From: Clostridia bacterium
GTDB lineage: Bacteria > Bacillota > Clostridia > Oscillospirales > CAG-272
Length of the DNA: 64,000 nt
NCBI GenBank assembly: GCA_017446155.1
Contig: JAFSRI010000053.1
Location: 170,830 to 234,829, forward strand
Direction of reading: 5' to 3'
The notes under the pieces were generated by a model. That model saw only the letters and a list, made by a program, of their open reading frames with translations. It made no database searches and was not told the DNA's origin. This document shows positions 1-64,000 of this stretch, in pieces. The position numbers were made by a program, and so were the translations under genes. Positions within the stretch are counted from its first letter, which is position 1; the number at the start of each line of letters is the position of its first letter.

Positions 1-25
1 GGGCACTTAAAAAATAATAAGCATA

Positions 26-65
26 AACTCTCTCTACACGGTAATGTGTCGAGAGAGTTTTTTTG
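26..65 (+). terminator. Rho-independent terminator of a gene lying upstream of the window
   Basis: aaactctctctacac (26-40) pairs with gtgtcgagagagttt (46-60) and is followed by a T-run to 65. Confidence 0.7.
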
Positions 66-363
66 TCCTACATCATTGACAAATGTACATACAGAATATT
101 CTTTTGTTGTGATTTCATGCGGACAATGTCGCTTGTTTTGCGGTATAATATTCATTGAGTGATTGAGTCATGTCTGATGTGTTTGGGTTAGGGGCAATTC
201 TATTCTACCGGTTCTCAATCACTTTTTCTATTCTTTTTTATTCTTCGGTTTCACATCTATTTGTAAACTAACAAATTTAAAAATATTATTTATAAAATAA
301 CACTTGATTTATAACTTAAAATGTAGTAATATTTATCGGAATAATTTATGAAAAGGCAAAAAA

Positions 364-1746
364 ATGGCAAAAAGAAGATATGAAATTGATATGACAAGCG
401 GACCGCTTGCGGGAAAGATACTTTCGTTTGCGATGCCGCTTATGCTGACGGGTATATTGCAGTTGCTGTATAACGCCGCTGACATGATAGTGGTGGGCAA
501 CTTTGGCAGCAAAACGTCGCTCGCTGCAGTGGGCTCGACAGGGGCGCTTATAAATTTGATCGTAAACGTGTTTATGGGGTTGTCTGTCGGTGCAAGTGTG
601 GTTGTTGCAAAGGCAATAGGCTCGGGCGACACCGAAAAGGCGTCGCGTGCGACTCACACGGCTGTGTTTATCAGCTTGATAAGCGGAGTGGGCGTTGGTG
701 TGTTCGGAGTTTTGATGGCGAGAACGCTGCTTACATGGATGGGTTCCCCTGACGACGTAATAGAACTGTCCACGCTGTACGTGAAAATCTATTTTGCCGG
801 TCTTCCGGCGACAATGCTTTATAACTTCGGCGCGGCGATACTCCGCGCTATGGGAGATACGAAACGGCCGCTTTATTTCCTGTCACTTTCAGGCATAATC
901 AACGTGGGGCTCAACCTACTGCTCGTTATCGTTTTCAAACTCGACGTTGCGGGCGTTGCGATAGCTACGGTGGCTTCTACGACTGTGTCTGCGGTGCTTG
1001 TTACGGTGTGTTTGGCAAAGACGGACGGCTGTTGTAAGTTGTATTTCAGAAAACTGAAAATCAGTAAGAACGAACTATGGGAAATCGCGAAAGTCGGACT
1101 CCCGGCGGGAATACAAGGCTCTATATTCTCTATATCAAACGTTCTTATACAGTCGTCGGTAAACTCGTTCGGTTCGATGACAATGTCCGGAAACGCCGCT
1201 GCCGCGAACCTTGAAGGGTTCGTATGGACGGCGATGAACTCGATCTATCAGGCGGCGCTGACGTTCACGGGGCAAAATATGGGCGCAGGCAAATATAAGC
1301 GTGTGCGCGCCGTTTGCGCATGGTGTCTTATAATCGTTTGCGCGATAGGAATTTTAAGCGGAATGTTTGTGTTCCTGTTCCGAAACACTTTGATCGGCAT
1401 CTATGACAGCGACCCCGATATAATTGCCGAAGGAGCCAAGCGCACAGCGGTGATAGCAGTGACGTATGCCATCTGCGGCGCGATGGACGTAATGGTTGGA
1501 ATGATGCGCGGAATGGGCAAGTCGATAGTTCCTATGATAGTTAGCATTTTCGGCGTGTGCGGAATAAGAATTATTTGGATATATACGGTTTTTGCACAGT
1601 TTCATTCACTTTTCTGGCTTTACTATTCATATCCTATTTCATGGGTGGTGACGTTGTTTGTGCACATCTTGTGCTTTGAAATAATGAAACGCAAACTTCC
1701 GAAAGAGGATATACCGACAAAAGAAAACGCCCGGAGCGCACAATAA
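364..1746 (+). CDS. MATE family efflux transporter
   Basis: 460 aa polytopic membrane protein. The N-terminus (GPLAGKILSFAMPLMLTGILQLLYNAADMIVVG) is typical of MATE/NorM-type proteins. A candidate promoter is TTGATT-17-TAATAT at 304-332. Confidence 0.85.
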   Translation: MAKRRYEIDMTSGPLAGKILSFAMPLMLTGILQLLYNAADMIVVGNFGSKTSLAAVGSTGALINLIVNVFMGLSVGASVVVAKAIGSGDTEKASRATHTAVFISLISGVGVGVFGVLMARTLLTWMGSPDDVIELSTLYVKIYFAGLPATMLYNFGAAILRAMGDTKRPLYFLSLSGIINVGLNLLLVIVFKLDVAGVAIATVASTTVSAVLVTVCLAKTDGCCKLYFRKLKISKNELWEIAKVGLPAGIQGSIFSISNVLIQSSVNSFGSMTMSGNAAAANLEGFVWTAMNSIYQAALTFTGQNMGAGKYKRVRAVCAWCLIIVCAIGILSGMFVFLFRNTLIGIYDSDPDIIAEGAKRTAVIAVTYAICGAMDVMVGMMRGMGKSIVPMIVSIFGVCGIRIIWIYTVFAQFHSLFWLYYSYPISWVVTLFVHILCFEIMKRKLPKEDIPTKENARSAQ

Positions 1747-1770
1747 AATAAAAAATACGGAGGAACAAAT

Positions 1771-2250
1771 ATGAAAGCGATAATCGAAATGGAAAACGGC
1801 AAAAAAATGACGGCGGACCTTTACCCCGATGTAGCGCCTATAACAGTTGAAAACTTTGTAAAACTCGCAAAACAGGGCTTTTACAACGGACTGATTTTTC
1901 ACAGAGTGATAAAAGGCTTTATGATTCAGGGCGGAGATCCGACCGGTACAGGTATGGGCGGCCCCGGCTGGAAGATTAAAGGCGAATTTTCAGCTAATGG
2001 CGTAAAGAACGACTTGCGCCATACGAGAGGAGTGCTTTCCATGGCGAGAAGCAGCATGCCCGACTCGGCAGGTTCTCAATTCTTTATAATGCACAAGGAT
2101 GCACCTCATCTCGACGGTCAGTATGCGGCGTTTGGCAAACTGACGGACGGATTTGAAACGCTTGACGAGATTGCGACGGTCAAAACCGATTATTACGACA
2201 GACCTTTGACCGAGCAGAAGATAAAGAGCGTCATAATAGCAGAAGAATAA
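1771..2250 (+). CDS. ppiB: Peptidyl-prolyl cis-trans isomerase, cyclophilin type
   Basis: 159 aa with cyclophilin hallmarks: FHRVIKGFMIQGGDP and SMARSSMPDSAGSQFFI. Confidence 0.9.
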   Translation: MKAIIEMENGKKMTADLYPDVAPITVENFVKLAKQGFYNGLIFHRVIKGFMIQGGDPTGTGMGGPGWKIKGEFSANGVKNDLRHTRGVLSMARSSMPDSAGSQFFIMHKDAPHLDGQYAAFGKLTDGFETLDEIATVKTDYYDRPLTEQKIKSVIIAEE

Positions 2251-2256
2251 AAAGCA

Positions 2257-2286
2257 GAAGATCCGCCGTCACAACGGCGGATCTTC
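2257..2286. terminator. Perfect 12-bp hairpin after ppiB
   Basis: gaagatccgccg / cggcggatcttc with a 6-nt loop. The A/T runs are weak, so it may act as a bidirectional terminator. Confidence 0.55.
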
Positions 2287-2508
2287 ATCATGATACGGCA
2301 AAAATGACAGCGTCTGATTTTCAAGCACGACGGCGACGCTCTCCCAAAAAATCTTAGGCTTTGAGATTTTAATTTTATCACCTTAAAATAATGAATCGGC
2401 GGATCATCTCGGGCAAAAATTCCGGCATATTTTATAAAAAAATATGGTATTTTCTTTTGATATATGATATAATAAAATGTAATATTATTTCCGTTCGCGG
2501 AGGGAAAA

Positions 2509-4038
2509 ATGAATAATCAAACAGTTGTGATACTTGACTTCGGCGGTCAATATAAGGAGCTCATCGCAAGGCGGGTAAGAGAATGCGGCGTCTATTCGGT
2601 GATCGTTCCGTTTGACACGCCGACAGAAAAAATAAATGAGATGAACCCGTGCGGCATAATCTTTACGGGCGGTCCGAACAGCGCGTATGACGCTGAGTCG
2701 CCGAAATGTGACGAAAGATTGTTTAACCTCGGCGTGCCAATACTCGGCATATGCTACGGCGCGCAACTTATCGCATTTATGCTTGGGGGCAAGGTCATTC
2801 CGTGCAAAAAAAGCGAATATGGCATAACCGATTGCACGGTTGATACAAACAGCGTCCTCTTCCGCGGACTTGAAAGCAAGCAGCGGGTACTTATGAGCCA
2901 CACGGACATGATCTCCGTATTGCCGCAAGGATTTGACAACATTGCCGCAACCGCAATCTGTCCATGTGCCGCGTTTGAAAACGGCAAAAGAAAAATTTAC
3001 GGTGTGCAGTTTCATCCGGAAGTCGAACATTCGGAAAACGGCACGGAAATGATAAGAAAATTCCTGTTTGACGTTTGCGGCGCCGTTGGCGATTATTCCA
3101 TGGAAAACTACCTTGAAGAGCAAATTGACGCCGTGAGAAAACAGGTTGGCAAAAAGAGAATACTGCTCGGTCTTTCGGGCGGGGCGGATTCATCCGTTTG
3201 CGCGGCTCTGCTTTCTCGCGCGGTGCCCGGGCAGGTCGTATGCGTTTATATCGACCACGGCTTTATGCGCAAAGGGGAGAGCGAGGCGATAAAAACGATT
3301 TTCGGCGCGCGTGATCTCGACCTTGTTTTAGTTGACGCAAGTGAAATTTTCCTTTCAAAACTAAGCGGTGTTACAGATCCTGAAAAAAAGAGAAAAATAA
3401 TCGGCACGGAATTTGCAAGGGCTTTCGAGCGCGAATCGAGCAAGCTCGGAAAGCCGGAATTTCTGGCACAGGGAACGATCTATCCCGACGTCGTAGAGTC
3501 GGGCAAGAATAAGTCGGCTGTGATAAAGAGCCATCACAACGTCGGCGGACTGCCGGAGGATCTCGGATTTGAAGGAGTTGTCGAGCCGCTGAGGTACTTG
3601 TTCAAAGACGAGGTGAGGAAAATAGGGAAACTGCTCGGATTGCCGGATGAGCTTATTTATCGTCAGCCGTTTCCGGGGCCGGGGCTTGCGATACGCGTTA
3701 TCGGCGAAATAACGCGCGAAAAACTCGATATTCTGCGCGAGGCGGACGCTATCGTGCGTGAGGAGATAGGCAAGAGCAAACGGACGAAAGCAGATCAATA
3801 TTTCTGTGTTTTGACCGATACAAGAAGCGTAGGCGTCGTGGGAGATTTCAGAACATATGAATATACTCTGGCGGTGAGGGCGGTAACCACAAGCGATTTT
3901 ATGACTTGCCAATTCGCGCGGATACCTTACGGATTGCTTGCAAAGCTCTCTTCAAGAATAACGAACGAGGTAAAAGGCGTCGGACGAGTGGTGTATGACA
4001 TAACGGGAAAGCCGCCCGCTACGATAGAGTGGGAATGA
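2509..4038 (+). CDS. guaA: GMP synthase (glutamine-hydrolysing)
   Basis: 509 aa. It has an N-terminal class I amidotransferase domain (GICYGAQL, FHPEV), an ATP-PPase P-loop (SGGADSSV) and the canonical C-terminal PPATIEWE. Confidence 0.95.
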   Translation: MNNQTVVILDFGGQYKELIARRVRECGVYSVIVPFDTPTEKINEMNPCGIIFTGGPNSAYDAESPKCDERLFNLGVPILGICYGAQLIAFMLGGKVIPCKKSEYGITDCTVDTNSVLFRGLESKQRVLMSHTDMISVLPQGFDNIAATAICPCAAFENGKRKIYGVQFHPEVEHSENGTEMIRKFLFDVCGAVGDYSMENYLEEQIDAVRKQVGKKRILLGLSGGADSSVCAALLSRAVPGQVVCVYIDHGFMRKGESEAIKTIFGARDLDLVLVDASEIFLSKLSGVTDPEKKRKIIGTEFARAFERESSKLGKPEFLAQGTIYPDVVESGKNKSAVIKSHHNVGGLPEDLGFEGVVEPLRYLFKDEVRKIGKLLGLPDELIYRQPFPGPGLAIRVIGEITREKLDILREADAIVREEIGKSKRTKADQYFCVLTDTRSVGVVGDFRTYEYTLAVRAVTTSDFMTCQFARIPYGLLAKLSSRITNEVKGVGRVVYDITGKPPATIEWE

Positions 4039-4147
4039 TACGGCTGCAAAAGCGAGTGCGGTTTACGGCAATTTAAAATTTTGATAAATAATAAAAACGG
4101 TAATAGAGAATTTTTTGCCGACACGGGCGGCGAAAGCGGAGGAAAAA

Positions 4148-5374
4148 ATGAGAGCATACGAAAGATTTATGAAATATGCGGCGTTCCCGACAATGTCAGA
4201 CGGCGACTCAAACACTATTCCGAGCACGGCAAAGCAGTTGAAACTGGCGGAGGTGCTTTGCGATGAACTGAAAGAAATGGGGCTTGACGACGCGAGAGTT
4301 GACGAGTTCGGATACGTTTACGCAACGCTTGAAGCGAACACGGACAAAGACGTGAACACAATAGGACTTATCGCTCACATGGATACGTCCTCCGAGGCGT
4401 CGGATACCGATATAAAGATGAGTATCGTCGATTACAACGGCGGAGATATTACCCTCAACGCCGAGAAAAATATCGTGACGAAAGTAAGCGACTATCCGTA
4501 TCTTGAAAACTACGTCGGGCAGCATCTTATCGTTTCCGACGGAACGACTCTTATCGGCGCCGACGATAAAGCCGGGGTAGCCGAGATAATGACGGCGGTG
4601 AGCAAACTAATCGGATCGAATATTCCGCACGGAACGGTGAAAATAGGCTTTACACCTGACGAGGAGATCGGGCGGGGCGCGGACAAATTCGATGTTGAAG
4701 GTTTCGGCGCCGATTACGCATATACGGTAGACGGCGGCGCTTTGGGCGAGTTTGAATATGAAAACTTTAACGCCGCAAGCGCCCATATAACGATACATGG
4801 CGTGTCAATACATCCCGGTTCCGCCAAGGACAGAATGAAAAACGCCTCGCTTATAGCAATAGAGTTCGACAATTTGCTGCCGAAGAATGAGATACCGTCG
4901 ATGACGGAGGGCTATGAGGGGTTCCACCATCTTTCGTCCATTGAGGGAAGTATTGAGGAAGCAAAGCTGTATTATATCATCCGCGACCATGACAGGGGAA
5001 AATTTGAAAAGAAAAAACGTGATTTTATTGAAATAACACAAAAACTCAACGAAAAATACGGCGAGGGAACGGTTGAAACAGTTGTCGGAGATTCATATTA
5101 CAACATGAAAGAAATGCTTACACCGCATATGTATGTAATTGACCGCGCGCTCAAAGCCATGAAAGACTCCGGAATCGAACCGAAGGTCGTGCCGATTCGC
5201 GGCGGAACAGACGGAGCAAGGCTTTCGTATATGGGTTTGCCTTGTCCGAATTTCTGCACAGGCGGAGAAAACTTCCATTCGAGGTTTGAATTTGTATCTA
5301 TTGAGGCGATGGATAAAATTTCGGATATGCTTGTAAAACTCATTTCAAACGCCGTGGACGAAGGCAAGAGATAG
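4148..5374 (+). CDS. pepT: Peptidase T (tripeptide aminopeptidase, M20B)
   Basis: MRAYERFMKYAAFPT..., IAHMDT and GADDKAGVAEIM motifs. I moved the start to the ATG at 4148, which lies 5 nt after GGAGG (4138-4142). The track ORF start at 4115 has no RBS. Confidence 0.9.
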   Translation: MRAYERFMKYAAFPTMSDGDSNTIPSTAKQLKLAEVLCDELKEMGLDDARVDEFGYVYATLEANTDKDVNTIGLIAHMDTSSEASDTDIKMSIVDYNGGDITLNAEKNIVTKVSDYPYLENYVGQHLIVSDGTTLIGADDKAGVAEIMTAVSKLIGSNIPHGTVKIGFTPDEEIGRGADKFDVEGFGADYAYTVDGGALGEFEYENFNAASAHITIHGVSIHPGSAKDRMKNASLIAIEFDNLLPKNEIPSMTEGYEGFHHLSSIEGSIEEAKLYYIIRDHDRGKFEKKKRDFIEITQKLNEKYGEGTVETVVGDSYYNMKEMLTPHMYVIDRALKAMKDSGIEPKVVPIRGGTDGARLSYMGLPCPNFCTGGENFHSRFEFVSIEAMDKISDMLVKLISNAVDEGKR

Positions 5375-5659
5375 GCACGCTTGATTTGCCGAGTGAAGTT
5401 ATAATAAAACGCGATAATAAAACCGCGTTGACTTAAAGGTGAAATATCAGAAAGTTTTACAGAACAATTTGACATGCGAAAAAGTTATATTTACGCAAGT
5501 TTGCGGCTGTAAGGTAAAACAGTAAAATATGTCATGTGTTGGCTTTGACCTGACGCAAATGCAAAAGCGACAACAAATGCTATTTTGTAAAAATCAGGCA
5601 AAAACATATAAAACGTAAAAAAACGGAAGCGAAATGCTTTTGAAAAATCGGGAGAACAA

Positions 5660-6343
5660 ATGATAAAAACAATTTTTATTGACGTTGATCAAACAATTCT
5701 TGATTTTCTCAGATGTGAAAAAGAAGCTGTTAAGGACACGATGGCTGAGTTCGGTGTGGAGCCGAGCGACAAAAAAGCGCGCAGATACAGCGAAATAAAT
5801 ATCGGTCAATGGAAGCTGCTTGAAGGAAAGAAAATATCGCGCGCAGAGGTGAAATGGACGCGGTTTAAGCTGTTCTTTGACGAAATGGGAAAAGACGTTG
5901 ACGCAAAAAAAGCGGCTGATTTTTATGAGGATGCGTTGCTTTATAAATATTATTATCTTCCGGGTGCGGAAGAGGCGATAAAAGCGCTCTCTGAAAAATA
6001 TGATATTTATCTTGCCACAAACGGTTTTGCCCGCACGCAGCATATGCGAATAAGCGGCGCGGGGCTTGACAAATATGTAAAAGGACTGTTCATATCTCAG
6101 GAAATAGGTCACGATAAGCCGTCGGCGGAGTATTTTGAGAAATGCTTTGCTCAAATTCCATCCTTCAAACGCGAGGAGTGTGTGATGGTGGGCGACAGTT
6201 TGACATCGGACATTCTCGGCGGGAAAAACGCGGGACTGATTACCGTTTGGGTGAACGCCGACGGAAAAGAGTGCGGTGAAATAAAACCCGATTACATAAT
6301 AAAACATATATCTGAACTTGACAGAATACTTGAAAAACTTTGA
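5660..6343 (+). CDS. HAD-superfamily hydrolase (YjjG/YfnB-like nucleotidase type)
   Basis: DxDxT motif (IFIDVDQTILDF) and a C-terminal VGDSLTSDILGG motif. Confidence 0.75.
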   Translation: MIKTIFIDVDQTILDFLRCEKEAVKDTMAEFGVEPSDKKARRYSEINIGQWKLLEGKKISRAEVKWTRFKLFFDEMGKDVDAKKAADFYEDALLYKYYYLPGAEEAIKALSEKYDIYLATNGFARTQHMRISGAGLDKYVKGLFISQEIGHDKPSAEYFEKCFAQIPSFKREECVMVGDSLTSDILGGKNAGLITVWVNADGKECGEIKPDYIIKHISELDRILEKL

Positions 6344-6384
6344 TCGGCTTAGCGCTGACAGAAAAATACAATTCGGAGGATAAC

Positions 6385-7203
6385 ATGAAAAGGATAATTA
6401 CGGCCTGTTTAATACTTGCGTTTGCGATATTGGCGCTCAGTTCTTGCGAAATAGGCGCTTGGTATAAGTATGACAACGCGTCAAAATATACGGCGGGGGA
6501 CGTTAAACTTGACGAATCGCCGAAAAATCTCGATATTGACTGGATAGCGGGCAGAATAAGAATCGAATATTCCGACGACGGAAAGTTTAAAGCCGAGGAA
6601 AAGGCGAGCTCCGATAACACGTCGTCAAACGCGCCGATGTACACGTGGCTCGACGGTGACACGCTCAGGATAAAATTCCTCAATTCCGGCAGGCGCTACC
6701 TTGAAAGTTTCAGCAAGGTGCTTTTTATATACGTTCCGAGAGGCACCGTGTTTGATAACGTAAATATAAATTCCATATCGTCCGACTTAGTATTGTTGAA
6801 CATCAACGCCGAAAGCATCGACACAAATACAGTTTCCGGCGCGGTTACAATAAGCGATTGTAGGTCGGATGCGCTTATGGCAGAGTCGGTTTCCGGAAGT
6901 TTGCACATAAGCGGCTCGGATATAAATAACGTAGATTTTTCTTCTGTCAGCGGGTCGCTTACTTGCGGTAACAGTAAGCTGGCTGATTCTGTTGAATTTA
7001 CCACTATAAGCGGCAGCACAATGCTTGAATTGACCGAGGACAGCGGCTTTACGGTCGAATTTAACACGGTTTCGGGCTCTACCACGATTGAACTCCCCGT
7101 GACTGAAACGGACGGGAAGAAAGTTTATGGCGACGGTAGCTCGAAAATCAAAATATCATCCGTTTCCGGCAGTCTTATAATTGTAAAGAGTACCGGAAAT
7201 TAA
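6385..7203 (+). CDS. Putative lipoprotein with DUF4097-like repetitive beta-helix domain
   Basis: Lipobox signal (MKRIITACLILAFAILALSSC) and repeated VSG(S/A)(L/T/V) units. The start at 6385 follows GGAGGA. Confidence 0.65.
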   Translation: MKRIITACLILAFAILALSSCEIGAWYKYDNASKYTAGDVKLDESPKNLDIDWIAGRIRIEYSDDGKFKAEEKASSDNTSSNAPMYTWLDGDTLRIKFLNSGRRYLESFSKVLFIYVPRGTVFDNVNINSISSDLVLLNINAESIDTNTVSGAVTISDCRSDALMAESVSGSLHISGSDINNVDFSSVSGSLTCGNSKLADSVEFTTISGSTMLELTEDSGFTVEFNTVSGSTTIELPVTETDGKKVYGDGSSKIKISSVSGSLIIVKSTGN

Positions 7204-7423
7204 ATAAAAGAATAACCGACGGTTTCTTACGAATGCACCGCAAAAGTCAGGCAGAATGATATTGTGGCTGACAGATTTGTGCATTTAATTTTTGATGCTG
7301 TCGGTTTTTGCTTTATTAAAAAATTAATTGTCGGAAAACGTTTTATAAAACTATTTTATAAATTGTAAATGAATTTATCATAACGGCACGGCTTTGAATG
7401 TTGTTAGAAAAAGCGGCGACATG

Positions 7424-7458
7424 CAAAAAAAGTATCCCCATTGCGGGATACTTTTTTG
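7424..7458. terminator. Bidirectional terminator between convergent genes
   Basis: agtatccc / gggatact hairpin flanked by an A-run (7424-7430) and a T-run (7453-7457). Confidence 0.8.
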
Positions 7459-7465
7459 AATACTT

Positions 7466-8092
7466 TTATTTTTGTTCATCGCCGATTATAAGTTCGCTTG
7501 CATAAGGGAGAGAACGCACCCAATCGCAAAGGATGTGCCACTCGTCGAGCTTATGAAACTGACGCGCATGAAACATATTCCTGAGTACTTCATAATTGAG
7601 CGTCACCGTTCTCATCTGTTCATAACTTTCGGGCAAGAGCTGAATAAGACTGTACCAATATGTTTTATCTTTTGTTTCAACAAACTTACTCCTCAGCTCT
7701 TCAAGCACGACTATAAGCGCTTTAAGGGATTTAAGCGACGTTTCGTTCATATGATCATATGAAAAGTCGGAAAGCTCTATCGGCTTTGAGTGAATTTTGT
7801 GCATTGTGCTTGTTGAGTTAGCCACCGTTCCGACTTTGTATGTGTCAAACTCTTTCCACCAATAAAGAGGCCCCGTGATGTCGACGGAAACAAATATTTG
7901 GCGGATGAATTTTCTGTCGTCGCTGCCGCCGGCGCAAAGACGTTTGGCAAGGCCGAGGTCGTTTTCGCCGAGAATATAGTTTCCGTCCTCGTCATAGGCG
8001 CTGTCGGAACGCGCCCAACTGTTCATCGGGTTGCGTGCTCCGCGCATTGCGTTTTCAAGGTTCATAACAGCTGTTCTTTCAAGTTTAAGCAT
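7466..8092 (-). CDS. ThyX-fold (Thy1-like) protein lacking the canonical ThyX motif
   Basis: 208 aa that I aligned from memory to T. maritima ThyX. [10 protein letters not shown] matches [35 protein letters not shown] matches [39 protein letters not shown] matches TVNARSLMNFLNLR. In this alignment RHR becomes TYK and SGR becomes TST. The start is 4 nt after the permease stop, with GGAGAG upstream. Confidence 0.6.
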   Translation of the reverse strand: [208 protein letters not shown]

Positions 8093-8096
8093 AGGG

Positions 8097-9071
8097 TTAT
8101 CTCTCCTCTCGGTAGTAGTTTACGCCGAGCGATGCCGGCGGCTGAGTTTCTTTTTTGCCGAAGATGCTTGTTATTATAAGAACGATGACAGTGATTATAT
8201 ATGGGAACATATCAAAGATTTTAAGCTGGAAAAACGAAAGAGATTTTATATCCATAGCGAGAATTGACAGTCCGCCGAAAACTATCGAGCCGAATATTGC
8301 GACGACGGGTTTCCACATGGTAGCGATTACAAGCGCAACCGCAAGCCAACCGAACGAGTCTATGGCGGCTTCGGCAAGCGTCGTGCCGTTTGTCTTGTCC
8401 ATTACGTAATAAAGTCCGCCGAGACCCGCTATGGCACTGCCGAGAATAATGAACGCATATTTGTATTTTGCAACGTCAATGCCGACGGCGTCCGCCGTTG
8501 CGGGGTTCTCGCCTACCGCGCGGAGATGAAGCCCTGTTCGGGTTTTGTTGAGAAGAATGGAAGCGAGAATCGCCACTATAACCGCAAGATAAACGAGAAT
8601 ACCGTGCGAGAGAAATACTTTTCCGAACCAGCCCATGTCAGATGAGAACGGGAAAAGATTTTTAAAATATTTGCTTGCCATGACGAAATTTGTCATATCG
8701 ATGCGCTTTGCAAAGAATTTCATAAATCCGACTCCGAACGTTGTCATTGCAAGACCTGTTACGTTTTGGTTGGCTTTCAGGGAAACGGTGAGGAACGCGT
8801 AGACGAGTCCCGCCACTCCCGCGAAAAGCATAGAGAAGATTATCGATATGAGAACAAGCCAAAAACCGCTCATGTTTGCGGGATCCGCAACGCCGCCGGA
8901 GTAGAGCATAACGCCATAGCTTCCGCCGAGCGCGCCTATACACATGATGCCGGGTATGCCGAGGTTAAGGTTGCCCGCCTTTTCGGTGAGAGTTTCGCCG
9001 ATACAGCCGAAGAGGAAGATTGTTCCCATGCTGATGGCGTCAACAAGGATGGTTGAGATCGTATCAAACAT
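8097..9071 (-). CDS. ABC transporter permease (nucleoside/BMP-type, NupQ/YufQ-like)
   Basis: 324 aa polytopic protein sitting next to a paralogous permease, a duplicated ATPase and a BMP-family binding protein. Confidence 0.8.
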   Translation of the reverse strand: MFDTISTILVDAISMGTIFLFGCIGETLTEKAGNLNLGIPGIMCIGALGGSYGVMLYSGGVADPANMSGFWLVLISIIFSMLFAGVAGLVYAFLTVSLKANQNVTGLAMTTFGVGFMKFFAKRIDMTNFVMASKYFKNLFPFSSDMGWFGKVFLSHGILVYLAVIVAILASILLNKTRTGLHLRAVGENPATADAVGIDVAKYKYAFIILGSAIAGLGGLYYVMDKTNGTTLAEAAIDSFGWLAVALVIATMWKPVVAIFGSIVFGGLSILAMDIKSLSFFQLKIFDMFPYIITVIVLIITSIFGKKETQPPASLGVNYYREER

Positions 9072-9072
9072 T

Positions 9073-10218
9073 TTATTTGCCCTCCTTGCCTTTGTGAGAT
9101 TTTTTCTTTATCCCCGCCAATATGTCGTGCATCCTTTGACTGGGCTTTATCTTGTATCTTATAAAGAATTCACATCCGATGATGCAGAAGAATATTATGC
9201 CGATTACGATGTTTGCATAGTCGGTGCTTTTAAGCTGGAATACGGTGCTGACGTTTATTGCGCCCGTGTTTAAGAACACAACAAAGAACGATGTGAACAC
9301 CATAACGAGCGGATCGAAATTCGCAAGCCACGCAACGAGAATTGCCGTAAAGCCCTTGCTTCCGCAAATTGAGGTGTTGACTGTATGTTCAAGGGAACCG
9401 GCGAAGATCGCGCCCATGATTCCGCATATCGCGCCGGAAAGAATAAGCGTTCTTATAATTACCTTTTTAACGTTTATTCCGACGTATTTTGCGGTGTTCA
9501 CGCTTTCACCAACGAGAGAAACCTCAAAGCCGTGCTTTGTGTATTTCATATATACGAACATGAAAATGTCGATTATCACAGCTACTATTATCACCAGAAC
9601 GTATTTGTTGCCGATGTTCGGAAACCACCCGTGGTGAGTCATAAGGTTTACGATGCCGAGGTTGCCCGAACCGCGCGGATCCCACGCGAACGAAAAGTAA
9701 GCGACAAGACCGAGCGCTATATAGTTCATCATAAGGGTGAAAAGCGTTTCGTTTGTTCCGAAGAATGCCTTGAATATAGCAGGGATGACCGCCCATATAA
9801 TGCCCGCCAGAATGCTGGTGATTATCATAAGCACGATTATAAGCCAATCGGGGAGTTTGTCGGTCAAAAATTTCATACACGCAATAGCGACCAGACACCC
9901 TATAAGCACCTGACCGTTTGCGCCCATGTTCCAGAATTTCATCTTGAAAGCCGGAATAACGGCAAGCCCGAAAATAAGCAACACCGCCGTGTCTTTAAGC
10001 AACGTCCAAACGTCTATAAACGCGCCTGTAACGAGCGTTGCGTATATTTTAAACGGATTTTGTTTTATCAAAATCACGCTCATGACGCCTATTATCACGA
10101 GAGCCGCGAACACACCGCCCACTCTTACGAGCAGCGCCTTCCACCGCGTCATATTTTCATTTTTTGAAATGTGGAACAGAGGTTCGTTTTTAGTTCTTTC
10201 GATTTTCATCGTCGTCAT
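9073..10218 (-). CDS. ABC transporter permease (nucleoside/BMP-type, NupP/YufP-like)
   Basis: 381 aa polytopic protein. There is a 1-nt gap to the next permease, and it overlaps the end of the ATPase gene. Confidence 0.8.
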   Translation of the reverse strand: MTTMKIERTKNEPLFHISKNENMTRWKALLVRVGGVFAALVIIGVMSVILIKQNPFKIYATLVTGAFIDVWTLLKDTAVLLIFGLAVIPAFKMKFWNMGANGQVLIGCLVAIACMKFLTDKLPDWLIIVLMIITSILAGIIWAVIPAIFKAFFGTNETLFTLMMNYIALGLVAYFSFAWDPRGSGNLGIVNLMTHHGWFPNIGNKYVLVIIVAVIIDIFMFVYMKYTKHGFEVSLVGESVNTAKYVGINVKKVIIRTLILSGAICGIMGAIFAGSLEHTVNTSICGSKGFTAILVAWLANFDPLVMVFTSFFVVFLNTGAINVSTVFQLKSTDYANIVIGIIFFCIIGCEFFIRYKIKPSQRMHDILAGIKKKSHKGKEGK

Positions 10219-11815
10219 CTCCTCCGTTCATCTCATTTGCGGCGTTCAGCCATTCATCTTCGGTCAGGTTGCTGTCTTTTGCAATGCCGAAGTTCTTTTC
10301 TTTTTGCTCAACCGTGAGGTTCACCGCGCCCGTCATCATAAGGCCGAGTTCTTCTTTTGTTACCTTTGAAGCGTGAACGATGCCCATTACTTCTCCATGG
10401 CAGAGCACCATTATTTTATCGCACAGCGCAAGCATAACGTCGAGGTCTTCCCCCACGAACAGAATGCCGACGCCGTTTTTCTTTTGCTCGTTTAAAATAT
10501 CGTATATTGCATATGCCGAGTTTATGTCGAGTCCGCGGACGGGGTATGCGGTGACGATAACGTTCGGCCCGGCCTCGATCTCACGTCCGACGAGTACCTT
10601 TTGCACGTTGCCGCCGGAAAGACGTCTTACGGGTGTTTCGGTCGATGGGGTGACGATGTCGAGTTTGGCGATAAGCGCCTCTGCTTTTGCGCGTGCCGTT
10701 TTTCTGTTTACAAACGGCGTCTTTCCGTCACCGTATGTTTTCAGCATCATGTTGTCGGTGATGGAAAACGACGGGGCTAAGCCCATGCCGAGTCGATCTT
10801 CGGGAATAAAACTCATCGATATTCCTTTTTCTATTATCTGTTTCGGCGGTATACCGACGATGCTCTCGCCCTTGTGCATTATAAAACCTTTTTCGATTTT
10901 ACGAAGTCCGGCGATCGCCTCGCACAGCTCTTTCTGCCCGCAACCGGCAATGCCCGCAACGCCGAGAATTTCTCCGCCGCGAATATAAAAGTTTACGTTT
11001 TTAATGGCGACGTTGCCGTCGTCGGCTTTAATGCTGAGGTCCCTTATTTCAAGCAAAGGGCGGGTGTGCTCGACTTCCGCACGATTTATTTCAAGCGTTA
11101 TTTTCTTGCCTACCATCATTTCGGTAAGCTGTTTTTCGTTCGTTTCTGACGTGTTGACCGTGCCTATGTATTCACCTTTGCGAAGAATGGAAACTCTGTC
11201 GGAGATTTCCATTACTTCGTTAAGCTTGTGCGTAATGATTATTATCGACTTTCCGTCGTCACGCATTTTGCGAAGCACGGCGAACAGTTTTTCTATCTCC
11301 TGTGGAGTAAGAACTGCCGTCGGCTCGTCGAGAATCAGAATGTTTGCACCGCGGTAAAGCACCTTGATGATCTCAACGGTTTGCTTTTCGGAAACAGACA
11401 TTTCATGGACTTTCTTTTTCGGATCTATATCGAAACCGTATTTTTCCGCGATTTCGCGGACACGGGAATTTACAAGTTTAAGGTTAAATTTTTCTTTTAT
11501 TCCTAAAATAATATTCTGTGCGGCAGTGAACGTTTCCACGAGCTTGAAATGTTGGTGGATCATGCCGATTTTATATTTGAATGCGTCTTTTGGCGACGCT
11601 ATGACAGCGGGCTGTCCGCCGACGAATATTTCGCCTTCGTCGGGGAAGTAGATACCCGAGATCATGTTCATAAGCGTTGTTTTGCCGGAGCCGTTTTCTC
11701 CGAGCAGGGAAAGGATCTCATTTTTGTATACGGTGAGGTTTATGTTTTTGTTTGCGGCAACTTTTCCGAAACTTTTGGAAATATTGCGAAGTTCAAGGGC
11801 GGTTTCTTTTGCCAT
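10190..11815 (-). CDS. ABC transporter ATP-binding protein with two fused ATPase domains
   Basis: Walker A GENGSGKTT, signature LSVSEKQ, a second signature LSGGNVQK, and Walker B ILILDEPT. Confidence 0.9.
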   Translation of the reverse strand: MAKETALELRNISKSFGKVAANKNINLTVYKNEILSLLGENGSGKTTLMNMISGIYFPDEGEIFVGGQPAVIASPKDAFKYKIGMIHQHFKLVETFTAAQNIILGIKEKFNLKLVNSRVREIAEKYGFDIDPKKKVHEMSVSEKQTVEIIKVLYRGANILILDEPTAVLTPQEIEKLFAVLRKMRDDGKSIIIITHKLNEVMEISDRVSILRKGEYIGTVNTSETNEKQLTEMMVGKKITLEINRAEVEHTRPLLEIRDLSIKADDGNVAIKNVNFYIRGGEILGVAGIAGCGQKELCEAIAGLRKIEKGFIMHKGESIVGIPPKQIIEKGISMSFIPEDRLGMGLAPSFSITDNMMLKTYGDGKTPFVNRKTARAKAEALIAKLDIVTPSTETPVRRLSGGNVQKVLVGREIEAGPNVIVTAYPVRGLDINSAYAIYDILNEQKKNGVGILFVGEDLDVMLALCDKIMVLCHGEVMGIVHASKVTKEELGLMMTGAVNLTVEQKEKNFGIAKDSNLTEDEWLNAANEMNGGDDDDENRKN

Positions 11816-11909
11816 TTTGGCCTCCCGGAAATAAATTTGAAAAAAACAAAATACAGCAAAGCGGAGAGTAGTCTCCGCTTTGCTTTTAAATTGGTTTGGA
11901 TTGACTGTA

Positions 11910-13133
11910 TTAGCCGTAGTTACGATCGAGTAGTGTGATACCGTCGATTTCTACGTCGAAGTAAGGTGCCGAACGGTATTCGGATTCATGGAAGTAACCG
12001 CCGGATACAACTTCCGTGTCTTTTGTGAAAGCGTCGTCGTAGTCAACGTCTGCTTTGTAGGATGTGAGTTTTTCGCCGTTTACAGTGATGAAGTTATCTT
12101 TTGAAGTGTCGAATACGTGGAGAGTGCCTGCCTTGAAAGCAGCGAGAGCTTCGTCAAGTTTAGCCTGCGTTCCTTCTGCCGCAACCTTTGAAAGAGCTTC
12201 GAGCTTAACGGAACCGGTAGCGATAGTGCCTGTCCAGTCTTTGTCGATATTCTTGTCTTCGAGAACGCAGTTGATCATGTACTCATAGAAGGGAGTCCAG
12301 TCGATCTTGGAAGCAACTATGTATGTGTTGGGACCCTGAGCCTCTGTGCTGCCGTTGTAGGAAACGTTCGGAACGCCGGCTTCTTCGCAAGCGTTGGGAG
12401 CGCCGTAAGAGTCAGCGTGCTGAGAAATAAGAACGCAACCGTCATTGATGAGCGACTTTGCAGCTGTATATTCCTTATCTGTATCGTACCAAGAACCCGT
12501 GAACTTAACCTTCATCGTAACGGAAGGACATACGGATTTAGCGCCGAGATAGAAAGATGTGTAACCGGACATAACCTCTGCATATGTGAAAGCGCCGACG
12601 TAACCCATAACCGCTTCTTCCGCTGTGATCTTGCCTGCTGAAATCATTTCGTTGAGTTTCATGCCTGCCGCGATACCGGCGAGGTATCTGCCTTCATAGA
12701 TAGCTGCGAAAGCGTTTGAGAAGTTGTCAAGTCCGAGAGTGTGGGCTTTTGTGCCGGTGGCATGGCAGAAACGAACGCTCGGGAACTCCTGAGCGGCCTG
12801 AACGAGGAAGTCTTCGTGACCGAAAGAGTCGGCGAACACTACCTGGCAACCCTGGTTTACGCAAGCCTTCGCTTTGTCGTAGCAGTCGCTGGATTCATCA
12901 ACGCCTGTGTAAAGAACGAGCTGATCCTTGGACAAACCGAGGTTTTCAAGCGCTCGATACATAGAATCGATGAAGTTTTTGTCATATGTGGATGTGTCGT
13001 CGTGAAGTGTGATAAGACCAACTTTAAGAGTGCTCTTATCAACTGTTTTCTTTTCGCCGCACGATGTGCCGACGAGAGCTATTGCAACGAGCATTGTGAG
13101 CGCAAGAACGATAGAAAGAATTTTCTTTGCCAT
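11910..13133 (-). CDS. BMP-family (PnrA/Med-like) lipoprotein, substrate-binding component
   Basis: Lipobox LVGTSCG and BMP-like sequence (KVGLITLHDDTSTYDKNF). The start at 13133 follows GGAGG. Confidence 0.85.
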   Translation of the reverse strand: MAKKILSIVLALTMLVAIALVGTSCGEKKTVDKSTLKVGLITLHDDTSTYDKNFIDSMYRALENLGLSKDQLVLYTGVDESSDCYDKAKACVNQGCQVVFADSFGHEDFLVQAAQEFPSVRFCHATGTKAHTLGLDNFSNAFAAIYEGRYLAGIAAGMKLNEMISAGKITAEEAVMGYVGAFTYAEVMSGYTSFYLGAKSVCPSVTMKVKFTGSWYDTDKEYTAAKSLINDGCVLISQHADSYGAPNACEEAGVPNVSYNGSTEAQGPNTYIVASKIDWTPFYEYMINCVLEDKNIDKDWTGTIATGSVKLEALSKVAAEGTQAKLDEALAAFKAGTLHVFDTSKDNFITVNGEKLTSYKADVDYDDAFTKDTEVVSGGYFHESEYRSAPYFDVEIDGITLLDRNYG

Positions 13134-13192
13134 TTTTGTGTCCTCCAAAAAAATTTATAAATAAGAAAGCTGCGCTTTCCTTATTTCGTTTT

Positions 13193-13765
13193 TCAGCAGA
13201 AGCGGATTCCGTTTTCGGGATCCATTTCCGCAATTTTCGCCAGAGCGTCAACTCTGTATCCGCGGTGTCTGATGGCGTCACCGCCGCCCTGATAGTTTTT
13301 CTCGATAGCCACGGCGCACCCGACAACCTCGGCACCTGCCTGCTCGACGATCGAAATAAGCCCGTTGAGTGCCTCGCCGTGAGCGAGAAAGTCATCGACG
13401 ATAAGCACCTTTTCGCCTTTTGAGATGAACTCTTTTGATACCGTGGCGGTGTAAGAATTGCCGTGGGTGAACGATTTTACCGTGGCTGTGTAAACGTCGC
13501 CGTTCTGAGTGGACGCACGGCTCTTTTTGGCAAAAACAACGGGAACATGCAACTGTACGGCAAGTGCCGTGGCAATCGCTATTCCCGATGCTTCGATAGT
13601 CAATATTTCAGATATTTTTTCCCCGTTATAGAGGCGGGCAATTTCTTTGCCCATTTCAACAAGAAAATCAACGTCAATACGCTGATTGAGAAAACAGCCC
13701 ACTTTGAGTATATCTTTGGATATGACCGTGCCTTCTTTTACGATTTTTTCTTCAAGAGCTCTCAT
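13193..13765 (-). CDS. xpt: Xanthine phosphoribosyltransferase
   Basis: MRALEEKIVKEGTVISKDILKV aligns with B. subtilis Xpt [22 protein letters not shown]. The PRPP loop VLIVDDFLAHG is present. I chose the start at 13765 from this alignment; it lies 10 nt after GGAGG. Confidence 0.9.
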   Translation of the reverse strand: MRALEEKIVKEGTVISKDILKVGCFLNQRIDVDFLVEMGKEIARLYNGEKISEILTIEASGIAIATALAVQLHVPVVFAKKSRASTQNGDVYTATVKSFTHGNSYTATVSKEFISKGEKVLIVDDFLAHGEALNGLISIVEQAGAEVVGCAVAIEKNYQGGGDAIRHRGYRVDALAKIAEMDPENGIRFC

Positions 13766-13786
13766 CGCGGCCATACCTCCTTTCAA

Positions 13787-13920
13787 AATAAAAAAACAGA
13801 CTCGAAAAGCCTGTTTGCCGACAAAAACAAATCCACAGGGAAATGTTTAAATTACCGATAGTCGCAACTTGGCGTGCGGTAGAAACATTCGGGCCATCAT
13901 ATCCGAACCTATATCGGCAA
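13787..13920 (-). promoter_or_regulatory. Purine riboswitch (guanine/xanthine class) with terminator expression platform
   Basis: The minus-strand RNA reads CCGAUAUAGGUUCGGAUAUGAUGGCCCGAAUGUUUCUACCGCACGCCAAGUUGCGACUAUCGG. P1 is CCGAUA/UAUCGG. The GGAUAUG..GG L2 core, the GUUUCUACC junction and GACUAU (C at the specificity position) are all present. It is followed by the ACAGGC/GUCUGU hairpin and UUUUUUUAUUUU, which ends just before the xpt RBS. L2 and L3 differ slightly from the B. subtilis xpt aptamer. Confidence 0.85.
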
Positions 13921-13942
13921 AACAGTATTGATTTGTGATTTT

Positions 13943-13971
13943 ATTATAACTTGCCGATTTTTAAAAATCAA
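13943..13971 (-). promoter_or_regulatory. Sigma-A type promoter for the riboswitch-xpt operon
   Basis: Minus strand reads TTGATT (13971-13966), 17 nt spacer, TATAAT (13948-13943). Confidence 0.7.
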
Positions 13972-14304
13972 GAGGTTTTCAGTATTTTGTCAAAAAAACT
14001 GTCAATTTTGGCGGGTAGGACGAAAAGAATATCGCTTTTTGAAAAATCGTTGTGCATTTTACTGATGAAAAAAAGCGCGTGGAGGAGAAAACCCTCTTGT
14101 AAAAAGCCGAGATATATGATAAAATGACAAAAAAGATGTTGCACAGCATACAATAATGACAAGTAAATAAACGCGAAAAGAAAATCGAACGTTGATTTTT
14201 AACATCCGGCTATAAAAATAAGTTTATGATTGTTTGGGAAGTTCCGTGCTTTTTCATAAATTTTGATGTGTTTTAAAACAAGAAAAAACGGGAGAGTGAC
14301 CGAA

Positions 14305-14625
14305 ATGAAAACAAAAAAAGCGTTGAGTATTTTTCTTTGCGTGCTTAACGTTGCGGGAATTATTTGCCTTATATTTTTCGGGGTAATGTTTCTTTCCCAC
14401 GACACGAGCGTGCGGAATCCCGACGCCATGATACCGTTTGAAGTGTGGGAAAGCGCGGGAACGGTGCTGACGGTTGGATTTTTTCCGCTGGCGGCGGCGA
14501 ATACGCTTGCTTATATATTTTTATTTAAGGTTAAAATCAAAAATCCGGTAAGGTTACTGTTCTTTTTGCCGTGTGTGATATGCCTTGCGCTGTCGGTGAG
14601 TTATTTCGTCATATCACTTATATAA
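14305..14625 (+). CDS. Small integral membrane protein, unknown function
   Basis: 106 aa with about 3 predicted hydrophobic helices. GGGAGA RBS lies upstream of the ATG at 14305. Confidence 0.45.
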   Translation: MKTKKALSIFLCVLNVAGIICLIFFGVMFLSHDTSVRNPDAMIPFEVWESAGTVLTVGFFPLAAANTLAYIFLFKVKIKNPVRLLFFLPCVICLALSVSYFVISLI

Positions 14626-14669
14626 TATTTGTAAAAACATTCAACTATATATAAAACAGGAGAAAAACA

Positions 14670-15359
14670 ATGGGCAAAACGACTGCAATAATTTGCGCGA
14701 TGACAAAAGAAGCGGAAACGCTGATAGGTATGATGACGGACAAAACCGTGGAGAAAATATCCGGCAGGGAATATATAAAAGGAAAACTTTGCGGGAAAGA
14801 CGTCGTTATAGTCGTATGCGGAATAGGCAAAGTGCTCGCCGCTTCGTGTGCGCAGACGATGATACTTAAATATTCGCCCGACGTTGTGATAAACACAGGC
14901 GTCGCCGGTTCTCTTGATGAACACCTTAAAATATATGATATTGTAATCGCTTCTCATGTCGTTCAGCACGATTTTGATACAAGCGTCATCGGTGATCCGC
15001 TCGGATACATTGCGGAGCTTGACACGGTGAAAGTGCAGGCGGACGACGATACAAACAAAACGCTTGCACGTTGCGCGGAAAAGCTGAGATATAATTACGT
15101 AGAGGGCGTCGTCGCAACGGGAGACCAATTTATCGACGGCGCGGAAAAGAAAGCATATATCAAAGCTAATTTCGGCGCTTCCGCGTGCGACATGGAAGGG
15201 GCGGCTATCGGCACGGTTTGCCGTGTGGCGGGCGTAAAATTTGCGGTATTAAGGTCAATTTCCGACAGCGGCGACGGCGTTGAATATTCGAGCTTTGTCG
15301 TCGAGGCTGTGAAGAGATCGACCGCGGTGATAAAAGAGTATCTTTTGCAGACAAAATAA
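14670..15359 (+). CDS. mtnN: 5'-methylthioadenosine/S-adenosylhomocysteine nucleosidase
   Basis: 229 aa with Pfs-like motifs: IICAMTKEAE, VVCGIGKV, ACDMEGAAI and RSISD. Confidence 0.9.
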   Translation: MGKTTAIICAMTKEAETLIGMMTDKTVEKISGREYIKGKLCGKDVVIVVCGIGKVLAASCAQTMILKYSPDVVINTGVAGSLDEHLKIYDIVIASHVVQHDFDTSVIGDPLGYIAELDTVKVQADDDTNKTLARCAEKLRYNYVEGVVATGDQFIDGAEKKAYIKANFGASACDMEGAAIGTVCRVAGVKFAVLRSISDSGDGVEYSSFVVEAVKRSTAVIKEYLLQTK

Positions 15360-15377
15360 CAGTGGAGGAGAAAACCG

Positions 15378-16403
15378 ATGAGAACACTTGAACAGATTTT
15401 GAGGGGCGCCATCTCGCTTAACGCGTCCGACGTGCTTTTTTCATCCGGAACACCTGTCGCATACAGGGTAAACGGCAAGTACGGCTTTGTTGAAAAAGAA
15501 CCTCTTACGCCGGAAGATTCCGAGATGTATGTCAGAGAAATAATCGGCGAAACGCTTTTCGCTCGGCTGAGAGCCGACAAGGAAGTTGACACGTCGATAC
15601 GTCTTTTCGGATATAACTTCCGCGTAGGAGCGTTTACGTCCATGGGACATTACGCCGCGTCGCTCAGAATTTTAAGCAATAAAATACGTAATTTCGAGGA
15701 GCTCGACCTGCCGCAAGAGCTGGCGGAGCTGTGTAACTATTCAAGCGGGCTTGTGCTTATTACGGGAACTACGGGAAGCGGCAAAAGTACGACTATGGCG
15801 GCAATGATAGACTATATCAACTCCACGCGAAACGGCCATATCATAACGATTGAGGACCCGATAGAGTATGTTTATTCGCAGAAAAAATGCATAATACATC
15901 AAAAAGAAGTCGGGCGCGACACATTGTCGTTTTCAAATTCGCTCAGAACCATATTGAGAGAAGACCCCGATATTATAGCAGTTGGGGAAATGCGTGACCC
16001 GGAAACGATCTCGTCGGCAATAACGTGTGCCGAAACGGGACACCTTGTAATTTCCACATTGCATACGTCAAACGTTGCGGGTACCGTTTCGAGAATAGTC
16101 GACGCGTTTGATTCAAGCATGCAGGCGCAGATAAGAACACAGCTTTCAATGACGCTGAGGGGCATCATTTCGCAAAGACTTATTCCGTCAGCCACGGGAA
16201 TGGGACGCGTGGTTGCATATGAATACGCTCCGTTTACACCGTCGCTTCGCGCACTTATAAGAACGAACAAACAACACCTGATCACAGGTCAAATACAAAT
16301 CGGCGCGGGGGAAGGAATGATAAGTTTGCAAAGATGTATCGAGCGGCTTGTAAGAGAAGGTAAAATAACGCAGGAAACTGCGGAAATGTATGCAAAGCAG
16401 TAA
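15378..16403 (+). CDS. pilT: Type IV pilus retraction ATPase PilT family
   Basis: Walker A GTTGSGKST, TIEDPIEY, the Asp box ILREDPDIIAVGEMRD, and the His box GHLVISTLHT. Confidence 0.85.
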   Translation: MRTLEQILRGAISLNASDVLFSSGTPVAYRVNGKYGFVEKEPLTPEDSEMYVREIIGETLFARLRADKEVDTSIRLFGYNFRVGAFTSMGHYAASLRILSNKIRNFEELDLPQELAELCNYSSGLVLITGTTGSGKSTTMAAMIDYINSTRNGHIITIEDPIEYVYSQKKCIIHQKEVGRDTLSFSNSLRTILREDPDIIAVGEMRDPETISSAITCAETGHLVISTLHTSNVAGTVSRIVDAFDSSMQAQIRTQLSMTLRGIISQRLIPSATGMGRVVAYEYAPFTPSLRALIRTNKQHLITGQIQIGAGEGMISLQRCIERLVREGKITQETAEMYAKQ

Positions 16404-16434
16404 AGACAACATATATATTAAGGAAACGACCAAC

Positions 16435-17064
16435 ATGACGGAACATGAAAAAATGTTTGCGGGAAAAATTTACGACCCGTTCTCCGAGGGGATGCCCGAG
16501 GAGAGAACAAAAGCGCATCGGCTTTGCAAACTGTTTAACGACACGTTTGAGACGGAAAACGAAAAGCGCGAGGAGATACTACAAGCCCTTATGCCGAACA
16601 GGGGTAAAAACGTATACCTTCAAGGTCCGATATTCTTTGATTTCGGCACGAACATAAGCATGGGCGACGACAGCTTTGCAAATTTTAATTTTACCGTGCT
16701 TGACGAAGGCAAGGTGACGATAGGAAAGTCTGTCTTTATCGGTCCTTACGTTTCGCTCTGCACACCGATACATCCGCTTTGTTGGCAGGACAGAAACTCT
16801 TTTTTCAATGAAAAAACGGGCTGTACAACAAATCTTGAAAGAGCGGGAGCTATTACGATAGGCGATAATTGTTGGCTTGGGAGCAACGTCACCGTTTGCG
16901 GTGGAGTTACGATAGGCGAGGGATGCGTTATCGGCGCGGGATCGGTTGTTGTGCGCGATATTGAACCAAACAGTCTTGCTGTCGGAAATCCGTGCAGGGT
17001 GATAAGAAAAATTACCGAAAACGACAGACTGGCAAATCACCCGGAATGGTTCTGCGAAGAATAA
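16435..17064 (+). CDS. maa: Sugar O-acetyltransferase (maltose/galactoside acetyltransferase family)
   Basis: N-terminal Mac-type segment (MFAGKIYDP) followed by hexapeptide repeats (IGDNCWLGSNVTVCGGVTIGEGCVIGAGSVV). The start at 16435 follows AAGGA. Confidence 0.8.
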   Translation: MTEHEKMFAGKIYDPFSEGMPEERTKAHRLCKLFNDTFETENEKREEILQALMPNRGKNVYLQGPIFFDFGTNISMGDDSFANFNFTVLDEGKVTIGKSVFIGPYVSLCTPIHPLCWQDRNSFFNEKTGCTTNLERAGAITIGDNCWLGSNVTVCGGVTIGEGCVIGAGSVVVRDIEPNSLAVGNPCRVIRKITENDRLANHPEWFCEE

Positions 17065-17096
17065 ATTATACAAATATATAAAACAAAAAAACGCGA

Positions 17097-17127
17097 CGGC
17101 GGCTGTTTTTTCAGCCGCCGTTTTTTT
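17097..17127 (+). terminator. Rho-independent terminator
   Basis: cggcggctg / cagccgccg hairpin followed by TTTTTTT. Confidence 0.85.
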
Positions 17128-17332
17128 GATTTGCACCAAACGCAAAACATTTTGATTTGAAGTTTCAGCCCAACAGCAAAAACAAATGTTACAAGTGATT
17201 TGAACCTTTATAAATGGAAAATAATATTATATTTTTGTATAAAACCCGATTATTTATCGAACAAGCGCGGTTGTAGCATCATCGTATGGGTTGAATATAA
17301 TAATTTGAAAATGTTTTTCGGGAGGATTGATC

Positions 17333-18331
17333 ATGTCAAAAGCAAAGGTGGCGGTGCTCGGAGCAAGCGGCGCTGTGGGACGCGAGATGATAAACGTGCT
17401 TGTAGAGCGCGGAATGAGAACCGACGAGATAGTTGCGCTGGGAGGAAAAAGTGCCGGCAAATCGATTGACGCGGGCGACAACAGGATTGAAATATTCTCG
17501 GCGGAGAAATTTGATTTCTCGAGGGTAAAATATGTTTTAGGAGCAGTGAGCGCGGAACTTTCGCGTAAGTACTCGCCGAAAATATTAAGTGGCGGCGCGG
17601 TGTATATCGATAACTCGTCGGCGTTCAGACTTGACGACGGTGTTCCGCTTGTCGTGCCGGGAATAAACGATGACGACGCTTTATTGCACCGCGGAATTAT
17701 TGCAAACCCAAACTGTTCAACGATAATAGCTCTGACGGCGCTCGCCGGGATAAACCGCATCTCACAAATAAATGAAGTCATTGCCGTGACGTATCAAGCG
17801 GTGAGTGGCGCCGGAGCGGAAGGAATGACGGAATTGCGTGCGCAGACGGAGGCATTGCTCCGCGGAGAAGAAACGGTGTGTCGTGTTTTCCCTCACAGAA
17901 TAGCGGAGAACGTAATACCGTGGATAGGAAGCAAAAGCGAAGGCGGCTACACAGACGAGGAAATGAAGATGCAAAACGAGGGCAGAAAAATTTTCGGTCG
18001 AGATAACGTTACATTCAACTGCACGTGTGTGCGAGTTCCCGTTATGCGTTCTCATTCGATAGCGCTTTCGGTTTTCTGTGATCGCTCGCTAAATGTGAGA
18101 GAGGTAAAAGATGCCGTAAGACAGACGAAAAGATGTTTGCTTTTTGACGATATTGAACGCGGCGAATATCCGATGCCGATGCTTTCAAGCGGACGCGACG
18201 AGGTATTTGTCGGGAGAATAAGAAATACTCCCGAGGGGCGAGGGGGTATCGCGCTTTTCTGCTGTGGAGATCAACTGCGGCGCGGCGCAGCGACGAACGC
18301 CGTGGACATAATGGAACTCGTTGAAAAATAA
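17333..18331 (+). CDS. asd: Aspartate-semialdehyde dehydrogenase
   Basis: VAVLGASGAVG NAD-binding motif and active-site motif IANPNCSTI. The ATG at 17333 is 7 nt after GGAGG. Confidence 0.9.
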   Translation: MSKAKVAVLGASGAVGREMINVLVERGMRTDEIVALGGKSAGKSIDAGDNRIEIFSAEKFDFSRVKYVLGAVSAELSRKYSPKILSGGAVYIDNSSAFRLDDGVPLVVPGINDDDALLHRGIIANPNCSTIIALTALAGINRISQINEVIAVTYQAVSGAGAEGMTELRAQTEALLRGEETVCRVFPHRIAENVIPWIGSKSEGGYTDEEMKMQNEGRKIFGRDNVTFNCTCVRVPVMRSHSIALSVFCDRSLNVREVKDAVRQTKRCLLFDDIERGEYPMPMLSSGRDEVFVGRIRNTPEGRGGIALFCCGDQLRRGAATNAVDIMELVEK

Positions 18332-18730
18332 TTTATACACAAGTATAAGAAATAAAAACCGCGGTGGCAGCTTGTTTTTTGGCGGCGACGTAATTTTCAG
18401 CCCGAAAAAATCCGCGGTTTTTTTGCGCTTAAATGCTGAAAACCGGATGAAAACTCCGTGTTTTTACGCGATTGACGCAAGGCTTTTGTCCTTTCCGGAC
18501 GTTTGGAAAAGCATTCTTCGTGATATGCCGTTTTCTATCTGACTTCGTAGACTTTTTTGTGAGAAAAAAAGGTTGCGGATGAATTTATCACGCGGCAAAT
18601 AAATAATCCGCTTCAAAAGAAAATTTTGTATTTATCTATTGAATTTAGCAATGGTTGGGTGTAGAATACAGGATGAATGTATTGAAGAAACGTTTAACAA
18701 AACGTTTTGTTATGGAAAGGAACTGATAAA

Positions 18731-19789
18731 ATGGCAAATACCATGTGGGCGCTTGTCAAGGATAAGCCCGAGGTCGGGCTTACGCTGAAACGCGTCAAAA
18801 TACCCGAAGTACACGCGGGTGAAGTGAAAATTAAGATACGCAAGACCGCAATCTGCGGCACTGACGTACATATATGGCTTTGGAACGAATGGGCGCAGGA
18901 AACGATAAAGCTCGGGACGATCGCAGGCCACGAATACGTGGGCGAAGTAGTTGAAGTCGGCGAGGGTGTTACAACGTGTAAAATCGGCGATATTGTGTCG
19001 GGCGAGGGGCATATCGTTTGCGGACATTGCCGTAATTGCCGCGCAGGCAGGAGTCATCTTTGCCGCGAAACGAAGGGAGTGGGAGTAAACCGCGACGGCG
19101 CGTTTGCGGAATATCTTGTAATTCCGGCGACAAACGTTATTCACGTTTCGCCCCGCATTCCGGAAGAGCTCTATTCTATATTCGATCCGTTCGGAAACGC
19201 GACTCACACAGCGCTGTCGTTTACAACTCTCGGTGAGGATGTGCTTGTGACAGGCGCAGGCCCGATTGGCATTATGGCGGCGGGAATAGCGAAGTTTTCC
19301 GGCGCGAGAAACGTCGTTATAACCGATCTTAACGACTACCGTCTTGACCTTGCGCGCAAGTTCGGCGTTGTAGCGGTGAACACGGGCAGAGAAGACTTAA
19401 AAGAAGTTATGAAGTCGCTTGGAATCGTCGAAGGATTTGACGTCGGTATGGAGATGAGCGGAAACAAATATGCGCTCAATCAACTGATAAACTCAATGGC
19501 GAACGGAGGCAGGATCGCGCTTCTCGGAATACAGAACCGCAACATGACGGAGGTGCCGTTAAATACTATTATTTGGAACGGACTGAAACTTAAAGGTATT
19601 TACGGCAGGGAAATGTATGAAACGTGGTACAAGATGACCGCGATGGTAGAGGGCGGCTTTCCGCTTGAAAGAATAATCACTCACCGCTTTGACATAAAGG
19701 ATTATCGCCTCGGCTTTGACGAAATGGTGTCGGGGCAGTCAGGTAAGGTGATACTCGATTGGAGCCGCGTTGGCGAGCTGGATGAATAA
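18731..19789 (+). CDS. tdh: L-threonine 3-dehydrogenase (Zn-dependent MDR family)
   Basis: [12 protein letters not shown], structural-zinc cysteines ([15 protein letters not shown]), and kbl immediately downstream. Confidence 0.85.
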
Positions 19790-19806
19790 ACAGACAGGAG
19801 AAAAAT

Positions 19807-21012
19807 ATGAAAAAAGGTGAAGTTTTTGACTTTTATCGTGCAACGCTCGGTGAAATTGAGGATGCCGGCGTAAAGAAAAACGAGCGAATAATCACAACTC
19901 CTCAGTCGGCGCATATTTTTGCCGACGGAAAAGAACTTATAAATATGTGCGCAAACAACTACCTCGGCTTGGCAGATAACCCCGAGCTTGTCGAGGCGGC
20001 AAAGAAAGCGTATGACGAATACGGCTATGGGCTGGCGTCGGTGCGTTTTATCTGCGGCACGCAGAGCATACACAAAAAACTCGAAAAGAAAGTGTCGGAA
20101 TTTTTCGGCACTGAAGATACAATTCTTTATTCGTCGTGCTTTGACGCAAACGGGGGACTTTTTGAGGTGCTGCTGGGTAAAGAGGACGCGATAATCTCAG
20201 ATGAGCTCAATCACGCGTCGATCATCGACGGCGTTCGCCTTTGCAAGGCGCAGCGCTATCGCTATAAAAACAACGATATGGCTGACCTTGAAGCCAAACT
20301 CAAAGAAGCGGACGAGGCGGGCGCGCGCATAAAAATGATTGCCACTGACGGCGTTTTCTCAATGGATGGTATCATAGCAAACCTCAAAGGCGTATGCGAC
20401 CTCGCGGATAAATACGACGCGCTTGTAATGGTAGACGACTCGCACGCGTCGGGCTTTGTAGGCAAAACGGGACGCGGCGCCGTCGAGTATTGCGGCGTTG
20501 AGGGCAGAGTTGACGTTATAACCGGAACGTTCGGAAAGGCTCTCGGCGGAGCGTCGGGCGGCTTTACAACAGGTAGAAAAGCAATAATAGATCTTCTTCG
20601 TCAGCGCAGTCGACCTTATCTTTTCTCGAATACTCTCACCCCGGCTATCGCCGCGGGCACACTTGCCGCAATCGAGATGCTCGAAAAAGATACCTCTCGC
20701 AGAGATTATCTTGAAAGCATCGTCACCGACTATCGAAAAGCACTTGTAGACGCAGGGTTTGACGTAATACCCGGAACACATCCGTGTGTGCCCGTTATGT
20801 TCTATGACGAGCACCTCGCGGCTCGTATGGCGCAAAAACTGTATGAACTCGGAATTTACGCCGTATCGTTTACGTATCCCGTAGTGCCCAAGGGCAAGGC
20901 GCGCATTCGCACGCAGGTTTCCGCTGCCCACACAAAAGAAGATCTTGAATTTGCCGTGAAGTGCTTTATCGAGGCGCGCAGACAAATCGAGGAAGAAGAC
21001 AAAAATAACTGA
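19807..21012 (+). CDS. kbl: Glycine C-acetyltransferase (2-amino-3-ketobutyrate CoA ligase)
   Basis: 401 aa PLP-dependent alpha-oxoamine synthase family ([20 protein letters not shown]). It is paired with tdh. Confidence 0.9.
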
Positions 21013-21025
21013 AAACCACGTTTTT

Positions 21026-21056
21026 GCGGGGTGCTATGCGCACCCCGCTTTTCTTT
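21026..21056 (+). terminator. Rho-independent terminator of tdh-kbl
   Basis: gcggggtgc / gcaccccgc hairpin followed by ttttcttt. Confidence 0.85.
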
Positions 21057-21063
21057 GTGATCG

Positions 21064-21188
21064 AAAACCAACCGCTATGCGGTGGTTTGAGATAGCTTGC
21101 TGTCGACAGACCATTCAGGGGGCTTGCAGCCCTGCCTGTACCAGTGGGTCACCCCCACAGAGCAAACCACCGGATTAGCCGGTGGTTA
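21064..21188. other. Structured GC-rich intergenic element: two near-identical hairpins flanking a 76-nt core
   Basis: Hairpin 1 spans 21065-21088 (AACC(A)ACCGC-UAU-GCGGUGGUU). Hairpin 2 spans 21165-21187 (AACCACCGG-AUUAG-CCGGUGGUU). The core contains the 10-bp palindrome CTGTCGACAG (21100-21109) and hairpins at 21116-21134 and 21144-21158. Segments 21080-21088 and 21164-21172 are also mutually complementary, which allows an alternative fold. Confidence 0.5.
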
Positions 21189-21447
21189 TGATTAAAAATG
21201 GCAAAAATCTATTCATTAAATCAACAATATCGATTTTTCGGGCGAAAAGCGTTTTCTGCTGTGTTATAGCAAAAAATGTCGGCGGTTAAAATTCGCCTGT
21301 CGACGATGAAAAACATAAAGCCGACGATGAAAAACTAAAAAACTTATAAATTATTATTATAATCAAAAATAAATCTATCATTGACTTTTGAATTGTAATA
21401 TGATATATTATTCAGCGTAAAAAATCGAAAGAGGAGAAAAACAAAAA

Positions 21448-22224
21448 ATGAAAAAATCGTTTAAGATTCTCGCAATAGGGAACAGTTTCAGCGTGGACGC
21501 CATGGAATATCTTTTCAGAGTTGCCGAAAGCGCCGGTGAAAAAAATATCGTTATCGGAAATCTTTATATACCGGGTTGCTCGCTTGATATACATTGGGGC
21601 AACATGTTGACGCATGCAAACGTATATCAATATTACAAAAATACGGACGGTCGGTGGAATTCGACGATGTGGCACACGCTTTATCGTGCGCTTGTCGACG
21701 AAGAGTGGGACGTCATTACTATGCAGCAAGCGAGCGGATACAGCGGCAAACCCGAAACGTATTCGCATCTTAAAGAGCTTGCCGAATATGTAAAAGAAAA
21801 CAAGCCCGCGTCGGCTAAACTTTTTTGGCATATGACATGGGCATATCAAGGCGATTCAAACCACGGTCATTTCGCTTTTTATGATAAAGACCAGATGAAA
21901 ATGTATAACTGCATCTGCGACGCGGTGAAAACGCAGGTGTTGCCTCTCGGATTGTTCGAGGGGGTCATTCCGTGCGGCACGACCGTGCAAAATATGAGAA
22001 CGGGCAGTTTGGGCGATACAATGACGCGCGACGGCTTCCATATGTCGTTGCCGGTCGGCAGATATGCAACGGCTGTTACATATTACTGCGCTGTCAAGGG
22101 TTGTCCGGCGGCAAACGTAAAAACAGACCTTACGGGACTTATCAGCCGAAAGATTCTTGGTGAAGTGAGAAAGAGTGTAGACGCCGCAATAGCGAATAAT
22201 TTTGAGGTAACTCCGCTTAAATAA
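21448..22224 (+). CDS. DUF4886-like / SGNH-like hydrolase domain protein
   Basis: 258 aa with N-terminal KILAIGNSFSVDAMEY. Strong RBS AGAGGAG. Candidate promoter TTGACT-17-TATATT at 21381-21409. Confidence 0.5.
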   Translation: MKKSFKILAIGNSFSVDAMEYLFRVAESAGEKNIVIGNLYIPGCSLDIHWGNMLTHANVYQYYKNTDGRWNSTMWHTLYRALVDEEWDVITMQQASGYSGKPETYSHLKELAEYVKENKPASAKLFWHMTWAYQGDSNHGHFAFYDKDQMKMYNCICDAVKTQVLPLGLFEGVIPCGTTVQNMRTGSLGDTMTRDGFHMSLPVGRYATAVTYYCAVKGCPAANVKTDLTGLISRKILGEVRKSVDAAIANNFEVTPLK

Positions 22225-22229
22225 CAAAT

Positions 22230-23657
22230 ATGTTAAAGAAATTCATAGGCACAAAACAGTTTTATAAAACAGTTATCGCCATCTCTTTGCCGATAATGAT
22301 TCAGAACGGTATCACAAACTTTGTCAATATGCTTGACAACGTCATGATCGGTTCCGTCGGAACGGTAGAGATGACGGGCGTGGCGATTGCAAACCAGATA
22401 ATTTTCGTGTTTAACCTCGCTGTTTTCGGCGCGCTTGCGGGCGCGGGAATATTCGGCGCACAATATCACGGAAACGGAGACGCCGAAGGCGTGAGAAACA
22501 CGTTCCGTTTTAAGATGATAATCTCGTTTGTAATCGTAGCTATGGGAGTTGCGCTCATGCTCATATTCGGGCGCGACCTCATATCTTTGTATCTCAAAGG
22601 CGAGGGGAATGCCGAAAACGCCGCAGCCTCTCTTGAATTCGGTTATGCGTATATGAAGATAATGCTTATAGGCTTTTTGCCTTATGCAATATCTCAGGCT
22701 TATGCAAGCACGTTGAGAGAAACCGGAGAAACGGTGCTGCCGATGCTGTCGGGGCTTTGCGCGGTGTTTGTAAACCTTATACTCAATTACATACTTATTT
22801 TCGGGCATTTCGGCGCGCCCGCGCTCGGAATAAAAGGCGCGGCGATAGCTACCGTGGCTTCGCGCTTCGTAGAGCTTGCGATAGTTACGATAAGGACTCA
22901 TGCTAAAAAAGATAAATATTTGTTTGCAATCGGACTTTACAAAACATTTAAAGTTCCGGATGTACTTGCAAAAGATATTTTAAAACACGGAATGCCTCTG
23001 TTATTGAACGAAGTTATGTGGGCAATGGGGATAGCGTTGATAAACCAAAGCTATTCCATTCGAGGATATGACGTCGTTGCGGCGACGAATATTTCAAGCA
23101 CGTTCTGGAATGTTATGAGCGTGGTGTTTATGTCGCTTGGAACGACTGTCGGCATCATCATCGGTCACCATCTCGGCGCGGGAGAAGTGGAGCAAGCGAA
23201 GGACAGCGACAGAAAATTGATTGCTTTTTCGGTGGCGACAGCTGTCGTTGTGGGAATTGTATTCGCATCACTGTCAAGTGTATTTCCGCTTCTTTATAAT
23301 ACTACGGATGAGATTCGCGCGATGGCGTCGAAGTTCATCATAGCATGCGCGGTGTTCATGCCTGTCGTTTCGTTCGGCCATGCGACGTATTTTACGCTGA
23401 GGGCCGGCGGTAAAACGTGGATAACAATTCTGTTTGACAGCGTGTTTGTGTGGGCGATAAACTTGCCGCTTGCGTTTTGTCTCAGCCGTTTTACGTCAAT
23501 GCCGATAGTGCCGCTTTACACTTGCTGTCAAGCGATAGATATAATAAAATGTATTATCGGCTATATCTTTGTTAAAAAAGGTATTTGGATAAACAACGTT
23601 GTAGGAAAAGACTTAACCTCAGCCGCTAAGCCTGCCGACGAAAACACGAAGGAATAA
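22230..23657 (+). CDS. MATE family efflux transporter
   Basis: 475 aa with 12-TM-like hydrophobicity. The N-terminus (VIAISLPIMIQNGITNFVNMLDNVMIG) is typical of MATE proteins. Confidence 0.85.
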   Translation: MLKKFIGTKQFYKTVIAISLPIMIQNGITNFVNMLDNVMIGSVGTVEMTGVAIANQIIFVFNLAVFGALAGAGIFGAQYHGNGDAEGVRNTFRFKMIISFVIVAMGVALMLIFGRDLISLYLKGEGNAENAAASLEFGYAYMKIMLIGFLPYAISQAYASTLRETGETVLPMLSGLCAVFVNLILNYILIFGHFGAPALGIKGAAIATVASRFVELAIVTIRTHAKKDKYLFAIGLYKTFKVPDVLAKDILKHGMPLLLNEVMWAMGIALINQSYSIRGYDVVAATNISSTFWNVMSVVFMSLGTTVGIIIGHHLGAGEVEQAKDSDRKLIAFSVATAVVVGIVFASLSSVFPLLYNTTDEIRAMASKFIIACAVFMPVVSFGHATYFTLRAGGKTWITILFDSVFVWAINLPLAFCLSRFTSMPIVPLYTCCQAIDIIKCIIGYIFVKKGIWINNVVGKDLTSAAKPADENTKE

Positions 23658-23665
23658 TCAATAAA

Positions 23666-23700
23666 ACCGTTTTCGCTTTTGCGAGACGGTTTTTTGTTTT
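23666..23700 (+). terminator. Rho-independent terminator
   Basis: accgttttcgc / gcgagacggt hairpin with a T-run at 23691-23700. Confidence 0.8.
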
Positions 23701-23889
23701 TGATTTATTATAAAAACCGAAAATTCATATTTAAAAGAGAGATAAACACTGTTCCGCCGATCCGGTTTTAAATTTCCATTTACTACGATTAAATAAACAA
23801 AAGGTTTTTTATGTATTGAAAAAACTTATTACAATGTCGGTTTTTAATTGAAACGGAGCAGTTTCGGCAAACAAAGATAATAAATAATA

Positions 23890-23918
23890 TTGACAAGCAA
23901 TATTTTTTCGGGTATAAT
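23890..23918 (+). promoter_or_regulatory. Consensus sigma-A promoter
   Basis: TTGACA (23890-23895), 17 nt spacer, TATAAT (23913-23918). Confidence 0.75.
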
Positions 23919-23957
23919 TTTTATAATAAAAACATAAAGTGTTACGGAGATATACAC

Positions 23958-24056
23958 ATGAGAAAAAAGAGAATACTGAGAATATTGACGCTCGGCCTTG
24001 TGGGGCTTATGCTTATAAGTGCGGTTGTCGGCGCATTGATTTATCTTTTTGCCTGA
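23958..24056 (+). CDS. Unlisted 32-aa small membrane peptide
   Basis: MRKKRILRILTLGLVGLMLISAVVGALIYLFA. ACGGAGA RBS lies 7 nt upstream. It sits between a consensus promoter and a terminator. It is too short for the supplied ORF track. Confidence 0.5.
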   Translation: MRKKRILRILTLGLVGLMLISAVVGALIYLFA

Positions 24057-24098
24057 AAATCCTTTAAAGCGATATGGCGGGTTATTTTCCGATACATC

Positions 24099-24123
24099 GC
24101 CCGACGGTACCGTCGGGCTTTTT
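24099..24123 (+). terminator. Rho-independent terminator of the small-peptide unit
   Basis: gcccgacgg-tac-cgtcgggc hairpin followed by TTTTT. Confidence 0.8.
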
Positions 24124-24263
24124 GAATGTGATTAAGTCGATATGACTGAGGCAATATGTCAAAACACAGGCGAGGTAAAGTCGACTAAAAGAACAAGATT
24201 TCTTCTTTTTACTCATAAAAGAGATAAACGAAATATAAAGCGTTAAAAATGAGCATAAAACGG

Positions 24264-24325
24264 ATAAAAAAATCCCCACGTTTGCGATAGAAAAACTATC
24301 GTAAATCAGGGGATTTGATTTTTTT
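24264..24325. terminator. Nested-hairpin bidirectional terminator ending the minus-strand AlaX/MnmM/DUF523 operon
   Basis: aaatcccc (24270-24277) pairs with ggggattt (24309-24316). An inner stem pairs cgatag with ctatcg. A-runs and T-runs flank it on both sides. Confidence 0.7.
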
Positions 24326-24363
24326 GCGCAAATCTGATCCATTGCATGACAGAAAAAAACTAT

Positions 24364-24807
24364 TTACAAAAGCATAAATACTTTGCTTTCACCGAACACC
24401 TCGATGTTTTCTTTAAGTAACATGTCAACCGTTACTCCGTTGCCGCGTATCAATGTGTTTGTAAATGTTCCGTCATATACGGTGCCCGCGCCGCAGGAGG
24501 GGCTGCGCTCTTTCAGCAGAGCTGTTTTTATATCATATTTTTTTGCGAGCGCAAGCGCCTCCTCGGCGCCGCGTCGATAGTTTGATGTAACGTCAACCCC
24601 TTGCGCGTTGACGACGCGGGCGCCTTGGCGTTCCGAAGGAACGCGCGGCGCGGGCAAACCGCCCATCATCTCAGGGCAAATTGGTATAAGCGTATATTTT
24701 TCATTCAGTTTTTTAAGCGTATCATCGGACATCGGCTTGCTTTTGCCGTCATAACGGCACGGCGTGCCCAAAAGACATGCGCTTATAAGTAAATAAGGCT
24801 TAATCAT
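24364..24807 (-). CDS. DUF523 family protein (TudS-like thiouracil desulfidase family)
   Basis: 147 aa. The motifs SACLLGTPCRYDG, ICPE and SPSCG match the Cys pattern of DUF523 [4Fe-4S] proteins. Confidence 0.75.
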   Translation of the reverse strand: MIKPYLLISACLLGTPCRYDGKSKPMSDDTLKKLNEKYTLIPICPEMMGGLPAPRVPSERQGARVVNAQGVDVTSNYRRGAEEALALAKKYDIKTALLKERSPSCGAGTVYDGTFTNTLIRGNGVTVDMLLKENIEVFGESKVFMLL

Positions 24808-25352
24808 TTTTTCTCAACAAGATAAAAGAACGGCGACGACGGTGAATTGACGATATGAAATTCCGAGCAGCATATTTTGCGCCTGTCGTAATCTTTTAAC
24901 ATTTCGCGTATCATGTTTCCCTCTATCGTCCCTTCTTCGTGTCCGGGATATACGGCAATAAGCAGTGCGCCGTCGTCACATAAGAGCTCAATTCCCGCCT
25001 TTATCGCCGCGAGGGAAGACTCATGTTTTGTTGTAATTGACTTGTCTCCGCCGGGAAGAAACCCGAGGTTGAACATTCCCACGCATATTTGCTCTTTAAC
25101 ATATTCTTTTATGTTTGCGTGCGAGTCAAGTATCAGAGTTGCATTTGTTATTCCGTTTTCGTCGAGCAGTGCTTTTGTGCTTTCAAGTGCCTGCGTCTGA
25201 ATGTCAAAAGCGTAAACGCGCCCGTTTTCACCTATTTGTTGCGCCAGCCACAGCGTGTCGTGCCCGTTTCCCATTGTAAAATCCACGGCGACGCCGTCTT
25301 TTTTTATGTGCGGCGATATAAATGCTTTTTCGGTTTGAAGCAGATCAATCAT
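24804..25352 (-). CDS. mnmM: SAM-dependent methyltransferase, YtqB/MnmM family
   Basis: 182 aa, close to my recollection of B. subtilis YtqB. VDFTMGNGHDT matches IDATMGNGHDT. NGRVYAFDIQ and FNLGFLPGGDKSITT are also shared. Confidence 0.8.
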   Translation of the reverse strand: MIDLLQTEKAFISPHIKKDGVAVDFTMGNGHDTLWLAQQIGENGRVYAFDIQTQALESTKALLDENGITNATLILDSHANIKEYVKEQICVGMFNLGFLPGGDKSITTKHESSLAAIKAGIELLCDDGALLIAVYPGHEEGTIEGNMIREMLKDYDRRKICCSEFHIVNSPSSPFFYLVEKK

Positions 25353-25355
25353 GTG

Positions 25356-26504
25356 TCATATCTCCTCAAAAAATATGATTATTTCATCTTTTTTTGCTGT
25401 TGCTCTGCCCGAAAGCATAGCGTCCGAGCCTCCGCATTTGCCGCGGCAAGCGGTCGATATATCACTTGCAATCGCCCTCAAAGCGACGGTTTTTGAAGCT
25501 ATCACCATCAAATATCCGTTTGTGTCATCGCCCGAAAAAGCGGCGAAAATTTTACATTTTTCGGCGCATAAATTGCACATTTCGCGCAAATCAGCCATGT
25601 CGAGCCCGTCTTTAAAAAAGCAAACGTTCTTCTTTGTCGTCAAAATATCCTCGGCATATTTTTGAATAAGCTCTTTTTTCAGCACCGTGTTTTTATATTT
25701 CAGTGCGTCGTTTTGAGCTGTCAAGTCTTTCACCCCGCGCACGGTTTCACTTTGCGGAACGCATAGTAAATGAGATATTTCTTCTTCGCGCGCTATTCTT
25801 TGCTTGAAATCGTCGAGCGCATCAAGACCGCACAACATCCTAATGCGTATACCGCCCTTATATCTTATAAACCCGAGTATCTTGATTATTCCGATCTGCC
25901 CCGTGCGACTGACGTGCGGCGCACAGCATGCGCATTTGTCAACGCCGTCAATTTCAACGATTCTTACTTTTCCCTCTACCTCGCCTTTGCTCCTGTATTC
26001 GATTGCGTCAAGTTCATTTTCCGTCGGATAATACGTCCTCACCGAAACGTTTTCGCAAACGATACGATTTGCTTCTTTTTCAACTTGCGCCATTTGTTCT
26101 TTCGTAATTTCGCCGTCAAAGTCAAACGTCATCTCGTCTTTGCCCAAGTGAAATCCGACGTTGTTAAAACCGAAGCGGCGGTGCATTATCGACGAAACGA
26201 TATGCTCCCCGGTGTGATTTTGCATCTTGCGAAACCGCTGTTCAAATTCCACTTCACACAAAACTTCTTTTCTTTCGGTTATCGGCTCGGTTGAAATATG
26301 TACTATCCTATCCCCGTCGTATTGCGTGTCAAGAATATTCACCCCGTCGATCGTTCCGCTGTCACCGAATTGCCCGCCGCTTTCGGGAAAGAAAGCGGTT
26401 TTGTCAAGCTCTGTTAAAAATTTTTCTCCGCGTTTTTCACACTTTATGACGTTTGCTTTAAAGTTAAACAAAAACGCGTCATTATCATATAATTTTTCTG
26501 TCAT
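25356..26504 (-). CDS. alaX: AlaX-L type alanyl-tRNA editing protein (AlaRS editing domain plus DHHA1-like C-terminus)
   Basis: Contains HTGEH and CCAPHV zinc-binding editing motifs and the FPESGGQ motif. Confidence 0.8.
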   Translation of the reverse strand: MTEKLYDNDAFLFNFKANVIKCEKRGEKFLTELDKTAFFPESGGQFGDSGTIDGVNILDTQYDGDRIVHISTEPITERKEVLCEVEFEQRFRKMQNHTGEHIVSSIMHRRFGFNNVGFHLGKDEMTFDFDGEITKEQMAQVEKEANRIVCENVSVRTYYPTENELDAIEYRSKGEVEGKVRIVEIDGVDKCACCAPHVSRTGQIGIIKILGFIRYKGGIRIRMLCGLDALDDFKQRIAREEEISHLLCVPQSETVRGVKDLTAQNDALKYKNTVLKKELIQKYAEDILTTKKNVCFFKDGLDMADLREMCNLCAEKCKIFAAFSGDDTNGYLMVIASKTVALRAIASDISTACRGKCGGSDAMLSGRATAKKDEIIIFFEEI

Positions 26505-26696
26505 ACGGCACCTCGTGTTCTTTATGAATTTATTATATCATCATTTAACGGAAATCACAATAAAAATAATAATTTTTAATATATCGAAAAAACAAAACAG
26601 TTTTTCTTGTCGATTTTTTAGACAGGCGAATTGCAATTAAGTAAGCGGCGCGACATTTGTTTTTGCGAAAATATTTACAAAAACCTGAATTTGCTA

Positions 26697-26725
26697 TTGA
26701 CAAATCGCACAAAAAACGTTATATT
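26697..26725 (+). promoter_or_regulatory. Promoter of the thrS leader
   Basis: TTGACA (26697-26702), 17 nt spacer, TATATT (26720-26725). Confidence 0.65.
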
Positions 26726-26734
26726 ATATATGTT

Positions 26735-26975
26735 AATAAAACAAAAATGCGATCGTAGGGACATGTTACTTTCACAATATGCCACAGAGAGAAGCGCCTT
26801 GGCTGGAAGCGCTTTGCGGAAGGTGAATGTTGATACCGCCCTGACGGCACGGCGAAGGAAATGGCGCCGCGGGAGCCGCCCGTTAAAGCGGCTGAGAGTT
26901 AAACAGCTCGAGTGGAACCGTGCGATGCACCTCGACGCCCTTTTGCGGGCAGAGGGGCATTTTTTGTTTTTAGAA
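26735..26975 (+). promoter_or_regulatory. T-box riboswitch leader, threonine-specific
   Basis: AGAGA plus GCGCCUUGGCUGGAAGCGC stem I distal elements. The candidate specifier is ACC at 26835-26837. The T-box sequence is GAGUGGAACCGUGCG (about 26909-26924). A terminator helix at 26922-26960 (AUGCACCUC...GAGGGGCAU) is followed by UUUUUUGUUUUU. Confidence 0.85.
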
Positions 26976-26998
26976 ATAATCGAAAGGATATATTTATT

Positions 26999-28939
26999 AT
27001 GTTAATTAAAATCAACGGCGAACAGTATTCCCTTGAGGGCGAAAAGTTTTCTGCTTATGAAGCGGCCAAATCCGCAGGCGTCGAAGTGACGCGCGACATT
27101 ATTGCGTCTGAGATCAACGGCGAAGCGCATGATCTTTCGGCGGAGGTTCACGACGGTGACGATGTGCGCCTTCTCACATTCGCAGACGAAGGCGGAAGAA
27201 AAACGTTCTTCCATACCGCTTCTCATATTATGGCGCAAGCCGTAAAGCGCCTTTACCCGGAAACAAAACTTACAATCGGTCCAGCCATCAGCGACGGCTT
27301 CTACTATGACTTTGACTCCCCCATATCGTTCGGCACGGCGGAGCTTGAAAAAATCGAAGCCGAAATGAAAAAGATAGTTAAAGAAAATCTCCGTATCGAG
27401 CGTTTCACGCTCCCGCGTGACGAAGCTGTAAAACTCATGGAAGAAAAAGACGAGCCGTATAAGGTGCTCCTTGTTGGCAGAGTGCCCGATGGAGAGGAAA
27501 TTTCGTTCTACAAACAGGGCGAGTTTACCGACCTTTGCGCAGGTCCGCATCTTTTCTCGACGGGCGCCGTAAAGGCGTTTAAGCTAACGCAATGTACGGG
27601 CGCTTACTGGGAAGGCAACGCCTCAAATAAACAGCTTCAACGCATATACGGCACGGCTTTCCCGACAAAAGACGAGCTGAACGCATATCTTGCTCAACAG
27701 GAAGAAGCGAGAAAGCGCGACCATAATAAAATCGGCCGCGAGATGGGGTTCTTTACAACGGTAGACGTTATCGGACAGGGACTTCCGATACTCCTGCCGA
27801 AAGGCGCGAGAGTTATTCAGACGCTTCAAAGATTTGTCGAGGACGAGGAAGAGAAGCGAGGCTGGCTGCTTACAAAGACGCCGTATATGGCAAAGAGAGA
27901 ACTCTATAAAATCTCAGGCCACTGGGATCATTACCTCGACGGTATGTTCGTTTTAGGTGATCCTAACGACTATACAAAAGATTGCTTCGCACTCCGCCCG
28001 ATGACATGCCCGTTCCAATATCAGGCATATCTTAACAAGGCGAGAAGCTACCGCGACCTGCCGCTCAGATACAACGAAACGTCAACTCTTTTCCGCAACG
28101 AAGACAGCGGAGAAATGCACGGACTTATAAGAGTAAGACAGTTCACTATCTCCGAAGGTCACCTTATGTGCACGCCCGAACAGCTTGAAGAAGAGTTCAA
28201 AAACTGCCTTGATCTTGCCATGTTCATGCTCAAAACAGTAGGGCTTTACGAGGATGTTTCGTTCCGCTTCTCTCAGTGGGATCCGAATGACCGTGAAAAG
28301 TATATCGGCACACCCGAAGATTGGGACAGTGCACAGGGAACGATGAAACGTATTCTCGACGATCTTGGCGTAAAATACAAGATCGGTATCGGCGAGGCGG
28401 CGTTCTACGGTCCGAAGCTCGACATTCAGATAAAGAACGTTTTCGGTAAAGAAGATACGCTGATTACGATTCAGATTGATCAGTTCATCGCGGAGAAATT
28501 CGGCATGGAATACGTTGACCGCGACGGCACAAAGAAACGTCCGTATATCATTCACCGCACGTCTATCGGATGCTATGAAAGAACACTTGCGCTGCTCATC
28601 GAAAAATATGCCGGCGCACTTCCGTTGTGGCTCTCGCCCACACAGGTAAAGATTTTGCCTATCTCCGACACTTATCTCGATTATGCGGATTCGCTTGCTG
28701 CAAAATACAGAGCGGCGGGACTGAGAGTCGAGGTCGACGCGAGAAGCGAGAAGATCGGCTACAAGATAAGAGAAGCTCAGCTTGAAAAGGTTCCTTATAT
28801 GCTTATAGTAGGTGAGAAGGAAGCGGCTGACGGGCTCGTTTCCGTTCGTTCGAGAAGCGAGGGCGAGCTTGGGCAAATGTCTGTCGACGACTTCTGCAAG
28901 AAAGCCGTAGAAGAAAAAGTAAATCGCGTAAACAAGTGA
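26999..28939 (+). CDS. thrS: Threonine--tRNA ligase
   Basis: 646 aa. It has a TGS domain start (MLIKINGEQY), the editing motif HTASH, and class II core motifs (FRNEDSGEMHGLIRVRQF, GPKLD). I set the start at 26999 because the track's upstream extension covers the T-box terminator. Confidence 0.95.
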   Translation: MLIKINGEQYSLEGEKFSAYEAAKSAGVEVTRDIIASEINGEAHDLSAEVHDGDDVRLLTFADEGGRKTFFHTASHIMAQAVKRLYPETKLTIGPAISDGFYYDFDSPISFGTAELEKIEAEMKKIVKENLRIERFTLPRDEAVKLMEEKDEPYKVLLVGRVPDGEEISFYKQGEFTDLCAGPHLFSTGAVKAFKLTQCTGAYWEGNASNKQLQRIYGTAFPTKDELNAYLAQQEEARKRDHNKIGREMGFFTTVDVIGQGLPILLPKGARVIQTLQRFVEDEEEKRGWLLTKTPYMAKRELYKISGHWDHYLDGMFVLGDPNDYTKDCFALRPMTCPFQYQAYLNKARSYRDLPLRYNETSTLFRNEDSGEMHGLIRVRQFTISEGHLMCTPEQLEEEFKNCLDLAMFMLKTVGLYEDVSFRFSQWDPNDREKYIGTPEDWDSAQGTMKRILDDLGVKYKIGIGEAAFYGPKLDIQIKNVFGKEDTLITIQIDQFIAEKFGMEYVDRDGTKKRPYIIHRTSIGCYERTLALLIEKYAGALPLWLSPTQVKILPISDTYLDYADSLAAKYRAAGLRVEVDARSEKIGYKIREAQLEKVPYMLIVGEKEAADGLVSVRSRSEGELGQMSVDDFCKKAVEEKVNRVNK

Positions 28940-28948
28940 TAAAACGAC

Positions 28949-28980
28949 AAAATCCCCATTGGGTATCCAATGGGGATTTT
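28949..28980 (+). terminator. Rho-independent terminator of thrS
   Basis: aaaatccccattgg-gtat-ccaatggggatttt. Confidence 0.85.
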
Positions 28981-29032
28981 GCAGATGTTGTCTGCATTTT
29001 CAAGATATTATACTTATGTATAAGGAGTTGCC

Positions 29033-29503
29033 ATGGGAAGAATTACAAAGGCGGAGATCGTCAATATGATAATGATAGAAAACAGGAGCACCGGCAAAGT
29101 TCTCGTGCTTGACAGGCGCGGCTCGTGGCCGGGGTTGACTTTTCCCGGCGGTCATGTCGAGAAAGGTGAGGCGTTTGTCGATGCCGCCGTTCGCGAGGCA
29201 AAAGAGGAGACCGGACTTGACGTAAGCAAGTTGCGCTGTTGCGGAGTAGTTCATTGGTCGAACAAGAAAACGGGCGATTGCTACATTGAGTTCCTTTATA
29301 AGACGAGTTGTTTTTACGGAAAACTAATAGATGAAACGGTCGAGGGCAGCATTTGCTGGATGACGCCGGAAGAGTTGAAAAACTCAAACAAGCTCTCACC
29401 GAATTTTGAGATGTACTTTCCGATGTTCTTTGACAACAAATACAGCGAACTGTATTTCGACTGGGACGGTGAGGGGTGGAACTCAAAACCGGAGTATAAG
29501 TGA
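29033..29503 (+). CDS. NUDIX hydrolase
   Basis: Nudix box GGHVEKGEAFVDAAVREAKEETG. Confidence 0.85.
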   Translation: MGRITKAEIVNMIMIENRSTGKVLVLDRRGSWPGLTFPGGHVEKGEAFVDAAVREAKEETGLDVSKLRCCGVVHWSNKKTGDCYIEFLYKTSCFYGKLIDETVEGSICWMTPEELKNSNKLSPNFEMYFPMFFDNKYSELYFDWDGEGWNSKPEYK

Positions 29504-29504
29504 A

Positions 29505-29545
29505 AAAAATAAAAAGCGCGGCTGAATTGTGGGCTGCGCTTTTTG
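29505..29545. terminator. Bidirectional terminator between convergent genes
   Basis: gcgcggc / gctgcgc hairpin (one G-U pair) flanked by an A-run and a T-run. Confidence 0.7.
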
Positions 29546-29554
29546 CGTAAGGAT

Positions 29555-31135
29555 TTATTTTTTATCCGAATAGACTATTTCAACGCTTTGCGGTATGCCG
29601 CGAGAAATTTTATACCACATGGCGTGGTATGGGTCGTCATACGGCATGGTGTATTTATATACGTCATTTGAAAGATAGTATTGTTCAAGCGGCAGAGTGA
29701 AATTGGAATTATCCAGATATTGAGCGACTTTTTCGTCATTATACTTGTGTATAACATAGTTTTCGCGGTAGCCGTGAACTGTGGTAAACTGCCGCGAGAA
29801 AACTAAAATTGCGCAAATGAAAATTGCGGTTACTATCACGGCTTCGTGTTTCTTTGATGCGACAAAGAAAGCAACGGCAAGGAATGATATGACCGCCATG
29901 ACGGTTACGGCAAGCGGTGGGCGGAAGAGAAGAAACGCAACAAACGCAAGTGTTACAAGCGCGACGGAACGCTTTGGGAAAAGGAGCATTTTTGCCGTCG
30001 GAACGATCATCATTACAGCGGAAATCAGTGTGGTGCGCGGACCGAATTCCGGTGAAACAAGCATTGCACCCTGTAAAACGACAGGCATGATTGTAAAGAA
30101 CGGAATTGTTAAATCGTGTTCTCTGCAAGCGTCGCCGATAGATGAAATAAAGTTTATCAATATCGAAATTGCCGTACAGGGAAATGAAATATAAAGCAGG
30201 ATATTTGTGCCGAGATAATTTTTCAGAATCAAAGCAATGGCGCCCGCAAGTGAGAAAAAGAAACAGATCTTATTCAAGTGATTTTTTCCGTGCGCAAGGT
30301 TGAACAATGCTGACGCGGAAAGATATATTGCGATTACGGAAGAGAAACCGTAATCAGAAAAGACGAGCGAAATTATACGAGGCAGGTTGTATGCTATTCT
30401 TTTCAAAAACGGCATTGAGTAAAAATCGGGGTAGTAGGTTTTCCTGATCGCATTCCCCGGTGCGGCGAACAAAAGAATAAAGCCTACAACTGCAAGCAAT
30501 AAGCACAAAACATAAGACGGCGCAAGTCTTTTTTTATTTAATACAGACGTATAAATAAACAAAATCACAGTGATAAGTGATGCAAACGCGGCTTGCTCTG
30601 TTGAAGAACAAGCGAAAAAAGCAATGATCAAGACGAGAGGCGAAAGCCTATCGGAGCTAACATTTTTTCTGAGCTTATAAAAGAGAAGCAACGTAAGAAA
30701 AACGGGAAAAAGGTAGTTCATCGACCCTGTTGCCCAATAAACGGATTGACGCAAATTGAGAATGCTTATCGCGGTGAACGCAACACAAGACACCGCCAGC
30801 GCAACGTCGAACTGCTTTTTATCGTTTCCTGCCACGAGCTTTGCCGAAAACCAAACCGTAAGTGAGATCACGGCAAGATTAATTATTTTCCACAGGAAAA
30901 CAGTTCCGTTTGCAAGCAGAATTTCGTCGAGAATATGAACCAACGCTCGTCCGTTTGTTTGCATATAATGAAGAACGTTTTCGTCAATAAAATGCCTTAT
31001 GCCATTGCTTAAAAACGTTGTGTAATAGTAATCATCGCCGAACTGAACGATGTAAATAAGCGTCCATGCCTGCATTAAAACGAACAAGATAAAAATAAAA
31101 TATGGCAGTTTATTCCGTGTTTTTACTAAATCCAT
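29555..31135 (-). CDS. Polytopic membrane protein, DUF6056-like / GT-C-glycosyltransferase-like
   Basis: 526 aa with more than 12 hydrophobic segments. DDYYY lies in the first loop (aa 34-38) and NGRALVH at aa 61-67. It is a paralog of the adjacent gene. Confidence 0.5.
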   Translation of the reverse strand: MDLVKTRNKLPYFIFILFVLMQAWTLIYIVQFGDDYYYTTFLSNGIRHFIDENVLHYMQTNGRALVHILDEILLANGTVFLWKIINLAVISLTVWFSAKLVAGNDKKQFDVALAVSCVAFTAISILNLRQSVYWATGSMNYLFPVFLTLLLFYKLRKNVSSDRLSPLVLIIAFFACSSTEQAAFASLITVILFIYTSVLNKKRLAPSYVLCLLLAVVGFILLFAAPGNAIRKTYYPDFYSMPFLKRIAYNLPRIISLVFSDYGFSSVIAIYLSASALFNLAHGKNHLNKICFFFSLAGAIALILKNYLGTNILLYISFPCTAISILINFISSIGDACREHDLTIPFFTIMPVVLQGAMLVSPEFGPRTTLISAVMMIVPTAKMLLFPKRSVALVTLAFVAFLLFRPPLAVTVMAVISFLAVAFFVASKKHEAVIVTAIFICAILVFSRQFTTVHGYRENYVIHKYNDEKVAQYLDNSNFTLPLEQYYLSNDVYKYTMPYDDPYHAMWYKISRGIPQSVEIVYSDKK

Positions 31136-31212
31136 CGGTATCCCCCGAGATTATTTTATACAAATATATAATTGCCGCAAAAAACATGGTTTTTGCGGCA
31201 ATTTTAGTTTTT

Positions 31213-32556
31213 TTAAGGAATCCCGATTATCGTGTCCACTTTGTAATACGCCGCCATGCCCGCGTTCGGCCATGAGGCGTGATCTTGAGTGTCGAGATAT
31301 TTCAAATCATACAGGGCGCTGTATTTCGTTTTCGGATAAATCATGGGAAGCTCAACATCGAGCACACCTGCGTCTTTGCAGTCGGCTATCGTCTGTATAT
31401 TTGTTTTTTGCAAAAGATGAGTTTGATAAACGTCGTTTATGCCCGTGATCAAAAAATATGTACAGCAGACAAAAAGGCATGCGGCGGCCGCATTTATTGC
31501 AAGCCGAGGAGAGTGTTCCTTCTTTAAAATCTCGCCAAGCAAAACCGAGCAGGCGGCGACAATAAGAATAATCACCGAAAAAGCGGCGCGATCGGGATAA
31601 TATTGCGCAAGCGACATTATGAAATTTGCGACAAGCGCTCCGATTGTCAAAATCGATGCGAGAATAAGGATTTCTTTTTTTGTCTTAATGTGTACGGCAA
31701 TCACAAACAAAACTGTAAGGATCAGTATCGGTATCCATAATTTTTTAAGTTGTTCAAGCGCCGTTATGAAGTTTGCTCTCAGCATTCCCGGCGTCATTTC
31801 CGCCAGCTTGTTTTTTCTTTCGGCAGGTGCGAGCGCCATGAAGAGAAATCCGCCGAGGGATGCCGCGTATGCTATGTAATGTACGACTGCCGGTCGCGTT
31901 TTTCTTGAAGCTGCACCTGCAATAAGCAGTATCGCCGCCATTGAAATAAATGCCGCAGAGGCGTTTTCCATATATCCGCCGGCTATAAAGCCGCAAATGG
32001 CGAAAAGTATGCCACCGCCTATACTTTTAATCTTTTCACCATATAGAAAGTATTTGATGAACGGTAAAAGAAACAGAAAACCGAACACCACGCCCCACAG
32101 ATAATTTATCGCACCGTCAACCCAAAGCACCGTCTGCCCGAAAGCAGGGGTAAATATCCAAACGAGTGAGAATATAACGGGAAAAATCAAAGTGTGCGGC
32201 TTACATTTCGGCGATGACAGCCGGCAGAGTATAATAAGCAAAGCCGTAAACATCGCGGGATTGATTATTTTAAAAACAGGCAAGGGAAGAAAGAGAAACA
32301 GATGCACGAAAAAGTGAGCTATGGTGCGGCCGTTCATCTTTTGCATATGCGCGCTGAGAGAGGGGAAAATGCGCCAAAAAGAATCAATACGTTCGCCATT
32401 TGCCGAGAAGTCGTTAAAATAGCTGAAATCGTCAACACACAGCCCCGTCAACAGGTTGCATATGAGCATAATCGTATATATGCAAATGCACATTACAATA
32501 AATGCCACGCCTAGCCGCTCTCGTGCAAGAGATAAGATTTTTGGTTTGTTTTTCAT
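31213..32556 (-). CDS. Polytopic membrane protein, DUF6056-like / GT-C-glycosyltransferase-like (paralog)
   Basis: 447 aa. DDFSYF lies in the first loop and NGRTIAH follows, mirroring the motifs of the 29555-31135 product. Confidence 0.5.
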   Translation of the reverse strand: MKNKPKILSLARERLGVAFIVMCICIYTIMLICNLLTGLCVDDFSYFNDFSANGERIDSFWRIFPSLSAHMQKMNGRTIAHFFVHLFLFLPLPVFKIINPAMFTALLIILCRLSSPKCKPHTLIFPVIFSLVWIFTPAFGQTVLWVDGAINYLWGVVFGFLFLLPFIKYFLYGEKIKSIGGGILFAICGFIAGGYMENASAAFISMAAILLIAGAASRKTRPAVVHYIAYAASLGGFLFMALAPAERKNKLAEMTPGMLRANFITALEQLKKLWIPILILTVLFVIAVHIKTKKEILILASILTIGALVANFIMSLAQYYPDRAAFSVIILIVAACSVLLGEILKKEHSPRLAINAAAACLFVCCTYFLITGINDVYQTHLLQKTNIQTIADCKDAGVLDVELPMIYPKTKYSALYDLKYLDTQDHASWPNAGMAAYYKVDTIIGIP

Positions 32557-32651
32557 TTTGTGTCTTGTGATTTAAAAATATCTTCTTTTGAAAATTGAAA
32601 TTTATACTATTGTATAAAAGTCAAAAAAGCAGTTGACTTCAACAAAAACGT

Positions 32652-33776
32652 TTATTTGCGTTTTTTGCTTTCTTCAATTCGACGATTCAGCTGTTCAAGA
32701 TAAGCGTCGTCGTCGATGGGCAGTGTTACGGTCTTGTCGAGCCATGTTGAAAGCAACATCGAGTCCATAAGTTCCACCTCGTTTATACCCTCTCTGCCGT
32801 CGATGAACAGTGGCTCTAAACCAAGTATTGCATTGGCAAAGTTGTTGAGCACTCCCGCGTGTTGTTCGTTTTTACCGTCAAGCTCGATGTTTGCAACATA
32901 CGATTTCGGCTCGCCGTGCGGCAGGGTGTGCGTCGCGTTGAATTCGCGCTCGCTCATCTCGAGCAACGTTGCTGTAAGCGTGTTGTTTTCAACTACGAGT
33001 TTGCCCTTGTCGCCGAGGATTTCAAATCTGTTTGTTCCGGGGCAGTCGGCAGTTGACGTTACGAAGACACCGGTCGCGCCGTTTGGAAATTCCATATAAA
33101 CCGTGACGTCGTCCTCGACTTCGATGTCGTGCCATTTTCCGAAATGGCAGAACGAACGCACGCTGCTGGGAAGTGTGCCGAGTATCCATTGGAGAAGGTC
33201 AAGCTGGTGCGGGCATTGATTAAACAGCACCCCGCCGCCTTCGTCTTTCCATGTCGCGCGCCATGTGCCCGAATCGTAGTAGCTCTGCGGGCGATACCAA
33301 TTTGTTATTATCCAGTTTACGCGTTTGACCTCACCTATTGTGCCGTCGTGCACCATTTCACGCATTTTGCGGTAAACGCAGTTTGTGCGTTGGTTGAACA
33401 TGATGGAAAACAGCACGTTTGCGCGCTCGGCTTCGTCGTTCATTTCCTTTACCTGTTTTGTGTAAACTCCCGCGGGTTTTTCGGTTATGGCGTGAATTCC
33501 GGCGTGAAACGCGTCAATCGTCATTTTCGGGTGAGAATAGTGCGGAACGGCGACGATAACGGCGTCTATTAAACCGCTTTTATACATTTGTGTATAATCG
33601 CTGAACAACGCAACTTTCTCGCTGCCGTCGAGTTTTTTGAACGTTTCGAGCTTTTCGGAGTCTATGTCGCAAACAGCTGTCAGAACACCGTTTTCTATCT
33701 TGCCGGACAGCAGATTCTTTGCGTGAAGCGAGCCGATGTTGCCAAAGCCTATAATACCGAATTTTACTTTTTCCAT
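32652..33776 (-). CDS. Gfo/Idh/MocA family NAD(P)-dependent oxidoreductase
   Basis: Rossmann start KFGIIGFGNIGSLHA and the EKP motif (ITEKPAGV). It overlaps the upstream gene by 13 nt. Confidence 0.85.
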   Translation of the reverse strand: MEKVKFGIIGFGNIGSLHAKNLLSGKIENGVLTAVCDIDSEKLETFKKLDGSEKVALFSDYTQMYKSGLIDAVIVAVPHYSHPKMTIDAFHAGIHAITEKPAGVYTKQVKEMNDEAERANVLFSIMFNQRTNCVYRKMREMVHDGTIGEVKRVNWIITNWYRPQSYYDSGTWRATWKDEGGGVLFNQCPHQLDLLQWILGTLPSSVRSFCHFGKWHDIEVEDDVTVYMEFPNGATGVFVTSTADCPGTNRFEILGDKGKLVVENNTLTATLLEMSEREFNATHTLPHGEPKSYVANIELDGKNEQHAGVLNNFANAILGLEPLFIDGREGINEVELMDSMLLSTWLDKTVTLPIDDDAYLEQLNRRIEESKKRK

Positions 33777-34639
33777 ATGTTGTTCTCCTCTTTATATCCG
33801 AGTTTTGTAAGCAGATTTTTGAGTGCCGTCGCAGCGAAGTCAAACGCTTCGTCGCCTGAGGCGAAATCTTTTGCCGAGTGAAATTGATGGCTGTCGATCT
33901 GGGCAAATGCGCGGAAGAAATGCAAGTGAGGTTCAAGCGTCAGTATCACCGTGCCTTCGGTGAGCTTATCGACAGCTTGAAGTATTTCGTCATATTTGCC
34001 GTCGCCCTCTCCCACGGGAACGTTTACCTTAGCCGATGCGACCATGTCTTTGATGTGAATATATTTCAGCCGCGCCGCCGTCGCCGAAAAACCGTCTGTT
34101 ACCGAGCAGTTTTCCATTATGAAATTTGCTGCGTCGAATACGCCGTAAAGCGTCGGGTTTGACGCCAGCAGGTCGCTGACGCGTTCAGGCGTTTCACCAT
34201 AGATGTTCGATTCGTTTTCATGGCAAAGCGTAACACCGTGTTTGGCGGCTTCATCGAGCATAACGTTCATTCGCCGCATTACCTCCGGGCGATATTTGTC
34301 GAGTTCGTCTTTTCTTACAAAAAAACTGAACACTCGCATTTTGTCGGTGCCGAGTATTTCGCACGCGCGAAGAGCACGAAAAAAACTGTTTAAATGAGGC
34401 TCAAAATCATCTTCAATTTTATATTTTCCGATCGGCGATCCGAGTGACGAGATGCCGACGCCTGCTTCGTCAAGTTTACGGCGAATTTCTTTGAGTTCAT
34501 CGTCGGTTTTATCAATTATTCCGCCGCCGATGTTGCGCGGTTCAAGAAGCGGTATCCCGTTCCTTTTAAGCGCCGCTATTTGTCCGTCAAGCGTGTTTGA
34601 TGCCTCGTCCGCAAATGCGGAAAGAATAAAATTTGCCAT
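33764..34639 (-). CDS. Xylose-isomerase-like TIM-barrel protein (sugar phosphate isomerase/epimerase family)
   Basis: 291 aa with family-typical segments (LCHENE, HIKD, LEPH). Its start overlaps the stop of the upstream gene (TAATG). Confidence 0.75.
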   Translation of the reverse strand: MANFILSAFADEASNTLDGQIAALKRNGIPLLEPRNIGGGIIDKTDDELKEIRRKLDEAGVGISSLGSPIGKYKIEDDFEPHLNSFFRALRACEILGTDKMRVFSFFVRKDELDKYRPEVMRRMNVMLDEAAKHGVTLCHENESNIYGETPERVSDLLASNPTLYGVFDAANFIMENCSVTDGFSATAARLKYIHIKDMVASAKVNVPVGEGDGKYDEILQAVDKLTEGTVILTLEPHLHFFRAFAQIDSHQFHSAKDFASGDEAFDFAATALKNLLTKLGYKEENNIWKK

Positions 34640-35394
34640 TATTTTATCATCCCTCTTAAATTATTAAAACTTATCGTCATTTGCTCGAACATGTCGGGAT
34701 ATTCCACGGCGTTGTCCTGCTCGACGAGCGCATTTTTCACATTAAGTTCGATGCATGCGTCGGTTATCGCTTGAAAGTTCATTGTGCCGAGACCGCAAGC
34801 GCAGATGCTTCTGTCTTTTGCCATATCTTTATAATGGACGTTGTTGAGCCTTTCCGAACCAACTTTCTTCATATATTCAACGGCTGAATATCCCGCATAT
34901 TCCACCCAATAGGTGTCTACGATGAACGTCCAATCGGGGCAGTTTTCAAGCATCATATCGAACATTATTTTGTCACTGTCGGGCAGGGGAGAAAATTCAA
35001 AATGGTGGTTATGATATGCAAAATCGAGTCCGGCGGATTTTATCTTTTTTACCGGCTCTTCGATGAGCTTTAAAAATGTATCGAGGTTAGCTTTCGAGCC
35101 TTGATACTGACGGGGCAAATAGCCTAAACCTATCACCGGGCAATTATATACTTTATGTTCTTCGATGAGCGCGTCGGTATCGCCGAGTATCCTGTCTATC
35201 GGGCTGTGTGTGCAGACGATCGGCAGGTTGGTTTTAATTGAAATATCGCGCAAGTGTTGAGCCTCTATTTTTCCGAGCCCGGATACCTGTACACCCTCAT
35301 AGCCTATTTTATGTATTTTTTCAAACGTTTTTTCAATGCCTTCCGGCGTTTGGGCGGCATCTCTTACCGAGTATAGCTGTGCACATAGCAACAT
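34639..35394 (-). CDS. Xylose-isomerase-like TIM-barrel protein (sugar phosphate isomerase/epimerase family)
   Basis: 251 aa (LYSVRD, YHNHHFEF, HYKD). The start at 35394 follows GGAGGG; the track's longer start has no RBS. Confidence 0.75.
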   Translation of the reverse strand: MLLCAQLYSVRDAAQTPEGIEKTFEKIHKIGYEGVQVSGLGKIEAQHLRDISIKTNLPIVCTHSPIDRILGDTDALIEEHKVYNCPVIGLGYLPRQYQGSKANLDTFLKLIEEPVKKIKSAGLDFAYHNHHFEFSPLPDSDKIMFDMMLENCPDWTFIVDTYWVEYAGYSAVEYMKKVGSERLNNVHYKDMAKDRSICACGLGTMNFQAITDACIELNVKNALVEQDNAVEYPDMFEQMTISFNNLRGMIK

Positions 35395-35456
35395 TTTATT
35401 TCCCTCCGTTCGGGTTTCATCTTGATTGACAAAACCATATTCGTTTTTACGGTTCA

Positions 35457-35485
35457 ATTATAACTTATCGGCATTTTTTTGTCAA
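35457..35485 (-). promoter_or_regulatory. Consensus sigma-A promoter for the TIM/TIM/oxidoreductase operon
   Basis: Minus strand reads TTGACA (35485-35480), 17 nt spacer, TATAAT (35462-35457). Confidence 0.75.
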
Positions 35486-35624
35486 CATAAAGGCGGAGTA
35501 TTTACCGCTGAATGTTGATAAAAATACATTGCTTACCGTTATTGAATAAAGGAAAATTTATAAGAGAGTTGATTTTAACCATGGTTATGTGGAAATACGG
35601 AGCTGATGAAAGATTCGGTTTCGC

Positions 35625-35743
35625 GCGCCCCGCGGCAGCGCGCGTTCGCGCGCGCCGCGCCGCATGGCGAGAGAAGACGTCAACACAAAACAATCAAACA
35701 TGCGGCGCGGGTCAACGCCCGAAGGGCGTTTGCCGCGGGGCGC
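35625..35743. other. GC-rich four-helix-junction palindromic element, copy E1
   Basis: All pairs are Watson-Crick. P1 pairs 35625-35637 with 35731-35743 (13 bp). Hairpin a is 35638-35653 (6 bp, GUUC loop). Stem b pairs 35655-35666 with 35699-35710 (12 bp) and encloses a 32-nt A-rich loop. Hairpin c is 35714-35730 (7 bp, GAA loop) and abuts the P1 3' strand. Confidence 0.55.
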
Positions 35744-36016
35744 TCACAAAAAAACAACATTAAATGTTCTGTAATATGTTGATTTATCATTAAAAATATG
35801 ATACTATTATAACGGAAAATATGAGCATAAAAACAGTGACTTTGAGAAATAAAAAAACGAGCCGATTTTTTGTTTATTAAAACGTGATTGCACGAAAGCA
35901 GATTTTTTCTATATCTGCGCTGATAAGTTCGCTCTCATGTATTTTTTCAAATTGCACAACAATGAAAATTTATGCCGGTATATATCAAAAATATAAAAAT
36001 AATCGGAGGAAACCCA

Positions 36017-38410
36017 ATGAAACTCGATTCACATTTAATTGCAAAAACGAGCCCGCACGCAAAAAAAGAAAATACGGTCGTGTGGAATAACAGCCGTGTT
36101 ACGGTTCTTGATGAGCGCTTGTTCAGAATAGAGGCAGGCAACGGCGGCAAATTCTGCGACGATGCAACGGCTTCCGTCTGGTTTCGCGATTTGCCGAAAG
36201 TTGAGTTTTCGGCAGATGAAAAAGACGGATCACTTCATATAAAAACTTCGCTTGCGGAACTTGTTTTTACGGGTGATTTGGCAAGCAGTTACGTTGTTTT
36301 AAACAACGAAAACGTTTCGCTTGACAATTCCGAAAATCTCGGAGGAACGATCTCTACCCTTGATGGCTGCAACGGGAATGAGCATTGGAAATATCACAGA
36401 GAGCTCAAAGGTGTTGTTCACAGCAATATAGTGCTTGGTGCCGGTGTTGTGTCGAGAAACGGCGTAGCCGTGCTCGACGATTCAAAAAGCGCGATACTTA
36501 TGAAAAACGGCATGGCTCATAAAAGAAAGAACGACGGATATGACGTTTATGTTTTCGCATTCGGACATGATTATCGCGGAGCTGTGAAAGCATATTACAT
36601 GATAACCGGAAAAACTCCGATGATACCGAGGTTTGCTCTCGGTAACTGGTGGAGCAGATATCACGCTTATACGGACAAAGAATATCTCAACGTGCTTTAT
36701 CGAATGGAAGAACGCGACGTGCCGATAACAGTTGCGACCGTGGATATGGATTGGCATTGGAATACGTATAACCTTGATAAAGCCAAACATATAACAGAGC
36801 AGGGCAAGGACGATGAATATCACGGCGGAACATCCGGCTGGACAGGGTACAGCTGGAACACGGACCTTTTCCCGGATTACAAGGCGTTTTTGAAAAAGCT
36901 TCACGAACACGTAAGCGCGGTAACGCTCAATCTTCATCCGGCGACGGGAGTCAGATGGTTCGAGGATATGTATGCCGAAATGGCTGAGGCGATGGGGATA
37001 GATCCCAAAACCGAGGCAAGAGTAGAGATGAACTTCCTTGATCCTCGCTTTATCAACGCATATTTCAAAATACTTCATAAACCTTATGAAAAAGATGGCG
37101 TTGATTTTTGGTGGATAGATTGGCAGCAGGGACCGCGATACGTCGACGAGGGCGTTGACGTTTTGTGGGCGCTCAACCATTATCACACGCTTGACAATGC
37201 CAAAGGACACAAAACCCCGATAATCCTTTCCCGATACTGCGGAACAGGCGCACACAGGTATCCGCTCGGTTTCTCGGGCGACACGCATATGACGTGGGAA
37301 ACGCTCAGATACTTGCCGTATTTTACTTCGACAGCGTCAAATATCGGCTATTCGTGGTGGAGCCATGACATCGGCGGACATTTTGACGGTGAGAAGAGCA
37401 ACGAGCTTTATTTGCGCTCGGTTCAGTTCGGCGTTTTCAGCCCGATAAACCGTCTGCACTCTACCGACTGTGACCATTGCACAAAAGAATCGTTTGCGTA
37501 TACGAACGGTACCGGACTTATCGCCGACGAGTTCATGCGGCTTAGATACGCTATGATCCCGTTCCTTTATTCCGCCGGATATGAAACAACAAATAACGGC
37601 CGCGCGTTGATAGAGCCGATGTATTACGAATATCCCGAAAACGAAGAGGCGTATGAGGTAAGCGGTCAATATCTTTTCGGCGGGCAGTTAATCGTATGTC
37701 CGATAACCGAAAAGAGCGATGCAAAAGGAATGAATATCGTCAGGGTATGGTTGCCCGAAGGTGAATGGACGGATATTTTTACGGGCGACAAATATCGCGG
37801 CGGAAGATACGTAAATATGGTGCGCACGCTGGATTCGATCCCCGTGCTCGCAAAAGGCGGCGCGATATTGCCGCTTGACGCGAGAAAACATACGAACCGC
37901 ACCGACGTTACAAACGAGCTCAAAGTGCTTGCTTTCAACGGAAACGGAGAATACGTTCTTCACGAAAGCGAGAAGAGCGACGCCGACACGGTGTTCGTTT
38001 CGGAACTGAAAGACGGTGTTCAGACTCTTACGGTAAAAACGGCGGAAAAGAGTGTAAAACGCCGTATGAAAGTTGAATTCCGTAATATAAAAGACGGAAA
38101 AGCGACCGTCGTCTGCGACGGACAACCCGTTAAAAACGAAGCGATAAGCGACGAGTTTATTTCCGTAACATTTGACGTTGAAAAAGGAAAGACGTATTCG
38201 ATAAACGTTGAATTTACCGAAGACAAACGTCAGGCGCGCAACGACAGATTCCTGTACGCGCTTACGCGCATCGAGAGCAGTATCAAACATAAAAACAAAC
38301 TTTGGGGATACAGAACTCTTGACGACGCGGAATTCAGAACGTTTATAGAAAACGATTTTGCGATTACGGCAAACGAGCGTGTCCGTTTGCTTGAATGTCT
38401 TGAAGGATGA
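36017..38410 (+). CDS. Glycoside hydrolase family 31 protein (alpha-xylosidase/alpha-glucosidase-like)
   Basis: 797 aa with a GH31-like catalytic region (GVDFWWIDWQQG, HRYPLGFSGD, WWSHDIGG). There is no signal peptide. The start at 36017 follows GGAGGA. Candidate promoter TTGATT-17-TACTAT at 35779-35807. Confidence 0.8.
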   Translation: MKLDSHLIAKTSPHAKKENTVVWNNSRVTVLDERLFRIEAGNGGKFCDDATASVWFRDLPKVEFSADEKDGSLHIKTSLAELVFTGDLASSYVVLNNENVSLDNSENLGGTISTLDGCNGNEHWKYHRELKGVVHSNIVLGAGVVSRNGVAVLDDSKSAILMKNGMAHKRKNDGYDVYVFAFGHDYRGAVKAYYMITGKTPMIPRFALGNWWSRYHAYTDKEYLNVLYRMEERDVPITVATVDMDWHWNTYNLDKAKHITEQGKDDEYHGGTSGWTGYSWNTDLFPDYKAFLKKLHEHVSAVTLNLHPATGVRWFEDMYAEMAEAMGIDPKTEARVEMNFLDPRFINAYFKILHKPYEKDGVDFWWIDWQQGPRYVDEGVDVLWALNHYHTLDNAKGHKTPIILSRYCGTGAHRYPLGFSGDTHMTWETLRYLPYFTSTASNIGYSWWSHDIGGHFDGEKSNELYLRSVQFGVFSPINRLHSTDCDHCTKESFAYTNGTGLIADEFMRLRYAMIPFLYSAGYETTNNGRALIEPMYYEYPENEEAYEVSGQYLFGGQLIVCPITEKSDAKGMNIVRVWLPEGEWTDIFTGDKYRGGRYVNMVRTLDSIPVLAKGGAILPLDARKHTNRTDVTNELKVLAFNGNGEYVLHESEKSDADTVFVSELKDGVQTLTVKTAEKSVKRRMKVEFRNIKDGKATVVCDGQPVKNEAISDEFISVTFDVEKGKTYSINVEFTEDKRQARNDRFLYALTRIESSIKHKNKLWGYRTLDDAEFRTFIENDFAITANERVRLLECLEG

Positions 38411-38472
38411 CCGTTTTAACGGAAATATAAATTTACATAATAAACTTAAAACGGCAGCGGGAATCGAGCGCC

Positions 38473-38592
38473 CGCGCCGAGCCGGCCGCACCGCAGGTGC
38501 GGCGCGCGGGGGAGACGCGAAAAAGAGATGATTTACCGTAAATAATCGCTCTCCCCCGCTTGAAAAAGCGGAGCTTTTTCAGGCTCGGCGCG
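38473..38592. other. GC-rich four-helix-junction palindromic element, copy E2
   Basis: P1 pairs 38473-38483 with 38582-38592 (11 bp). Hairpin a is 38485-38503 (7 bp). Stem b pairs 38506-38515 with 38550-38559 (10 bp) and extends by 4 bp (38517-38520 with 38546-38549), enclosing an A-rich loop. Hairpin c is 38561-38581 (9 bp, GGA loop) and abuts the P1 3' strand. Helix order and junction spacing match E1. Confidence 0.55.
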
Positions 38593-38637
38593 TAAACAAA
38601 TAAAAAAATTTTACATATATTTCAGGAGGGAAAAACA

Positions 38638-39942
38638 ATGAAATACGACAACGGCAAGATTAAATTTGAAGGAAAGAATAGTAAAAACCCGTTTGCTTTC
38701 CATTATTATGACGCGGAAAGAGTCATAGGCGGAAAGAAAATGAAAGACCATCTCAAATTTGCCATGAGTTATTGGCACACAATAAATGCCTGCGGCACGG
38801 ATATGTTCGGCGGAGACACAATGGATAAAAATTTCGGGCTTCCTTACGGTATCGAAAGATATAAAGCAAAGGCGGATTTTGCATTCGATTTTATGCAGAA
38901 GATCGGAATAGAATATTACTGCTTCCACGACGTTGACGTTGCGCCTGAGGGCGAAACTCTTGCCGAAAGCGTAAAAAATCTTGAAATTATGACCGATTAT
39001 CTCCTTGAAAAACAAAAAGCAACGGGAATTAAGCTCCTTTGGGCTACTGCAAATATGTTTGGCGATAAAAAATTCATGGCGGGCGCCGCAACCAGCCCCA
39101 ATGCCGACGTCTTCGCCGTTGCGGCCGGCAAAGTTAAAGCCGGCATTGACGCGGCTATAAAGCTCGGCGCCTCGGGTTATGTTTTCTGGGGAGGAAGAGA
39201 AGGGTATGACACACTGCTGAATACCGATATGGGCCTTGAACTCGATAACCTCGCGCGGTTGCTTACCCTTGCGCGCGACTACGGTCGTGCAAACGGCTTC
39301 AAGGGCGACTTTTACATCGAGCCGAAACCGAAGGAACCGACAAAACATCAGTATGATTTTGACGCGGCGACCTGTGCAAACTTTTTGCGTAAATATAATC
39401 TCACCGACGATTTCAGACTCAATATAGAAGCTAACCACGCAACGCTTGCCGGACACACCTTCCAGCATGAACTCAGGGTGGCGCGCGTGAACGGACTTTT
39501 CGGCAGCATCGACGCAAACCAAGGCGATCTGCTCCTTGGCTGGGATACAGACCAGTTCCCGACAAACGTATATGAAACGACTATGTGCATGTATGAAGTG
39601 TTAAAAGAGGGCGGTTTTATAAACGGCGGACTCAACTTTGATGCAAAGGCGCGCCGTCAATCCAATACTTTTGAGGATATAGTTCTTGCATATATCGCCG
39701 GAATGGATTCTTTCGCGCTCGGGCTTATAAAAGCCGACGAACTTATACGCGACGGACGAATCGACGAATTTGTAAAAGACAGATATTCGTCATATGAAAG
39801 CGGCGTAGGCAAACGTATCGTCGAAGGCAAAGAAACGCTTGAAAGCCTTGCGGAATATGCGTCCGATCTCAAAGACGTCAAAGCTGAAAGCGGCAGACAG
39901 GAATATCTTGAAACCGTGATCAACGATATTATGTTCGGCTGA
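38638..39942 (+). CDS. xylA: Xylose isomerase
   Basis: 434 aa with classic class II XylA sequence ([48 protein letters not shown]). Confidence 0.95.
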
Positions 39943-39956
39943 TAAATAATAAAGCA

Positions 39957-40006
39957 AGGCAAGCTTGCCGCGAAAAAACGCGGCGGGCTTGCCTATATGT
40001 GTTTTT
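39957..40006 (+). terminator. Very stable 16-bp GC-rich stem-loop after xylA (terminator or RNA-stabilising hairpin)
   Basis: aggcaagcttgccgcg-aaaaaa-cgcggcgggcttgcct. The T-run (40002-40006) begins 7 nt after the stem, which is atypical spacing. Confidence 0.55.
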
Positions 40007-40040
40007 AAGAATTATTCTGTAATCCGAGGGAGGAGAAAAC

Positions 40041-42143
40041 ATGACACATAATGAAGCAAAAAAACGAGCAAAGGCGCTCGTTTCACAAATGACGGTAGAA
40101 GAAAAGGCGTCGCAGTTGATATACAATTCACCGGCGATAGAACGGCTGGGAATTCACGAATACAACTGGTGGAACGAGGGTTCGCACGGCGTTGCCAGAG
40201 CCGGAACGGCTACGGTTTTTCCTCATGCGATAGCGCTTGCCGCAACATTCGACCCTGAGGGAGTAAGAAAAGTAGCTGACATAATATCCACCGAGGCGAG
40301 AGTAAAATACAACAGTCACGTCAAATACAACGACTATGACATATATAAGGGGCTTACGTTCTGGACTCCGAATATAAACATATTCCGCGATCCTCGCTGG
40401 GGAAGAGGTCAGGAGACGTTCGGCGAAGATCCGTTCCTTACGTCCACCCTCGGCGTTCAGTATGTAAAGGGGCTTCAAGGCGATGGAGAATTCCTTAAAA
40501 CATCGTCCTGTTCAAAACATTTCGCGGCTCATTCCGGTCCCGAGGCGCAAAGACATTGCTTCAATGCGGAAGTGGATATGCACGACCTTTGGGAAACGTA
40601 TCTTCCCGCATTTGAAAAAACGGTCGAGGCGGGCGTTTCGGGTGTTATGGGCGCATATAACAGGACCAACGGCGAGCCGTGCTGCGCGCACAGCTATCTT
40701 ATGACCGACGTTCTGCGCGGTAAATGGGGCTTTGACGGATATTTCACTTCCGACTGCTGGGCACTTTCCGATTTTTATAAGGAAACGGGGCACAAAATAG
40801 TTGAAACACGCGAGGAAGCGGCGGCGATGGCGTTGAAAGCGACGTGCGACCTCAACTGTGGAAGCGTCTATGAAAAAATAATGGACGCTTACGAAAGCGA
40901 CCTAATAACAGAAGACGATATCACGGCGGCGGCGGAGAGATTGTTTACAATACGTTTTCTCCTCGGTGAATTTGAGGAAAACAGACCTTTTTCCGATTTG
41001 CCGCACGAGCTTCTCGACTGCGAAGAACACAGAAAGCACAATTTGAAAATGGCGCAAGAGTCAATGGTGCTGCTGAAAAACGAAAAAGGTTTTCTGCCGC
41101 TTTCAGCCGACGTAAAGAAGATCGCCGTCATCGGACCGAACGCCATGTCTATAATCGCGCTTGAAGGGAACTATCACGGTGTTGCGTCGGAATATGTGAC
41201 GGTAGCGGACGGAATTCGTCGGGAGTATCCGAATTCCTCGATAAAAGTCGAGATGGGTTGCAAGATATGCAAGGAAAAGAAAAACGATTATTCCGGCTTC
41301 GGAAATCAGATAAGCGACGGTATAGCAACGGCGGCAGACGCCGATGTAACGGTGCTTTGCCTTGGACTTGACAAGAGCGTCGAGGGCGAGGAGACGGGAA
41401 TTGACGACGACTACACCTGCCAAGGCGATAAAAAGACGCTGTATTTACCTCAAACGCAGATAAAACTTGCGGAAGCGGTATGCGACGTTTGCGAAAACGT
41501 AATTGTCGTCATGCTTTGCGGAAGCGCGATCGATATGGGCGAAAAGCTGAGAAACCATGCAAAGGCGATCATTTACGGCTGGTATCCGGGTGCAGTCGGC
41601 GGACTTGCCGTCGCTCAGCTTATCTCCGGCAAATTTTCGCCTTCCGGAAGACTGCCCGTGACTATCTATTACGGTGACGCCGACATTCCCGATTTTACCG
41701 ACTACTCGATGAAAAACAGAACGTACAGATATTACACCGGCGAGCCGTTGTATCCTTTCGGTTACGGGCTGTCTTATACGTCTTTTGAGTATTCGTCTTT
41801 CACGATAGATTCAAAAGACGAAGAACGTGTAAAAGTGTCGTTTGAACTTGAAAATACAGGCAAAATGAGTGGAATGGAAAAAGCGCAGATATACGCTTCG
41901 TTTACCGACAGCCGAACGCGCACGCCTCGTTTTCAGCTTTGCGGGATAAAGGCGGTGGAACTTGACGCCGGCGAGAAAAAAACCGTTACGGTCGATATAG
42001 ATCGCTATTGGCTGTCCGCCGTGCTTGACAGCGGCGAGAGAGTTAGCCCCGACGGAGAAATAAAACTGTTTGTCGGAGGAAGTCAGCCGGATGAGAGAAG
42101 CGAAGCGCTTACCGGCAAAAAATGCATTGCAATCAAACTTTAA
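40041..42143 (+). CDS. Glycoside hydrolase family 3 protein (beta-glucosidase/beta-xylosidase)
   Basis: 700 aa with GH3 motifs (NIFRDPRWGRGQETFGEDP, KHFAAHSGPE, FTSDCWA). No signal peptide. Confidence 0.85.
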   Translation: MTHNEAKKRAKALVSQMTVEEKASQLIYNSPAIERLGIHEYNWWNEGSHGVARAGTATVFPHAIALAATFDPEGVRKVADIISTEARVKYNSHVKYNDYDIYKGLTFWTPNINIFRDPRWGRGQETFGEDPFLTSTLGVQYVKGLQGDGEFLKTSSCSKHFAAHSGPEAQRHCFNAEVDMHDLWETYLPAFEKTVEAGVSGVMGAYNRTNGEPCCAHSYLMTDVLRGKWGFDGYFTSDCWALSDFYKETGHKIVETREEAAAMALKATCDLNCGSVYEKIMDAYESDLITEDDITAAAERLFTIRFLLGEFEENRPFSDLPHELLDCEEHRKHNLKMAQESMVLLKNEKGFLPLSADVKKIAVIGPNAMSIIALEGNYHGVASEYVTVADGIRREYPNSSIKVEMGCKICKEKKNDYSGFGNQISDGIATAADADVTVLCLGLDKSVEGEETGIDDDYTCQGDKKTLYLPQTQIKLAEAVCDVCENVIVVMLCGSAIDMGEKLRNHAKAIIYGWYPGAVGGLAVAQLISGKFSPSGRLPVTIYYGDADIPDFTDYSMKNRTYRYYTGEPLYPFGYGLSYTSFEYSSFTIDSKDEERVKVSFELENTGKMSGMEKAQIYASFTDSRTRTPRFQLCGIKAVELDAGEKKTVTVDIDRYWLSAVLDSGERVSPDGEIKLFVGGSQPDERSEALTGKKCIAIKL

Positions 42144-42308
42144 AAAGATATAAATTCTCGGCATGAAGTTTTTTATGATAGCAAAGCTTACATAAGCAAG
42201 AAAAGCAAGTGAGCACAATAAAAAAGAACGAAATAAAAGCGCTTAGTTGATTAAAAAAGTCATCTATCTGCAAAAAACGGGCAAATACTTTCTGAAAGGA
42301 AAAAATCT

Positions 42309-43769
42309 ATGAATTATTATATAGGCATTGACCTCGGCACAAGCTCATGTAAGGGAATCCTCACCGACTCAAAGGCGAAAATCATTAAAATCGCGTCGAG
42401 AGAATATGACGTGATCTATCCTCATTCGGGGTGGAGTGAACAAAATCCGGAAGATTGGCTGAAAGCCGTAAATGAAATTCTTGCGGAGCTTTCCGAGGGA
42501 ATCGAGGACGACGTGCGCGGAATATCGTTCGGCGGGCAGATGCACGGGCTTGTGTTGCTCGACGATAAAGACGAGGTCATTCGTCCCGCGATTTTGTGGA
42601 ACGATGGCAGAACGGGCAAAGAAACGGAGTATTTGAACACCGTTGTCGGAAAAGAAAAACTTTCGGAATACACGGCGAATATTGCGTTTGCGGGCTTTAC
42701 CGCGCCGAAAATCCTTTGGGTAAAGGAAAACGAACCGGAAAACTTCAATAAAATCAGAAAGATATGCTTGCCGAAAGATTATATCGCGTATAAACTGACC
42801 GGCGTTTTCTCGACTGATTATTCGGACGCGAGCGGAATGCTGCTGCTTGACGTAAAGAACAAATGCTGGTCTAATGAAATGTGTGAAATCTGCTCGGTAA
42901 AAAAGGAGTGGCTGCCGAAGCTATATGAAAGCTGGCAGGTGACAGGCAAACCGAAAGCCGAATACGGTCTTAAAAACGCGGTTGTCACAGCGGGCGCGGG
43001 CGACAACGCCGCGGCGGCTGTCGGAACGGGAACCGTTGGCATAGGAGATTGCAACATTTCGCTTGGAACAAGCGGAACGGTTTTTATCTCGCAGGAAGGC
43101 TTTTCTGTCGATAAAAACAACGCGCTCCACTCGTTTGCCCACGCAAACGGAAAGTGGCATCTTATGGGGTGCATTCTTTCCGCCGCAAGCTGCAACAAAT
43201 GGTGGATAGAGGACATATTGCGTTCCGACGATTACGACGGCGCCGTAAGCGACGCGGGGCTTGGCGAAAATAACGTGTGGTTTTTGCCTTATCTCATGGG
43301 CGAACGTTCGCCGCATAACGACGTTGACGCTCGCGGGGTTTTCTTCGGAATGAGCGCCGACACGACGCGCGAACAGATGAGCACGGCTGTACTTGAAGGC
43401 GTTAGCTTTGCGCTCCGTGACTGTGTTGATACAGCGCGCGAGAGCGGGGTATCGATCAACCGTGCAAACCTTTGCGGCGGCGGAGCGAAAAGCAAGTTGT
43501 GGCGCAAGATATTGGCAAACGTGCTCGACTGCGAGATAACGATGACCGAAAGCGAACAAGGGCCGTCGCTCGGCGCGGCGATACTTTCGATGGTGGGCGC
43601 AGGCGAGTATGCAACCGTAGAGGACGCGGTGGAAGCGACGGTGAATGCTTCTGTCGTGTCAAAGCCGGACGACGCGCTTGTTGCAAAATATAATGAAAAA
43701 TACAAAGTGTTCAAGGCGCTTTATCCCGCTCTTAAAGACGTTTACAAAAAAGCGGCGGAGAAAATATAA
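42309..43769 (+). CDS. xylB: Xylulokinase
   Basis: 486 aa FGGY kinase (YIGIDLGTSSCK, GAGDNAAAAVG, GGGAKS). It lies next to xylA. Confidence 0.9.
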   Translation: MNYYIGIDLGTSSCKGILTDSKAKIIKIASREYDVIYPHSGWSEQNPEDWLKAVNEILAELSEGIEDDVRGISFGGQMHGLVLLDDKDEVIRPAILWNDGRTGKETEYLNTVVGKEKLSEYTANIAFAGFTAPKILWVKENEPENFNKIRKICLPKDYIAYKLTGVFSTDYSDASGMLLLDVKNKCWSNEMCEICSVKKEWLPKLYESWQVTGKPKAEYGLKNAVVTAGAGDNAAAAVGTGTVGIGDCNISLGTSGTVFISQEGFSVDKNNALHSFAHANGKWHLMGCILSAASCNKWWIEDILRSDDYDGAVSDAGLGENNVWFLPYLMGERSPHNDVDARGVFFGMSADTTREQMSTAVLEGVSFALRDCVDTARESGVSINRANLCGGGAKSKLWRKILANVLDCEITMTESEQGPSLGAAILSMVGAGEYATVEDAVEATVNASVVSKPDDALVAKYNEKYKVFKALYPALKDVYKKAAEKI

Positions 43770-43834
43770 AATTGTTATAAACATAAATATGGTCAAAGGC
43801 AACGACCCAAATATTTTCAAACGAGGGCAAAACA

Positions 43835-44863
43835 ATGTTAAAGCATACAATGGCAAAATTGCTTAAAAAAGAAAAACTCACCGTGGCATATTTCGGCGGT
43901 TCGATAACTCAGGGCGCGGGCGCGTCCGACTATAAGTATTGTTGGAGGAGCCTTACGACCGAGTGGTTTAAGAGGGCATATCCTGAAAGCGAAACGGTTG
44001 AGATAGACGCCTCTATCGGCGGCACCGGTTCTGAGCTTGGCGAGTTCAGAGAGGACAACGACGTGTTGAAATATTCCCCGGACCTTGTGTTCATCGAATT
44101 TGCAACAAATGACAGTGCGGGCGACGGACACCTTCGCGACGAGGAAACGCTGATACGTAAGATAATAAAGCACGACCCCGAAACGGATATCGTGCTTGTA
44201 AAAACGATAACGGAGCGTATGTATGAGAGGCTTAAAGCCGGCGAAAAGATAGAAAGTTATGATAACTATGAAAAAATGAAAGAATACTATTCGTTGCCGA
44301 TGCTCGATCTCGGCGCCGAGTTTATAGCGCGTATTGAGCGCGGCGAGGGGGATTTTTTGACGTATACCAAAGACCGCGTTCATCCAAACGATTACGGCTA
44401 TTCGATTTATTTTGAAGCAGTAAAGAAGTTTCTTGTTGAAAATCTTTCATACCCCGCTGCTTTGACTGACGAAAAATATCTAAACGCACATATGCTCGAC
44501 GCAAGAGAGAATGGTAAAACCGATTTTGAAAAGAGCAACGAAGTGTTCCGACAAATGAACGGGTTTATACATGCGTCGGAAAAGGGGAAGAGTGTCACGC
44601 TCGACTTTGTGGGAACGACGATAGGCGTGATGTATCGCGTGGGATACGACAACGGCGATTTTGAATGGAACATAGACGGGGGCGAGTATACACGCGTGCG
44701 CTGCTGGGACGATTACGCCCTGACGTTCAACCGCGTAAGCTACGTCATTTGCTCCGATTCACTCGAATACGGAGAACACACGCTGAATATCCGTGTGCTC
44801 GGTGAAAAAGACGAGCGTTCAACGGGGACGAATATCGTTATTTCATCATTTCTCGTCGGATGA
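43835..44863 (+). CDS. SGNH/GDSL family hydrolase (probable carbohydrate esterase)
   Basis: Block I FGGSITQG, and blocks containing ATND and DRVHPN. Confidence 0.7.
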   Translation: MLKHTMAKLLKKEKLTVAYFGGSITQGAGASDYKYCWRSLTTEWFKRAYPESETVEIDASIGGTGSELGEFREDNDVLKYSPDLVFIEFATNDSAGDGHLRDEETLIRKIIKHDPETDIVLVKTITERMYERLKAGEKIESYDNYEKMKEYYSLPMLDLGAEFIARIERGEGDFLTYTKDRVHPNDYGYSIYFEAVKKFLVENLSYPAALTDEKYLNAHMLDARENGKTDFEKSNEVFRQMNGFIHASEKGKSVTLDFVGTTIGVMYRVGYDNGDFEWNIDGGEYTRVRCWDDYALTFNRVSYVICSDSLEYGEHTLNIRVLGEKDERSTGTNIVISSFLVG

Positions 44864-45035
44864 TTTCCTACAAAGAAAAATCATAATTCAAGCCGAAAAG
44901 AACGAAGGAGATAATCTGAAAACGGCATTTGAAAAACGTCGAACGTATATAAAAAACATACGCATTTGCTTTAATTGTTTCATAAACATTTCGTCGCGAC
45001 GATTTATTTTAAAGCAGGGTTTGAGGTGAAAACAA

Positions 45036-45782
45036 ATGGAATATATAAAGGTTACAAAAGAAAATTTGGCAAACGAACATATCTGTTGCGCAATATCGAA
45101 CAACAACGACGTGCAGGTTTCGTCGAAAAAAGCGTGGCTTTCGGAACGGTTTGACGACGGGCTTGTATTTTTGAAAAGCGTTGAACGCGGAAAATGCTTT
45201 ATAGAATATATCCCGGCCGAGAATGCGTGGAATCCGATAGACGCGGATGGGTATACTTATATAAATTGCCTGTGGGTTTCGGGATCGCTTAAAGGTCACG
45301 GATATTCAAATGATTTGCTCGGAGAGTGTATAAAAGACAGCAAAGAAAAAGGAAGAAAAGGGTTGTGCATCCTTTCTTCGTTTAAGAAAAAGCCGTTCAT
45401 CGCCGATCCGAAATATTTGAAATACAAGGGGTTTGAAGTGTGTGATGAGGCGGATAACGGGATCCAACTGTGGTATTTGCCGTTTGAAAAAGACGCGGCA
45501 AAACCTCGCTTTAAGGAGTGTGCGAAGCATCCGCATATTGAAAATCGCGGATACGTTCTTTTTTATACAAGTCAATGCCCGTTCAACGGCAAATATGTTC
45601 CGATAATCGAACAAACGGCCAAAGAACACGAAATACCTTTTGAAGCAATACACATCTTAACCAAAGACGACGCTCGCAACGCTCCGACGCCGATTACGAC
45701 ATACGCATTGTTTTATAATGGCGAGTACGTCACAAACGAACAGATGAACGAGGCTAAATTTTTGAAGCTCGCGCAAAAATAA
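45036..45782 (+). CDS. GNAT-type N-acetyltransferase with YoaP-like C-terminal domain
   Basis: 248 aa with LWVSGSLKGHGYSNDLL, a GNAT-like acetyl-CoA loop. The YoaP similarity is from memory only. Confidence 0.5.
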   Translation: MEYIKVTKENLANEHICCAISNNNDVQVSSKKAWLSERFDDGLVFLKSVERGKCFIEYIPAENAWNPIDADGYTYINCLWVSGSLKGHGYSNDLLGECIKDSKEKGRKGLCILSSFKKKPFIADPKYLKYKGFEVCDEADNGIQLWYLPFEKDAAKPRFKECAKHPHIENRGYVLFYTSQCPFNGKYVPIIEQTAKEHEIPFEAIHILTKDDARNAPTPITTYALFYNGEYVTNEQMNEAKFLKLAQK

Positions 45783-45990
45783 AAACCGAAACATTCACAG
45801 CTTGTTTTATCGGCGCTCATATTTTGTAATAAATTGCGGATTTTATCAAATAAAAATCAATCTGAAAAAGTCTGTCGATTATATATTCTCGCATTTTTGA
45901 CTGAAAATTGGATTTGACTTGGTAAAACGGCGCAGACGAACAAAAATCAATGTTTTTTATAAAAAATGAAGTATTTGAAAGGGAAAGCAC

Positions 45991-47247
45991 ATGAAAACAG
46001 CTCCGACAGAAAAACAAAAAAGATTTATGGATTGGGAATTCGGCGTGTTTTTTCACTTCGGAATACGAACGTTCAACCACGGTCATAGGGACTGGGACGG
46101 AAAAGAAATGAAAGCTGAAACATTTTATCCGACAGAGCTTGACTGCTCTCAATGGATACGCGAGGTAAAAGAAGCGGGCGCAAAATATGCCGTGATGACG
46201 ACAAAACATCACGACGGGTTTGCTTTGTGGCCGTCGAAATATACCGAATATTCGGTGAAAGCATCGCCGTGGAAGGACGGAAAAGGCGACGTTGTGCGCG
46301 AATTTACCGACGCATGCCGCAAGGATGGGCTTGCCGTCGGACTTTACTATTCTCCCGCGCAATGGGGCGAGAGCGCCGTTGTATTTGAAAAGGAAAAAGA
46401 ATACGACGATTATTTTATAAATCAAATAACGGAACTGCTGACCAATTACGGCAAGATAGATTATTTGTGGTTTGACGGGTGCGGCTCGGGCGATCATAAA
46501 TACGATAAAAAGCGCATAATTAACGTTATTCGCACGCTTCAACCGGATATTATCATTTTCGGAATGTGGGATCCTGACTCGGCGTGGGTAGGCAACGAGG
46601 ACGGCTATGCCCCAATGGATAACACGTCAATACAAGAGCTCGATATTCTCGACGAAAGAAAGACGGTTTTCGTGCCGCTTGAATGCGATTGCAGAATACG
46701 CGGACATTGGTTCTATGATTTGGACGTGCATACGCTGAAAAGTGTTGACGAGCTTGTGGGTATGTATGAAATGTCAGTTGGGCGCGGCGCGAATTTGCTA
46801 CTCAACATCGGCCCTGACGACCGCGGCCTTCTGCCGGAAACAGATGTAAGGCGGCTGAAAGAAATGTTCTTTGAGATAAACAGGCGCTATTGCGTTCCGC
46901 TTCCGTTCGACAAAATGAAAAAAGAGAGCGGAACGGAATATTCCATCTCTTATTCCGACAGATACCTGAACGATGTTTTAAGGGACACGGATTATATCCC
47001 GCTTTGCCGAAGCGTTGTGATAAAAGAGAATATTTCGCGCGGGGTAGCTTCGAGAAAGTTCAAAGTTTGGGCGCACATACCGTCGAGAAATCCCATCTCC
47101 GACAAGAAAATCTGCGTGTATATAGGGGAAACTATCGGCCGAAAACGCATTGTGCGTTTTCCCGCCATGCGAACGCCGAAAATAACGCTTGAAATTCTTG
47201 AAACTGACGGCGAATGTTTGATAGAAGAGATGAAAGCGTTTGAATAA
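45991..47247 (+). CDS. Alpha-L-fucosidase (GH29)
   Basis: WEFGVFFHFG, KYAVMTTKHHDGFALWPSK and DYLWFDG motifs. No signal peptide. Confidence 0.85.
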   Translation: MKTAPTEKQKRFMDWEFGVFFHFGIRTFNHGHRDWDGKEMKAETFYPTELDCSQWIREVKEAGAKYAVMTTKHHDGFALWPSKYTEYSVKASPWKDGKGDVVREFTDACRKDGLAVGLYYSPAQWGESAVVFEKEKEYDDYFINQITELLTNYGKIDYLWFDGCGSGDHKYDKKRIINVIRTLQPDIIIFGMWDPDSAWVGNEDGYAPMDNTSIQELDILDERKTVFVPLECDCRIRGHWFYDLDVHTLKSVDELVGMYEMSVGRGANLLLNIGPDDRGLLPETDVRRLKEMFFEINRRYCVPLPFDKMKKESGTEYSISYSDRYLNDVLRDTDYIPLCRSVVIKENISRGVASRKFKVWAHIPSRNPISDKKICVYIGETIGRKRIVRFPAMRTPKITLEILETDGECLIEEMKAFE

Positions 47248-47497
47248 AACAAATATTGCTTTGCGAAGTTTTTTCCGGACGCATTATAAAGCCGAAAAGT
47301 TATGCTCACAATGCTGAAAAAGTGAGAAAAACCGCGAATCGCGATGGAAAGATTGAAATATTCTTCTGCTGTGGTTTTTGGCTTAATCGAAATTGACGAA
47401 GAAACCCGATATAGTAATCTCCGAAAGCATAAAGCCGCGTGTAAAACCGTGAAGAAAAGCAATATAGAAAAACAAGGCGGAAAAAATCCGTCTTGTT

Positions 47498-48415
47498 TTA
47501 TTTATACAGTTCGATCGTTCGTTTTATAAGCTCGGCTTGAAGCTCGTCTTTAACGTCGGCATACTTGTTGTAATTTGCAAAGGCTTTTTTAAAATCGCGC
47601 TTTTCGTTTTTCGCCATTTTGTTAAGCTGCGCCTTGCGATAGGGAAGCGAATGCGATTCTTTATATTGCCAGCCGGTATAATTTCGTTCAATAAACATTA
47701 TATCGCGCAATATATCCTCGATTTCAAACCGTTTTGCGTTTTTATCGGATATGATGCATTCTTTTTCGGGTTCGATCTTCTCTTTTGCGCCGATGTCGAA
47801 AAGAAATTTTTCAGCCATCAAATGATAACCGTATTTATTAGGGTGAGTTCTGTCGTCGCAAAGCGGCTTTTCGCTTAGATGACGAAGAAGCATCCGGCGC
47901 ATATCGACGAGAAGCAATCCGTTTTCTTCGGAAATTTGCTTTGCCGTCGATGAAAAATCTTCAAGCACACGGTCTATTCCCCATGAAACCGACTCGTATT
48001 CGCCGTATTCGTTAAACGGCGTGGGAGTGCAGATTATCGGAGTTATATCTCTTTCGCGGCAAATGTCGATGAGGTTTTTAAGCGTGTTTCGATAACCTTC
48101 GGCGCGCTGTTTTCTGCGTTCTATTCGCTCGGGGGTTTCGAGGGCAGGGTCGTAAAGCCATTTGCCGACGTCGTTCATTCCGAACATTATTACCGCATAC
48201 TGCGGAAAATAATTTAAAAAATCGGCATAAAGGCGGTTTTTAAGATTTGCCTCAAAACCTGTCGTGCCGGAAATACCGCAGTTGTAAAACTCAATTTCAA
48301 GTTCGCGGTAATTGTTCAAAAAATATTCGATTATCTCTGCTTCCCAAAAACCGTGCGCGGTTATACTGTCGCCGAGAAAGCACACACGGTCGTGTTTTTT
48401 AAAGGCTATCTTCAT
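47498..48415 (-). CDS. SGNH/GDSL family hydrolase
   Basis: FLGDSIT (block I), GMND (block III) and DRTHPN (block V). It overlaps the upstream SIS gene by 4 nt. Confidence 0.75.
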   Translation of the reverse strand: MKIAFKKHDRVCFLGDSITAHGFWEAEIIEYFLNNYRELEIEFYNCGISGTTGFEANLKNRLYADFLNYFPQYAVIMFGMNDVGKWLYDPALETPERIERRKQRAEGYRNTLKNLIDICRERDITPIICTPTPFNEYGEYESVSWGIDRVLEDFSSTAKQISEENGLLLVDMRRMLLRHLSEKPLCDDRTHPNKYGYHLMAEKFLFDIGAKEKIEPEKECIISDKNAKRFEIEDILRDIMFIERNYTGWQYKESHSLPYRKAQLNKMAKNEKRDFKKAFANYNKYADVKDELQAELIKRTIELYK

Positions 48416-49047
48416 ACAAATAATTCTTCTTCAAGCGCCGCGCAAAGGCAATGATATATCGGAAGGTGCAATTCCTGAATCTTAAACGTTTCTTCCTCCG
48501 GCGCTTTAATTGTTACGTCACAAATTGACGAAAGACGGCTGTCTTTTGCGCCGGTAAGTGCTATTGTCTTTATTCCCAGCGCTTTTGCGGTTTCGGCGGC
48601 GCATACAACATTTTTTGAGTTTCCCGACGTTGAGATAGCAAGAAGCGCGTCGCCTCCTCTTGCATATGCGAAAACGAGCTGTGCATACATAAGCTGTGCT
48701 TCGACGTCGTTTGCAAACGCGGTAAGAGGGGCGCTTTGTGACGGGAGAGAAATGACCGGCACGCCGCGTTGAAGGGCGGCTACATATTTTTCGGCGTCTT
48801 TGCCGAGCGCGTTTTCAAAAAGCGCTTTTTCATCGTTTGTCATAGGGCGTTTTGAAAGAAAGCCTTTGAGCAGTTCTCCCGCGATATGGTCGCTGTCGGC
48901 TGAGGAGCCGCCGTTGCCGCAAACGAGAATTTTTGCACCGTTGTAATATGTGCTTTTCAAAATTTCAAGCGCTGACAAAATATCCGGTTTGCATTTTTCA
49001 AGCGACGGATAGCGCGCGATAAGGTCTGAAATAAATCTGTTTTCCAT
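48412..49047 (-). CDS. SIS-domain protein, GmhA/DiaA-like (sedoheptulose-7-phosphate isomerase family)
   Basis: ILVCGNGGSSADSDHIAGEL and LLAISTSGNSKNV motifs in a 211 aa single SIS domain. Confidence 0.75.
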   Translation of the reverse strand: MENRFISDLIARYPSLEKCKPDILSALEILKSTYYNGAKILVCGNGGSSADSDHIAGELLKGFLSKRPMTNDEKALFENALGKDAEKYVAALQRGVPVISLPSQSAPLTAFANDVEAQLMYAQLVFAYARGGDALLAISTSGNSKNVVCAAETAKALGIKTIALTGAKDSRLSSICDVTIKAPEEETFKIQELHLPIYHCLCAALEEELFV

Positions 49048-49065
49048 AGCTTACCTCTTTGGAAT

Positions 49066-50460
49066 TTATATGTTTCTGAAATTTTTTACTCGGTGGAACG
49101 TCTGATAGTTGCTGTCATGGAAGTTATGCGGCTTGCCGTATGCCGTACGGCTGAGATATATGATGTCATCACCGTCGATGAGTGCCGATACATATTGAAA
49201 GCCGACGACGTTCGGGTCTGAATTTCGCTCGTCGATGAGATCTTGCACAAGTTTCCATTCCATCAGATCGTCCGAAACGAAAAGAGAAAGAAGATTGCGC
49301 ACCGTTCTCGGCTCACTCAGCGCACGGCTGCATATCGCATAATATTTGTGCGACACGTCGTCAAACAGTATATCAAACTTTGACGCAGTAATGTCGAAAT
49401 CGACAAAACAAGCATATTGCGGCATTCTCTCGGGCTCTTCCGGCGATAATTTCAGCAACAGGCATTTTCTGTTCGCATAGCGGAGAAAATCATACAGCGT
49501 GCCGTCGGGGGCGGTTACAATATTGCCCTCTATCCCGCCGACGGTGCCGGGCGGTATCTGCCCCTCTTTTGCTGTTTTTTCAAATTCGCTGTGCCGCCAA
49601 AAATCCGTCATCACCCACACCGTCGGATCGGTATAATCGGGGCAATCATCCGGGGCTGAGAGCACCGCGTTGTTCATTTCCTTCTTCGCCCACGCGCCGA
49701 ACTCAACGTCCGTCCATATTCTTCCGTGCGAGGAGTGTATCTTCATTGGCGCCCTGTGGAGTCCGCGCTCGCGGCTGTTTGCGGCGCCGCGGAAGAGCAC
49801 GGTCGGCATTGACCAGCTCTTGCCTTCATCGTCGGAGGCGCCTATTAAAATATCGCCGTATTCGTTTGAAACGCCGAGCATATACAGCCTGCCGTTCCGA
49901 TAAAACATCTGCCCCCAAAAACACGGGAACAGCTCTGTTAGATACCGCCAGCTTTCGCCGTTGTCGTCGGAGAAAAATATAAGCGTAAGGTTTTGCCCGC
50001 CGTTTGCGCGGAATACGTCCATCGAAGATAACAGTCTGCCGGACGGCAACCGGCATAGACACGGAGAGCAGAGATAACTGCCTGAAAAATCATATGTTTT
50101 ATCGTCCGGGTGAAGATAATTTACAACCTCGCCGTAAACGAACCCCGTGCGGACAAGTCGTGTTTCGCTTTTCGCTTTGTCAGAGATTCGTACTACATAA
50201 AATTCATAGTCCGTTTGCGGTATCAGCCCGTAAATTCTAACTGTTTTCTCTTGACCTGAATAAATTTCTTTTTCGGTTTTTTCGCCGCGAAGAGAAAGAA
50301 AAACGGAATAAGTATCGGTGCTTTTGCCGCCGTTGTCGATAAAATCGAACTCAAAGCCCGTCTCGAACGGCACAAGACGGCAAACATACGGCGCTGACGC
50401 GCGCTCCGGGCGGTCGAGAGGAGTGTATGGGGTAAAACTCCACGATGAAACGGTTTTCAT
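49066..50460 (-). CDS. BNR/Asp-box beta-propeller protein, sialidase-like glycoside hydrolase with N-terminal FN3-like domain
   Basis: Asp-boxes SDDNGESW and SDDEGKSW, and an RIP-like motif CRLPSG. No signal peptide. Confidence 0.55.
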   Translation of the reverse strand: MKTVSSWSFTPYTPLDRPERASAPYVCRLVPFETGFEFDFIDNGGKSTDTYSVFLSLRGEKTEKEIYSGQEKTVRIYGLIPQTDYEFYVVRISDKAKSETRLVRTGFVYGEVVNYLHPDDKTYDFSGSYLCSPCLCRLPSGRLLSSMDVFRANGGQNLTLIFFSDDNGESWRYLTELFPCFWGQMFYRNGRLYMLGVSNEYGDILIGASDDEGKSWSMPTVLFRGAANSRERGLHRAPMKIHSSHGRIWTDVEFGAWAKKEMNNAVLSAPDDCPDYTDPTVWVMTDFWRHSEFEKTAKEGQIPPGTVGGIEGNIVTAPDGTLYDFLRYANRKCLLLKLSPEEPERMPQYACFVDFDITASKFDILFDDVSHKYYAICSRALSEPRTVRNLLSLFVSDDLMEWKLVQDLIDERNSDPNVVGFQYVSALIDGDDIIYLSRTAYGKPHNFHDSNYQTFHRVKNFRNI

Positions 50461-50573
50461 TTTTGTATGTTCCTTTCCGTTGCAGAAGGATTTTTTTCTT
50501 ATAATCTCGAAAAAAATGCGAAGTTTTTAAAATAAAGCGCGGTAAATTAGGTTTTATCGCGCTTTTTTCGGTT

Positions 50574-52283
50574 TTATTCTATGGTTTGAAGTTTCTTTTC
50601 CGCTTCAATAAAATATCTTTCGTCGCCGACGCCGCGCTTGCAAAGAATATCCCAGATAGCATAGATGCAGGCGTTCCATCCTTGATTGGCTTTTACTCCG
50701 TTTCCTTTGAGAGTGTGCATATATTCGTGCGTTGCGCCGTCGAAGTCGAGGTCGATCATAAGGCGATGTATCATGTTGTCAAGCGCACCTTTCGCCCCGT
50801 GAACGTAAGCGGCTATATGGAAAATCATCTCATAAATATGGTACGAGCCGCCGTTGGCGTATCTGCCAAGATCCATTCTTGCCATTTCGGGGTGAACTTT
50901 TCCGTAAGCTCCGAACGCTTCCATGGGAAGATACGATCCGTCGGGCGCCGAAACTATTTTAACGCCGTATGGCGTGCTTGCGGCGCTGTTCATTATGTGA
51001 TAATACGTGTTGTTTACGATCTCGTCCGAGAGGAATTTCTCGTTGAAGAGAACGTAGTGGAGCAGATCACCGAGGGAATAGTCAAGCGCGTGATACGGCT
51101 TTTTAAGACTCATTTGGACAAATTCACCGTTGTACAGGATGGGGTAGAACGCCTTTGCTTTTTCATACCATTCGCCCACGTCGTAGCCCATCTCTTTTGC
51201 CGCACGCAAGGCACACACGCAAAGCCCCTGAGAATACGCGTCAGCGTCGTCGTCCTCATAGCAACATATATCAAACCAGTTGCGATATGCGTGATTTTCG
51301 TCACTGTCGGGGCAATATCTGCCGTCGCCCACTTTGTTAAGGCATTCGATTATTTTGTTGAACGCTATATCGCAAAGCTCTTTGTTGATTTTACCGCCTT
51401 TTGAGAATACTCTGTAAGACCATATCACAAAGAACAGCGGGTTTTCCGCCTGCACCACTCCTCGTGCCGTGTGGGCGCGATAGCTTTGCTCTTCGATTTC
51501 GGGGGAAAGTATCCACGTCTGCCAAAATGCGTCGCGGTTATACTGTGTGTTTGCATATTGAATGCCGGCGACGACCCATTTATCGCTTGTGCCCGTTTCG
51601 TTTTTGCGTATGTGCATGTAGTTTGCGCCGAAGCACATCGCGCGATATATGGACTTTCGCCCCTCGCCCCAAACGTTTTCTATCGCCAGAAATGCGTCGC
51701 GGCGAAGAGTTTTCAGCGTCTTTGCCTCGCTCTTCACCCAAATGAACTTGAACGTGCGGACGTCGCCGGACAAATCGTGATAATACGGCGTGTTCGGCGG
51801 TGTATACTGATTTTCGCGGTCTTTTTTAAAGTTCGGTGAGCCGCCCGGGTCGCCCGACGCGAGATAAAACTCGTGCCTTTCGGGAATTATATGCTGGGTG
51901 GTATAGTTATTGTAATCGGACGGGTTGTCGGAGATGAAAATATCGATCGTATCTGCCGTGACAGCCGCAACCATCGGAACGGGTGAACCGTCGATTGCGA
52001 ACACATATTTTGTCGGATCGTGCGCGCTTTGACGGAAAACGTGCTCTTCTTCGCACTTGTCGTTGAACGAATAAAGCTCGCCCTCGCCCTCTCCGTGAAG
52101 TGAAAAATAGCAGCTTCCAATGCCTTCCGCCGAAACGTCGAACACCTTGACGCCGCGTTTTTCGCTTACTTTTAGCGTTATCGTTATTTTATCTGCCGTA
52201 AAAACGGCGTCTTTGGTGCTTTCGTTAATCGGACAGAGCGTTGTGTTTTTCTCTTCGGTATGCAAAACGAGCGAATAATTCAT
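50574..52283 (-). CDS. Hypothetical protein, possibly an (alpha/alpha)6-barrel glycoside-hydrolase-like enzyme
   Basis: 569 aa with no signal peptide. The C-terminal half is rich in W/Y/D segments (NQGWNACIYAIW) that recall GDE_C/GH63-like barrels. This assignment is weak. Confidence 0.3.
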   Translation of the reverse strand: MNYSLVLHTEEKNTTLCPINESTKDAVFTADKITITLKVSEKRGVKVFDVSAEGIGSCYFSLHGEGEGELYSFNDKCEEEHVFRQSAHDPTKYVFAIDGSPVPMVAAVTADTIDIFISDNPSDYNNYTTQHIIPERHEFYLASGDPGGSPNFKKDRENQYTPPNTPYYHDLSGDVRTFKFIWVKSEAKTLKTLRRDAFLAIENVWGEGRKSIYRAMCFGANYMHIRKNETGTSDKWVVAGIQYANTQYNRDAFWQTWILSPEIEEQSYRAHTARGVVQAENPLFFVIWSYRVFSKGGKINKELCDIAFNKIIECLNKVGDGRYCPDSDENHAYRNWFDICCYEDDDADAYSQGLCVCALRAAKEMGYDVGEWYEKAKAFYPILYNGEFVQMSLKKPYHALDYSLGDLLHYVLFNEKFLSDEIVNNTYYHIMNSAASTPYGVKIVSAPDGSYLPMEAFGAYGKVHPEMARMDLGRYANGGSYHIYEMIFHIAAYVHGAKGALDNMIHRLMIDLDFDGATHEYMHTLKGNGVKANQGWNACIYAIWDILCKRGVGDERYFIEAEKKLQTIE

Positions 52284-52601
52284 AAGTTGCCTCCACAGGT
52301 ATTTTCCGTTGCATAATTCTCTTGCGGCCGGATGATTTTACAAAAATTATTTTATCACATAACGTTATGATTTTCAACAGTTTGCCGAAAAGTTTAACTG
52401 TTGAAATCGATATTTAATATTTGCAAGCGCCATTTTAAAAACGATGTGGTTCATTGAGAATCCCACATTTCTTTTAAGTCTGAATAATTGATTGAATTTA
52501 GACATAACCGCGAAAATATTCGTAAAATAAAATCCGCAACGTGACAATAATCCGGGAAGTCGGATAACGTCCGGAGTATTTGCCATATTGCGGTATCTGT
52601 T

Positions 52602-53267
52602 TTATATTCTCGGTATATATCTTAAAATTTTGGCATAATATCCGCTTTGCGAAAGAACTTTGTCAGCGGGGCTGTCGCGTTCAACGAACACTTCGCTCAA
52701 TTCCGGGCAGTTTTCAAACGAATTTCGATAAACGGTTTTCAGATTTATCGGAAGTTTTACGCTTCGCAGATTATTGCATCCGCAGAACGCTTGCTCGCCG
52801 ATTTCTTCAATCGAGTCGGGAAGGGCGATGTCGCGCAGTCCCACACATCCGAAAAATGCCCTGTCGCCTATTCTTTCAAGTCCATCGGGCAAGTCCGCGC
52901 CGAAAAGATGCTCACATTCAAAAAACGCGTTGCGTTCTATTTCTTTTACCGACCCGCCAAGATGTATCTGCGTAAGGCTCTCGCACCCGGAAAAAGCGTT
53001 TGCGCCTATGATCTCAACACCGTTCCTCACCCATACCTCATATAAGAATCCACAGCCCGTAAACGCGCGAGCATCGACGGCTTTTACCGGCAGACCGAGT
53101 ATCTGCGACGGTATCTCGCAACGCGGAGTAAGACTTTGCTTGTAGCCTATGATTATGACTGAGTTTTCACGTTTAATAAATTCAAACGGAACGTTCCTCG
53201 CCTCAAATTTTTCTTTAATCGCCTTAAACAGCGCCTTCGCCATTCCTTTTTCACCCATGTCGACCAC
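52602..53267 (-). CDS. Leucine-rich repeat protein (BspA-type LRR)
   Basis: Repeated units IG(x)xAF(x)GC(x)xL. No signal peptide. Confidence 0.75.
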   Translation of the reverse strand: MVDMGEKGMAKALFKAIKEKFEARNVPFEFIKRENSVIIIGYKQSLTPRCEIPSQILGLPVKAVDARAFTGCGFLYEVWVRNGVEIIGANAFSGCESLTQIHLGGSVKEIERNAFFECEHLFGADLPDGLERIGDRAFFGCVGLRDIALPDSIEEIGEQAFCGCNNLRSVKLPINLKTVYRNSFENCPELSEVFVERDSPADKVLSQSGYYAKILRYIPRI

Positions 53268-53345
53268 CTCTTTTTCAGTTTACCAAAATGCGCGCGCCGT
53301 GTCAATTATTCTGATGTTAATATTTTAAAAATAGCGCTTGCAAAT

Positions 53346-53390
53346 GAAAAAATGACAAAAGCCTTTGGCAGATCGGCTGTCAAAGGCTTT
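53346..53390 (-). terminator. Rho-independent terminator of the ABC exporter gene
   Basis: aaagcctttg / caaaggcttt hairpin, with a U-rich tail on the minus strand. Confidence 0.75.
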
Positions 53391-53397
53391 CTACACC

Positions 53398-55128
53398 TTA
53401 CATCGCGGCGTTTGCCCTGAATTGCAGTTTATACAAATCTGCGTATACGCCGTCTTTTTCCATCAGTTCTTCATGCGTGCCTTGCTCGACTATCTTACCT
53501 CCGTCAACGACGGCTATCTCGTCGGCGTTCTTTATTGTCGAGAGTCTATGTGCCACAACGAGCGTCGTTCTGCCGCGGCAGAGCTCGTCCAGCGCTTGCC
53601 GAATGAGGATTTCCGTCGTATTGTCAAGTGCGCTTGTTGCTTCATCAAGGATGAGTATCGGCGGGTTTTTAAGGAAAACCCGCGCAATCGATAAACGCTG
53701 CTTTTGTCCGCCCGAAAGACGAACACCGCGCTCACCGATTTGAGTATCGTACCCGTCGGGAAGCGTCATTATGTAGTCGTGGATGTTGGCGCGTTTTGCC
53801 GCGGCGATTATCTCGTCGTCTGTAGCGTCAAGCTTGCCGTAAAGGATGTTATCGCGAATGCTGGCGTTGAACAGGTAAATATCTTGTTGAACGATGCCGA
53901 TGTTGCGGCGAATAGACGACGCGGTAAGTGTGGTTATGTCTTTGCCGTCGATGAGTATTTGCCCGGATGAAATGTTGTAAAAGTGAGGAATAAGGTGGCA
54001 TATCGTCGTTTTGCCGCCGCCCGACGGGCCGACAAGCGCAAACGTTTCGCCTTTGCGTATATCAAGGCTGACGCCGCGGAGAACTTCTTTTTCGTTGTCA
54101 TAGGAGCAGACAACGTCTTTAAGCTCAATATGTCCGTCGGCTTTCCCGAGCTCTTCCGCGCCCTCGGCGTCTTTTTCGGGTTCAGCGTCCATTATCTCAA
54201 TAAATCTTTCAAAACCCGTTACGCCGTTTTGAAATTGCTCGGTGAAGTTGATAATCGTCATGACGGGGGAGATGAACAGCCCTATCGACACGACGAACGC
54301 GGAATAATCGGCAAATTCAAAATTCATATTCGAGCTGTAAAGGAACAGTCCGCCCGCAATAAGCACGACGACGTTGAAAATGTCGGTTACAAACGTGTTT
54401 CCCGCGTGAAATTTGCCCATGGCGTTATATGAATCCCTTCGCGCGGCGACGAAATCCTCGTTGCCTTCCTCGAATTTTTCCTTTTCTTTCTCGGCGTTGT
54501 CAAACGCTTTTGTCACTCTTATGCCTGAAATACTCCCTTCAAGCGAGGCGTTTATCGTTGCAATCGATTCGCGGCTGCGTTTAAACGCGGCGCGCATTTG
54601 TTTTCTGAGTTTTGATGAAATTATAAGCAGCAACGGCACGCACGTGAAAACGATGAGCGTAAGCCAAATGTTTATGGTTGAAAGATAAATAAACGAAACG
54701 AGTATGGTTATAGTTGAGATTATAAGGTTTTCCGGGCCGTGGTGTGCAAGCTCGCTTATGTCCATAAGGTCGTTTGTCATTCTCGACATTATCTTGCCCG
54801 TTTCGTGATTGTCATAGAAACTGTACGGCAGTTTTTCAAGATGATTGAACATATCCGATCGCATTTGAGCCTGCATTCTTACGCCCATCATATGTCCGTA
54901 ATACTGAATGAAGTAGTTTAGCAGCATTTTAACAAAATAAAGCGCAAGCAGAACTATGCCGAAGATGATGATGAGATTATACTTTTTGTTCGGTATAAAG
55001 TTGTTGAGCATCGTTCTTGTCACTATCGGATAAACGACTCCGATGAGTGACACGAGAAGTGAGGCAAGCATATCTAAAATGAATAGTTTTTTATGCGGCT
55101 TGTAGTAACTGATAAATCGTTTTAACAT
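53398..55128 (-). CDS. ABC transporter, fused permease/ATP-binding (type I exporter)
   Basis: Six-TM N-terminal domain, Walker A GPSGGGKTT, signature LSGGQKQR, and Walker B ILILDEATSALD. The start at 55128 follows AAGGAG. Confidence 0.9.
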   Translation of the reverse strand: MLKRFISYYKPHKKLFILDMLASLLVSLIGVVYPIVTRTMLNNFIPNKKYNLIIIFGIVLLALYFVKMLLNYFIQYYGHMMGVRMQAQMRSDMFNHLEKLPYSFYDNHETGKIMSRMTNDLMDISELAHHGPENLIISTITILVSFIYLSTINIWLTLIVFTCVPLLLIISSKLRKQMRAAFKRSRESIATINASLEGSISGIRVTKAFDNAEKEKEKFEEGNEDFVAARRDSYNAMGKFHAGNTFVTDIFNVVVLIAGGLFLYSSNMNFEFADYSAFVVSIGLFISPVMTIINFTEQFQNGVTGFERFIEIMDAEPEKDAEGAEELGKADGHIELKDVVCSYDNEKEVLRGVSLDIRKGETFALVGPSGGGKTTICHLIPHFYNISSGQILIDGKDITTLTASSIRRNIGIVQQDIYLFNASIRDNILYGKLDATDDEIIAAAKRANIHDYIMTLPDGYDTQIGERGVRLSGGQKQRLSIARVFLKNPPILILDEATSALDNTTEILIRQALDELCRGRTTLVVAHRLSTIKNADEIAVVDGGKIVEQGTHEELMEKDGVYADLYKLQFRANAAM

Positions 55129-55217
55129 GTTTTTCTCCTTAAACTTCTTTTTTCGGAGTGTCATTTTCTTATATTTACAAAAATGAATTTTATCACAAAT
55201 TTTATTTTGTGTCAATG

Positions 55218-55246
55218 TTGACTTTGCGGTCTTTATATGATATTAT
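55218..55246 (+). promoter_or_regulatory. Candidate promoter of the GH27 gene
   Basis: TTGACT, 17 nt spacer, TATTAT. Confidence 0.6.
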
Positions 55247-55369
55247 ACAATAAATAATATTAAGACGTCGGCAATGATTTTGTTATCATATGCGCGTTGA
55301 TGGCGCACATATTTGCAAAACGGGTTTGTCGCGCCGGAAAATAAAAACACTTTTAAGGAGAAAACAAAA

Positions 55370-56503
55370 ATGCTTGCAAAAACACCGCCGATGGGCTGGA
55401 ACTCATGGAACACATTCGGAGAAAACATAAGTGAGGATCTGATAAAAGAGATCGCCGACACAATGGTTGATAAAGGTCTGCTCGCCGCCGGATATGAATA
55501 TCTTGTGATCGATGACTGTTGGAGTGAAAAGGAACGCGACGAGAACGGAATGCTTGTTGCAGACCACAATAAATTTCCGCACGGAATGAAAGCCGTTGCA
55601 GATTATGTCCATTCCAAAGGGCTTAAATTCGGTATGTATTCATGCTGCGGTGTAAAAACCTGCGCGGGATACCCCGGTAGCATGAACCACGAATTCGACG
55701 ACGCAAGATATTTTGCCGAGGTCGGCGTGGATTTCCTCAAATACGACAACTGCTATCATCCCGTTCAGTCGGGCGTCGTTTCATATAACACGATGTCAAT
55801 GGCTCTCAAAGCCAGCGGCCGCGAGATACTTTTTTCTATGTGCAACTGGGGCAAGGAAGAAGTTTGGAAATGGGCGCGCTCAGTAGGCGGCCATATGTAC
55901 CGCTCCACCGGCGATATATTCGACGATTTCGCACATGTAAGAAGTCTTTCCGAAAGCCAGAAAGCAAACCTTTGCTGCTCGGCGCCGGGGTGCTTCAACG
56001 ACATAGATATGCTTATTTGCGGAATGAACGGGAAAGGCAACGTGGGACTTGAACACGGCTGCACCCCCGAACAGTATAAATATCATTTCGCACTTTGGAG
56101 CATGTTCGCGTCACCTCTTATGATCGGATGCGACGTAAGAACCGTTGATGACGAAACGCTTGCGCTTCTCAAAAATGCGGCGCTTATAAGAATAAACCAG
56201 GATGAGGAAGCCCGCCCGCCGATGTTCTGCCACGAGGTTCACGGTTCAAAAGAAGCATTTATCTGCTTTAAGCATCTTTCAAATAACGAATATGCGCTCG
56301 GTTTCTTCAATCCAATGGAAAAAGCGACAAATCTTATGATCTCATTCACCGAACTCGGCTTAAATCACCTTTCGGGCTTTGCTTTTGAGCTTACCGATTG
56401 CTTTACGGGCGAGAACGCCGGCAGAGAAAACGAGTTTATCGACTTGAAAGTCGGTGCCGGTGACTGCAAGGTTTACATTGCAAAACTTGTAAAAGTTAAA
56501 TAA
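55370..56503 (+). CDS. Alpha-galactosidase (GH27)
   Basis: PPMGWNSWN, LVIDDCW and FLKYDNCY motifs. The start at 55370 follows AAGGAG. Confidence 0.9.
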   Translation: MLAKTPPMGWNSWNTFGENISEDLIKEIADTMVDKGLLAAGYEYLVIDDCWSEKERDENGMLVADHNKFPHGMKAVADYVHSKGLKFGMYSCCGVKTCAGYPGSMNHEFDDARYFAEVGVDFLKYDNCYHPVQSGVVSYNTMSMALKASGREILFSMCNWGKEEVWKWARSVGGHMYRSTGDIFDDFAHVRSLSESQKANLCCSAPGCFNDIDMLICGMNGKGNVGLEHGCTPEQYKYHFALWSMFASPLMIGCDVRTVDDETLALLKNAALIRINQDEEARPPMFCHEVHGSKEAFICFKHLSNNEYALGFFNPMEKATNLMISFTELGLNHLSGFAFELTDCFTGENAGRENEFIDLKVGAGDCKVYIAKLVKVK

Positions 56504-56700
56504 TGACGCCCTGCAAAAACTGCCGAAAACCGCTTTCGCGCGACGAAATAGCGCTTTATAAGCGTTTGATTTATCGCGGCGCGGAAGACGACGAATGCAT
56601 ATGTATAAAATGCCTCGCTGACAAGCTCAACGTCAGCGAGGCGGCTCTTTTTGATAAAATTGACCATTTTAAAAAAGCGGGTTGCACGCTGTTTGAATAA
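56503..56700 (+). CDS. Small CxxC...CxxC zinc-ribbon protein with HTH-like C-terminus
   Basis: 65 aa: MTPCKNCRKPL...CICIKCLADKLNVSEAALFDKIDHFKKAGCTLFE. Its ATG overlaps the GH27 stop (TAATG). Confidence 0.5.
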   Translation: MTPCKNCRKPLSRDEIALYKRLIYRGAEDDECICIKCLADKLNVSEAALFDKIDHFKKAGCTLFE

Positions 56701-56962
56701 TACGACTGCGTCTATTATTTCGGCTTGCACTTTGTTTTGCGGGCTGTCATATTGCCGCTTGCGGTGAACCGGTTTAATTCGGGAATACTGGTGAAGCGAA
56801 AGAACGACGGTTTGTCGGGATAAAATTTCAGGCGGATCTTTTTGACGTCGAGAAAGATTTGATTAAAGACTTCATGCCGCGATTTTGGCGATTACCGTTT
56901 GCCTTTGATTCGGTCGGTATAAAAAAATAAAGATATTTCTCTGATATTTTCGGAAGTGAAAA

Positions 56963-57889
56963 ATGTTTAAAAATTATAAACCGTTATTTTCGCTTATCGG
57001 CGGAATGTTGCTTTTCGGGCCGATATGCATAGTGAGGGAATATATACCAGACGTGCCGTCGGGCGTGTTTTCGTGTTTGAGGGGGATTATTGCCGCGTTG
57101 TTTTTGGCGGCGATAATTCTAATTAAAAAGAACAAAAACACGTGGAACGTCATAAAACCTAAGCTGTGGCTTATGATGCTTTCGGGGGCGATGATAGGGT
57201 TCAACTGGATATTGCTTTTCGATTCATGCAAATATGTGCCTGTGGCGACGGCGACTCTTTGCTATTATATGGCGACGCCGATAGTCATTTTGCTTTCGCC
57301 GTTTCTGTTTAAAGAACGCATAACGGCAAAAAAACTTGTCTGCTCGATTTGCGCCGTGGCGGGAATAGTGCTCGTGTCGAAAGTGTTTGACGGAACGAAC
57401 GGCGACGGATATGATTATCCGCGCGGGATAATTCTCGGTCTTTGCGCGGCTGTGCTGTACGCGGGTGTTATTATTTCAAACAAGTATTTGGGCGAGATGC
57501 CCGCATATGAAAAGACGATGATACAGCTTGGTACGGCGGGAATTGTCGTCTTGCCGTATTCGCTTATAGCCGAGCATGGTGGATTTACAACGGTAAATAT
57601 TAGGGCCGCGGTGCTCATTTTGCTTGCGGGAATACTGTTTACGGGCGTGCCTTATGCGCTGTATTTCGGAAGCATGAAATATCTTTCGGCACAGACGGTG
57701 GCGATAGTTAGCTACATAGATCCCGTGACGGCGATTATCCTTTCGGCGCTGTTGCTCGGTCAGCGCATGGGCGTGCTTGAAATCGTAGGCGCGGTGTTGA
57801 TCATCGGCTCTGCCGTCGCGTGTGAAATAACGATAAAGAAAGCGAATAAAAAAGATGTCGGAAAAAGTGACTCAAAAACAGGCACATGA
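56963..57889 (+). CDS. EamA/DMT family transporter
   Basis: 308 aa with about 10 TM segments in a duplicated EamA-like arrangement. Confidence 0.75.
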   Translation: MFKNYKPLFSLIGGMLLFGPICIVREYIPDVPSGVFSCLRGIIAALFLAAIILIKKNKNTWNVIKPKLWLMMLSGAMIGFNWILLFDSCKYVPVATATLCYYMATPIVILLSPFLFKERITAKKLVCSICAVAGIVLVSKVFDGTNGDGYDYPRGIILGLCAAVLYAGVIISNKYLGEMPAYEKTMIQLGTAGIVVLPYSLIAEHGGFTTVNIRAAVLILLAGILFTGVPYALYFGSMKYLSAQTVAIVSYIDPVTAIILSALLLGQRMGVLEIVGAVLIIGSAVACEITIKKANKKDVGKSDSKTGT

Positions 57890-58178
57890 TATTTTCGTAA
57901 AGATAAAAGAAGCGGTGATGATAGACGTGCGCGAGGAAGAGGAATATATCACGGGGCATGCGATAGGGGCGAGGATGCTTCCGCTCGGCGATATTTCTTC
58001 TGAGACGGTAGAAAAAATAGTCCCGCGAAAAGACACGCCGATAATTCTTTATTGCCGTTCGGGCGCGAGAAGTGCTGTTGCGGCGCAAATGCTCGATGAA
58101 ATGGGCTATACGCGCGTTTTTGACGCGGGCGGGCTTCTCGGATGGCAATACGGGCTCGAACACGGATATGAAATATAA
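57855..58178 (+). CDS. Rhodanese-like domain protein
   Basis: 107 aa with the active-site loop YCRSGARS. Confidence 0.8.
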   Translation: MSEKVTQKQAHDIFVKIKEAVMIDVREEEEYITGHAIGARMLPLGDISSETVEKIVPRKDTPIILYCRSGARSAVAAQMLDEMGYTRVFDAGGLLGWQYGLEHGYEI

Positions 58179-58185
58179 AAAACAG

Positions 58186-58220
58186 CTCCGATGGCGGCAA
58201 CGTCATCGGAGTTTTGTTTT
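58186..58220 (+). terminator. Rho-independent terminator
   Basis: ctccgatg / catcggag hairpin followed by ttttgtttt. Confidence 0.75.
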
Positions 58221-58355
58221 GTAACTGTATTAAAACGAGTCGGCGAAGTAGTCGCCGACTCAAAACTCGCACATAAATCATACAAAAATTGTTAGCGGGT
58301 AAAAATTTGATTTGAAAAAGCAAACGTTCGCCCTCCGCCGACAAAAAGAACCGTT

Positions 58356-59075
58356 TTATTTTAAGACAAGTTCAACAAGCGGGCAAAGCCCTATCGGAAG
58401 AAAAATGGCGGGAATAAAATTCATTATTTTTATTTTCGTTATGCCGAGCATGTTGAACGCCAACATAATGATGAGCAGCGATCCGACAGCCGACATTTCC
58501 GTTACAACGGTTGCCGAAAGCAGGGGTGAGATCAGCTTTGCGAGAAGTACAAGCGACCCCTCGTAGATGAAAAGGGAAGCGGTGGAAAGCAGTATTCCCG
58601 CGCCGTATGCCGCAACGAAAACAACGGTAGACACAAGGTCGATAATGGCTTTTGCGATAAGCGTGGAATTGTCGCCTTTTATTCCCGCGTCAAGCGAGCC
58701 GACGACGCCCATGGCGCCGACGCAAAGGATCAGTGTTCCCGAAACGAAAGATAGGGCGAGAGTTGACTTTCCATCGGGATTTTTGACGAGTTTCCTTTCA
58801 AGAAACTTGCCGAGACGCATTATCTTTCCGTCTATATCTATCGCCGTTCCGATTATCGCGCCGAGCACTGTCGCCACTATCATCACTATCAACTTCTCAC
58901 CGGTTTTAAAATCGGCAGTGTTTTCAAGCGCGCCTGAAACGCCTATGTAAAGAATACACAAGGCGAGCGCTATCGTCAACACGTCGCCGAGTTTTTTCGA
59001 TATGAATTTTTTAAGTATGAGTCCGAGCGCGACGCCGACGATGACCGCCGCGCAATTTATAATTACACCAAGCAT
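58356..59075 (-). CDS. DUF554 family membrane protein
   Basis: 239 aa polytopic protein. The N-terminus MLGVIINCAAVIVGVALG is typical of the YdfK/DUF554 family. Confidence 0.7.
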   Translation of the reverse strand: MLGVIINCAAVIVGVALGLILKKFISKKLGDVLTIALALCILYIGVSGALENTADFKTGEKLIVMIVATVLGAIIGTAIDIDGKIMRLGKFLERKLVKNPDGKSTLALSFVSGTLILCVGAMGVVGSLDAGIKGDNSTLIAKAIIDLVSTVVFVAAYGAGILLSTASLFIYEGSLVLLAKLISPLLSATVVTEMSAVGSLLIIMLAFNMLGITKIKIMNFIPAIFLPIGLCPLVELVLK

Positions 59076-59266
59076 TGTGTCTTCTTCCTGAAAAAGCAGT
59101 AATTAGATTATATCACAACTCTCAGTGCACTTCAACAACTTCAAAAATTTACCTAAAAATTGGCTTCGGGCGTTTGACAAAACGCAAAAAATACGAAAAA
59201 ATATGCGTTTTAAGCAAAAAACGCGTGGCGTCAAACGTCGTGAAAACTTTGCTGAACTTTTGTGAA

Positions 59267-59303
59267 TAAAAAAATTCTCCCTTGCCGTAAAAGTAAGGGA
59301 GAA
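59267..59303 (-). terminator. Rho-independent terminator after the HMA gene
   Basis: ttctccctt / aagggagaa hairpin, with a U-run on the minus strand (plus-strand A-run 59267-59274). Confidence 0.8.
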
Positions 59304-59316
59304 AGTTTTTGAAATG

Positions 59317-59574
59317 TCATTTCTTACCGAAGAGAAAAAAACCTTTTTTTTGATAAGGCTCGCTTGTTATGCCAAGCAGTGTATAGCCGGTTGCATTTAT
59401 TGTTTCGGTAAGTTTCCCCTCGTCGAGCGGTTCATCTGAGAGTATCTCGGCTTTGCCCTTTGTGTGCGACGAGGTTACCTTTTTTACGTTGAAATCGCGG
59501 CGGATGGCGTCATTTATGTGCGCTTCGCACATTCCGCACATCATGCCGTCTATGTTTACGGTCGTTTTTATCAT
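59317..59574 (-). CDS. Heavy-metal-associated (HMA) domain protein
   Basis: 85 aa with metal-binding motif GMMCGMCEAH. Confidence 0.8.
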   Translation of the reverse strand: MIKTTVNIDGMMCGMCEAHINDAIRRDFNVKKVTSSHTKGKAEILSDEPLDEGKLTETINATGYTLLGITSEPYQKKGFFLFGKK

Positions 59575-59635
59575 ACGAGCTCCTTTCTTTGATATGATTT
59601 AGGGGAGGCGTTTTCCGCGCCTCCCCGAAAAAAGA

Positions 59636-59806
59636 TTACTGCTTGTGGCACGAGCCTCGCATGGCGCAATTTGCACAACCGCACCCGCACGACGTCTTGC
59701 CTTTTTTCTTGCTTTTAACAAGATTTACGATAACGGCGGCTACGATAGCGATCAAAACGGCGCTGATAATTATCGTAGCGGCGTTAGATATGATCCATTC
59801 AAACAT
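59636..59806 (-). CDS. FeoB-associated Cys-rich small membrane protein (unlisted ORF)
   Basis: 56 aa: MFEWIISNAATIIISAVLIAIVAAVIVNLVKSKKKGKTSCGCGCANCAMRGSCHKQ. It has one TM helix and a Cys-rich tail. It lies directly downstream of feoB and has a GAGGTGG RBS. Confidence 0.75.
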   Translation of the reverse strand: MFEWIISNAATIIISAVLIAIVAAVIVNLVKSKKKGKTSCGCGCANCAMRGSCHKQ

Positions 59807-59830
59807 TTGTGCCACCTCTTTTCAAATAGT

Positions 59831-62359
59831 TTATTTTGCGGCCTTTTCTTTTGCCGCTATTTTGTCCGCGTCTTTGCTTGTCAGCTTTGTTGCGTCCTTA
59901 TACGGACGGAAGAGCATATATCCCATTCCGCCGAGAACAAGGATAGCGACGATGAAGCCGATAACATGAATGTTGCCTGTGAACACGGAACCGATTTGAT
60001 ATATCATAAGCGAGATCGCGTATGCAAAGATCGTCTGATAACCGATAGCAAACCATGTCCACTTCGGGCTGTTCATTTCACGCTTGATAGCGCCGATAGC
60101 CGCGAAGCACGGAGCGCAGAGAAGGTTGAATACAAGGAAAGAATATCCGGCGATGCCTGTAAACGCTGCGGCGAGATTCTGCCATACGGTAGCTTCGCCC
60201 ACGCCGTAGAGAATACCCATTGTGCCTACGATATTTTCTTTTGCAACAAGACCGGTGATGGATGCGACTGTCGCTTGCCATGTTCCCCAACCGAGAGGAG
60301 CGAATATCCAAGCGATAGCTCCGCCGACCTTGGCGAGTATGCTCATGTCGATCTCGTCCTCAGAGAGCATTCTGAACCCGTCGGGTGTGAAGCCGAAGAA
60401 CGAGAGGAACCAAATGACGATTGTTGAAAGAAGGATGACCGTGCCGGCTTTCTTGATGAACGACCAGCCGCGTTCCCACATGCTGCGGAGAACATTCGAC
60501 GGAGTCGGCCAGTGATAAGCGGGAAGCTCCATAACGAACGGAGCGGGGTCTCCGGAGAACATCTTTGTCTTTTTGAGCATGATGCCGGAGATGATGATTG
60601 CCGCCATACCGATGAAGTATGCCGAAACGGCAACGATCGGGGACTTTCCGAATATTGCGCCGGCTATCATTGCGATGAACGGAACTTTTGCTCCGCAGGG
60701 GATAAACGTCGTTGTCATTATCGTCATACGGCGGTCGCGTTCGTTTTCGATGGTACGCGAAGCCATAATGCCGGGGATGCCGCATCCTGTTCCGATGAGT
60801 ATCGGTATAAACGATTTGCCGGAAAGACCGAATTTGCGGAATACTCTGTCCATAACAAACGCAACGCGCGCCATATATCCGCACGCTTCAAGGAAAGCGA
60901 GGAGGATGAAGAGGACGAGCATTTGAGGCACAAATCCGAGAACGGCGCCTACGCCCGCGACTATACCGTCAAGGATAAGACCTTTGAGCCAGTCGGCGGT
61001 GTTTATTGCGTCGAGTCCTTTTTCAACGAGAACGGGGACGCCGGGAACCCAAATGCCGTAGTCGGCGGGATCGGGTGCGTCAAAGTCGTTTTCTTCAAAA
61101 TAAGCGAGCGCGTCTTTGTAAGAAACGCCCAGTATGCCCTTTTCTTCGAGCTCATCGTCGCTCATTTCGGGCACTTCGTCGTAGTAAACGGTGTATTCTG
61201 TATCTTCAAGCGTTTCTTCGTCGATGACGACGACGGTGGAAGTTTTTTCGCCCGTCGTTGCTCTCATTGCTTCAAGCGCCGCATCGGCGTCGAAGTCTTC
61301 GGCTTCGGGGTCGAGCTCATAGAAAGCGTTAATCGCATTGAGAGCGTCGGTATATTCGTCGTTTACCTCTTCGTATGCTTTCGAGCCTATGCCGAGCAGA
61401 TGCCAGCCGTCGCCGAACAGGCCGTCGTTTGTCCAGTCGGTAGCCCACGCGCCTACTGTTACCATTGCTATGTAATAAACAAGGAACATAACCGCTGCGA
61501 ATATCGGAAGACCGAGCCAACGGTTTGTAACTACCTTGTCGATTTTGTCGGACGTCGAAAGGGAACCGACGTTTTTCTTTTTGTAGCACGTTTTTATCAC
61601 CGTGCCGATATAAACGTATCTTTCGTTTGTTATAATCGATTCCGCGTCGTCGTCAAGTTCGGTTTCCGCGGCTACGATGTCTTTTTCGATGTGTTCAAGC
61701 GTTGACTTGTCGAGGTTGAGCTGGGCGAGAATTTTTTCGTCGCGCTCGAAGATCTTTATCGCATACCATCTTTGCTGCTCTTCGGGCAGATCATGCACCG
61801 CCGCTTCCTCTATGTGCGCGATAGCGTGTTCGACCACGCCGGAGAACGTGTGCTGCGGAACGGTTTTTGCGATTTCCGCGGCTTCTATCGCGGCTTCTGC
61901 CGCTTCCATAACGCCCGTGCCTTTAAGCGCCGATATTTCGACTACTTTGCATCCGAGCTGTCTTGAAAGTTCGGCAACGTTGATTTTGTCTCCGTTTTTG
62001 TTTACGATGTCCGTCATGTTGATTGCAACAACAACCGGGATACCGAGCTCCGTAAGCTGAGTTGTGAGGTAAAGGTTTCTTTCAAGGTTCGTGCCGTCTA
62101 CGATATTGAGTATCGCGTTCGGACGCTCGTTTATAAGATAATTTCTTGCCACCACTTCTTCAAGCGTGTACGGGGAAAGGGAATAAATGCCGGGAAGGTC
62201 GGCTATAACCACACCGTCGTGTTTTTTCAGCTTGCCTTCCTTTTTCTCAACAGTAACGCCGGGCCAGTTTCCTACGAACTGGTTGGAACCTGTGAGAGCG
62301 TTAAACAGCGTTGTTTTACCGCTGTTCGGGTTGCCCGCAAGGGCGATTCTTAATTCCAT
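59831..62359 (-). CDS. feoB: Ferrous iron transport protein B
   Basis: N-terminal G-domain (GNPNSGKTTLFN, DLPG) and polytopic gate domains. At 842 aa it carries a large acidic insertion between the early TM segments. Confidence 0.95.
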   Translation of the reverse strand: MELRIALAGNPNSGKTTLFNALTGSNQFVGNWPGVTVEKKEGKLKKHDGVVIADLPGIYSLSPYTLEEVVARNYLINERPNAILNIVDGTNLERNLYLTTQLTELGIPVVVAINMTDIVNKNGDKINVAELSRQLGCKVVEISALKGTGVMEAAEAAIEAAEIAKTVPQHTFSGVVEHAIAHIEEAAVHDLPEEQQRWYAIKIFERDEKILAQLNLDKSTLEHIEKDIVAAETELDDDAESIITNERYVYIGTVIKTCYKKKNVGSLSTSDKIDKVVTNRWLGLPIFAAVMFLVYYIAMVTVGAWATDWTNDGLFGDGWHLLGIGSKAYEEVNDEYTDALNAINAFYELDPEAEDFDADAALEAMRATTGEKTSTVVVIDEETLEDTEYTVYYDEVPEMSDDELEEKGILGVSYKDALAYFEENDFDAPDPADYGIWVPGVPVLVEKGLDAINTADWLKGLILDGIVAGVGAVLGFVPQMLVLFILLAFLEACGYMARVAFVMDRVFRKFGLSGKSFIPILIGTGCGIPGIMASRTIENERDRRMTIMTTTFIPCGAKVPFIAMIAGAIFGKSPIVAVSAYFIGMAAIIISGIMLKKTKMFSGDPAPFVMELPAYHWPTPSNVLRSMWERGWSFIKKAGTVILLSTIVIWFLSFFGFTPDGFRMLSEDEIDMSILAKVGGAIAWIFAPLGWGTWQATVASITGLVAKENIVGTMGILYGVGEATVWQNLAAAFTGIAGYSFLVFNLLCAPCFAAIGAIKREMNSPKWTWFAIGYQTIFAYAISLMIYQIGSVFTGNIHVIGFIVAILVLGGMGYMLFRPYKDATKLTSKDADKIAAKEKAAK

Positions 62360-62442
62360 ATGATTGTTCCTTTCTTTGCCGTTTGTTTGCCTACGCTAAC
62401 AAACGACCAAAAATTTTGAGGCGTTCGCCTCGCCGTTTGAAA

Positions 62443-62664
62443 TTACTCGACTTCCACCATTTCGGCGTCCGCCTTACGTACCGAAAGCTCATATCCTCTT
62501 ACGGTGATCTCCACGGGATCTCCGAGCGGGGCTACCTTGCGAACGAAAATTTCAACGCCCTTCGTTATGCCCATGTCCATGATGCGGCGCTTTACGGCGC
62601 CTTCGCCGTGAAGTTTGACAACTTTAACGGTGCTTCCGATTTTTGCATCTCTTAACGTGTTCAT
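62443..62664 (-). CDS. feoA: FeoA family protein
   Basis: 73 aa SH3-like FeoA (RRIMDMGITKGVEI). Confidence 0.9.
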   Translation of the reverse strand: MNTLRDAKIGSTVKVVKLHGEGAVKRRIMDMGITKGVEIFVRKVAPLGDPVEITVRGYELSVRKADAEMVEVE

Positions 62665-62692
62665 GCTTTCCTCCTTAGTAGTATAAAGATCA

Positions 62693-62905
62693 TTAAACCA
62701 TGATCTTCTGCGCCATTTCAGAGCTTATCGCTATCCGCGAATCTTTTATGTTCACAATAACGTTGCCGTTCGTTTGAGTTACGACCGTAACTATCCCGCC
62801 GACTACAAACCCCAAGTCTTCCAAATGCTTTTTAACATCGGGCTTTCCGCCTATGCGTTTTATTACGAGCTCCTCGCCCTCGCTTGCAAAATTAAGTGGT
62901 ATCAT
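62693..62905 (-). CDS. feoA: FeoA family protein
   Basis: 70 aa FeoA-like (KKHLEDLGFVVGGIV). The start at 62905 follows GAGAGGA. Confidence 0.85.
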   Translation of the reverse strand: MIPLNFASEGEELVIKRIGGKPDVKKHLEDLGFVVGGIVTVVTQTNGNVIVNIKDSRIAISSEMAQKIMV

Positions 62906-62984
62906 TTTAAATTCCTCTCTTGCCCGCACATAAATGCGGACGTTGATATTGATAAACGTTGATTAGCGCTTGCTAACTATGAAT

Positions 62985-63013
62985 ATTATAGTTACCTTAT
63001 GCTAACTTGTCAA
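62985..63013 (-). promoter_or_regulatory. Consensus sigma-A promoter of the feo operon with overlapping repeats
   Basis: Minus strand reads TTGACA (63013-63008), 17 nt spacer, TATAAT (62990-62985). Repeats and palindromes overlap it; see the findings. Confidence 0.75.
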
Positions 63014-63427
63014 TAGTTTTGTAAAAAAATATACGAAAAAACGTCATTTTTTACGGATTGCATTCAGCCGAAAACAGAAAAAATATCAAAATTTGCCAAC
63101 ATAATTTGTTATAGGATCAAAAAGCTCCACAAAAAGGGTGGCAGCTTGCAAATCGTCTGTTATTATTCTGACTGTTTTGTAAAGAACATAGTACACCTCA
63201 AAGAGGGGCGGCGTTCCGATTTTTCTCTTTACACCCGCCGTGAAAAAAACGACAACTGCTCTGAGGCAAATATTATCGGTTTAAGCGATCCCAAGAGCGG
63301 ATGTTGCGCAAACGAAAGAACGGGTAAGCAAAAAAATTGCCGGCGGGTATTTTTTATGAGTGGAGAGCGGATAAACGGCAGAACATAAAGTATAATGATA
63401 AAAAAATCGGGCAAAGAGAAAAAAATG

Positions 63428-63456
63428 TTGCATTAGTGAAAAAACCGTGATATAAT
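63428..63456 (+). promoter_or_regulatory. Promoter of the SRP RNA gene
   Basis: TTGCAT, 17 nt spacer, TATAAT. Confidence 0.75.
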
Positions 63457-63476
63457 AACAAAGCGAGATATGAAAT

Positions 63477-63750
63477 CAGACCATGCCGGCCGGGGAGTCA
63501 GCGGTGCCTTGTAACCCGCAATCCGCTACAGCGGGGGCAAATACGTCAATGAGGTATGTTTTTGGGTGGTCTGCGTTGCATCACCCGTGCGTTGAAGGAT
63601 GGGTCTTGCGCAATTCGATGCCGTGAATCATGTCAGGCGGGGGACCGAGCAGCATTAAGCGGATTTTCGGATGTGCCGCGAGGCTGCCTGTCCCGAGTGC
63701 GGAATGTAACGGCGCATGTAAACGCATATCGAAGGGCGGTGCATGGTCTG
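63477..63750 (+). ncRNA. ffs: Signal recognition particle RNA, large Bacillus type with Alu domain
   Basis: The terminal helix pairs CAGACCAUGC (63477-63486) with GCAUGGUCUG (63741-63750). The Alu-domain sequence GGUGCCUUGUAACCCGCAAUCCGC is present. The helix 8 region GUCAGGCGGGGGACCGAGCAGC and UGUGCCGCGAGGCUGCCUG match my recollection of B. subtilis scRNA. It has the classic position upstream of dnaX. Confidence 0.9.
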
Positions 63751-63863
63751 ATTTTGTATCCCGCGATTTTTATAAATCAACAGGCGTCTTGTATAATGTT
63801 CATACGAGAAAGTCTGTCGGAATTTACAGAGAGTTTTATTATTTTGAAACGGAGGAGATAGAC

Positions 63864-64000
63864 ATGTATCAGGCGCTGTACAGAAAGTGGCGGCCGTCAA
63901 CGTTTGACGACGTTGTCGGACAAGAGCATATAACAAGCATCCTCCGAAGCGAAATAGCCGGCGGGCGCATTTCGCACGCATATCTTTTCTGCGGACCGAG
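63864..64000 (+). CDS. dnaX: DNA polymerase III subunit gamma/tau (5' partial, runs off the window)
   Basis: MYQALYRKWRPSTFDDVVGQEHITSILRSEIAGGRISHAYLFCGP. GGAGGAG RBS at 63851-63857. Confidence 0.9.
   Translation, partial: MYQALYRKWRPSTFDDVVGQEHITSILRSEIAGGRISHAYLFCGP

Follow-up and report, generated by a model that had tools for sequence, protein, structure and literature searches.

A candidate thymidylate synthase of predicted ThyX fold encoded at the end of a guanine-type riboswitch, xpt and nucleoside transporter operon in a Clostridia bacterium

The window, a 64,000-nucleotide stretch of contig JAFSRI010000053.1 from a Clostridia bacterium (assembly GCA_017446155.1), carries a single minus-strand unit in which a promoter-like site, a purine riboswitch, xpt, a Bmp-type binding-protein gene, an ATPase gene, two permease genes and a 208-aa ORF follow one another. 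All of these elements were recovered at the positions given by the first-pass annotation. The features of the unit are as follows:

13943..13971, minus strand: sigma-70-like promoter, TTGATT-17-TATAAT (consensus scan only, 10/12 matches)
13839..13936, minus strand: purine riboswitch aptamer, guanine-type (Rfam RF00167, 46.0 bits, gathering score 37)
13786..13825, minus strand: expression platform, an antiterminator partner GUCGGCAAACAG followed by a terminator hairpin (13816-13794) and U-run (terminator scan, sequence, MFE fold)
13193..13786, minus strand: xpt, xanthine phosphoribosyltransferase (NCBIfam equivalog NF006671, 229 bits, cut-off 177; Pfam Pribosyltran)
11910..13148, minus strand: Bmp/PnrA-type substrate-binding lipoprotein of a nucleoside-type ABC transporter (Pfam PF02608 Bmp, 94.5 bits)
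11855..11884, no strand assigned: terminator-like hairpin, 13-bp, G+C-rich (terminator-like scan of both strands)
10190..11815, minus strand: ABC ATPase with two ABC_tran domains (Pfam PF00005, two stretches, 147 bits)
9073..10218, minus strand: ABC permease 1 (Pfam PF02653 BPD_transp_2, 92 bits)
8097..9071, minus strand: ABC permease 2 (Pfam PF02653 BPD_transp_2, 120 bits)
7466..8092, minus strand: 208-aa ThyX-fold protein, candidate thymidylate synthase (phrog_6721; AF2 and Foldseek; family and context analyses)
7426..7457, minus strand: intrinsic terminator closing the operon (13-pair hairpin, then T-run)

The promoter-like site lies 7 nt upstream of the riboswitch match, which spans the full-length Rfam model (positions 1-102) and includes its three-way junction. 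With the ligand-contacting residues taken from PMC12282948, the cmscan alignment shows an aptamer core of the U22/U51/C74 type: J2/3 is the canonical GUUUCUACC and J3/1 reads ACU, which bears out the C noted earlier at the specificity position, and guanine is the predicted ligand. The loops depart from the Rfam model, L2 being lengthened, with one inserted base and a mismatched closing pair, and P3/L3 being shortened, with five deletions and four flagged non-standard pairs; the GG in L2 and the CC in L3 are retained. In the ligand-free MFE fold an antiterminator pairs the 5' strand of P1 with GUCGGCAAACAG, and the terminator hairpin (13816-13794) and its U-run directly precede the RBS. This model predicts that the riboswitch acts as an OFF switch at the level of transcription.

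A guanine-type aptamer with a terminator platform upstream of xpt is shared with the xpt-pbuX riboswitch operon of Bacillus (PMC12282948, PMC5393184), from which the window operon differs in having an ABC system in place of PbuX, in adding a 3' cistron for a ThyX-like protein and, as against the Rfam consensus, in the longer L2 and shorter P3/L3 of its riboswitch. The NF006671 alignment begins at residue 8 of the xpt ORF, and the real start is, judging from the sequence, likely to be the ATG at 13765, which follows GGAGG by 10 nt. The transporter is of the Bmp/PnrA type, since a single operon encodes, by Pfam, a Bmp protein, two BPD_transp_2 permeases and an ATPase of two fused domains, the set also found in NupNOPQ-like nucleoside ABC transporters. 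The hairpin at 11855..11884 sits between the genes for the binding protein and the ATPase and is possibly an intra-operon attenuator or stabiliser. Genes for GuaA and MTA nucleosidase lie near the operon.

The 208-aa ORF begins 4 nt (CCCT) past the stop of the last permease, as described before, with GAGAGGAGAG as its RBS, and an identical permease-ORF spacing is found in a 91%-identical relative (L249) and in another homologous locus (L008). Its exact database match is NCBI MBQ9511377.1, a 'hypothetical protein'. The HMM search proposed by the first-pass annotation gave no Pfam match (E<=1), PF02511 and PF00303 (ThyA) included, and no NCBIfam match (E<=10) for the window protein, nor was there a PDB sequence match. 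It does match PHROG 6721, a phage family with no function assigned, over residues 1-203 and profile positions 7-216 of 218 (E 5.2e-68). The AF2 model (pLDDT 76.9, pTM 0.67; motif loop 88-98 below 50) retrieved 138 Foldseek matches in the PDB at E<=1e-3, and the best 50 of these 138 are all ThyX (E 1.3e-6 to 8.5e-5, TM 0.42-0.56), led by Helicobacter pylori ThyX 3ah5 (E 1.3e-6, TM 0.56); in the BFVD the top matches are unnamed members of the same family, followed by THY1/ThyX. The ThyX fold claimed earlier is thus supported at the level of predicted structure. At the level of sequence, ThyX homology was detected solely via relatives of the window protein: Pfam Thy1 was matched (E<=1) by 12 of 51 relatives, P0158 alone scoring above the curated cut-off (29.3 vs 24.8 bits), and profile-profile comparison to ThyX was not significant for the window protein's subfamily.

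The residues of ThyX were mapped by aligning blocks without gaps, with A68-P69 / A74-P75 as the anchor. Compared with ThyX (FDTS; PF02511, TIGR02170), the family has the same predicted fold and a similarity that is weak but recurs via relatives, and it keeps the blocks AARxS / ARNP, GH..FEH / G..H.KF.RQ and LP...N....N....R..H, with the uracil-binding Arg (Tm R174 = R177) among their residues. The signature RHRxxSxNExSGRY, in contrast, is replaced by one that ends in (T/C)STMH. In ThyX the RHR/SGR motif binds the FAD phosphates and dUMP (PMC6514825). The motif RHRxxSxxxxSxR(Y) is absent from the family, which has instead T84-Y85-K86 ... T89 ... T/C94-S95-T96-M97, conserved as such; the block alignment places RHR (Tm 78-80) at T84-Y85-K86 and S88-G89-R90 at T94-S95-T96, so that the loss of an intact motif, reported earlier, holds. 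Among the ThyX ligand contacts Tm H53, E58, R147, R165 and R174, R174 alone is kept (R177, 100%); H53 corresponds to H59, which is 87% conserved in the family and Asp in the window protein, E58 is replaced by R64, R147 by I150 and R165 by E168, and the Y91 lid by M97. The Tm T55/Mtb S71 contact is likewise replaced in this alignment. Almost all FAD and dUMP contacts of ThyX (RHR, T55/Mtb S71, R165, S88, R90 and the Y91 lid, with roles given by PMC6514825, and R147) therefore appear to have been replaced, and ThyX chemistry is not to be assumed for the family.

The replacements are themselves conserved. Among 78 diverse members, D30, Y85, P154 and R177 reach 100% and S25, D45, K61, S93, S95, H180 and E184 99%, and the replaced motif positions are near-invariant (Y85 100%, S95 99%, T84 94%, K86 and T96 92%). 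No conserved cysteine occurs in these 78 members, so that a ThyA-type nucleophile is not evident. The family comprises at least 8000 matches at 90% clustering and at least 4,432 clusters at 50% identity, and occurs in at least 590 species genomes, in which the cellular copies are chromosomal and lie among housekeeping genes, and in at least 582 viral contigs. The window gene, with a dN/dS of 0.047 against 0.030 for the adjoining permease, is under strong purifying selection. The term 'degenerate', applied to the protein earlier, is contradicted by the near-invariant replacement residues, the size of the family and this dN/dS; from sequence and structural models the family would rather be a very large, strongly conserved clade within the ThyX (Thy1) superfamily that had gone unannotated.

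The recurrent partner of the family gene is dihydrofolate reductase (DHFR, folA), and the two genes often overlap by 4 nt. In 12 loci (9 of 80 species genomes, one at +2) DHFR follows directly downstream on the same strand, at distances of -4 to +15 nt, and this linkage is limited to organisms labelled Lachnospiraceae or members of Lachnospiraceae; most of the remaining gene contexts of the family are uninformative. Around 80 DHFR genes, thyA was found immediately upstream in 61 loci, the family gene in 8 and both in none, an exclusivity that applies around folA and within +-10 kb. In these 8 loci the family gene is directly upstream in four (3-49 nt), divergent in one (188 nt) and at about 1.2 kb in three. 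ThyX was found beside none of the 80 sampled DHFR genes, and the window and loci L001-L088 showed neither ThyA nor ThyX. The pairing with folA is a difference from canonical ThyX; organisms with thyX often lack folA. The family gene occupies the slot of thyA (PF00303) in the thyA-folA operons of Bacillota, directly upstream of folA and often overlapping it, and none of the 80 DHFR-anchored loci has it alongside thyA, whereas the protein has no homology to ThyA, another fold and no conserved cysteine nucleophile. All that links it to ThyA is position and presumed function.

The phage copies sit among NrdD, dUTPase, MazG and dNMP-kinase genes. Counted over 80 viral loci, the neighbours are NrdD (19), MazG (16-18), DUF3310 (13-14), dUTPase (10-11), HD (9-10) and guanylate-kinase-like proteins (7), and ThyX had no matches in these loci. 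A single ThyA-like protein was found there, at a locus (L220) that also carries the family gene and a carbamoyltransferase, and it has Asp at the position of E. coli N177, the mark of dCMP-specific ThyA homologs. Since the ThyA-like protein is of the dCMP type, the family gene is left to fill the place of 'td' in a T4-like set (dCMP deaminase, dUTPase, Tmk-like kinase).

We favour, at slightly better than even confidence, the reading that the 208-aa protein is an unrecognised thymidylate synthase of the ThyX superfamily with a rebuilt active site. The family enzyme would convert dUMP to dTMP with methylene-tetrahydrofolate, using a flavin bound in a new way or none, and would take the place of ThyA/ThyX in many Clostridia of the gut and mouth and in the phages of these bacteria. 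In the window, its gene as last cistron of the xpt/Bmp operon behind a guanine OFF riboswitch would place dTMP synthesis within a nucleotide-supply transcription unit. A guanine OFF switch and an internal hairpin ahead of the sole thymidylate synthase would be an odd arrangement, unless read-through or an internal promoter supplies the window gene. It is unlikely, in our view, that the family is instead a neofunctionalised ThyX paralog that modifies another pyrimidine nucleotide, as a UMP/dCMP methylase or hydroxymethylase, and is no housekeeping thymidylate synthase. The rebuilt active-site residues and the abundance of the family in phages would agree with such a role, as would the pairing with a dCMP-type ThyA homolog and a carbamoyltransferase in L220, which suggests base modification, and there is a precedent for a change of substrate in PolB, a thyX paralog of polyoxin biosynthesis that acts as a UMP/dUMP C5-methylase and is restricted to an antibiotic pathway in Streptomyces (PMC5954106). 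Both PolB and the family are ThyX-superfamily members that depart from the canonical role; the family, however, lacks the ThyX motif and is a widespread single gene in Clostridia and phages. The chromosomal copies among housekeeping genes in at least 590 species genomes also argue against a modification enzyme, as do folA as the sole recurrent metabolic partner, with the family gene in the thyA slot and never with thyA, and the lack of other recurring modification genes near cellular copies. Less likely again is that the family represents a mechanistically new, third kind of thymidylate synthase, with a ThyX fold that has lost the FAD-binding RHR and with CH2-H4folate as donor of both carbon and hydride, or with a cofactor other than FAD. 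With CH2-H4folate as hydride donor such an enzyme would release dihydrofolate, which would explain why it is so tightly coupled in translation to DHFR (and NfnAB) at the position of thyA.

A role linked to its operon was suggested by the first-pass annotation, in which a ThyX-like scaffold in a purine-sensing salvage and uptake operon pointed to a different nucleotide or nucleoside substrate or to non-catalytic binding. The altered dUMP/FAD-contact residues and the co-transcription stand, but the functional tie to purine salvage does not: the neighbourhood survey by which that annotation proposed to judge it shows no conserved linkage. Adjacency to an xpt/Bmp operon was found in 2 of 80 species loci (L008, L073), plus the window and its close relative L249. 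In L073 the gene order differs and the family gene lies upstream of xpt, where it would escape control by a leader riboswitch. The homologous operons examined, L008 and L073 included, gave no purine riboswitch, and 19 further loci gave no riboswitch of whatever class. That the scaffold was repurposed for purine or nucleoside salvage, with another substrate or for binding only, is the least probable of the readings: it draws on the co-transcription and 4-nt spacing in the window, L249 and L008, on the nearby GuaA and MTA nucleosidase genes and on the adjacency in L073, where some persistence is suggested by a neighbourhood kept despite the other order and just 46-62% protein identity, but phage copies keep company with pyrimidine and deoxynucleotide genes (dUTPase, dCMP deaminase, NrdD) and not with purine salvage. 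Very unlikely, too, is a pseudoenzyme that keeps the ThyX fold and, by binding a nucleotide or folate, serves DHFR or other enzymes as regulator or partner. The loss of the canonical catalytic and ligand-binding residues and the lack of a match to any curated enzyme family would fit it, but the dense invariant set of polar and charged residues (D30, D45, K61, R64, Y85, S93, S95, H98, R177, H180, E184) is what one would rather expect of an active site, the alternation with thyA beside folA is the pattern predicted by enzyme replacement, and the fusion of some members (P0231) to an NMP kinase suggests that what the protein makes is a nucleotide substrate. The placement behind the guanine-OFF-riboswitch xpt/Bmp operon is lineage-specific and does not define the function of the family; the conserved linkage is that with DHFR, in the usual position of thyA, which points to thymidylate synthesis and not to a purine substrate or a non-catalytic role.

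In favour of a thymidylate synthase, besides the kinase fusion, is that other family members (P0139 and P0152) are interrupted by HNH/NUMOD4 homing endonucleases. Phage thymidylate synthase and RNR genes are known to attract such insertions, and the family, like ThyX, is found in phage nucleotide-metabolism modules and is hit by homing endonucleases.

The 208-aa ORF that closes the riboswitch-xpt-Bmp-ABC operon of the window encodes a protein identical to MBQ9511377.1 ('hypothetical protein [Clostridia bacterium]'), and it matches phrog_6721, a phage family of unknown function, with an E value of 5e-68. Profile-HMM comparison, proposed as a check in the first-pass annotation, placed the protein in no Pfam or NCBIfam model; there was no match among PDB sequences, where searches with the single sequence and with a 51-sequence family profile gave nothing relevant, and PADLOC returned no matches. 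The ThyX (flavin-dependent thymidylate synthase) fold assigned to it in that annotation is supported by structure prediction: the AlphaFold2 model (43 homologs as input; pLDDT 76.9) had 138 Foldseek matches in the PDB at E ≤ 1e-3, and the best 50 of these 138 were all ThyX, led by the H. pylori protein (3ah5; E 1.3e-6, TM 0.56) and including T. maritima TM0449. When viral models were searched by structure, unnamed relatives of the window protein (hereafter the ThyX-like family) ranked first, followed by THY1/ThyX proteins. Pfam Thy1 was matched at E ≤ 1 by 12 of 51 diverse family members, of which one (P0158) scored above the curated cut-off (29.3 versus 24.8 bits), and no family other than Thy1 recurred in their Pfam matches. 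Alignment of the family by hhalign with T. maritima ThyX alone or with a six-sequence ThyX alignment was not significant (probability below 1%, N-terminal half only). A small ThyX HMM gave sub-threshold matches only, yet these formed mutually consistent ungapped blocks; the ThyX alignment combined sequences verified against PDB entries 1kq4, 2cfa and 3gwc with the PDB-output sequences of 3ge9, 6j61 and 4p5a.

Residues of T. maritima ThyX (Tm numbering) and their counterparts in the ThyX-like family, from the ungapped block alignment
Tm R28: family R20
Tm H53: family H59
Tm E58: family R64
Tm A68-P69: family A/G74-P75
Tm R78-H79-R80: family T84-Y85-K86
Tm S88-G89-R90-Y91: family T/C94-S95-T96-M97
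Tm R147: family I150
Tm L150-P151: family L153-P154
Tm N163: family N166
Tm R165: family E168
Tm R174: family R177

In ThyX, FAD is held by the RHR motif, a Ser/Thr at Tm 55 and R165, and dUMP by the first Arg of RHR, S88, R90 and R174, with Y91 serving as a lid (PMC6514825). The ThyX-like family keeps only R174 (its R177) of these contacts and the lid, and the replacements of RHR by TYK and of SGR by TST, previously read from the sequence alone, hold in the block alignment. They do not make the protein 'degenerate', as the first-pass annotation called it. In an alignment of 78 members, including phage proteins at 25-38% identity, D30, Y85, P154 and R177 are invariant, S25, D45, K61, S93, S95, H180 and E184 are 99% conserved, and R20, R64, M97 and H98 are 97% conserved, so that the replaced residues are themselves conserved; between the window and L249, a 91%-identical relative, dN/dS was 0.047 for the ThyX-like gene versus 0.030 for the adjacent permease. 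Because of this conservation and the low dN/dS, we conclude that the ThyX motifs have been swapped for another conserved constellation and not eroded. No cysteine is conserved across the 78 members; at position 94, 46 of them have C, 25 have T and 7 have another residue. Codon 59 of the window gene (7916-7918), which aligns with ThyX His53, encodes Asp as opposed to the His found in 87% of the family; D, E or Q occupy this position in other members of the 78-sequence alignment, and residue 59 is therefore not essential to the family.

The family is very large. At least 8000 matches were found in a 90%-clustered database, with none of the best 120 below 70% identity to the window protein, and 50%-identity clusters numbered 4,432 at E ≤ 1e-3 and 1,251 at E ≤ 1e-30. 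In a one-genome-per-species collection, at least 590 of 600 pattern-matched stretches encode relatives (Lachnospiraceae, Oscillospiraceae, Erysipelotrichaceae-type taxa and others among the stretches listed), as do at least 582 of 600 from viral contigs. Of 50,697 cultured-phage records, 28 carry the ThyX-like family, against 4,046 with ThyA, the classical thymidylate synthase, and 2,681 with ThyX. All database names seen for family members were 'hypothetical' or 'uncharacterized'. Reviews recognise ThyA and ThyX as the only thymidylate synthase families (PMC6514825, PMC2826268), and a full-text literature search, whose coverage is not exhaustive so that a description elsewhere is possible, found no description of the ThyX-like family.

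The minus-strand transcription unit described in the first-pass annotation, from promoter to ORF, has all of its parts in place:

13971-13943, minus strand: promoter-like TTGATT-17-TATAAT (motif match)
13936-13839, minus strand: purine riboswitch aptamer (full-length Rfam match, 46.0 bits versus a gathering score of 37)
13816-13794, minus strand: terminator hairpin and U-run, directly 5' of the xpt RBS (terminator scan, sequence)
13765, minus strand: probable true start ATG of xpt (NCBIfam equivalog NF006671, 229 bits versus a cut-off of 177)
3' of xpt, minus strand: Bmp binding protein, double ABC ATPase and two BPD_transp_2 permeases (Pfam)
8092-7466, minus strand: 208-aa ORF, starting 4 nt past the permease stop, with GAGAGGAGAG ahead of it
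7457-7426, minus strand: strong terminator, 3' of the 208-aa ORF (terminator scan)

In guanine-I riboswitches the ligand is contacted by U22, U51 and C74 (PMC12282948). The window aptamer has guanine-type residues at the equivalent positions: cmscan aligned J2/3 as the canonical GUUUCUACC and J3/1 as ACU, which places a C at the specificity position. The unusual loops remarked on earlier were also recovered, as an insertion in L2 and, in P3/L3, as five deletions together with several pairs flagged as non-standard. A same-clan Rfam model matches the same segment (13839-13936, minus strand) at a lower score. In the 2'-dG-I riboswitch class L3 is likewise shortened; judged by sequence, the window aptamer appears to have the short L3 in common with that class, but a J2/3 core of the guanine-I type. 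In the ligand-free minimum-energy fold the 5' strand of P1 pairs with GUCGGCAAACAG, overlapping the terminator stem, and riboswitch and platform are predicted to switch transcription OFF in the classical way. Between the Bmp and ATPase genes, a gap of 94 nt holds a perfect 13-bp G+C-rich hairpin (11855-11884), which sits between riboswitch and ThyX-like gene and could act as an attenuator or transcript stabiliser and set an excess of binding protein. The operon is flanked by MatE, cyclophilin, GuaA, M20 peptidase, HAD and DUF4097 genes on one side and by MTA/SAH nucleosidase and PilT-like ATPase genes on the other; since these are housekeeping genes, a prophage origin of the region was ruled out. 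GuaA (GMP synthase; 2509-4038, plus strand) and the nucleosidase (14670-15359, plus strand) lie on either side of the operon region, and in the homologous operon L008 a nucleosidase gene is likewise divergent from xpt, which is a loose purine-related neighbourhood. A bacterial large SRP RNA (RF01854, 167.8 bits) was found at 63481-63746, plus strand.

Gene calling and clustering in 86 loci (the window, five contigs and 80 species genomes) revealed very diverse neighbourhoods of the ThyX-like gene. It adjoins an xpt-Bmp-ABC operon only in the window, L008, L073 and L249: L249 keeps the window arrangement, L008 has the same gene order and 4-nt spacing, and in L073 the ThyX-like gene precedes xpt by 278 nt, outside the reach of a leader riboswitch. 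No purine riboswitch was detected upstream of the L008 and L073 operons at gathering or relaxed E-value thresholds, nor any riboswitch in 19 further family loci, including all those among them in which the gene precedes folA, the DHFR gene. The purine-salvage role suggested in the first-pass annotation therefore fails by that annotation's own measure, because homologs show no conserved linkage to purine salvage genes; what stands of it is the observation of a ThyX scaffold with altered TYK and TST residues in this operon. Since the adjacency persists in three fairly divergent genomes (transporter identities 46-62%), it may be a sign of loose grouping by 'nucleotide supply'.

The neighbour met most often is DHFR (dihydrofolate reductase), whose gene follows immediately on the same strand in 11 loci and at position +2 in a twelfth, with gaps of -4 to +15 nt. 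Nine of the 80 species genomes are among these loci, and each of the nine is labelled Lachnospiraceae or a member of that family. DHFR is often followed by NfnA/NfnB-like genes, and a NUDIX gene is often found upstream of the ThyX-like gene. The whole cluster (NUDIX, ThyX-like gene, DHFR, NfnA-like, NfnB-like) recurs in Lachnospiraceae (L001:7517-11452, L089, L091, L162 and similar loci); its NUDIX protein had no specific NCBIfam equivalog match. The NfnAB type is an NADPH-generating ferredoxin:NADP oxidoreductase. In one metagenome locus DHFR-NfnAB is followed downstream by a Clostridiales-1 sRNA (L102:8407-8531, plus strand; RF01699, 48.4 bits versus a gathering score of 48). In the reverse test, 80 metagenome loci fetched by DHFR alignment were scanned with T. 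maritima ThyX, the window protein and E. coli ThyA; one of the matches to the E. coli ThyA query (L095) was confirmed as ThyA by NCBIfam. thyA lies immediately upstream of folA in 61 of the 80 loci. Eight loci carry the ThyX-like gene: in four it directly precedes folA at a distance of 3-49 nt, in one it is divergent and 188 nt away, and in three it is found on the opposite strand at about 1.2 kb. The other 11, four of them with less than 700 nt upstream of folA, have neither gene; no locus has both, and none has ThyX. Around folA, the ThyX-like gene thus alternates with thyA as partner, the pattern expected for functional replacement of a thymidylate synthase. A strict in-situ displacement of thyA was rejected, because NfnAB follows in loci with the ThyX-like gene but mostly not in thyA-folA loci; it is the operon slot that is replaced, not one gene in an otherwise identical locus.

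ThyA or ThyX homologs were also absent from the window and from loci L001-L088, and in 80 viral loci (1.28 Mb) we found no ThyX and a single ThyA-like gene (in L220). In annotated phages the ThyX-like gene lies within replication and nucleotide modules, and its viral neighbours encode the anaerobic ribonucleotide reductase NrdD (19/80 loci), MazG (16-18/80), DUF3310 (13-14/80), dUTPase (10-11/80), an HD phosphohydrolase (9-10/80) and a guanylate-kinase-like kinase (7/80, four times directly downstream).

On balance, we are inclined to read the family as thymidylate synthases that belong to the ThyX superfamily but have a rebuilt pocket. R177 would read the O4/N3 edge of uracil, phosphate or glutamate groups could be met by seven conserved basic residues (R20, K61, R64, K86, R161, R177 and K181), and conserved aromatics (Y77, W78, W79, Y85, W146, Y167 and W185) could stack flavin, pterin or base. 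As no cysteine is conserved, a ThyX-like mechanism that does without an enzyme nucleophile is favoured over a ThyA-like one, and as RHR and R165 are lost, any FAD used would presumably be bound in another way; the linkage to DHFR and NfnAB would be compatible with NADPH-dependent flavin chemistry or with production of DHF. Two observations weaken this reading: the folA linkage is confined to one lineage, and the window gene sits behind a guanine OFF switch and the 11884-11855 hairpin. The main rival explanation is that the family may be a ThyX paralog with a shifted substrate, and PolB, itself such a paralog, shows that such shifts are possible (PMC5954106). We do not file the window protein as a ThyX member, because it scores below the HMM threshold, has no signature motif and departs from ThyX in its ligand contacts, although the predicted fold is shared; we place it in a distinct clade of the ThyX superfamily, whose members probably function as thymidylate synthases.

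Thymidylate synthesis is essential, and ThyA and ThyX are both drug targets. If a third, motif-less ThyX-like family indeed replaces thyA beside folA, hundreds of Clostridia from the gut and mouth, together with their phages, would lose an annotation gap at an essential step, thymidine auxotrophy and sensitivity to antifolates, 5-FU and ThyX inhibitors in the microbiome would have to be predicted anew, and the family would be a natural experiment on a ThyX scaffold functioning without the canonical flavin and dUMP contacts. For annotation, the lesson is that an 'odd' operon neighbour gave the clue to the family, though that neighbourhood does not define it.

Several family proteins are composite: P0231 carries a fused guanylate-kinase-like NMP kinase and P0158 a fused DUF3310, and in P0139 and P0152 the family protein is interrupted by HNH/NUMOD4 homing-endonuclease domains. 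The viral locus L220 (L220:7603-12872; IMGVR_UViG_3300045988_164467) encodes a Tmk-like kinase, the ThyA-like protein, dUTPase, an HTH protein, the ThyX-like protein, a carbamoyltransferase and dCMP deaminase. Its divergent ThyA-like protein has LPYD in place of LPFN177 of E. coli ThyA, and an Asp at the N177 position, as in T4 dCMP hydroxymethylase and N177D mutants, confers cytosine specificity; the gene set is therefore reminiscent of the T4 hmC pathway, the ThyX-like gene taking the 'td' slot. The module looks like a pathway for a modified cytosine, possibly a carbamoylated hydroxymethyl form.

Follow-up and report, generated by a model that had tools for sequence, protein, structure and literature searches.

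REP, BIME, ERIC and Correia elements are intergenic palindromes of 35-160 bp that are often co-transcribed; they influence the stability of mRNAs or are bound by nucleoid proteins (PMC3184786, PMC4550694). REP/BIME form barriers to 3'-5' exonucleases on mRNA and serve as gyrase, IHF or HU sites (PMC4550694, PMC3184786), and ERIC, Correia and RUP elements have effects on mRNA processing when transcribed (PMC3184786). The elements described here are E1 and E2, on either side of a GH31 gene in the window (the whole 64 kb stretch of DNA analysed), and a third copy, E3, beyond it. With REP/BIME of Enterobacteria and Pseudomonas, including REP325 and naRNA4, they share the character of GC-rich extragenic multi-hairpin mosaics in any gene context, with hairpins on both strands, frequent co-transcription and a structure that matters over sequence (PMC4550694, PMC3184786). 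However, REP units are 20-40 nt long, highly similar, present in hundreds of copies and mostly found behind genes, with a GTAG for the RAYT transposase at the 5' end of many of them. E1-E3, in contrast, combine a fixed 120-nt four-helix architecture with very different sequences and an A-rich tail. Two of them are sited in regions of divergent promoters, their 5' ends have no GTAG, and 82 kb contained no RAYT (PF01797-type Y1 transposase). The ERIC, Correia and RUP MITEs come closer in size (~105-160 bp), are likewise intergenic and have terminal inverted repeats that form a long stem. They differ in their target-site duplications (often TA), their similar copies and their single long imperfect stem, as E1-E3 lack a duplication and have three internal hairpins, and E1 and E2 are unalignable and hold stable orthologous positions across species.

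Three further systems offer partial likenesses. Integron attC sites are polar, adjoin genes, have a similar length and are conserved as a folded single strand; they depend on an integrase, on R''/R' core sites and on extrahelical bases, and E1-E3 showed none of these (for the integrase, in 82 kb). In Firmicutes, 5'-terminal stem-loop stabilisers such as those of ermC and the aprE leader place a stable structure a few nucleotides from the 5' end and, behind it, a purine-rich region that stays unpaired for ribosome loading. This layout is predicted for E3 and, after processing, for E2, but E1 does not fit it, and the known stabilisers are single gene-unique hairpins, unlike a family of 120-nt four-way junctions. 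The yybP-ykoY, NiCo and cobalamin aptamers also join four helices at one junction; in riboswitch aptamers, however, certain unpaired nucleotides are conserved, G.U pairs occur and an expression platform is present, whereas the junctions of E1-E3 vary between 0 and 4 nt.

Architecture of E1 and E2

E1 and E2 are the only intergenic GC islands of their kind in the 64 kb. Refolding returned the coordinates, the anatomy and the common helix order given in the initial annotation (Table 1): a closing helix (P1) of 11-13 bp, a short GC hairpin (H1), a long hairpin (H2) whose loop of 32-36 nt varies freely, a second short hairpin (H3) and an A-rich tail. The lengths of E1, E2 and E3 are 119, 120 and 120 nt, respectively. 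Junction spacers measure 0, 1, 3 and 0 nt in E1, where H3 directly abuts the 3' strand of P1, and 1, 2, 1 and 0 nt in E2. The minimum free energies with RNA parameters are -80.4 kcal/mol for E1 (z = -6.0 against dinucleotide shuffles) and -78.9 kcal/mol for E2 (z = -6.6), and the same folds are obtained with DNA parameters at -53.5 and -50.0 kcal/mol. The opposite strands reach -84.9 and -78.2 kcal/mol, and the forward and reverse strands fold equally well.

Table 1. Coordinates of the elements, their orthologues and the neighbouring predicted promoters (positions are those of the window unless prefixed L117, the sister species)
Feature	Position	Strand	Basis or remark
E1, four-helix palindromic element, 119 nt	35625..35743	+	fold and z-scores
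E1 P1, 13 bp	35625-35637 pairs with 35731-35743		
E1 H1, 6 bp, loop GTTC	35638-35653		
E1 H2, 12 bp	35655-35666 pairs with 35699-35710		32-nt loop 35667-35698
E1 H3, 7 bp, loop GAA	35714-35730		
E1 A-rich 3' tail, TCACAAAAAAACAACATTAA	35744..35763	+	65% A
E2, four-helix palindromic element, 120 nt	38473..38592	+	fold; E1 model 38.7 bits
E2 P1, 11 bp	38473-38483 pairs with 38582-38592		
E2 H1, 8 bp, loop GCA	38485-38503		
E2 H2, 10 (+4) bp	38506-38515 pairs with 38550-38559		34-nt loop 38516-38549
E2 H3, 9 bp, loop GGA	38561-38581		
E2 A-rich 3' tail, TAAACAAATAAAAAAATTTT	38593..38612	+	runs into xylA Shine-Dalgarno; start codon 38638
E1 orthologue	L117:8890-9009		fold kept via two-sided changes
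E2 orthologue	L117:11701-11821		
Predicted promoter of the TIM/TIM/oxidoreductase operon, TTGACA-17-TATAAT, 12/12	35457..35485	-	E1 ~140 nt upstream
Probable GH31 promoter, TTGATT, 17 nt, TGa TACTAT	35779..35807	+	read from sequence

In the window species all of the ~117 core pairs are Watson-Crick with zero G.U, making up perfect palindromes with (CG)n runs and A-tracts. P1 is a perfect terminal inverted repeat of 11-13 bp, as is characteristic of MITEs, and is fully paired with zero extrahelical bases. Of the six short loops, five are triloops with a C-G closing pair, mostly C-GNA-G on the + strand. E1 is identical in five independent assemblies, and a strain at 97% identity carries a single change in it, confined to the loop. 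One strain variant of E2 (L087) has a C-to-T change that produces a G.U pair in P1, together with one loop change, and another (L082, one assembly) has lost the H1 hairpin by a hairpin-precise deletion.

As initially noted, both copies are followed by an A-rich rather than a U-rich tract. The next 20 nt after E1 and E2 are 65% A, which ranks them in the 99th percentile or higher among intergenic 20-nt windows; the chance of an A6 run per such window is 0.093. An A-rich tail follows E3 as well, and the 10-mer AAATAAAAAA is common to the tails of E2 and E3. With an A-rich tract after the element on the + strand and a T-rich tract before it on the - strand, neither strand has the layout of an intrinsic terminator, and a terminator scan gave no match for the whole elements. 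The GC hairpin at 39957-39994, which had been listed with the two elements, is present but is an ordinary terminator-like structure with a T-rich tail and does not belong to the family (R1, 9.8 bits). Small open reading frames running through E1 (35512-35763) and E3 were rejected, as they lack a ribosome-binding site; their Arg/Ala-rich composition is due to GC content.

Family membership and conservation between species

A covariance model built from E1 alone recovered E2 at 38.7 bits (E=1e-7; next-best match in the window 14.8 bits), and reciprocally a model built from E2 recovered E1 at 41.2 bits. The E1 model also identified E3 (59.7 bits), located between nrdR and dus 5.8 kb beyond the window, and had no other match in ~82 kb of genome, so that the family count is three copies in this ~82 kb, with each model built from a single element. 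At the level of sequence, nhmmer --max at E<=100 found no link between E1 and E2. E1 and E3 share ~75% of the 5' half, and E2 is alignable to neither. E1, its orthologue and E3 have a common P1 core, GCGCCCCGCG, which in E3 and the E1 orthologue extends to the longer stretch GCGCCCCGCGAC. All three copies point in the same direction, the same-orientation model match always outscoring the reverse, and all are co-oriented with the next gene. E1, E2 and E3 are thus one family with one fold, independent of gene function.

The initial annotation had proposed examining homologous loci and covarying pairs, and both bear it out. A sister species (L117, 85-86% coding DNA identity) carries GH31 and both elements at orthologous sites with the same fold and with the A-rich tail, and pairs change on both sides between the species. 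Between E1 and its orthologue, P1 shows two-sided changes at positions 11 and 13, as does the H3 core at both of its terminal pairs, and the register of H2 is shifted; the H2 loops and flanks of the two species are unalignable. The proposal that E1 and E2 differ by compensatory variation therefore needs to be narrowed: it stands only among E1, its orthologue and E3, as a sequence alignment of E1 with E2 is not possible, which leaves their differences not strictly compensatory. The alignment fitted to the model has 93.7% paired cells, compared with 64% in shuffles and at most 55% with a slid partner, and 30 of 38 pairs are changed on both sides and none on one side alone. Three one-sided stem changes were seen, all of which yield G.U on the + strand. 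With pairing kept through two-sided change while unpaired parts drift, the structure appears to behave as constrained, within the bounds that the sequences are few, that half of E2 lies in a recombination tract and that palindromes can self-correct by template switching.

Purifying selection was rejected as the reason for the 100% identity of the 5' half of E2 and its upstream spacer with the sister species, since this identity is part of a ~780-nt recombination tract. Mosaic junctions at element edges were seen in three comparisons. No copy was gained or lost between the two species over 13.5 kb, a stability that is more like that of a conserved functional site than of a selfish repeat.

Searches elsewhere returned no relatives. 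In agreement with the initial view that the elements are unlike any known riboswitch, Rfam had no match for any of the five elements, either at gathering thresholds or at E<=10 (best score 18 bits against thresholds of at least 40). Models of E1 and E2, run with default filters, had no match in 1.35 Mb from ~85 other Clostridia (80 loci from a GH31-based scan, GH31 identity at most 60%), and a scan of the same 1.35 Mb for a closing helix plus three hairpins found nothing comparable. No GH31 homologues between 62% and 100% identity were found, and the element is absent from other xylA loci. A JGI metagenome scan for the E1/E3 closing helix with an A6 tail gave 15 matches, all of them chance occurrences in high-GC DNA, and IMG/VR scans and plasmid BLAST gave no match. 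Complementarity of the H2 loops to ~120 kb of local sequence was limited to chance 10-12-mers. A tRNA-like or 5S-like reading, suggested by four arms in 120 nt, was discarded since Rfam was empty and the arm sizes are wrong.

Gene context and predicted promoters

E1 and E3 are both located in divergent intergenic regions, and E2 lies between co-directional genes. The GH31 start is probably at 36017, 274 nt from E1, and not at 35972, and public assemblies call a 797-aa GH31 product. The 12/12 promoter site of the TIM/TIM/oxidoreductase operon is the same in the sister species, conserved amid a scrambled intergenic region. The GH31 promoter candidate starts 35 nt downstream of E1; its score of 8/12 is below the scan threshold, although its -10 is of the extended type. 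Among the small number of islands conserved between the species is the block GTTGATTTAT...TATG.TA.TATT, and the distance from E1 to the GH31 -35 box is 33-35 nt in both. No promoter-like site precedes E1 in either species. Lying upstream of both conserved promoters, E1 cannot be a leader element of either operon, insofar as these promoters, which are consensus predictions, are correct.

The other two copies could be located in leaders. E2 is 45 nt from the xylA start codon, and as a promoter does not fit between the two, E2 must be transcribed. The only candidate for a promoter within the A-tails, at 38593-38621, was rejected as it would cut off the ribosome-binding site of xylA. E3 is 17-62 nt from the dus start codon, and a promoter-like TTTACT-17-TATTAT ends 12 nt before it, so E3 would lie at the very 5' end of the transcript.

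Proposed nature of the elements and alternative readings

The preferred reading, of moderate confidence, is that E1 and E2 belong to a lineage-restricted family of polar, ~120-bp GC-rich palindromic modules of the REP/BIME/ERIC kind. Of the three options offered in the initial annotation, a genome-specific palindromic repeat family fits best, on the three copies in ~82 kb, from which dozens per genome would be an extrapolation. The modules may well be, at a similar level of confidence, generic intergenic structural elements and not a device of the xylose cluster: as the family also adjoins unrelated genes, it is more readily seen as generic punctuation than as a xylose-sensing switch. When single-stranded, the + strand would collapse to a four-way junction (~-80 kcal/mol as RNA, ~-50 as DNA). 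At the DNA level, the lagging-strand template or extrusion under supercoiling may provide the occasion, in all copies including the presumably untranscribed E1, and through the hairpins the sites would become landmarks for structure and recombination. Features of a DNA type are the purely Watson-Crick core pairs, the equal folding of both strands, the C-G-closed triloops, the precise loss of H1 in one assembly, the position of E1 between two predicted divergent promoters and the mosaic junctions. Perfect pairing may be maintained by selection or by arm-to-arm template switching. In the transcribed copies, for which E2 between GH31 and xylA and E3 in the dus leader are the likely cases, the mRNA fold might act as an exonuclease barrier and separate mRNA segments.

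Some observations sit less easily with a palindrome family. The copies are far more diverged from each other than usual REP or MITE copies, and a setting between divergent promoters, which two of the three have, is rare for REPs in E. coli.

It is possible, if rather less probable, that the elements are a cis-acting RNA module, in which the junction and A-rich tail, at or near the mRNA 5' end of xylA, dus and perhaps a long GH31 leader, would block entry of a 5' exonuclease or endonuclease and keep an A-rich ribosome-loading region unpaired. The co-orientation of all copies with the next gene, the short distances of E2 and E3 from their start codons, the promoter-like site just before E3, the transcription of E2 with no room for a promoter before xylA, the pairing conserved across species and the + strand G.U compatibility of all three one-sided stem changes are consistent with such a role. 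However, E1 is far from the GH31 start, upstream of the conserved promoter block and with no promoter-like site before it in either species; the ~117 core pairs of the window species contain neither G.U nor mismatch; the loops are triloops, whereas selected RNA hairpins usually have tetraloops; the two strands fold equally well; and H1 can be lost. As a separate observation, the G.U-type changes and the polarity matching downstream genes would fit RNA function equally well.

A further alternative, which we regard as somewhat doubtful, is an undescribed class of strand-specific structured element read by a host factor as single-stranded DNA or RNA. A conserved four-way-junction scaffold, with an A-rich tail and a loop of constant length (32-36 nt) but variable sequence, might mark sites for recombination, repair or replication-linked processing; in another version, any gene could receive it as a modular 5' cap structure of its mRNA. 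If this were true, the C-GNA-G triloops on one strand, the common orientation, the conserved untranscribed E1 and the mosaic junctions would all be designed features and not by-products.

Two explanations at the DNA level are unlikely. For a MITE moved, now or recently, by a transposase encoded elsewhere, with P1 as the terminal inverted repeat, the perfect 11-13 bp repeats, the intergenic position and the length below 200 bp are suggestive; the shared P1 core and its longer form in E3 and the E1 orthologue hint at a common master copy, and strain-level junctions adjoin the elements. However, no direct repeat that could be a target-site duplication flanks E1, E2 or E3. No transposase, integrase or Y1 transposase was found within 82 kb, the copies are too diverged for nhmmer to match E1 with E2, and both stay at orthologous sites in a ~14% diverged species with none gained or lost in 13.5 kb. 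Moreover, a MITE would have no use for internal hairpins, yet these are kept.

An architectural site appears similarly improbable. In this reading, negative supercoiling in the DNA that separates divergent promoters would drive out a branched cruciform, which would bind HU-like proteins or gyrase and insulate the neighbouring promoters, for which REP325, with HU and cruciforms, is a precedent (PMC4550694). The divergent setting of E1 and E3, the constant spacing from E1 to the GH31 -35 box in two species and the palindromes of perfect Watson-Crick pairs, in which (CG)n runs and A-tracts occur, point in this direction. In contrast, E2 lies between co-directional genes, polarity and strand-biased GNA loops are not needed by a double-stranded cruciform, and extrusion of a 120-bp branched structure is kinetically demanding.

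It is very improbable that the elements are attC-like single-strand recombination sites marking GH31 as a gene cassette, even though structure is conserved where sequence is not, the size falls within the attC range of 57-141 nt, and the elements are polar and flank a gene, with mosaic junctions at E2. The RYYYAAC/GTTRRRY core sites are absent from the ends, which read GCGCCCC.../...GGGGCGC, P1 has no extrahelical bases and the 82 kb contain no integrase; the composition of GH31 is normal, it has a predicted promoter to itself, and the sister species has GH31 with both elements. A riboswitch for xylose or xylo-oligosaccharides, or an operator for a regulator confined to the GH31-xylA cluster, is next to negligible: two copies do bracket GH31 in a cluster that, as first described, has no regulator gene, and several riboswitch aptamers have a four-way junction, but the third copy at nrdR/dus breaks the link to the xylose cluster and already refutes a locus-specific device, E1 is outside both mRNAs according to the predicted promoters, the 0-4 nt junctions are unconserved, the H2 loops are replaced between species with no conserved unpaired nucleotides left for a ligand pocket, Rfam has no match even at E<=10, there is no expression platform, and other xylA loci are without the element.

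Read as a family of palindromic modules, the elements account for several metagenome assemblies breaking at exactly such sites, and they caution that GC-rich structured islands beside catabolic genes should not be taken for riboswitch candidates. As a compact natural module, they are a candidate mRNA stabiliser, insulator or recombination hotspot. If the family is as it appears, an uncultured ruminant-gut lineage of Clostridia would keep the structure of these elements and not their primary sequence. The persistence across species of a fixed 120-nt four-helix fold at a site that is apparently untranscribed would be hard to explain by RNA selection alone, and that of E1 points to a constraint on single-stranded DNA or to self-correcting palindromes.

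Architecture and relationship of the elements

The two GC-rich elements flanking GH31, E1 and E2, had been described from the sequence alone, and refolding reproduced both their placement and their four-helix fold, in which a closing helix (P1) encloses three hairpins (H1, H2 and H3, 5' to 3'). E1 has a P1 of 13 bp, H1 of 6 bp with loop GTTC, H2 of 12 bp with a 32-nt loop and H3 of 7 bp with loop GAA, the last abutting the 3' strand of P1; the corresponding helices of E2 have 11, 8, 10(+4) and 9 bp, and its H1, H2 and H3 loops are GCA, 34 nt and GGA. Predicted energies are -80.4 kcal/mol for E1 (z = -6.0) and -78.9 kcal/mol for E2 (z = -6.6), the complementary strands fold equally well, and DNA parameters give -53.5 and -50.0 kcal/mol, respectively, for the same fold. 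No other intergenic GC island of this type was found within the 64-kb window. The initial annotation's statement that the two share a fold and differ in sequence is correct far beyond chance, because a covariance model from E1 alone (R1) detects E2 in the 64-kb window at 38.7 bits (E=1e-7; next match 14.8 bits) and a model from E2 (R2) scores E1 at 41.2 bits, while nhmmer --max finds no match between them at E<=100. The stable hairpin noted after xylA does exist, but it is an ordinary terminator-like hairpin unrelated to E1 and E2.

With the sequence extended by ~9.6 kb to the left and ~8.4 kb to the right via proteins at the window ends, R1 identified a third copy, E3 (59.7 bits, E=6e-13), ~5.8 kb past the right end and in the + orientation of the window. 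Its P1 is GCGCCCCGCGAC/GTCGCGGGGCGC, its H1 GGCGCGC-TGC-GCGCGCC, its H2 an 8-bp stem with a loop of ~34 nt, and its H3, again abutting P1, GTTTATGCC-GAC-GGCATAAAC; the P1 core GCGCCCCGCG and much of the 5' half are common to E3 and E1. The flanking genes are the divergent nrdR and dus, which have no xylose connection. All three copies share one orientation, the same-orientation score exceeding the reverse score in every case, and their + strand is the G-rich and presumably the leading strand. The A-rich tract reported after E1 and E2 is indeed there and recurs after E3 (AAATAAAAAAGAAAAAA); the 20 nt following each copy contain 65-75% A, at least the 99th percentile of intergenic windows, and the chance of an A6 run per 20-nt intergenic window is 0.093 per site. 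Extrapolation from three copies in ~82 kb would give tens of copies per genome.

Gene context and comparison with related genomes

The source is an uncultured ruminant-gut bacterium labelled "Clostridia bacterium" at NCBI (ThrS MBQ9511395.1), and annotation of the window agreed with the neighbourhood inferred earlier: besides two DUF6056 genes, it comprises a minus-strand group of two TIM-barrel genes and a Gfo/Idh/MocA oxidoreductase gene, and a plus-strand group of GH31, xylA, GH3, xylB and a GDSL esterase gene. Public assemblies of the same species place the GH31 start at 36017, for a product of 797 aa, and that of the last TIM gene at 35394. A promoter scan and sequence reading also upheld the location of E1 between divergent promoters, upstream of both predicted sites, and on this reading E1 is outside both mRNAs. 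The gap before xylA is too short to hold a promoter, so E2 must be transcribed. E3 probably forms the 5' end of its transcript, since a promoter-like TTTACT-17-TATTAT ends 12 nt upstream. The base composition of GH31 is normal, no GH31 homologues at 62%-100% identity were found, and neither the window nor its extensions encode a transposase, integrase or Y1 transposase. An identical copy of the xylA protein occurs on two ENA contigs (k141_1287110 of 338 kb, and one of 82 kb). Elsewhere the window carries a Large bacterial SRP RNA and a purine riboswitch, the latter preceding a phosphoribosyltransferase gene and a PnrA-like nucleoside ABC transporter. The two DUF6056 (GT_STM0557_N) genes are tandem paralogues, and the sister species L117 and the relative L088 (88% ThrS identity) have one apiece.

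Coordinates of the elements, predicted promoters, contig ends and other features
Feature	Sequence	Position	Strand	Remarks
E1	window	35625-35743	+	119 nt
E2	window	38473-38592	+	120 nt; helix order as in E1
E3	L095	2476-2595	- (locus)	120 nt
E1 orthologue	L117 (sister species)	8890-9009		R1 54.1 bits
E2 orthologue	L117	11701-11821		31.7 bits
E2 without H1	L082 (same species)	9855-9954		18-nt net deletion
TIM/oxidoreductase operon promoter	window	35485-35457	-	TTGACA-17-TATAAT; 12/12 sigma-70 consensus; exact copy in L117
GH31 promoter	window	35779-35807	+	TTGATT-17-TGaTACTAT; predicted, likely
Contig end at E1, L114	window	35751
Contig end at E1, L115	window	35780
Contig end at E1, L116	window	35733
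Contig start at E2, L083	window	38487
Hairpin after xylA	window	39957-39994
xylA as two ORFs	L117	11865-13182		280 + 157 aa
DUF6056 paralogues	window	29555-32556	-	n=2
Purine riboswitch	window	13839-13936	-	Rfam, 46 bits
Phosphoribosyltransferase gene	window	13193-13786
Large bacterial SRP RNA	window	63481-63746	+	167.8 bits
Multi-hairpin element	L089 (also L090, L091)	12004-12128		125 nt
Multi-hairpin element	L074	5972-6100
Intergenic palindrome	L034	4532-4652
Intergenic palindrome	L058	14163-14302
Intergenic palindrome	L049	1984-2121

The sister species, reached through a ThrS variant of the same 90% cluster, is syntenic with the window, its coding DNA being 85-86% identical, and when this homologous locus was checked as the initial annotation had proposed, both elements were present at orthologous sites with the same four-helix fold (-83 and -90 kcal/mol). 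In the TIM-GH31 spacer, alignment is confined almost entirely to both promoters, the stems of E1 and the A-rich tail. Between E1 and its orthologue, changes are two-sided with pairing kept: both strands of P1 change, ...GCA/TGC... becoming ...ACG/CGT..., H2 undergoes a register shift with pairs gained at the base and lost at the tip in both arms, H3 shows A-T to T-A and C-G to G-C, and only GAAGACGT is retained in the H2 loop. In an alignment that was fitted to the model and includes reverse strands, so that the figures are generous, 93.7% of cells pair versus 64% when shuffled and at most 55% with the partner slid, and the change is two-sided in 30 of 38 pairs and one-sided in none. A strain at 97% identity (L087) has 17 differences in the spacer outside E1 and one in E1 itself, in a loop.

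For E2, an A-T pair of H1 becomes G-C and H2 gains a G and the matching C, in a comparison confounded by a ~780-nt tract (37740-38520) that has ~100% identity to the sister species, over a background of ~85%, and ends inside the H2 loop. Given this tract, the identity of the 5' half of E2 and its upstream spacer reflects recombination rather than selection; high-identity tracts of this kind indicate inter-species recombination. More of them lie within GH31 at 36660-37000. Downstream of the GH31 stop codon, the spacer that leads to E2 (38411-38470) holds a 9-bp inverted repeat (CCGTTTTAA, 38411-38419; TTAAAACGG, 38446-38454) and is identical in the sister species, with unrelated sequence in its place in the 97% strain. 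The split of xylA in the sister species reflects a frameshift (pseudogene) or else an error of assembly.

A junction lies at an element in every comparison made: 60 nt up to the 5' edge of E2 are replaced in the 97% strain, the inter-species tract stops in the E2 loop, and two assemblies of the same species (L095 and L096) match exactly as far as 45 nt into the A-rich tail of E3 and are unrelated from there on (locus position ~2427), where one has dus and the other an NMT1-like lipoprotein gene. These mosaic junctions fit hairpin-provoked breakage and repair, although they could be due to chance or an assembly effect, and the L095/L096 break in particular is a structural variant or else a chimeric join.

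Searches for related elements

Rfam returned no match to the elements, in keeping with the earlier statement that they were not recognised as any known riboswitch. Neither R1 nor R2 matched in 80 GH31 loci of other Clostridia (1.35 Mb), and a custom scan of the same loci for a closing helix with three hairpins turned up nothing similar. At JGI, a search with the E1/E3 closing helix and A-rich tail gave chance matches in high-GC DNA only, and IMG/VR and plasmid searches were empty. In a relative whose ThrS is 78% identical (L089), the element 3' of thrS has a similar architecture of closing helix and three hairpins (-72 kcal/mol, z = -8), with unrelated sequence and no A-rich tail; it is a possible distant analogue and was not counted as a family member. 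This element and that of L074, multi-hairpin structures 17-27 nt past a stop codon in two other Clostridia, both start with CCTTCTCC-N4-GGAGAAGG, then have a 5-bp hairpin capped by a GNA triloop, and may form a separate family. A closing helix with three hairpins also occurs in intergenic palindromes of unrelated MAGs (L034, L058 and L049), which consist of short repeating units (AGTGAAGTT and GTATATCATC, for example).

Level of action and classification

Several features point to the DNA level. The core helices in the window species comprise ~117 Watson-Crick pairs with zero G.U and zero mismatch, the fold is as good on one strand as on the other, five of the six short loops have three nucleotides and a C-G closing pair, and the fold of E1 is kept across species though it would lie outside both mRNAs. 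Pointing the same way are the precise loss of H1 from E2 in one assembly (L082), which leaves a three-way junction fold and is a true polymorphism or else a sequencing artefact from hairpin skipping, and the four contigs of independent assemblies that have a terminus at E1 or E2, suggesting coverage loss or graph breaks at GC-rich hairpins. A second set of features points specifically to the + strand, namely the common polarity and A-rich tail of all copies, a loop bias and the one-sided stem changes. C-GNA-G, the loop type found in exceptionally stable minihairpins of DNA, occurs in 4 independent loops of 8 distinct on the + strand versus 1/16 expected, and once among nine triloops read on the minus strand (five elements); the three one-sided stem changes are all G.T/G.U on the + strand (p=0.125).

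The best-supported reading, which we hold with about even confidence, is that E1, E2 and E3 are lineage-restricted, polar, structure-maintained intergenic palindromic modules in the REP/BIME/ERIC tradition (PMC3184786, PMC4550694). Among the options offered initially, a palindromic repeat family is thereby favoured, and a xylose-linked riboswitch is not, E3 being located at nrdR/dus. A dedicated RNA 5' module is a serious rival, if a less likely one, with the probable position of E3 on its side and that of E1 against it. As for known classes, a riboswitch failed on position, conserved pocket and Rfam score; of the traits expected of a classical MITE, target duplication is absent, and similar copies and turnover between species did not appear in the ~82 kb covered and the sister-species locus. 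The core sites and extrahelical bases of attC and the U-tract of a terminator are also absent, and no integrase is encoded in those ~82 kb. Classical REP unit size and sequence conservation are not matched either, and the palindromic modules are therefore classed as a variant within the REP/BIME/ERIC kind. As to the function of E1, E2 and E3, all of which we infer, the + strand, when single-stranded, would form a four-way junction through which the module acts; this action would take place at the DNA level at every copy, and an RNA barrier would arise only where the element is transcribed.
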